A program made the position numbers and the translations under genes. From the human T2T-CHM13v2.0 reference genome, Homo sapiens, in NCBI RefSeq assembly GCF_009914755.1, contig NC_060946.1: DNA of 64,000 nucleotides; one strand, given 5' to 3'. Positions 1-64,000 of this stretch are shown one piece after another (position 1 is the stretch's first letter; each line of letters opens with the position of its first letter). Below the pieces are notes generated by a model. That model did no database searches. It saw only the letters and a program-made list of their open reading frames with translations, and was not told the DNA's origin.

Positions 1-2350
<2,350 letters not shown>

Positions 2351-2782
2351 TCAACACCTTGTAAAGTCAGTGAGTTGTTCCTCCTAAGACTGAGCTTTGG
2401 GGACTGTCAGTGGAACTCTGGGGGTGGAGTGAAGAGAAGCCTCAACAACCCCCACCAAGCCCGACTCACACCACCCCCGACATCCTCCCCAGAGCAAGAG
2501 CCCAGGCAGGCACACGCAGGGGGACTGGGAACTCGGTGTTCGTGTCTTTATTTGGAGACTGGGAGACAGATTACAGTTTAATGAGAGGAACGACGACTCA
2601 AGTGATCCGATGGGAAGGGTGAGTTTCCTGGCCCTTAGGGAGCGACAGTGCCCTGGACAGGAGGTCTTTGAGTGGGAGTGGACACTCTAGAGGCCTCCCC
2701 AGCTCCAGGCTGTGCACCTCTTGAGGGTGGGCAGGCTTGGGAGTCTGTGTCCTCATTGTCTCCTGTCTACCCTTGGCCACAG

Positions 2783-2883
2783 GCATCTCTGGGAAGAGCC
2801 AGATCCTGTTTGCTCTCGTCTTCACCACCAGGTACCTGGACCTGTTCACCAACTTCATCTCCATCTACAACACAGTAATGAAG
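2783..2883 (+). CDS. KDELR3: KDEL receptor 3, coding exon 2 (101 nt)
   Basis: cag|GC ATC TCT GGG AAG ... ATG AAG|gtgag; encodes (G)[36 protein letters not shown]2 family. Confidence 0.97.
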
Positions 2884-3074
2884 GTGAGGGGCTGGGTGAT
2901 GATGGTTGGGGGAAGCCACCAAGCCCCCACAAACTGTGAGGTAGCCTGCTTGGAAACTCATTCTGTGGAGCCAGGCCGACCTGGGTTTGAATCCTGACTT
3001 TGCTGCTTAGTGGCTGCAAGACCTCATCTTGGGCCTCTTTGTATGTCAGTGTCCTCGTGCAAAAATGAGGACAG

Positions 3075-5761
<2,687 letters not shown>

Positions 5762-6521
5762 TAGGAATCTTATTTCTAAGGAACAAGGGTTCCATGGGGG
5801 AATTCTATCTTGCAGGGCTATTGAGAAGATCACATGAGATAACATACAGCACCTAGAAAATATTTAACTAAAGTGAGTTGTCCTTTTCTTCCATATCAGA
5901 GACATCCCTTTGGGATTTCAGGCATGTTGTTACTAGTTGGTAGAGTGGAGGTTGCTGTTACTTGTGAGGTGTTGAACTCATTCAGATTTAGTGAATGTGA
6001 ATCTGAGGACTGGAAATCACCGTCTACTTAAGTTCACACATGTATCAAACATCACCTGCTAGTTCATTTCTCAGCCCAAGTCAGCCTTGGGCATTCCTGG
6101 CAGAGACAGCAGACTCAGCCCTTGCCATAGCTGAATGAGGTCTAGGAAGCTCAAAGAGGCTAGTTTCTACATTTATGAAATGAAAAAGTGACCACCTCAT
6201 TCACTCATTCCAGCATTTGTTTTGTGCCAGGGACTGAGTTAGGAGCTGGGGATTAGGAGGTGGACCTTGCCACGGAGTCCTCTCTTAGAGGGGAGATGGA
6301 CTTGTACCTAGACATTTACAGAGCATGTGATCACGGGCTAAAATGAGTATGTTCACATGGAGCTATGGCGACAGAATGTGTGCCTCATTGTAGTGAAAAA
6401 AAGACTGCTTCGAGGAAATAACTCCAAATAGGAGTACAAATAGGAGTGCTCTAGGCCAGTGTGGTCCTGCTCCGGCAGTATCAGCGTCACTTGGGAAACT
6501 TGTTAGAAATACAAACTTTTA

Positions 6522-9213
<2,692 letters not shown>

Positions 9214-9480
9214 TTAAAAGTAGTTTTCTATATAAATGCTCACGCTACACTGTGAAAAAAGCAGTGTACTGTATAATCTTTCAAAAATTAGAAAAAAAAA
9301 CCCTTATATTTACCTAGAGATGGTAGGTTAAACTGATTAAAATATTATAATTTTTATTGAGAACTTTTTTCCTCCTTACTGTACCTTCTCCAGCAAGCTA
9401 TTGTTTTAGTAATTATGTTCTTTTAAGATGGGCCTCTTCTTGGTCTTGCTCAGTCTCTGGTTGCTTTCTCTTTGGCTCAG

Positions 9481-9733
9481 ATCCTCTGGACTTTCTCTAT
9501 CTATCTGGAATCAGTGGCTATCCTGCCCCAGCTCTTCATGATCAGCAAGACTGGAGAGGCTGAGACCATAACTACTCACTACCTGTTCTTTCTGGGTCTG
9601 TACCGGGCACTCTACCTGGCTAACTGGATCAGGCGGTACCAGACTGAGAATTTCTATGACCAAATTGCAGTCGTGTCTGGAGTAGTACAAACCATCTTCT
9701 ACTGTGACTTCTTCTACTTGTATGGGACCAAAG
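9481..9733 (+). CDS. KDELR3: KDELR3 coding exon 4 (253 nt)
   Basis: ctcag|ATC CTC TGG ... ACC AAA G|gtaggt; [49 protein letters not shown]...DFFYLYGTK. Confidence 0.97.
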
Positions 9734-9792
9734 GTAGGTCCTGGGATGACAGCAATGCTGACACTGGCCTAAGGAGTTACTCATCCATTTAA
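9734..9792 (+). CDS. KDELR3: KDELR3 alternative C-terminus by read-through of the exon 4 donor (220-aa isoform)
   Basis: Frame continues [19 protein letters not shown] to TAA 9790-9792; AATAAA at 9880-9885. Confidence 0.75.
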
Positions 9793-10107
9793 TAAGTATT
9801 CCAGCAGATACAGATGTGAACAGTCAAGTCTCTGCCATCCACAATGCTTGTGTTCTAATGCAAGAAGACAAATATTTTCAATAAAGAAACAAATGCCATA
9901 AAAACATGCAGGCCAATAGGTTATGTGTACTATGCAAGACAGCTGTGAGATGACATTTGACAGAATACTTGGTTAGTAGTGAAAAACATTCCAGAACTTA
10001 TTACAAGCCCCAAGGCAACAACCAGCTTGGTGTGATGGACAAAAAGCCTAGTGGGGTCAAAATCTATAAACCTGGAGATGAGTCAACCAAGACCAGTTCA
10101 CATAGGG

Positions 10108-10289
10108 CAGGGGTGTCCAACCTTTTGGCTGCCCTGGCCCACACTGAAGAATTGTCGTGGGCCACACATAAAATACACTGACAGCTTATGAGCAAAAACA
10201 AACAAAAAGACACTTCATACGTTTTAAGAAAGTTTACAAATTCGTGTTGGGCCACAAAGCCATCCTGAGCCGCGGGTTGGACAAGCTTG
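10108..10289. mobile_element. MER30 (hAT-Charlie) element
   Basis: Ends caggggtgtccaaccttttggc ... gggttggacaagcttg. Confidence 0.8.
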
Positions 10290-10764
10290 ACCTAGCGCCT
10301 CGTAGGCCAGGGTAAGGGGCTTGCACTACATTCTGATTGCCAAGGGCAGGTATTGGGTCATTAAAAAACCCAATCCACTAGCTGCTATGTAGGGTAGAAA
10401 GCAGTCCAAGTACAGTGACTAGCTATGGGGCAGTTGCAGTTGATCAGGAAAAAGGCTCTAGGTAGAAAGACATGTGGACACAAGTTCTAGGACTTGAGAA
10501 GGACTGCTGATTTGATTGTATGAGATGTACAATAGACAATTTGAGGCCAATCGCTAAGTTTACAGCTGGGGGGAAGGGTGCCAGTAACCAAGTCGGGGAT
10601 CAGTAGGTCCATAGTCAACCGGAGATGGACTCCCCCTTTGCTTTAACAATCGAACATATACTGTGAGCCGGCCATTAAGAGATGATACCAAGATTATGCA
10701 TCAAGTTATAAAGCAGTCCTTTCATCAGATGGTAAATTCTTATTTCATCTCCATTTTCTTCCAG

Positions 10765-10805
10765 TCCTTAAGGGAAAGAAGTTAAGTCTTCCAATGCCAA
10801 TCTGA
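10765..10805 (+). CDS. KDELR3: KDELR3 last coding exon (214-aa isoform)
   Basis: ttcttccag|TC CTT AAG GGA AAG AAG TTA AGT CTT CCA ATG CCA ATC TGA = VLKGKKLSLPMPI*. Confidence 0.97.
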
Positions 10806-11715
10806 GGACCTTCAGAGACAGTCTACGCCTTAACAAGCACATGAAGGAAACTATTTTGAATGTTCTCTTTGGCAACTTATCCATAATTTGGGATCAAATG
10901 TTAAAACCAGAAAAGTGTTTAGTGTGGATTTCAGCAAAACCTGATCATCCCACCCAGAAGACCTTCTCATCAATAGATCGCCCTTAAAGACCCATTGTAA
11001 GGTCATAAAAAACCTCGGCCAACTGCACAAAGATGGTGCCTCACTGCAACAAGAAACCTTAAGGTGTCTTACCGACGAAATAAAAAACATAAATGATTGT
11101 TCTCCAAGGCCTGAGGGCAAGACTCATGATGAGCAAGTCAACCCCAATCTGGAACAATGTCCCTCCTCTTAGAATGTCCCAACTAAAGACCAGTTAAAAT
11201 ATTAGGGTACGTTCTTGTGAATTTCCACTTTCCAGGTAGATGACCAAATTTAGGTGGTCAAGATATAAAGGTGACAGCTAGTTTTAAGTGTGAAACTTAT
11301 TTCACTTTCACACTGCCTTCAGGCCAGAAGCAAACCAAATTTACCAGGTTTGGCTGGAGGAGTTTTGTGACTCATCTTTTACTGGTTTGAATTTTTTCAA
11401 ACCAGTGGCTGATACCTGCCTTGTACTTAGTACCTTAATACCAATAACCTAATGGTACTTAGGCGAGTACCATTTGCACAATCACTGTTTTACTTATGAG
11501 CAGATACAGATATATCCAAACCCTTACCTACTAGGTATCCTGCTAGGGTTTTCAATTCCAATTCTTGTATTAAGTTTTTTCCTTTCAGTTTTAGGTGCGA
11601 AAGTAATCAGTCAATCCAATATCCCCCATCTTTGTCTTGAAACAAAAACTGTTTTAAGACGTCTACGTTGAATTATTCAGAGAATTAAGCAATAAAAGCT
11701 CACACCTTATTGTCA
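10806..11715 (+). other. KDELR3: KDELR3 3'UTR (end approximate)
   Basis: From stop codon to AATAAA 11691-11696; a proximal AATAAA lies at 11079-11084. Confidence 0.85.
11691..11696 (+). terminator. KDELR3: KDELR3 poly(A) signal
   Basis: AATAAA followed by GT/T-rich tgtcaacagtgtttttattt. Confidence 0.85.
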
Positions 11716-14200
11716 ACAGTGTTTTTATTTATACCTACAAAAAGAAAACAAGATGATGGTATCAAAAGGACAATTTACAAACTAAGAATAGTAACATAGC
11801 TTTCAGCATCCTGTGCCTGAACATCACACATCTACAAGTCTTTCAAGTCTTAATGCAACAGGAATGTGTCTGGAGACCAGCAAGAACATCAATAGAGAGC
11901 ACTGATCCCAAGCAAAAGCCACTAACCTTTTAGATGAGAAGTCCACACAACAAATTGTTAGGGAGGATTGGGGAGAAGCAGCCCATTGCTTAATACATTG
12001 GAACCCTTTCCCTAAGTTGAGTTTCAACCATGAATGCAATAACTAGCATAAAACGATTCTTCTGCTCATGTTCTGAAGCCAACAGCAGAACCTGAATTAT
12101 AAGTGACAGACATGGAGGCAGAAGAGTTAAACTCTGCTAGATTTCAGCTGTGCTCAGGCCATAATAGTTTTTGAGGTTTGGAATTTACTGTTATTTTATG
12201 ATTGCAATGTCCCAGGTGGAAAAAGGGAAGCAAGCAATCCAAATAACCACTTGCTTGCCCAGAGACCTTTCCCTCAAACAGATGCTTTCAAGAGCTGCGA
12301 GAGAGTAGGGCATCCCTTGTGGTGGTACCTCTATGTTTAAAGAAAGAAGAAAAAAACCCAGATTTGGTTGTAGAAAACAATGCCCACAACAGACTGGCCA
12401 GTGCTTAGACAAATTTGGGGTTGGGGGGAACACTTTGGTTTGAAAGCACAGAGCAGTTTGCCATGTTTCTTCTGTGCCTACCATTCTCCCTTGGCCTCAA
12501 CTTCTGTAAGATGGGGGGGGACAAAAAGAGAAGTAAAGTTAAGAAGAAAGTGGAAAATTAAAAAAAAAGATGTCAAAGTTTTTACATGCATATATTTCAG
12601 CTTATGCTGAAGACCTACCTGTATGTTGCACATTGAATCATACTTTCAGAACCCCTCAGAAACCATCCCTCTCTCCCTAAAGAATTTTAAAAGGAAAACA
12701 AAACCTCGAGTATAGATCTTACAGATGAGCAAGCATTCAGGCCTTAGCCAAAGAATGCAGTGGAGCCTTCCCCCTTCAACTGCATTGTGAATGAATACCA
12801 ATTAACAGCATAAAAATTAATAGTCCCATATCAGATCTGGAAGGGGTTTCTGGGGCTGTCTGATGTCCCTATCCTGTTGTAGTGAACACAATAGCAGAAA
12901 ATTCTTTCTGGGTCCATCTGCTATAAAGTCTTGGTAAAACAGCATTACTATGAAGAGGATGAACTCACCTACCTTCAGATGGAGGAAAAGTGAAAAGGAC
13001 TTAGGCTTTAGTCCTCCATGACTTTTCTTAAGCACTACCTACCTGTAATAAGCTGAGTGCAAAAGGATGCCGAAGAAAATCTGCACCCAGAAGCTGTTAG
13101 AAAGCACTGCAGAGAACAGGGTATGAAGAAAATAAAGAGTTCTTAATAAACCCTTAAGATTCTTTGTTCAAGGTAACTTTGCCAAAAGGGCAGAGTAGGT
13201 GGCAAAGAGTTGCTTTTAATCTAGCTCTACACTGCATTTGAAAATAAAATTTGCCCATTTTGAATATATTGTTTATAATTAAATGTGCTTTTTACACTGC
13301 AGGTCAATATAAAAACTGGTTAGTAAATTTCCAGCGAGCATTTATGTTCATTTGCTCACAGCAGCTGTCTGGATGGAAAATTAATTTCACAGATGGTCCC
13401 CAGTTAAACTGGGAAGAAATATAGGCAGCTTCCACCCAGATGCTGAGATGCTACAGTTTAACCACTACAATAAACACTTGTGGTTTTTAATTTAAAGGAT
13501 ACACAAAACTCAGCAATTCAATTTCTAGCCTGACACTAAAATGGTTATTTTTCAGTAACGGGGGGAGAAGTGGGGAGGCAGAGTGTGAAGGGAAATAAAA
13601 CCAATTAGTAATTTTTAACTATCAAATGCACTCCAGCAATCAGTCAAAACAGGCCCGAGGAAACCTGTTCCAACTTAAGAAACATTTAAAAGCACAAAAG
13701 AAAATGTGCAGGGCAATCCCTCTTTGTTTTCTAACCCAGTAATGAGAAATTTAAAGCACAGATGCCATCTTCCTCTGCAAAACAATTCAGCCCTCCCCCT
13801 CCCTCCCTCCCCACCAACTCAGAAAAACAAAACATGGGGCTCCCACAAAAGGGCCTAATACCTTACTCTTTTAGATGAAAAATAGCTCAAATATCTTCAA
13901 CATGCAAGAAGTTGGGGGAAGAAATTAATCTCTTCCAGTCAGCTATATATATATATATATATATTTTTTTTTTACAAAATGTTATTCCAGACTGGATCAT
14001 TTTGGTGGGCAGAAGAAACCTGGCAGTGAATTCTAACTAATCTGCATGAAAAGACAAATCACGATGGTTGGGGGGAAAAATTAAAAAAAAAAAAAAGAAA
14101 AAAGGAAAAAAAAAGAAAAGGCGAAGAGGAAAAAAAAAGGAAAGACAGTGTTCCTTAAAATGTAATTAAGTCTGCTGGAGTCACTACCACTTGAGTGGTT
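11706..14200 (-). other. DDX17: DDX17 long 3'UTR (about 2.5 kb, no recognisable interspersed repeats)
   Basis: Between TGA 14201-14203 and the poly(A) signal; U-rich tract 14083-14140 and (AT)n near 13945-13963. Confidence 0.85.
11724..11729 (-). terminator. DDX17: DDX17 distal poly(A) signal
   Basis: tttatt on + = AATAAA on -; TGTA just upstream and GTGTG...TTTTATT downstream on -. Confidence 0.85.
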
Positions 14201-14706
14201 TCATTTACGTGAAGGAGGAGGAGGGGGAGGAGGAGGAGGGTATTGGTAGGCAGTCTGCCCCATGTAACCTATCATATTGGTAGCTCCCGGAGGCTGTGCA
14301 AACTGTTGTGACATCAGTGGCTGTGGCTGCTGCCCAGACCGGCCTATCCCACTAAACTGCTGGCTAGAGCTCTGTGAACTTCTCCCAGTTGAGGTGGTGC
14401 TACTAGCTCCATAAGTGCCAGCACCATATTCTTGAGCTGTATAGCTACTGGTGCCATAAGCAGCTGCCCCATAGGTGCCTTGACCATAGGTGTATTGGCC
14501 TGCTTGTGCTCCAAAGGCAGAATTTGGACTTCCATAGCCACTGCCATTAGCATAACCAGCTCTATCGGTTTCACTACGATCCCGATAGCTTGCAGAGTCT
14601 CTCCGGCCACCATCCTTGACTCCTCGAAGCCTTCGGTCACACTCATCCTGATACATCAGATTGGGATTGTTGGCTGAAGAAGTGGTCCGGTAACGAGAAC
14701 GACCAC
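14201..14706 (-). CDS. DDX17: DDX17 exon 13 coding part (low-complexity G/S/Y/Q tail ending in polyproline-SRK)
   Basis: ttag|GT GGT CGT TCT CGT TAC ... CGT AAA TGA; 506 nt. Confidence 0.97.
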
Positions 14707-15156
14707 CTAATGGGAAGATACAAGAAGATTTTTAATGGCAGATATAGGACCTAAACATAACAATGTAAAAATTCTACTGGGTACAAAAGTATTAAACATG
14801 TCTCCTTGATATTTAGTTATGCTGGCCAGCCTCCCAATTAGTACTGTAAAAATATACTCATAATTTGATTCTTTAATGGGGCACATTCAAAAGCACAGTA
14901 AAAATTAAAGGACACTAGACCTTTTCACCCTTTTAGGCCCCTTACTTGAGGATGATCAAGAAACACGGTATTACAATATGAAACCTTGAGTCAGGAAGCC
15001 CAGATCCTAGGATATTCTGCAACTGTAGATGCAACTGCTATGTCTCAGTTTCTACCCACCACTAAACAGTGTAAAATGACTGACCTCTCCGTATGGAAAA
15101 CTGGAAACCTAATATACTACTAAGCATTTTTGAAAGTATTAAAAAAGCAACCATGA

Positions 15157-15946
<790 letters not shown>

Positions 15947-16144
15947 TTAGCTTAACTAATAGGACTATCACAACAAACTTCACGTTTTCTTAGTTGAAAA
16001 AGGTTATAAAAAGCATTAGGCAGTGTCCTTTGCTATTAAGCAACATACTTACAGCCTTCTTAAAAACAGCAACTAAAAGCAAGTCACAGAAGGCGTAAAG
16101 AGATACCTTGGCAGTACCTGGAAAACTCCAGGACTTACCCTTAC

Positions 16145-16381
16145 CCCCGCCTCCGCCGCCTCCTCTGTGGTCCACAAGCTGCATCAGTTTTGGATTGATA
16201 GCCTGATTGGCCTCTTCCAGCACTTTGATAAGCTCTCTGGCCTGTTTTAGGTTCCCTGGGGTGAAGAAGGTATAGGCGGTACCCTTGTTGGTGCTACGGG
16301 CTGTTCGGCCAATACGGTGCACATAATCCTCTGAGCTGTTTGGATAGTCATAGTTGATCACAAACTTGACATCTTCCACAT
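16145..16381 (-). CDS. DDX17: DDX17 exon 12 (237 nt; 243 nt with the alternative donor, exon end 16139)
   Basis: [29 protein letters not shown] (motif VI)...HRGGGGGG; acceptor gaag|AT, donors G|gtaagg and G|gtaagt. Confidence 0.95.
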
Positions 16382-19300
16382 CTTCCACGTCAATGATGAG
16401 TCAGTGTGTAGGTTGATGTGGCAGGGAAAGAGAAGGTAAAGGACATGCCAACAACAGGTGGGAAGCACGAATGCAGATGACAGCAAGAGGAAAGAAGGTG
16501 AAGTTAGTAACCACTCTGAACAGAAACAAAAAAAGACTCATCCCAACAGAGTAAAAGAGGATTACTGATTCCTGGGACATGCATAGGAAATAGGATCTTT
16601 ATTGGCTGTAGAATCCTAAGGGAATCCCATCCAAACATCCAAACTCCTGCCTCTGCTACATTTTACCAATATACTGACAGGAGTTACACCAATATTGGTC
16701 TTCAGACGCAAATTCCAGTACTATCCTTTACAAAACCAGAACATAGAACAAAGTGGTAAACCACTGTGAAGTTATGAGGCCAAATCACTTCTACTCTGTT
16801 GGGAGAAGCCTGGCAAAATCTACCAACAACATAACAAACTTACCTTTAAACCAGTCACAGAGCAAAGTAAAAAAAGGAGCTTCATATATTTTATTACTAC
16901 AATTTAAAGGAAACTTAAATGTTTTGATTAACATTTAACTTTTTTTGCTCTTATCTTTTTAAGAAACTGAGTAGAGCCAAAGCTGTTAAGTACACACCTA
17001 TTTTCCTTTGCAGAAACATCCAGATTATCTATCCCCTTTCAATTACAAGAGCACATTACACTAAAATTTTACTGTACTACCAAGCCCAGCTTCTGCCAAA
17101 ATGAGGATATTTTTGCTCAACTCAAGGTTATTTCAACTCAGGACTTGTTTCAATTATCAATGATTGTCTACGTGACCTGGGAAATTAAATTAATAGCCAA
17201 AGAACGTGGGAAAACCATGAAACCTTGAGACACAAGTTTAGTATTCTCTCTACTGCTGGGAATTGGGCTGAATAACCTCCTAAGGCTTAAAATGTAAATG
17301 TTAGTGTAATGCTTTCAGCTGAATGTATATTTTTACCTACTTAAACAAACAATTTTAAGAATATAACAAAGAATCCTACTGTTTTGTGGAAAAAAATCTG
17401 CATTTTACAAAGAATATTCAGAAAATATCCTAGATAAAACACAGATTTTTGTGATATAAATAATTAAAAAACATTCTCTGTTTGTTACCAGACCGATGCA
17501 CACTCCCTCCTCCTTTGGGAAACCGCTGCAGCCGATCCCGTCTCTTTGCCTTTTATTTTTGGCGGCCTCCTTTCGAAAACTCCGCCTTCTGACACGGGAC
17601 CACTGGAGCGCGGGGAGCATGCATCAAGGGTCCGTGGCAGTGAGAAGTCCCCACACACGCTCGCTCTGTGAACTGGCTTAGATGCTTCTCTGTAGCCCCA
17701 TTTGGTTGCCAAGCGCCGGAGAACCTGGGTTCGGGTAAAAATTTCAGGTCCTCCAACGCCTCCCCCAAGGATAATTGGGGTGATTGTAGAAAAAAATAAT
17801 TAATAAAAAAAAATGTAAGTTACATCCAAAGGGTCAGACTGCATCTATTGCCCAGACTGGATTAATTTCAAGGGAGAAAGGGGAGATCAAAAAAAAAAAA
17901 TTAGCTGTTGTTACAGGGCTTGTGAAGAAGGGGCATTATGTCTGTTTCTTATTACAATAAAGGCTCCTCGGTCTTTACTGACCCCTAAAGTCCTGAATCA
18001 CACCAGAAAGACGAGAAGGCACTTATCACAGGGGGCAGCTTGAGTCTCCGGCTAGGGTCGTTGACGCAACAAAGGAAAAAAGAATTTACAGGGCCAGGGT
18101 GGATGTAAGACAGGGGGTGGGGAATTCTACTCCATGGTATCTTCAGAGCTAGGATAATGCTCCTTATGCAATCCCACTGCATATGACCATGGCAGTAGAA
18201 CAAGTTCAATTACTACACTGGATGCGTTAAGTGTGCTTTCCTAGCAGAAAGCACCAGGGTGGAGTCAACAGTTCACATGCTAATACTTGGAAGTATTTCT
18301 AGAAGGGGGTGCTCAATAGAGGGCAGACATGATGCAAGTTCTTCATACTAGAAAGGTGTCCTGTGTGTGCATGCACAGCTGGATGGGGGCACACAGGAGC
18401 AAGCGCAGAATTTGGTTTTCTCCAGTCAAGTCTACCCTGATGTTATCTGTGCACTGCCACAATATTATCTTGCTGCCTTTCTAGAAGATGCTGTAGCAGG
18501 GTAAGAAATCCAAAGTTAATGTTTTGGCCAGCTGACTGGGATAAGAACCTTTTGTCTGAAAGGCCCTATGACATGGCCTGAATCGCCAATCACTAATAAG
18601 GAGGGACTAAGTCTAGCCAAGAGGCTCATCTAGAGCTGCTTCCGGCCAATGTAGATTTGTCTCGGCCATGTATTGAGTGATCTGCAGCTGATATCAAAGC
18701 TTCTGTTAAAAAACAAAACAAAATAAATTCAATACTTTTAGTTTAACAGTGTGTAGTTCAAACAAAAAAAAGGAAAAATAAAAAATATCCCAGTGGAAAG
18801 GGAAGTGGTAGCCTAAGGATGACTATTATAAAATTATGGGAATCAAAGAACTTACCTGAAGGGAACATTTAAGAGACCATCGCTTGACAGGAAGTGAAAA
18901 AAGGCCCTGGTGACTCAGCTGAAAATTGCACCCCTGTCTATGAGGTAGAAGCCTTCACTTTCCAGGATCTTGTAGGACATTGGTCAGAATTCTGCCATTT
19001 TGGTGGGTTTTCTCCCTCTTTTGATTTTTTACAAGGCAGCAAACAAAGGGGCCCAAAACAAGCACTGATGTTGAGTAACAAGAAACAGACTCGGGTACCT
19101 TCCCTCTCCCCTCACTTGGATGAGTGGGGGTGGGATGAAGAGTCTAAGTTATTCTAATGGTAGCCAATTAATTTGGTTTAGAAATGCAAGGGGACATGGA
19201 GCAAATATTTTTAATTGTCTAGGCAAGATGCACAAAGAAGCTACCAGCACATAGCAAGCCTGTTTAAAAACCAACCATTACTGAAAGCTTTATGTAAACT

Positions 19301-20321
19301 GCTTTCAGGCCTCCGCCTCCTCTCCCAACAGGCCCAAGTTCTAATGGCACAGATCCAGACATGACCTCAGAGGGCAGAGGGGCAGAGAGAACTTTCCATC
19401 ATGGCTGCAGGTCACCACCTCTGAAGGAGGGAATGATGAGTGCAATGCATAAAAAGGCTTCATTACTTTTGTATTCCAGTTTGAATACCTGTTCTCTTTA
19501 TATTATATAGTATAAGGGAATAATATGGTACTTCTCACCTTACTGGGCAAATTAAATACCTGTCAATAATTTAAGGATTTCCTTGTAATACAAATAATCT
19601 TTTTTTTTAAAATATAGAAGTTCTGAGTTAGACCTGTTTAGCTCAGAATAGTGGGCTAAACTACCATAAAATTCTCTGTATATCTTAAATGGTAATGGGT
19701 CAAAAACTCCAGAAAATCATCAGTTGATAACACACCTACAGATAAGTGCATGGGTAGGAGGGGATAGCCAAGTGCCCATGATAATTTGACCTCAGTAAAT
19801 TAAACTGGGCAATACACATATTTGCTATTCTGATACTGCATTAGACTTATAAAATTCCATCTAATAAGCATTCATAAAACTGGACCTCTCTGTATATATC
19901 TAGCTTAGACAGGGATAGGGAAAAGAATAACTGAAGAAACTAGCTTACAATAGCTAGGTTTCGTCAGGCTTATTCTATCCAGCCAGAAACCACCACCAGA
20001 GAGAAGCTGAGCCATTCAGCTGTCTGTCTCCTCTCCCTCTGTTTGAATAGTCATGCCTAGGCCTTGCTGCAGACCAAAGCCTGTTTGTTAGGAGCAGGAA
20101 GAGACTTTGAAAATAAAAGGGGGGTGGGGGAAACCAAAGTTAAAAAAAATTGTGGGGGGGGCAGGGAATGGGGAGAATCACGCTTTGTATTTTTTTCTTT
20201 CAAATATTTATCTAACCACATGTATATACAACTTTCTAAACTTGAAGTCTGAATTTGAAATGACGAATCTTTAAACCAAAAGATACATATACCATTGACA
20301 GAGACACCTATCTATACAAAC

Positions 20322-20381
20322 CTAGCCCACGGGAGGCTACATCTGTAGCAATAAGGATGGGTGCCTTTCCAGAACGGAACT
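20322..20381 (-). CDS. DDX17: DDX17 exon 11 (60 nt)
   Basis: acag|AG TTC CGT ... GGG CTA G|gtttgt; EFRSGKAPILIATDVASRGL (motif V). Confidence 0.96.
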
Positions 20382-20744
20382 CTGTAAAAACAAACAATAA
20401 TCATCATCAAATAAGCATTCCTTGCTATCTGATCTGTTTACATAACCATGTTAAAATTTCAAATAATGGTGCCAGAAAATCCCAAGCTCTTGTAATGACT
20501 GACAGTGATTCTTTTGAAAATCTTTATTACACTCATATTCAGCAGCACAATAGTTACCTCTACTAATAATGAAATACCGTTAAGAGAGTGTGGCAATTTG
20601 TTACATAATTAATATGAGCTAGATTTTTTTCCCCTTAAAGTTATTTCCCAAATGAGACACAACCAAAAGTTGGGGGTCAGTAGGAAACAAGTTCAAAAGA
20701 TGTAGAATGAAAAGAACTGAATTTCCCCCCAAAAGGTATGCATA

Positions 20745-21903
<1,159 letters not shown>

Positions 21904-21975
21904 AAATAGAGCATGAATATTCACTTATGGGCAGGGGGTGGGGAATCAACAGAAAATGCTTAGTTTTAAACTTAC

Positions 21976-22037
21976 CATTAAGTACCCAATCTCTTTCTGG
22001 TTGACTCTTGTCTCCATGGATACACATAGCTGGCCAA
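21976..22037 (-). CDS. DDX17: DDX17 exon 10 (62 nt)
   Basis: tag|T TGG CCA GCT ... CTT AAT G|gtaag; WPAMCIHGDKSQPERDWVLN. Confidence 0.96.
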
Positions 22038-22286
22038 CTATCAGAAGAAAAGTGACCAATATTTTAAAAATCTTTTAAAGTGGAGAAAATCGAACTTTAA
22101 AGCCAAATGCTATCATGCAATTTTTGTAAGGTTTGTCAGGCTTCATGAATAGATGACTGTGCTCATTAAAAGAGCAAACTGCATGGATAGGCATTATTGA
22201 AATATTACACAACATTTGGAATACCAATTTAGAAATTTCCAGTTAACTATAAAACCAGAGGTTAATTGCCTTGGTGCTATACTCAC

Positions 22287-22397
22287 CCATCTCTGCGCAT
22301 CCTTCGAGTCAGATCATCACAGCGTCTCTTTGTCTCCACAAATATTATTGTTTTGTTTTCCTTTTCAGCCATTATTTCTTCCATTAGTTGGATCAAC
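22287..22397 (-). CDS. DDX17: DDX17 exon 9 (111 nt)
   Basis: cag|G TTG ATC ... GAT GG|gtgagt; LIQLMEEIMAEKENKTIIFVETKRRCDDLTRRMRRDG (motif IV). Confidence 0.96.
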
Positions 22398-22519
22398 CTG
22401 AAAACATGACCAACAATGCAGTCATCACACAGAAAGTTATTATGTGGACGATTATGTCTGCAATATCAACTCCCAAGGCTACAGTACTTTCTTTGCACAT
22501 TACGCTTTTAAAATTTTTA

Positions 22520-22745
22520 ATAACTATTAGAGTACTGAGTCAGGTTCTGCTATGTGCTCAAGAAATACTAACTCATACCATCCTCACAGCAAGTCTCATG
22601 TAAGTGGTATTACTCCCATTTCACAGATGAAGAAACTGCAGCACCAAGACACAAAATTGTGCAAAATTATACAGCTTGTAATCAGCAGAGCTAAATTTCA
22701 AACTCAAGAATTCAGAATCCTTGCATTTAACCATAATGCTCTGAC
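22520..22745 (-). mobile_element. MIR in DDX17 intron 8
   Basis: atcctcacagc...cccatttcacagatgaagaaactg MIR core, reverse to consensus. Confidence 0.75.
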
Positions 22746-22870
22746 AAATGATATGATGATGGATTATCAGAAACCTAGCAATGCTTTTAATGTTCTCAGG
22801 CCTCAAAATATACTGGTTTCTACAGTACTAATTTTGGAGGGTTATTAGAAAAGGTTTATCAGCATTATCA

Positions 22871-23719
<849 letters not shown>

Positions 23720-24053
23720 TAGCCAGGATGGTCCCAATCTCTGGACCTCGTGATCCGCCCACCTCGGCCTCCCAAAGTGCTGGGATTACAGGCGTGAGCC
23801 ACCGCACTGGCCCAGAGAAGCTAAATTTTAACAAAGTAACCGCAAAACCATGTCAGGACTTATGTACAATCACCAAATCCTCACAAAGTTTCCAGCCATG
23901 CTGAACCTTCTCTCTCAAAATAGCTGTTTTAGTCACATCTGAGAATTTCTAAGCTGCTGAAATTCTGAGTTTATCACAAGAACCCACTTTTTTTCTCCAA
24001 TTTCCTCCACAGGAATTGGTAAAGTAAGATAAACTAACAATTCTTTTACACTA

Positions 24054-24290
<237 letters not shown>

Positions 24291-24803
24291 CTAATTTAAT
24301 TCTTTGCTGTCTAATCTAGCACATTAAAAGTGATGGGGTGAAGATCAGAAGTGGGGAATATTAGCACAATGGAATATAGAAAAAAATTATTAGAACTTCA
24401 TGTTTAGCATTTGGAATGATACTGGTATCCTCGTCACTTTTACTATGACACATTATCAATCATTATAGTTTATATATACTGTTTAAGTGGAGATATAGAT
24501 TGTATTACCTGGTTTTAAGTATACAACTCTCATTTACAGGTTGAGCATCCTAAACCCCCAAAACCAAAATGCTCCAGCAAGCATTTACTTTGAGGATCAT
24601 ATTGGTCCTCAAAATTTGGATTTGTTTTGTTTTCTGAGACAAAGTCTCACTCTATCGCCCAGGCTGGAGTGCAGTGGTGCAATGAAGGCTCACTGTAACC
24701 TCTGCTTCCTGGGTTCAAATGATTCTCCTGCGCCTCAGCCTCCTGAGTAGCTGGGACTAGAGGCAGGCACCACCATGCCCAGCTAATTATTGTATTTTTG
24801 TAG

Positions 24804-24947
<144 letters not shown>

Positions 24948-25306
24948 TGACTTAAACTGGCAGAATGACACATTCCTGACCTCTAATTTAAGCACATCAC
25001 CAGGTAGATAAGGCAAAAACAATGAAAATTTACATGTAATCTGACAAGACTGTGTACAATCTGGCCAAATAATACAAAAATCAAGGTATCATATACCATT
25101 CAAATTAAATTATGAAACTTGCTTTATATACTGATCCATTAGATATCAACTAATAATAATGCTGTCAGACATATACTATGTATTATAAGTACTGCATTAT
25201 TTCTTTTTGTGAATATCTTGAGACATATTGTACATGTTCATAAATATATAGGACAAATGCAAGCTTATTTCTTAAAAAAGTTAAGTAGGCCGGGCGTGGT
25301 GGCTCA

Positions 25307-25978
<672 letters not shown>

Positions 25979-26296
25979 TCAGGTCAGGAGTTTGAGACCA
26001 GCCTGACCAACACGGAGCGAACCTCCATCTCAAAAAAACACAAAAAATCAAAACAAAAAAACAAAAAAAACCACACCAAAACCAGAAAACACTTGATTTA
26101 CTGCACAGTAAATGCCCATACAGCATGCATGGTTTCTTTAAGAGTAAGACTTTGGTTCAAATGTAAGCTCAGCTATTCAATTGCTGAGTGATCTTGGGTA
26201 AGTCATTTAATTCCAAGTAAGATGAGAATGAAACCATTTCCACCTATGGAGGGTGTGGTTAAGAGTACAAATGGATAATGTAAAGCACCAAGCCTA

Positions 26297-26446
<150 letters not shown>

Positions 26447-26672
26447 TTACGCTTAGAAGTACAATCTTACTTAGATACTTAGTAATTACTGAATTAATGC
26501 ATAAATAGGAAAGTGAAAAACAGAACTTACCACTGCTATATACAGGAAGCAATACAAATTTGAACATAAAATGCTTCCATATATTTAATAACTAAAATAG
26601 TATCTAACTATCTGAATGGCACTTCTACGAAGAACTGAGAACGTATGACAACTAGAATAGCAAAATAAGTTA

Positions 26673-26855
<183 letters not shown>

Positions 26856-27668
26856 TTATTTTGCGTATTTTATTGTGTTTAAAGACACAAACCAAGAGTT
26901 TTTAAAAAAACTTTTAAGCTCACTGAAGATAAGATTTACCCAGCTTCATCTCTCCAAAGTGCTTTTTCTTTATCTACTAGATCTCCGACCAACTCACTGT
27001 TAGCTTCTAAGGGCCAGGCTAGGTGGCTCACGCCTGTAATCCCATCACTTTGGGAGGCTGAGGCCAGTGGAGGCCAGGAGTTCCAGACCAGCCTGGTCAA
27101 CATGGTGAACCCTGTCTCTACTAAAAATACAAAAATTAGCCAGAGTGGTGGTGGGCCCTTGTAATTCCAGCTACTCGGGAGGGTGAAGCAGAATCGCATG
27201 AACCCAGGAGGCGGAGGAGGTAGTGAGCTGAGATCGCGCCACTGCACTTCAGCCTGGGTGACAACGTTGAGACTCCGTTTCCAAAAACAAACAAACAAAA
27301 GCTGCTACAATAGTCTACCTCTCCCAGAAATTTGAAAAACCATTACCCTAAAGCATCTAACAGGACATGGGAACATGGTAGTCATTTATTGTTTAGCAAA
27401 TTCACATTATATCCAGCTAGAAAGCAATTTCATTCTGCTGTTTTCTAAAAGGCAGAGGGCAAAACCCTAGAAAAAGACAAAAACCTCAAAAAAACAAAAC
27501 AAAAACAAAACCTCAGTCTAAATACTAGAACAGAACTGATGACCATAAAAACAATCTCTTGTCCTTTCAACAAAACCCCAAGCCTGGCTCAAAGAGTTTA
27601 ACCTACTACCCTTGTCTCCCATTCAACCCAATTTAACAAATTAAGGTTCTAGATTGAAGAACACTTAC

Positions 27669-27768
27669 GTGGGAAGTTAGCATGATGGAAGGCAAACACG
27701 GGTTTAGGACAAACATCTCCCCCCCTCACTGTAATCTCCTTCTTTCGGCGTAGCTCATCAACCTCATA
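27669..27768 (-). CDS. DDX17: DDX17 exon 3 (100 nt)
   Basis: tag|TAT GAG GTT ... CCA C|gtaag; YEVDELRRKKEITVRGGDVCPKPVFAFHHANFP. Confidence 0.96.
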
Positions 27769-27982
27769 CTATTGAAAAAAAATGAAAGTTAGTAAACTAG
27801 TTATTCTAAACATTCAGAATTTATGTTCCAAGCTAGCTGAGCAATTATCCAGTCCACAGCTATGTTGGCAAATATTTAATAGTTTACATGGTACTTTCAT
27901 GTGTATCACTTTAACTCTGCAAGGCTCCTACTTACTTTGTAAGTTAATTAATGATGTAGGTGATTAAGAGTTCCATTTTCTA

Positions 27983-28434
<452 letters not shown>

Positions 28435-28813
28435 TCACCTCAAAAAAAAAAAAAAAGCCAATCTATCTTTTTCACTAACAGATGAAAAAACATGACCTAA
28501 TATACAATATTTCAATCATGTATAATAAACAGATTAGTAAGCATTATCAACAAGAGAACAAATTAAATGCATATTTAAACTGGTCCCCTTTTATGAGTAT
28601 TAGGGGTCTTAGATAAGAATGTAAGAAAGGCTGGGCATGGTGGCTCACACCCATAATCCCAGCACTTTGGGAGGCTGAGGCGGGCAGATCACAAGGTCAG
28701 GAGACGGAGACCAGTCTGATCAACATGGTGAAACCCTGACTCTTGCACTCCAGCCTGGGTGACAGAGCAAGATTCCGTCTCAAAAATAAAAAGAGGCTGG
28801 GCGTGGTGGCTCA

Positions 28814-29252
<439 letters not shown>

Positions 29253-29392
29253 TTAACCAAAAAATTTTTTAAGAAAAATATCACCACACTAGAATAAAAT
29301 GTAAAACGGCAACAGTAGCGTATGAATAAACTCTAACCAATATATCTACTTGGTTCAATAATCTGTACATTAAAACACACATGTAAACTTAC

Positions 29393-29543
29393 TGGTGTCA
29401 GCCTTGCTACTTCCGGATGTTCCACATAAAAATTTTTCTCAAACTTGGGGAGCTCACTCAAATCCCACTTTTTTTTACGCAAACGCTCCCCAGGATTACC
29501 AAATTTCTTCGGGGGAAGGCCACCACCACCTCTTGCTCCAAAT
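29393..29543 (-). CDS. DDX17: DDX17 exon 2 (151 nt)
   Basis: ctag|A TTT GGA GCA ... ACA CCA|gtaag; FGARGGGGLPPKKFGNPGERLRKKKWDLSELPKFEKNFY. Confidence 0.97.
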
Positions 29544-29809
29544 CTAGGAACAGAATTTTTAGTTAGTTCATCAGTATTTTTAAAGCAACGTATCGTACAT
29601 GCCATAAGAATATTCAAAAAGGATGGAGTTCTAGGGATACTACCAGCCTACCTCCAAAAAGACCATTTTATTTGCTGTGATTTAAAGGTATGGAGAAATG
29701 TGTAAAACCTCCCTTACTACCCAACAATAAATACTGTTTATGAATATAGCTACAATAGGCAAAAAATTAAAAATCCCTTTATTGAGAGAAATACATCCTA
29801 GGGATTACA

Positions 29810-30020
29810 ATCACAGATTCTGGATCCAGACATGGTTTGAGTTTTTATTCTGCCACTTACTGTATAATTTGAAGAGAATTATTTAACTTCCACACACCTT
29901 AGTTTCCTATGCAAAGTAGAAATAATACCACTTATTTCAGAGGCTGCTGAGAAAATGACCTAATAATGTGTAATGTACTATAAAAGTATCTGGCATAGCC
30001 AGCACTCAGTACAAGTTAGC
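29810..30020 (+). mobile_element. MIR in DDX17 intron 1
   Basis: tctgccacttactg...ttatttaac...cttagtttcct...aataatacc MIR core, consensus orientation. Confidence 0.75.
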
Positions 30021-30375
30021 ATCATTTCATTCAACAAATAGTTATTAGGTACCAAGTTACTAGGTACCAAGTATGTATCGGCTACTGTTTGAAGTGGTGC
30101 TGTGCTGGAGTTACTAAACAAAACAGACACAAGTCTCTATTTTTGTGTAACAGACATGCAGGCAAAGGATGACATTAAGTTAAGTTTCAATTAAAGGGAA
30201 GATTGTGGACAAGAAGGAAGATACACTCCAAGCAAGTCCCTCAATCTTAGAATAGCTTCTTGGGCCTGCTCCCCTATTAAACTGTGATAAGCACTCCACC
30301 TGTCTGCTTATCTGCAAAGCAAAACTGGGTCTTGGAAAGGACTGGTAGACTGGTCTTCATTTTTAGCTTACGCTA

Positions 30376-30507
<132 letters not shown>

Positions 30508-30513
30508 TTACTA

Positions 30514-30672
<159 letters not shown>

Positions 30673-33159
30673 TCAAAAAAAAAAAAAAAAAGCTGAACAT
30701 AGATTTATGACCTTTCCTTCTTCTTTGATCTCTACTTTTACCTTCTATCTCCTTCTTGTTCCCAAATGGTATTATTAATTTACAGAGAAAAAAACACTAA
30801 CAAGACTTAAGGCTTTAACACTCAACTAATTACTTAAGATCAACTTCTTGCTTTTTATATACCTTTCACAACAGACAAGCTCAAGAGGAATACAAATATG
30901 ACCACTAGCCAAAGCTAATATTTAAGAAATCAGAAGCTACTTTTCCTAGAAGAATCTTAACACTAAGATGGCCTTAATTTTCCCTATTTCGATCTTGTAA
31001 AGTACAGGTCTTTGTTTGGCATACAAACTGTATAGCATTTTCTCAGTTTCTTTACTCCTTGTAAAATACTGTACTGAATTTAGTTCCCTTTTCCCACTCT
31101 AACCCACTTGTAACTTCATCTTATATAAAGTTCCACTTTATCATTGATAGGCAAGTAGGTGTATTATTCTACAGGGCCTCAATTTCCTGCAATTCAAAGC
31201 CATTAGAACTCTGGCTTAACCAGCTAGACATTCCTCTAAATACATACGTAACAAAAATTGATGGCAGGAGATTTTATTGGGATCACTGGATACCTACACT
31301 CAACAGGCAGAACTTGGCTAATTCCATTTATACCACTACTGAGACAGTGAAGACAAATTAAGAATCAGAACAGGAAGAGCACATAGCATAGGGATACCCG
31401 TGTCAGCGACATATTTAATATGCCCCTCAGCTTAAGACTCAATACTGAACAGACCAAAAGGCCACCTCAATTGCCGCTCCCGCCACACTTGCAAATGAAG
31501 CAGCTAAATAAGGTACTTTTCAAGAGGTAGAAAGTCTTTGGATTATCACTCTTGCAAATTATAAAAGACTTCATTGTTATTGCCACATTGCAATGCTACC
31601 CAAACCTTAGTGACTTAGGAAAAAATAAAACTTGAAAGTAAGATTCCTGTTAAGGCTTTAAACTGATGATTATCATTCATGTATTTTTTTTTCCTCTCTC
31701 CTTACTTCCCTGGCTATTTATTCAAGACATTCTATTCTACACTAAACATTTAATTTGAAACATGTGGTTCTTGGAAAATATGCCGTCTTCCATGTTTATA
31801 ATTAATGCTGACATAATTAATGACCTCAAAATTCAAGAAAGCCTTTTACTTTTGAGCATATCCATGCCATCTTTAAATACGCACACTGTACTCTCTGGTA
31901 TACTATGCTGCTCAAATGTTTTTATCCGGTCAGTAATTAGTTTAATTTGGCTTTGCAAAAAAATTCACCTTTGAAGTCATATATTAACATTAAAAACCAT
32001 ACTACTTCAAATGTACAATGCCTATCATTTTTGCATCACACATGTGAAATACATGAACTGACCTCACCTATTCCTTTTTCAAAATAACCACCACTTCAAC
32101 TGTGTAACACTCAGTTAAAACAACAGCAATTCAAATAATCAAGAACATTTCTTGGGAAAGGGAGAGTTGGGGCACAGATCTTATGAAAGAAGGCTAGTTC
32201 GTTTGAAATTTTTAAAAAATGTCATCTGATACTCAAAGTATGGATCAGTAATTCACTTTTTTCCTTTCAAATAACTTATTAAAGCATATATATGGTGAAA
32301 GGAAATATTAAACCAAACACCAATGGTAAAGAAATAGAACACTATTAGTAACTTGTAGCCCCTCTATGTGCCTATTTCAAGCTTACAACTTTCACCCTAA
32401 TAACCACTACCTTGAATTTTGTTAACCACTCCCTTTCCTATCATATTTGCACATATCCTTAATTAAATGTGTCACCCTACCACAACGTGCTTTTTAACTC
32501 AACACTTCTGTGACTTATCCACATTAATCCAAGTTCTTTTCTCTTTTTCACGGCTGATTCAATTGTACGAATACCCACAATTTATGGAGACATTTGCGTT
32601 GTTTCCAATATCCTGTTAGCACGAATGCTGGTATATAAACTTTTCTGTACAAGGATCCTGGGGTACCTGTGCAAGGATTTCTCTAGGCATTACAGTCTAG
32701 GGTATAAAGCTTAGGGAGGAATTGCTGGGTCGTTTTCAACTTTCCTAGATAATCTCAAGTTCTTTTTCTAAGTCAATGAACTGAAATTCACTTCTAAACT
32801 TAGCAATACTGTCACACGCGAAGCAAACATTCCACCTCTCATCCTCTAAACAATGAGATAAAATATTTTCCTTCCTAATAAGGTATAAATCAAAATAATT
32901 TTGTAAAAAGTGGCAACTGAAGTGCTTGAGACTAGTAAATCCAGCAGTTGTGGATCTGAACCACAAAAGACAAAAACGTTTGGAGAAAATATCGTTAACA
33001 GAGCGCCTACTACAGTGAGACTATTACATCCATTATCTCTTAATTCCTGACAACACAGCAAAGTAAAGGCAATTATCACGTTCCTCAGAGGAAACAGGCT
33101 CACAAAAGGTAGGATCTTGACCAAGGTCACACACACACATATCAAGTGGCGTCACGTAA

Positions 33160-33486
<327 letters not shown>

Positions 33487-34209
33487 TAGCGAGGCAGAAT
33501 AGTTGACGCTGCAGTCCAATTAGAGAAAAAAGGCTGAAATATTAAGATTAAAACTAAAGTAACGACCCAAAAACCCATCCTTCCCCCAAACACGGTCATT
33601 TAGATGGCAAGCAACTCCACTGCTTTACATCCCAATGCATTTCCTCCGACTTAAAATATAACTGAAGAGAATTAAAATCTATTTCTAAAAATGAGAAGTT
33701 GGTCTTTTCGTCTCCCGTGCCTTAAACAGTGAACTCTGGGGAGAGAACGTCAAGGGTGCCATTTCGTGTAAGGCTTTCCTGGGCTGAAGTGTTCTCTCAG
33801 GAAGATCCGCGTTTTTCAGATGAACGCCGAGGCCTGGAGACATCGAACAGCCCGCCCGAAGCGGCCCGGCTCGAGAGCCGGGAAACCAGGCGAGGCGCCA
33901 AAGCCCGGGCCTGGGCTGATGCGGCCAGGCCGCCCCTCCCGATCCCCCGCGGGGCTGGGATGGGGCCGGGCCGCGCCACGACGGCCGTCCGCACGGAGAG
34001 GCCCAGCGTCGCCAAGCGGCCGCCCTCCTCGGGTCCCGAGTGACCCCGGGGCCGAGGTCCGCGCACGAAACCGCTGTCTCGCCTCGAGTCGCCTCCCCTC
34101 GCCTCCCGGGTCGAGAGCAAGGCTCCCAGGCTCGCAGTCCGCCGGGCCTCCCCAAGAAGCAACTCCCCCACCCCCACGCCAGGCCTCTCCTCTCCTCCCC
34201 CACCCTTAC

Positions 34210-34259
34210 CCTCCACGGTCACGATCCCGGTCCCGGTCCCCAAAGCCTCCTCCGCGCAT
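34210..34259 (-). CDS. DDX17: DDX17 exon 1 coding part from the p72 AUG
   Basis: ATG CGC GGA GGA ... GGA GG|gtaagg; all 13 exons sum to 1953 nt = 650 aa + stop. Confidence 0.96.
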
Positions 34260-34496
34260 GGTCCCAAAAGGATAGAGATCTGGGAGCGGGGCACGGATGG
34301 CCGGGCTCGGGAGGGCCTGCGGCTCCGGTCTGGTGACGACCGATGGCGGCGGCGCCTCCGCTGTTGGGGCGGCGGCAGGCGCAGCGCTCTCTCGCTCCGA
34401 CGCGCTGTCTCCCGTCGCAGACGCCACCGTCGCCGCCTCTCTCGTCGGAGACGGGAGCAAAACACAGAGAATCGGGGCTACAAAGCCGGTGGGCAG
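34260..34496 (-). CDS. DDX17: DDX17 p82 N-terminal extension (79 codons) from a non-AUG CUG start
   Basis: gccaaac CTG CCC ACC GGC ... in frame with the p72 AUG; in-frame TAG 3 codons upstream; no AUG in the leader; gives 729 aa. Confidence 0.9.
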
Positions 34497-35033
34497 GTTT
34501 GGCTACGCTCAAACCGGGCAGTGCCGCGGTTTAGGCGTCTCCTTCCTTCCCAGCGACTGCACAAAATGGCGGCCGCCGCTGAGTCGGCTCCAACTTAACG
34601 CTGCGTACGGCGGAGACGATACGTAAACAGCGCCTCGGAATAGCCCGAGGGCTCCGCGGGGAACTACGGGTATTCTTGGAAGCACTTTACGTCAGTTGCG
34701 ACGATGGGTGTATTTTGCGGTCTGTACAAGAAAAACAAAGTACGGAGCGAGCGTAGAGTTCTCGCGCCACCCGAACTAGAACGTGGGATGAGGTGGGAGG
34801 AAGCGCCTCTGGTGCGACGTAACATTCTTTGCGTCGTTAGCCGGCCTGCTGTTGCTAAGATGCGCAGTATGCGTAACGCATTCTGTTTAGAGAATAGAGG
34901 ATTTTGCCTGATTCCGATCTCGGTACAGACCCCGCGGCCGGCTTGAAGAAGTTGCTTTGCAGAGACAATAACCGTCCTCCATATTGTTATCAAGTTTCAG
35001 AGTCCTCTGGCGCCAGAGGCCGGGAGGGTCTTA

Positions 35034-35774
<741 letters not shown>

Positions 35775-35849
35775 CTAAGGACAAGTGTTTAACCAGGCTA
35801 GTCCACGTTCTCCGCTCAATTCCTTCCAGACTGGCTTCCCTCTCCTTAC

Positions 35850-35875
35850 CTGCTTCCTGTCGTCTCAAACTGCAT
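35850..35875 (-). CDS. DDX17: Candidate alternative first coding exon of DDX17 (MQFETTGS-R)
   Basis: aaa ATG CAG TTT GAG ACG ACA GGA AGC AG|gtaagg; phase 2 matches exon 2; YY1-like motif 35898-35906; CpG-rich. Confidence 0.65.
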
Positions 35876-36159
35876 TTTGAAGCCCCGCAAGCTTGGCCAA
35901 ATGGCGTCACACGACTGTTGAGCTGTTAGGGCCCTCGAGACGGGCCCATCTAACGTCTCAATTCAACAGATGGGTAGAAGCGGGGAGATTTGGCCCCTCA
36001 GTGTGGGTGCTGAGTGTTTGTTTCCCAAATTTTTGGGAACATAGCATAAGAAAAGGAGCTTCAAAAAGAAAAAAACATGGACCACTGATTTTTCTGTGGT
36101 TATGTGTTCTTTTTCCCCAAGTACGTTCTTAACATTGGCAAGTGAACCTCTTAAAGTGA

Positions 36160-36366
<207 letters not shown>

Positions 36367-37241
36367 TGAACTCCTGACCTCGTGATCCACCCGTGTCGAC
36401 CTGCCAAAGTGCTGGGATTACAGGCGTGAGCCACCGCACCGGCCTGGGTCATGTTCTTTTATTTACACTGTTAACCTGCCCCAATCCTCATCATCTCTTG
36501 CCTGGATGACTGCGCTCGCCTCTTTTTAATCTGCCTGCTCCTGTCCTTGCTCACTCTGAATTTATTCTTCACACTGCAGTCATAGGGGTCCTTTTATTAT
36601 GTCACTTTACTTAAAATTTTCCAGAGGTTTCCACTTGAAAGAAAAGACAAAGGCCTTACAGTGGCCTACAAGCCCTTGAGGATGCAGCCCTCTTCTGTCT
36701 TTCCTCCTTGTTCTACTCTAGCCACACTCGGCCTCAGGGCCTTTGCACTCGCTCTTTACTCTATGTCAGCAAGGCTAGATACCTCAGTTTAGGTCTGTGC
36801 TCACATGTCACTCAATCAGGGAGGCCTCCCCAGAACCCAATGCAACACTGCATAACCTGCATACTCTCCTCCTTCACAAGTACACATGCATTCTCTCTTT
36901 TCCATTTTTCTTTGCTTTCATTTGAATTAGTAACTGCTTGACATAAACACTTTTTGTCTCCCTCCTAGAGCGTAAAATCTGTGAGTGCAGGAACTTACTT
37001 GTTCACCACCGTGACCCAGTGCCTACCTGGCACAGTGCCTGACCTTTTAGCCATTCGACCACGCCATACCCTTGTCCAGTGAGTCTGTGACTGTCCCTTT
37101 GTGTTTCTGGGCCAACTGACATCTCAACGGCTTTTGTTTTTTGAGACAGAGTCTCGCTCTGTCGCCCAGGCTGGAGTGCAGTTGGCTCACTGCAACCTCC
37201 GCCTCTTGGTTTCAAGCGATTCTCCTGCCTCAGCTTCCTGA

Positions 37242-37632
<391 letters not shown>

Positions 37633-37714
37633 TCTTCTGGGTCTTTGATAGTCTTCACTGATGCTTTCTGCTCACGCTCAGATAATCTGCATTTTCACAT
37701 AAGATAAAATAATC

Positions 37715-38080
<366 letters not shown>

Positions 38081-38516
38081 TGACGCTAATTTTTATATTT
38101 TTTAGTAGAGACTGGCTTTTGCCATTATTAGCCAGGCTGGTTTTGAACTCCTGACCTCAAGTGATCCACCCACCTTGGCCTCCCAAAGTGCTAGGATTAC
38201 ATGGCCACCGCATCTGGCCTTCATTATATATTACGGTGTAATAATAATATAAATAGGCCGGGCCTAATAGAAATAGTCTGGCTAACATGATGAAACCCCG
38301 TCTCTCCTAAAAATACAAAAAAATTAGCTGGGCGTGATGGCGCATGCCTGTAGCTACTCAGGAGGCTGAGGCAGGAGAATCGCTTGAATTGGGGAGGTGG
38401 AGGTTGTAGTCTTAAAAATGGTATTTACAGGCTGGGCACAGTGGCTGACGCCTGTAATCTCAGCACTTTGCGGGGCTGAGGTGGGCAGATCACTTGAGGT
38501 CAGGAACTCGAGATCA

Positions 38517-38711
<195 letters not shown>

Positions 38712-38739
38712 CTAAAAAGACAGAAAAAAGAGAAGTTTC

Positions 38740-42400
<3,661 letters not shown>

Positions 42401-42404
42401 GCAT

Positions 42405-44181
<1,777 letters not shown>

Positions 44182-44849
44182 GTATGTTTCTGTGGCTTGC
44201 AACCAAAAGAGTCCTAACCAATAAACCCTCTTTTTTGAGTGCTCCTCTCCCCTATATAGGCCAGAAATAGACCAGACCTATGTCTACACTCAAATGGAGA
44301 GTGGAGGACTGGAAAGCCATGGTCCTTTGCTCACAGGAAACAAATTGAACCCCGGCCTAGAAAAGCTCAGTGGGCACTGGTGATTTTCCTGCTGGCCCAG
44401 ATACCTGCATAATCTGCAGTTCTGTCCCAAAGTTGGGCCCCAAGTTACAGCTTTTTAGTTCACATTCTAACACTCAGCCACTGTTCTCCAAAGCAGGACA
44501 TGTAAGAGTGGCTGGACCCAGAGAGATTTCCAGCCTTAGCCAGATGCCATATTGAAACCAGCTTCTCCACTGAACTTTAGGCCTTTGTTTTGGGCCCTGT
44601 TTTCCAACCCAAATGCCCACTTCTTGGTAAATTGTCCTTCGTCAGGGGTACTCTGCTTAACCCAGAAAAATTCTCTGAATTTCAAGTCTTGAGAGTTTTA
44701 TTTCTGTCCCTACTAAAAGACTCTGGGCTGCTATGCAAATTGGTCCACCCCCTCTCCAGGGCTCCTCATACCAGGGAATCTCTAGGAGATGCTCAGTTTT
44801 TATCAAGGATGTTGTCAAAGCTATTTAAATTGTACATTTATAGGATAGT

Positions 44850-45915
<1,066 letters not shown>

Positions 45916-46202
45916 AATCAAGTAACAAAGCCTTCCTTTCCCTAGGACAAAAGTGTGCCTTTATATTTGCATACGAAAATAAGCCATTTAAGTGATTTTG
46001 CAGAATGCAGAAAATCTGCTCCTAGATGACTTTATTTCTGCTTATTCAGGGAAGCAGCTTCTGTGGTTTTCAAAAGGTAAAAGGAAGAAAAAAAGCTCCT
46101 ATTTCCCAGTATCCTGCATTGTGAACAATTTCTACTTGCCGAGTTAGTCTCTGTTTTCTTTCCATATCCCAGCTCCTATACCTTTGCAGTCTCTCAGCTT
46201 AA

Positions 46203-46574
<372 letters not shown>

Positions 46575-46775
46575 TGAATTAATTATATAATCATTTGCTC
46601 TCTTGTTTTCCTAAATATTAGTCTTTTCTCTTAACTAGTGTACACATGCTTTATGTGTAGGAACCACATTTTCCTTGTTTATTCTTTAGCGCTTAGCATT
46701 AATAATAATTAGTGAGTGAATAATTTCATGAATAATCAAATACCTTTTGTAACAAATGGTACTTCGAATACTTGA

Positions 46776-46970
<195 letters not shown>

Positions 46971-47223
46971 TAGAGACGGGGTTTTGCCATATTGCCCAGG
47001 CTGGTCTTCAAACTCCTGGGCTCAAGCAATTCACTCGCCTTGGCCTCCCAAAGAGCTGGGATTATAGGTGTGAGCCACCACGCCCAGCCCTGGAATTTTC
47101 ATGTAAGTTGATGTAACATTAAAGTCTATAAAGATTGAAGTCTATAAAGCTCTTCATTGTATATTGTCATTAGTATATTAATTTTTACATATTTTCACCA
47201 TACATGCATTTTGAAAACAGGAT

Positions 47224-47229
47224 TTTATT
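47224..47229 (-). terminator. DMC1: DMC1 poly(A) signal
   Basis: tttatt on +, about 1.05 kb downstream of the stop codon. Confidence 0.75.
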
Positions 47230-47307
47230 TGTTTAACAATCAAAATAATATCTTTTACACATTTCTAAGATTAGTATTCAGAAATTTTACATTTAAATTA
47301 ATTTTAA

Positions 47308-47619
<312 letters not shown>

Positions 47620-48276
47620 TAAATACATTTTTTAAAAGTAATTTCTGCTTGTCAAAGTCAAATGATTTAAAATTTGGCTTAATTTAATGTCTGTTTTCTG
47701 TTGCTATAAAGGTGAATATGCAGTTTGATATTATAAATAGAAAGAGCTTTTGTGTGTGTGTCCTATAAACATTCCTCCCTTAAATCCTCTTGTGGAAAAA
47801 CATCTAGCTATGTAAGTCAGTGGCACTATACCCTAGAAAAATGGTGAAGGGAAAGTCCTTAGGAGAATGGGACATTTCTGAACTCTTAGACTTTCTGTTT
47901 AGTGGCTCACTTTGAAAAGTGAAAGGGAGGGAATCACGTACTCCTTTCCCAACAACTAGTTTTCCATAGGTATATATACATACACAGAGTGAGAGAATTT
48001 CAATAGGTATATATATCTACTATATATGTCAGGTATACACACACAAACACACACACACACAAACATACATATACATATCCCTGAATTTACATACAATGTA
48101 TAGTTATCATAAATCAGGGACTTTTAAGATAAATATAAGATTTAAATCTCTTTGCTGACTTTTCTTTAGTAACATGTGGGAAAAAACCTCTATTTCAAGA
48201 TGTGAAATTGGAGACTGCTTTTCCATTTCTTCAGCTCCTAATAAGCACTAAGAAGCAATTTGCATCAATTCACCAC

Positions 48277-48346
48277 CTACTCCTTGGCATCCCCAATTCC
48301 TCCAGCAGTTATTGCGAAGGTGGCTTCATTTTCAGGCATCTCAGGA
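48277..48346 (-). CDS. DMC1: DMC1 meiotic recombinase, last coding exon
   Basis: ttag|T CCT GAG ATG CCT GAA AAT GAA GCC ... AAG GAG TAG = (S)PEMPENEATFAITAGGIGDAKE*. Confidence 0.96.
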
Positions 48347-49791
48347 CTAACAGAATACAAGGGAACAGAAGTTTATAAAAAGCTCTATTTCTATAAATAC
48401 TATATTCATGTCACAGGCATTATGTGCCCATCAGTCTGAATCTCCAGAGACATCTCAGAGTTGGTACAACCAAATGTGGCCTACAGAACTTACCCACAAG
48501 TATTATTAACCCTCACAAACATTTATTGAGCAACTTCTATATATAAAGTTCTGAATGTCAAGAAAAATTACTCCAAACTTGGAAACAGGTGAAAGGATAA
48601 CTGGATGTTCTTTCATTTATTTATTTTAATTTTTTTTTTTTGGCGAAGTCTTGCTCTTGTCCCCCAGGCAATGGTGAGATCTCGTCTCACTGCAACCTCT
48701 GCCTCCTGGGTTCAAGCCATTCTCCTGCCTCAGCCTCCTGAGTAGCTGGGATTACAGGTGCCTGCCACCACGCCCGGCTAATTTTTGTATTTTTAGTAGA
48801 GACGGGGTTTCACCATGTTGGCCAGGCTGGTCTTGAACTCCTGACCTCAGGTGATCCGCCTGCCTCGGCCTCCCAAAGTACTGGGATTACAGGCGTGAGC
48901 CACTGCGCCTGGCCAACTGGATGTTCTTTTAGTATAGTGTCAGGCATTGTATAGCAGCCCCTTAGAGGTTTATCTGATTCTATAGGGGTATGCACCTTTC
49001 TTATGACTAGACTAATGTAGGAGCAAACTGTAAAATACTTTGAAATAAATTAAAAGATTACTGAGTACCTTCCATGGAAACATAGGTTGTCTAGCACATC
49101 CTCCCAGGTTATCCAATTCTTTTTTGTTTTTTGTTTTTGTTTTTTTTTTTTGAGACGGAGTCTCACTCTGTCGCCCGGGCTGGAGTGCAGTGGCGCGATC
49201 TCGGCTAGTCTCAAACTTCTGGCCTCAGGTGATCCGCCCACCTCGGCCTCCCAAAAGTGCTAGGATTACAGGTGTGAGCCACTGTGCCGGGCCAAAATCT
49301 GTAATTCTTAATTAAACACGTAAAGTGCTGAGAAAGAATATAGGGTATAATATACTGAGTAGCCTAGACTGTAAGGGTTAGGGAAAGGTTCCCTGAGAAA
49401 GTGATGTTTAAACTGAAACCTGAAAAACAAATAGAGTTAACCTGGCAAAAAGAAAGGAGGATATGTTCCCATACTTGATACTTACCTTGTATTTAACACA
49501 ATTTAATTGGAATTGATGATTTCATTATCTAGGTGTATGCTTTGAAAGGTCAGGGACCAAGTCTATGTGTCAATAGAATCCCTCAATCCCTAGTACCTAG
49601 TAACAGTAGGGACTTCCCAATAAATTGAATAATTTTTTAGAAAGAAATTCAAACACACAGCATCTGGCAGTAATAATTACAGCCTTGTGGTGGCTCACAC
49701 CTATAGTCCCAGCACTTTGGGAGCCCAAGGTGGGAGGATTGCTTGAGCCTAGGAGTTTGAGACCAGCTCGGGCAACATGGCAAAACCCCGT

Positions 49792-49796
<5 letters not shown>

Positions 49797-49846
<50 letters not shown>
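49797..49846. repeat. (CA)25 microsatellite forming the tail of an Alu left monomer (49685-49796)
   Basis: Direct count of 50 nt. Confidence 0.95.
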
Positions 49847-49850
<4 letters not shown>

Positions 49851-49864
49851 AAAAAAAAATTTAC

Positions 49865-49981
49865 CTGTCATAAATCTTGGCAATTCTGAGCTCTCCTCTT
49901 CCCTTTCGCAAGCTTATTCTTGTTGTTGAAGCATGAGCCAGAATGTGTCCCCCAATGGGTTTTTTGGGATCTGCCTGAAAG
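49865..49981 (-). CDS. DMC1: DMC1 penultimate coding exon (117 nt)
   Basis: ttcag|C TTT CAG GCA GAT ... GAC AG|gtaaa; [39 protein letters not shown] (RecA/Rad51 L2 region). Confidence 0.96.

Positions 49982-64000
<14,019 letters not shown>

What the first reader, a model, noticed from the sequence alone, without database searches (positions are those of the whole stretch)
16382..20321. Whole-intron system: a repeat-free 3.9-kb regulatory intron splitting helicase motifs V and VI
In a window crowded with Alus, this intron has no recognisable interspersed repeat. It combines a weak donor (G|gtttgt), several PTC/decoy exons, a multi-stem RNA element with AAUAAA, an AG|GTAAGT site, a distal branch point and a non-consensus acceptor. 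Intron 11 retention and DDX5/DDX17 cross-regulation are known in general. The proposed mechanism is inference: the helicase remodels a structure in its own intron to choose between splicing, nuclear detention, NMD and early 3' end formation.
Basis: partly seen in the sequence, partly recalled or inferred. Interest (0 to 1): 0.8.

Follow-up and report, generated by a model that had tools for sequence, protein, structure and literature searches.

The report
DDX17 regulatory intron with poison exon
This is the known slow-splicing regulatory intron of the human RNA helicase gene DDX17, and its documented "poison" exon has both splice sites buried in unusually stable predicted RNA hairpins, which suggests but does not prove that the helicase senses its own activity there.

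Summary
Window 16382-20321 (minus strand) is DDX17 intron 11, cutting helicase motif V (…ASRGL|D…) ahead of motif VI. It is single-copy in the genome. Its donor is G|GUUUGU. The acceptor is purine-rich, with UACUAAC 122 nt upstream and a 130-nt AG-free zone. It holds two AG|GUAAGU sites.

That exon showed PSI below 0.01 in control cells and 0.84-0.99 after a splicing modulator (PMC12894984 supplement).

This covers the conserved DBP2/DDX5 intron, partially spliced p72 transcripts cleared on p68 knock-down, and a plant hairpin that senses helicase activity.

I did not find the following in print:
- A 17-bp hairpin buries the poison exon's 3' splice site, and 19 bp of helix close its 5' splice site.
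- The three most structured of 53 intron windows all lie at this exon.
- The donor lies in an exon-intron hairpin that DDX5 shares.
- An 18-mer occurs exactly twice in 3.1 Gb, in DDX17 and DDX5 intron 11.

Helicase sensing and early 3' end formation remain inference, and AAUAAA occurs at chance frequency. No orthologues could be fetched. Interest is moderate.

The parts
16382..20321 (-). DDX17 intron 11, 3940 nt, phase 1, splitting ...ASRGL|D VEDVKF...HRIGRTAR. It has no detectable interspersed repeat.
20315..20347 (-). Exon 11/donor hairpin. Donor positions +1..+7 (GUUUGUA) pair with exon UACAGAU, and an inner 6-bp helix joins UAGCCU and GGGCUA. The same hairpin forms in DDX5, with an A x A mismatch at +4.
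   Evidence: the 92-nt context gives z -2.07, with 5 of 200 shuffles as stable; this donor has the lowest unpaired probability (0.11) of the 12 constitutive donors.
20050..20067 (-). 18-mer GCAAGGCCTAGGCATGAC at intron nt 255-272. It is shared exactly with DDX5 intron 11 (nt 133-150) and contains GCAUG, UAGG and the palindrome GCCUAGGC. It lies directly after a 3'ss-like cugcag.
   Evidence: 34.6 bits against a maximum of 29.2 in 100 shuffles; exactly 2 exact matches in 3.1 Gb, both on the sense strand of these introns, and 0 for the reversed control..
18850..18857 (-). AG|GUAAGU preceded by a pyrimidine tract (uguucccuucag|guaagu). It has the form of a recursive-splice or decoy 5' splice site. 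With the upstream 3'ss (ccuuuuuucacuuccugucaag|C) it bounds a candidate 27-nt exon, 18882-18856, with an in-frame UAA after 4 codons.
   Evidence: No transcript support was found: the filtered HCT116 rMATS table held 0 events in that part of the intron.
17711..17761 (-). Hairpin A. An uninterrupted 17-bp helix (AGGCGUUGGAGGACCUG x CAGGUUCUCCGGCGCUU; 9 GC, 4 GU) with a 17-nt loop. The poison exon's 3'ss AG (17726-17725) and its first 14 nt lie in the 3' arm.
   Evidence: -28.3 kcal/mol, z -3.96, 0 of 200 shuffles; ties for second-longest local helix in the 22.9-kb pre-mRNA; the AG has unpaired probability 0.001.
17489..17724 (-). Documented poison exon (hg38 chr22:38489223/8-38489458). The 3'ss is at 17724 or 17689 and the 5'ss at 17494 (UCG|gucugg) or 17489 (CUG|guaaca). 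The main forms reach an in-frame UAA after 15 codons. CpG o/e is 0.77, against 0.15 in the rest of the intron.
   Evidence: PMC12894984 supplementary file 6: PSI 0.003-0.007 in control, 0.84-0.99 with Y-33075. (frames). (CpG).
17488..17636 (-). Multi-stem domain B inside the poison exon. A 13-bp helix (17625-17613 x 17507-17495) and a 6-bp helix (17634-17629 x 17494-17489) close over both alternative 5' splice sites. AAUAAA (17557-17552) lies in an internal loop.
   Evidence: -67.9 kcal/mol, z -4.64, 0 of 200 shuffles; the 5'ss at 17494 has unpaired probability 0.09, lower than all 12 constitutive donors.
17389..17453 (-). Hairpin C. An AU-rich, near-perfect 26-bp hairpin that starts 36 nt downstream of the poison exon.
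   Evidence: I1..: -23.2 kcal/mol, z -7.0, 0 of 200 shuffles.
16838..16845 (-). Second AG|GUAAGU site (uuuaaag|guaaguuu).
16503..16509 (-). UACUAAC, a branch-point consensus, with the branch A at 16504, 122 nt upstream of the acceptor. It is followed by a 77%-pyrimidine tract.
   Evidence: Branch usage was not tested.
16382..16513 (-). The 130-nt AG-free zone plus the acceptor AG (16383-16382), ending in the purine-rich gacguggaag|A.
16371..16388 (-). Tandem 9-nt repeat GTGGAAGAT x2 across the acceptor. It places a second, in-frame AG 9 nt downstream, at 16374-16373.
   Evidence: Use of this AG is not known.

Best explanation
DDX17 intron 11 is the DDX17 copy of the ancient DBP2/DDX5 regulatory intron. 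It works as a splicing switch that limits helicase output.

The intron is built to splice slowly. Its weak +3U donor is held in an exon-intron hairpin. Its branch point lies 122 nt from a purine-rich acceptor.

It also carries a poison exon (17724-17494/17489) that is normally invisible, because its 3' splice site lies in a 17-bp hairpin and its 5' splice site is closed by 19 bp of helix.

When these structures are opened, the exon is defined. It is then either included, which gives a stop after 15 codons and nonsense-mediated decay, or it engages the outer splice sites unproductively, which gives intron retention. Either outcome lowers productive DDX17 mRNA. [quoted passage not shown]

I think the most likely opener is DDX5/DDX17 helicase activity itself.

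Shown: the exon, its stop codon, its strong inducibility, and the loss of partially spliced p72 RNA with a rise in mature mRNA on p68 knock-down.

Inferred: that the predicted structures form in cells, that they suppress the exon, and that DDX5/DDX17 open them.
For: Position and phase are identical in DDX17 and DDX5: CTAG|gt...ag|ATGTGGAAGATG.

From passages of PMC4695336: the S. pombe and S. cerevisiae dbp2/DBP2 introns are conserved with respect to position and length. They splice poorly and lower mRNA. Retention in S. cerevisiae is relieved in a helicase-dead mutant.

From passages of PMC1920232: p68 knock-down clears partially spliced p72/p82 RNA and raises the mature mRNA. The authors propose an intron-mediated mechanism.

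The poison exon's coordinates and PSI values come from PMC12894984 supplementary file 6. They were mapped through three exon anchors, and the mapped boundaries carry AG and GT.

Structure:
- The 361-nt region folds with z -4.51, 0 of 100 shuffles as stable.
- Hairpin A has z -3.96, domain B z -4.64 and hairpin C z -7.0, each with 0 of 200 shuffles as stable.
- In an unbiased scan of 303 windows across the pre-mRNA, the 3 lowest of the 53 intron-11 windows all lie at the exon (-3.76, -3.85, -3.87). Gene-wide, only 2 windows scored lower (-4.31, -4.06) and one tied at -3.87; all three lie in Alu-containing stretches.
- Hairpin A ties for second-longest local helix in 22.9 kb and is by far the most GC-rich of the long ones.

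Constraint proxy: 15 of the intron's 38 CpGs lie in the 236-nt exon, giving o/e 0.77 against 0.15 elsewhere.

Ancient shared elements: the 18-mer is unique to the two paralogous introns. Both paralogs share the +3U donor hairpin and a long AG-free zone.

Against: No orthologue could be fetched, so no covariation or conservation test was possible for any helix.

Predicted burial of an AG is not unusual in this gene: 3 of 12 constitutive acceptor AGs also have unpaired probability of 0.06 or less.

DDX5 intron 11 has no detectable homologue of the poison exon or of hairpin A. If DDX5 is regulated through its intron, it uses other means.

DEAD-box proteins unwind about 10-15 bp efficiently, according to the plant preprint. 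Hairpin A has 17 bp.

The only documented inducers of the exon are kinase-type small molecules, not helicase dose.

A different p68-to-p72 route, through the 3' UTR and NMD, has direct reporter evidence (PMC3763533).

The exon region meets common CpG-island criteria as I recall them (longer than 200 bp, GC 0.58, o/e 0.77). Its CpG retention could therefore reflect hypomethylation rather than RNA-level constraint.
Confidence: 0.5

Rival explanations
1. This is an ordinary poison exon of an RNA-binding-protein gene. Its inclusion is set by the SR-protein/kinase network (CLK, DYRK and similar) and by general splicing load. The hairpins only keep basal inclusion low, and DDX5/DDX17 activity plays no direct part.
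For: The exon goes from PSI below 0.01 to 0.84-0.99 with Y-33075, together with 29 other poison exons, including those of OGT, SRSF3 and HNRNPDL (30 of the 31 significantly affected were promoted). DDX17 'exon skipping' is among the top events after the DYRK1A inhibitor EHT1610. The exon's own splice sites are weak: UCG|gucugg, CUG|guaaca and a short pyrimidine tract.
Against: This does not explain why p68 knock-down specifically clears partially spliced p72 RNA. It also does not explain why the strongest local structure in the intron lies exactly on both splice sites, or the yeast and plant precedents in the same helicase subfamily.
Confidence: 0.3
2. The intron is merely slow and leaky. The real DDX5-to-DDX17 control acts on the mature mRNA through the long 3' UTR and Upf3-dependent NMD. 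Changes in the intron-containing RNA are secondary.
For: EGFP reporters carrying the DDX17 3' UTR rise two- to four-fold on DDX5/17 or UPF1 knock-down, and Ddx5 binds these mRNAs in RNA immunoprecipitation (PMC3763533).
Against: A 3' UTR route does not predict loss of partially spliced nuclear RNA on p68 knock-down. It does not account for the poison exon, its structure or the paralog-shared intronic elements. The two routes can coexist.
Confidence: 0.12
3. The GC- and CpG-rich block at 17489-17764 is mainly a DNA-level element, an orphan CpG island acting as an intragenic promoter or enhancer. The RNA structure is a by-product of its composition.
For: GC is 0.58 and CpG o/e 0.76-0.77 over 236-276 bp, against 0.15 for the rest of the intron.
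Against: The z-scores are against dinucleotide-preserving shuffles, so composition is controlled. The block is spliced as an exon with exact AG/GT borders. The hub's RefSeq functional-element list has no entry in the intron.
Confidence: 0.05

Closest known systems
Yeast DBP2 / S. pombe dbp2 intron 2 (conserved autoregulatory or decay-promoting intron of the DDX5/Dbp2 subfamily)
   Same: It is described as conserved with respect to position and length. It splices poorly and lowers mRNA output. In S. cerevisiae, retention is relieved in a helicase-dead mutant (passages of PMC4695336; Barta & Iggo 1995 is cited there but was not held). DDX17 and DDX5 share position, phase, +3U donor hairpin and long AG-free zone.
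   Different: The yeast introns act through retention and nuclear decay (Mmi1/exosome in S. pombe), not through a cassette poison exon.
Human DDX5 (p68) intron 11
   Same: It is the paralogous intron, with the same junctions. It shares the exact 18-mer about 130-250 nt into the intron, the donor hairpin and the distal branch-point architecture. Retention and p68 control are reported for both genes.
   Different: It is 1236 nt rather than 3940 nt. It ends in the mir-3064 hairpin (Rfam RF03840, 100.4 bits), which DDX17 lacks: the DDX17 intron has no Rfam hit and its 3' end is unstructured (z +0.69). No homologue of the DDX17 poison exon or hairpin A was found in DDX5.
Plant DEAD motif in DRH1/RH46 (Burgardt et al., bioRxiv 10.64898/2026.01.23.701338)
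   Same: [quoted passage not shown] Use of that site gives cassette-exon, alt-3' and retention variants, all with PTCs. It forms a negative feedback loop that also acts on the paralog.
   Different: The plant stem is 19-20 bp with a 3-5 nt loop, and the authors describe it as plant-specific. The human stem is 17 bp with a 17-nt loop and has a second structure over the 5' splice site. There is no evidence of common descent. The human helicase dependence is untested.
Poison exons of splicing regulators (SR proteins, OGT, SMNDC1, RBM39)
   Same: A cassette exon with an in-frame stop, normally skipped, strongly inducible, and lying in a regulator of RNA processing.
   Different: In those cases the sensor is usually sequence-specific binding of the protein itself. 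Here the proposed sensed quantity is RNA-unwinding activity.
Tau exon 10 5' splice-site stem-loop modulated by DDX5 (Kar et al. 2011; seen only as a reference entry in the plant preprint and as a table entry in a review)
   Same: A donor is held in a hairpin whose opening by DDX5 changes splice-site use. The exon 11 donor hairpin here is comparable.
   Different: The DDX17 donor hairpin is only marginally more stable than shuffles (z -2.07), and its exon arm is constrained by coding.

Membership tests
DBP2/DDX5-type conserved regulatory intron | Intron at the same codon position in the helicase core, inside motif V and before motif VI | tested here: met
   DDX17 and DDX5 have identical junctions and phase. 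Identity with the yeast position rests on PMC4695336 passages about DDX5 and was not tested on yeast sequence.
DBP2/DDX5-type conserved regulatory intron | Inefficient splicing, with intron-containing transcripts accumulating | not testable with these tools
   Reported for p72/p82 in HeLa cells (PMC1920232). Ddx17 is listed among conserved intron-retaining orthologues, with the intron not named (PMC5688624). The sequence features fit: weak structured donor and distal branch point.
DBP2/DDX5-type conserved regulatory intron | Output depends on the helicase protein or its activity | not testable with these tools
   p68 knock-down clears partially spliced p72 RNA and raises the mRNA. The authors note that an indirect effect is not excluded.
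Poison exon (alternative splicing coupled to NMD) | Cassette exon with AG/GT borders, seen in transcripts | tested here: met
   The borders acccag|G and UCG|gu / CUG|gu lie at the coordinates mapped from the rMATS rows.
Poison exon (alternative splicing coupled to NMD) | In-frame stop upstream of later exon junctions | tested here: met
   The stop comes after 15 codons (forms with 3'ss at 17724) or 45 codons (forms with 3'ss at 17689). Exons 12 and 13 follow.
Poison exon (alternative splicing coupled to NMD) | The isoform is stabilised when NMD is blocked | not tested
   No such data were seen. Total DDX17 transcript falls when the exon is included.
Poison exon (alternative splicing coupled to NMD) | High cross-species conservation | not testable with these tools
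   No vertebrate genomes are held. The only proxy is CpG o/e of 0.77 against 0.15.
Plant DEAD-motif helicase sensor | Single hairpin with a 19-20 bp stem and a 3-5 nt loop | tested here: not met
   The human hairpin has a 17-bp stem and a 17-nt loop.
Plant DEAD-motif helicase sensor | [quoted passage not shown] | tested here: met
   The AG at 17726-17725 forms the second and third pairs from the base of the 3' arm. The PTC is shown.
Plant DEAD-motif helicase sensor | Splice choice shifts with helicase activity and with stem mutations | not testable with these tools
   This needs minigene and rescue experiments.
Recursive splice site (ratchet point) | Pyrimidine tract + AG directly joined to GUAAGU | tested here: met
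   uguucccuucag|guaagu at 18857-18850. Whether the site is used could not be tested. The intron is far shorter than the long introns in which I recall vertebrate recursion being described.
Intronic polyadenylation site | AAUAAA above chance, with a downstream U/GU-rich element | tested here: not met
   The intron holds 3 AATAAA, about the number its composition predicts by my own estimate, with no shuffle control. By eye, the 40 nt after 17552 are G-rich, not U/GU-rich. No 3'-end data were seen.
Intronic miRNA host (as in DDX5 intron 11) | Match to an Rfam miRNA family | tested here: not met
   There are 0 Rfam matches at E<=1 in 16382-20321. DDX5 gives mir-3064 at 100.4 bits.

The most novel reading that the evidence does not exclude
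Human DDX17 carries a structural sensor of DDX5/DDX17 unwinding activity that is functionally equivalent to the plant DEAD hairpin but built independently. A 17-bp hairpin hides the 3' splice site of a poison exon and a 19-bp closure hides its 5' splice site. Helicase activity would then be read out directly as exon definition, followed by NMD or intron retention. Together with the yeast DBP2 intron, this would make 'the helicase measures itself on a structured intron' a recurring solution across eukaryotes. The 18-mer found only in DDX5 and DDX17 intron 11 would be a second element, presumably predating the gene duplication, of the same circuit.
Probability: 0.3. Interest if true: 0.7.

Novelty: new member of a known kind. 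Interest (0 to 1): 0.42.

Why it matters
DDX5 and DDX17 set thousands of splicing, miRNA and transcription-termination outcomes. Their dose matters: they are overexpressed in cancers, and de novo DDX17 variants cause a neurodevelopmental disorder (abstract listing).

How cells hold the summed activity of the two paralogs constant is not settled. The published routes are an undefined 'intron-mediated' effect and 3' UTR-dependent NMD.

This analysis supplies a defined cis element: the exact stems, splice sites and an 18-nt motif shared by the paralogs. That turns the question into a few clean minigene, antisense-oligonucleotide and structure-probing experiments. It also gives antisense targets for raising or lowering DDX17.

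If the hairpins turn out to be helicase sensors, the same logic would exist in plants, yeast and humans.

Tried and rejected
1. A long-range duplex between the 18-mer region and 18827-18811 (inverted repeat I6). The duplex energy is -23.3 kcal/mol, but at least 6 other tiles of the intron pair as well or better, down to -25.0. It is not more than chance.

2. An upstream mimic of the hairpin's 5' arm at 19332-19298. It pairs with the 3' arm at -23.7 against -31.3 kcal/mol for the local arm. It is not compelling.

3. AAUAAA as a premature 3'-end signal. Its frequency is at chance and no downstream element is visible.

4. The DDX17 core motif RCAYCH (PMC6953907). The intron holds 11 copies, about what the motif's degeneracy predicts by my own estimate, and one lies in the exon at 17685. 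This is uninformative.

5. A DDX17 counterpart of the DDX5 mir-3064 hairpin. The last 134 nt of the DDX17 intron fold no better than shuffles (z +0.69, 151 of 200 shuffles as stable). The alignment of the two 3' ends is weak.

6. Other homology between the two introns. blastn with word size 7 found nothing above the shuffle maximum except the 18-mer. The 321-nt exon region matched only itself in the genome.

7. Splice-site accessibility as a discriminator. The poison exon's AG is buried (0.001), but so are 3 of 12 constitutive AGs.

8. Further cassette exons. The filtered HCT116 rMATS table has 0 events at hg38 38490xxx or 38491xxx, so the 27-nt and 118-nt candidates stay hypothetical.

9. The supplement of PMC9458439 (DDX5/17 knock-down), as stored and cut, names DDX17 only in legends.

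10. Raw-MFE ranking of 60-nt windows is dominated by the promoter CpG island and Alus and is not useful.

12. Papers not held: Moore 2011, Rössler 2000, Barta & Iggo 1995 and Felker 2023. Lee 2018 was blocked by the paper cap.

13. Literature searches for a human DDX17 hairpin or poison-exon sensor found none. They cover open-access PMC and bioRxiv only.


Full report
**What is there**

On the minus strand, window 20321..16382 is DDX17 intron 11 (3940 nt). Exon 11 ends ...ATDVASRGL and exon 12 begins (D)VEDVKF...HRIGRTAR. The intron therefore interrupts motif V just before motif VI, in phase 1.

- **Donor.** It is TAG|GUUUGU, the only one of the 12 DDX17 donors with a pyrimidine at +3. By simple U1-match count it scores 6/9, the same as 6 other donors.
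- **Acceptor.** It is gacguggaag|A, and the last 12 nt before the AG are only 42% pyrimidine.
- **AG-free zone.** The nearest upstream AG is 130 nt away. This is the longest AG-free zone of the 12 introns; the next longest is 85 nt.
- **Branch point.** A perfect UACUAAC lies at 16509-16503, which puts the branch A 122 nt from the acceptor. A 77%-pyrimidine tract follows it.
- **AG|GUAAGU.** Two copies lie at 18857-18850 and 16845-16838. The whole 64-kb window has 4 on both strands, against 2.1 +/- 1.55 expected.

**Repeat-free**

An Rfam scan at E<=1 of 11000-35000 gave 54 matches, all of Alu/7SL type or Alu-derived miRNA families. None lies inside the intron.

The whole intron searched against the 3.1-Gb genome found only itself, 1 candidate. 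The same search with the Alu-bearing intron 10 gave 10770 candidates and 89 matches. Ancient, strongly diverged repeats cannot be excluded at this sensitivity.

**The structured AAUAAA element lies inside a known poison exon**

Supplementary file 6 of PMC12894984 lists a DDX17 cassette exon at hg38 chr22:38489228-38489458. It is annotated there as PE1 (38489223-38489458) from an earlier poison-exon catalogue. It lies between exon 11 and exon 12.

Exons 10, 11 and 12 all map to the window with one constant offset, which puts the exon at 17724-17494/17489. The mapped borders read acccag|G, UCG|gucugg and CUG|guaaca. A second 3' splice site at 17689 also appears in the table.

PSI was 0.003-0.007 in control HCT116 cells and 0.84-0.99 with the compound Y-33075. 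Total DDX17 transcript fell.

The reading frame reaches UAA after 15 codons in the main forms. In the 17689 forms it stops after 45 codons.

The exon holds 15 of the intron's 38 CpGs. Its CpG o/e is 0.77, against 0.15 for the rest of the intron.

AAUAAA at 17557 lies inside this exon. With 3 copies in 3940 nt the hexamer is about as frequent as the intron's composition predicts, by my own estimate and without a shuffle control. By eye I see no U/GU-rich element after it.

**Structure**

The 361 nt around the exon fold with z -4.51, and 0 of 100 shuffles are as stable. Three elements stand out.

- **(A) Hairpin over the 3' splice site.** An uninterrupted 17-bp hairpin pairs 17761-17745 with 17727-17711, with a 17-nt loop. 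Its 3' arm contains the exon's 3'ss AG and the first 14 exon bases. Energy is -28.3 kcal/mol, z -3.96, 0 of 200 shuffles.
- **(B) Multi-stem domain, 17636-17488.** Energy is -67.9 kcal/mol, z -4.64, 0 of 200 shuffles. Its closing 13-bp and 6-bp helices cover both alternative 5' splice sites.
- **(C) AU-rich 26-bp hairpin, 17453-17389.** It starts 36 nt downstream of the exon. z is -7.0, 0 of 200 shuffles.

In an unbiased scan of the pre-mRNA (303 windows of 150 nt), the three lowest z-scores of the 53 intron-11 windows all fall on this exon and its flanks: -3.76, -3.85 and -3.87. Gene-wide, two windows scored lower (-4.31, -4.06) and one tied at -3.87. All three lie in Alu-containing stretches.

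Hairpin A ties for the second-longest local helix in 22.9 kb and is the most GC-rich of the long helices.

One caution applies. Predicted burial of an acceptor AG is not unusual in this gene, because 3 of 12 constitutive AGs are also at 0.06 or below. The poison exon's 5'ss (0.09) and the intron-11 donor (0.11) are, however, the two least accessible donors examined.

**Comparison with the paralog**

No vertebrate orthologues can be reached with these tools, so I used DDX5 from the same genome. DDX5 intron 11 is 1236 nt and has identical junctions: CTAG|guuagu ... ccuuacag|ATGTGGAAGATG.

It shares four things with DDX17.

- **The +3U donor.** I recall +3U as rare among human donors.
- **The donor hairpin.** Donor +1..+7 pairs with the exon sequence UACAGAU, and the +3 U makes a wobble pair. 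DDX5 has an A x A mismatch at +4 where DDX17 has a pair. The DDX17 context gives z -2.07 and the DDX5 context +1.18, so this is modest evidence. The exon arm is also constrained by coding.
- **A long AG-free zone.** DDX5 has 107 nt, with CUAAC at -78.
- **An exact 18-mer, GCAAGGCCTAGGCATGAC.** It lies 255 nt (DDX17) and 133 nt (DDX5) into the intron. It was the only blastn hit above 100 shuffles, at 34.6 bits against a maximum of 29.2. It has exactly two exact matches in the whole genome, these two, both on the sense strand. Four one-mismatch hits lie elsewhere, and the reversed control gave none.

The 18-mer's function is unknown. It contains GCAUG, UAGG and an 8-nt palindrome. I recall the first two as RBFOX-type and hnRNP A1-type motifs; that reading comes from no call. 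I found no unique pairing partner for it.

The paralogs also differ. DDX5 ends its intron with the mir-3064 hairpin (Rfam, 100.4 bits). It has no detectable counterpart of the poison exon or of hairpin A. DDX17 has no Rfam hit in the intron, and its 3' end is unstructured.

**What is already in print**

I read passages of these papers, not whole papers.

- **PMC1920232.** p68 knock-down raises p72/p82 protein and mRNA and clears the partially spliced p72 RNA. The authors propose an intron-mediated mechanism like that of yeast Dbp2p.
- **PMC4695336.** The S. pombe dbp2 intron is conserved in position and length, splices poorly and promotes decay. Retention in S. cerevisiae is relieved in a helicase-dead mutant. 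DDX5 carries the conserved intron.
- **PMC3763533.** Ddx5 drives NMD of Ddx17 mRNA through the 3' UTR.
- **PMC5688624.** Ddx5 and Ddx17 are among conserved intron-retaining genes.
- **bioRxiv 10.64898/2026.01.23.701338.** In plants a 19-20-bp hairpin named DEAD lies in a long intron of the DDX5-like DRH1/RH46 genes and hides an alternative 3' splice site. Unwinding shifts splicing to PTC variants. Helicase-dead mutants are much weaker.

Seven full-text searches found no description of a hairpin over the human DDX17 poison exon. Subscription papers, and the papers that were not held (Moore 2011, Rössler 2000, Barta & Iggo 1995, Felker 2023, Lee 2018), may bear on this.

**Most likely mechanism**

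The intron is a slow, switchable unit. With the stems closed, the poison exon is invisible and the intron is removed whole, despite its weak ends. With the stems opened, the exon is defined. It is then either included, which leads to NMD, or it acts as a decoy that stalls the outer splice sites, which leads to retention. I put DDX5/DDX17 activity as the opener.

This direction fits the 2007 knock-down result, in which less p68 gave less partially spliced RNA and more mRNA. It also fits the plant and yeast precedents.

The exon, its stop codon, its inducibility and the knock-down effect are shown. Formation of the structures in cells, their repressive role and the helicase dependence are inferred.

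My confidence that this is a poison-exon and retention switch is high. My confidence that it senses helicase activity through these stems is about one in three. The composite figure I give is 0.5.

**Rivals**

- An ordinary poison exon governed by the SR-protein/kinase network. The only documented inducers are kinase-type compounds.
- The 3' UTR/NMD route is the real cross-regulation.
- The GC-rich block is a small CpG island with a DNA-level role.

Nuclear detention could not be tested.

**Verdict**

The system belongs to a known kind, and much of it is already described.

The added value is a precise, testable cis-architecture and a paralog-unique 18-mer. Interest is moderate (0.42). If the hairpins prove to be helicase sensors, the finding would rank clearly higher.

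Noticed in passing
L008:4030-4096 (minus strand; DDX5 intron 11, last ~66 nt): An Rfam mir-3064 precursor (RF03840, 100.4 bits, E 8.8e-25) fills the space between the distal branch-point-like CUAAC and the DDX5 exon 12 acceptor. The homologous stretch of DDX17 has no hairpin (z +0.69).
   Followed up: partly
window 16371-16388 (minus strand): A tandem 9-nt repeat, GTGGAAGAT x2, straddles the DDX17 exon 12 acceptor. A second AG lies 9 nt downstream in frame, and using it would remove three codons. DDX5 has a single copy after a normal ccuuacag acceptor.
   Followed up: no
window 17389-17453 (minus strand): A near-perfect AU-rich 26-bp hairpin (z -7.0) lies just downstream of the poison exon. 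It is single-copy in the genome search and has no Rfam match. Its role is unknown; it could be a splicing-regulatory structure or a small-RNA precursor.
   Followed up: partly
window 13346-13495 (minus strand; DDX17 3' UTR): This 150-nt window has z -3.64, the fourth lowest of the 118 windows scanned in the 3' half of the gene. The 3' UTR is the region reported to confer Ddx5-dependent NMD.
   Followed up: no
L008, DDX5 intron 11 about 109 nt upstream of exon 12: The rMATS table of PMC12894984 lists a longer DDX5 exon 12 (hg38 64500548-64500882). This is an alternative 3' splice site at uuuugcag|CCCG, the AG that bounds the DDX5 AG-free zone. It adds 109 nt and shifts the frame.
   Followed up: partly
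window 11707-11716: According to the hub's gene table, the 3' ends of KDELR3 (+ strand, ends at 11716) and DDX17 (- strand, ends at 11707) overlap tail to tail by 10 bases.
   Followed up: no
window 15156-15886, 20768-21755, 23425-25945, 27013-29227, 30393-30654, 33185-33466: Sub-threshold Rfam hits to Metazoa_SRP, mir-1268, mir-3135, mir-1285 and mir-1303 mark Alu elements in the other DDX17 introns. They are ordinary.
   Followed up: no
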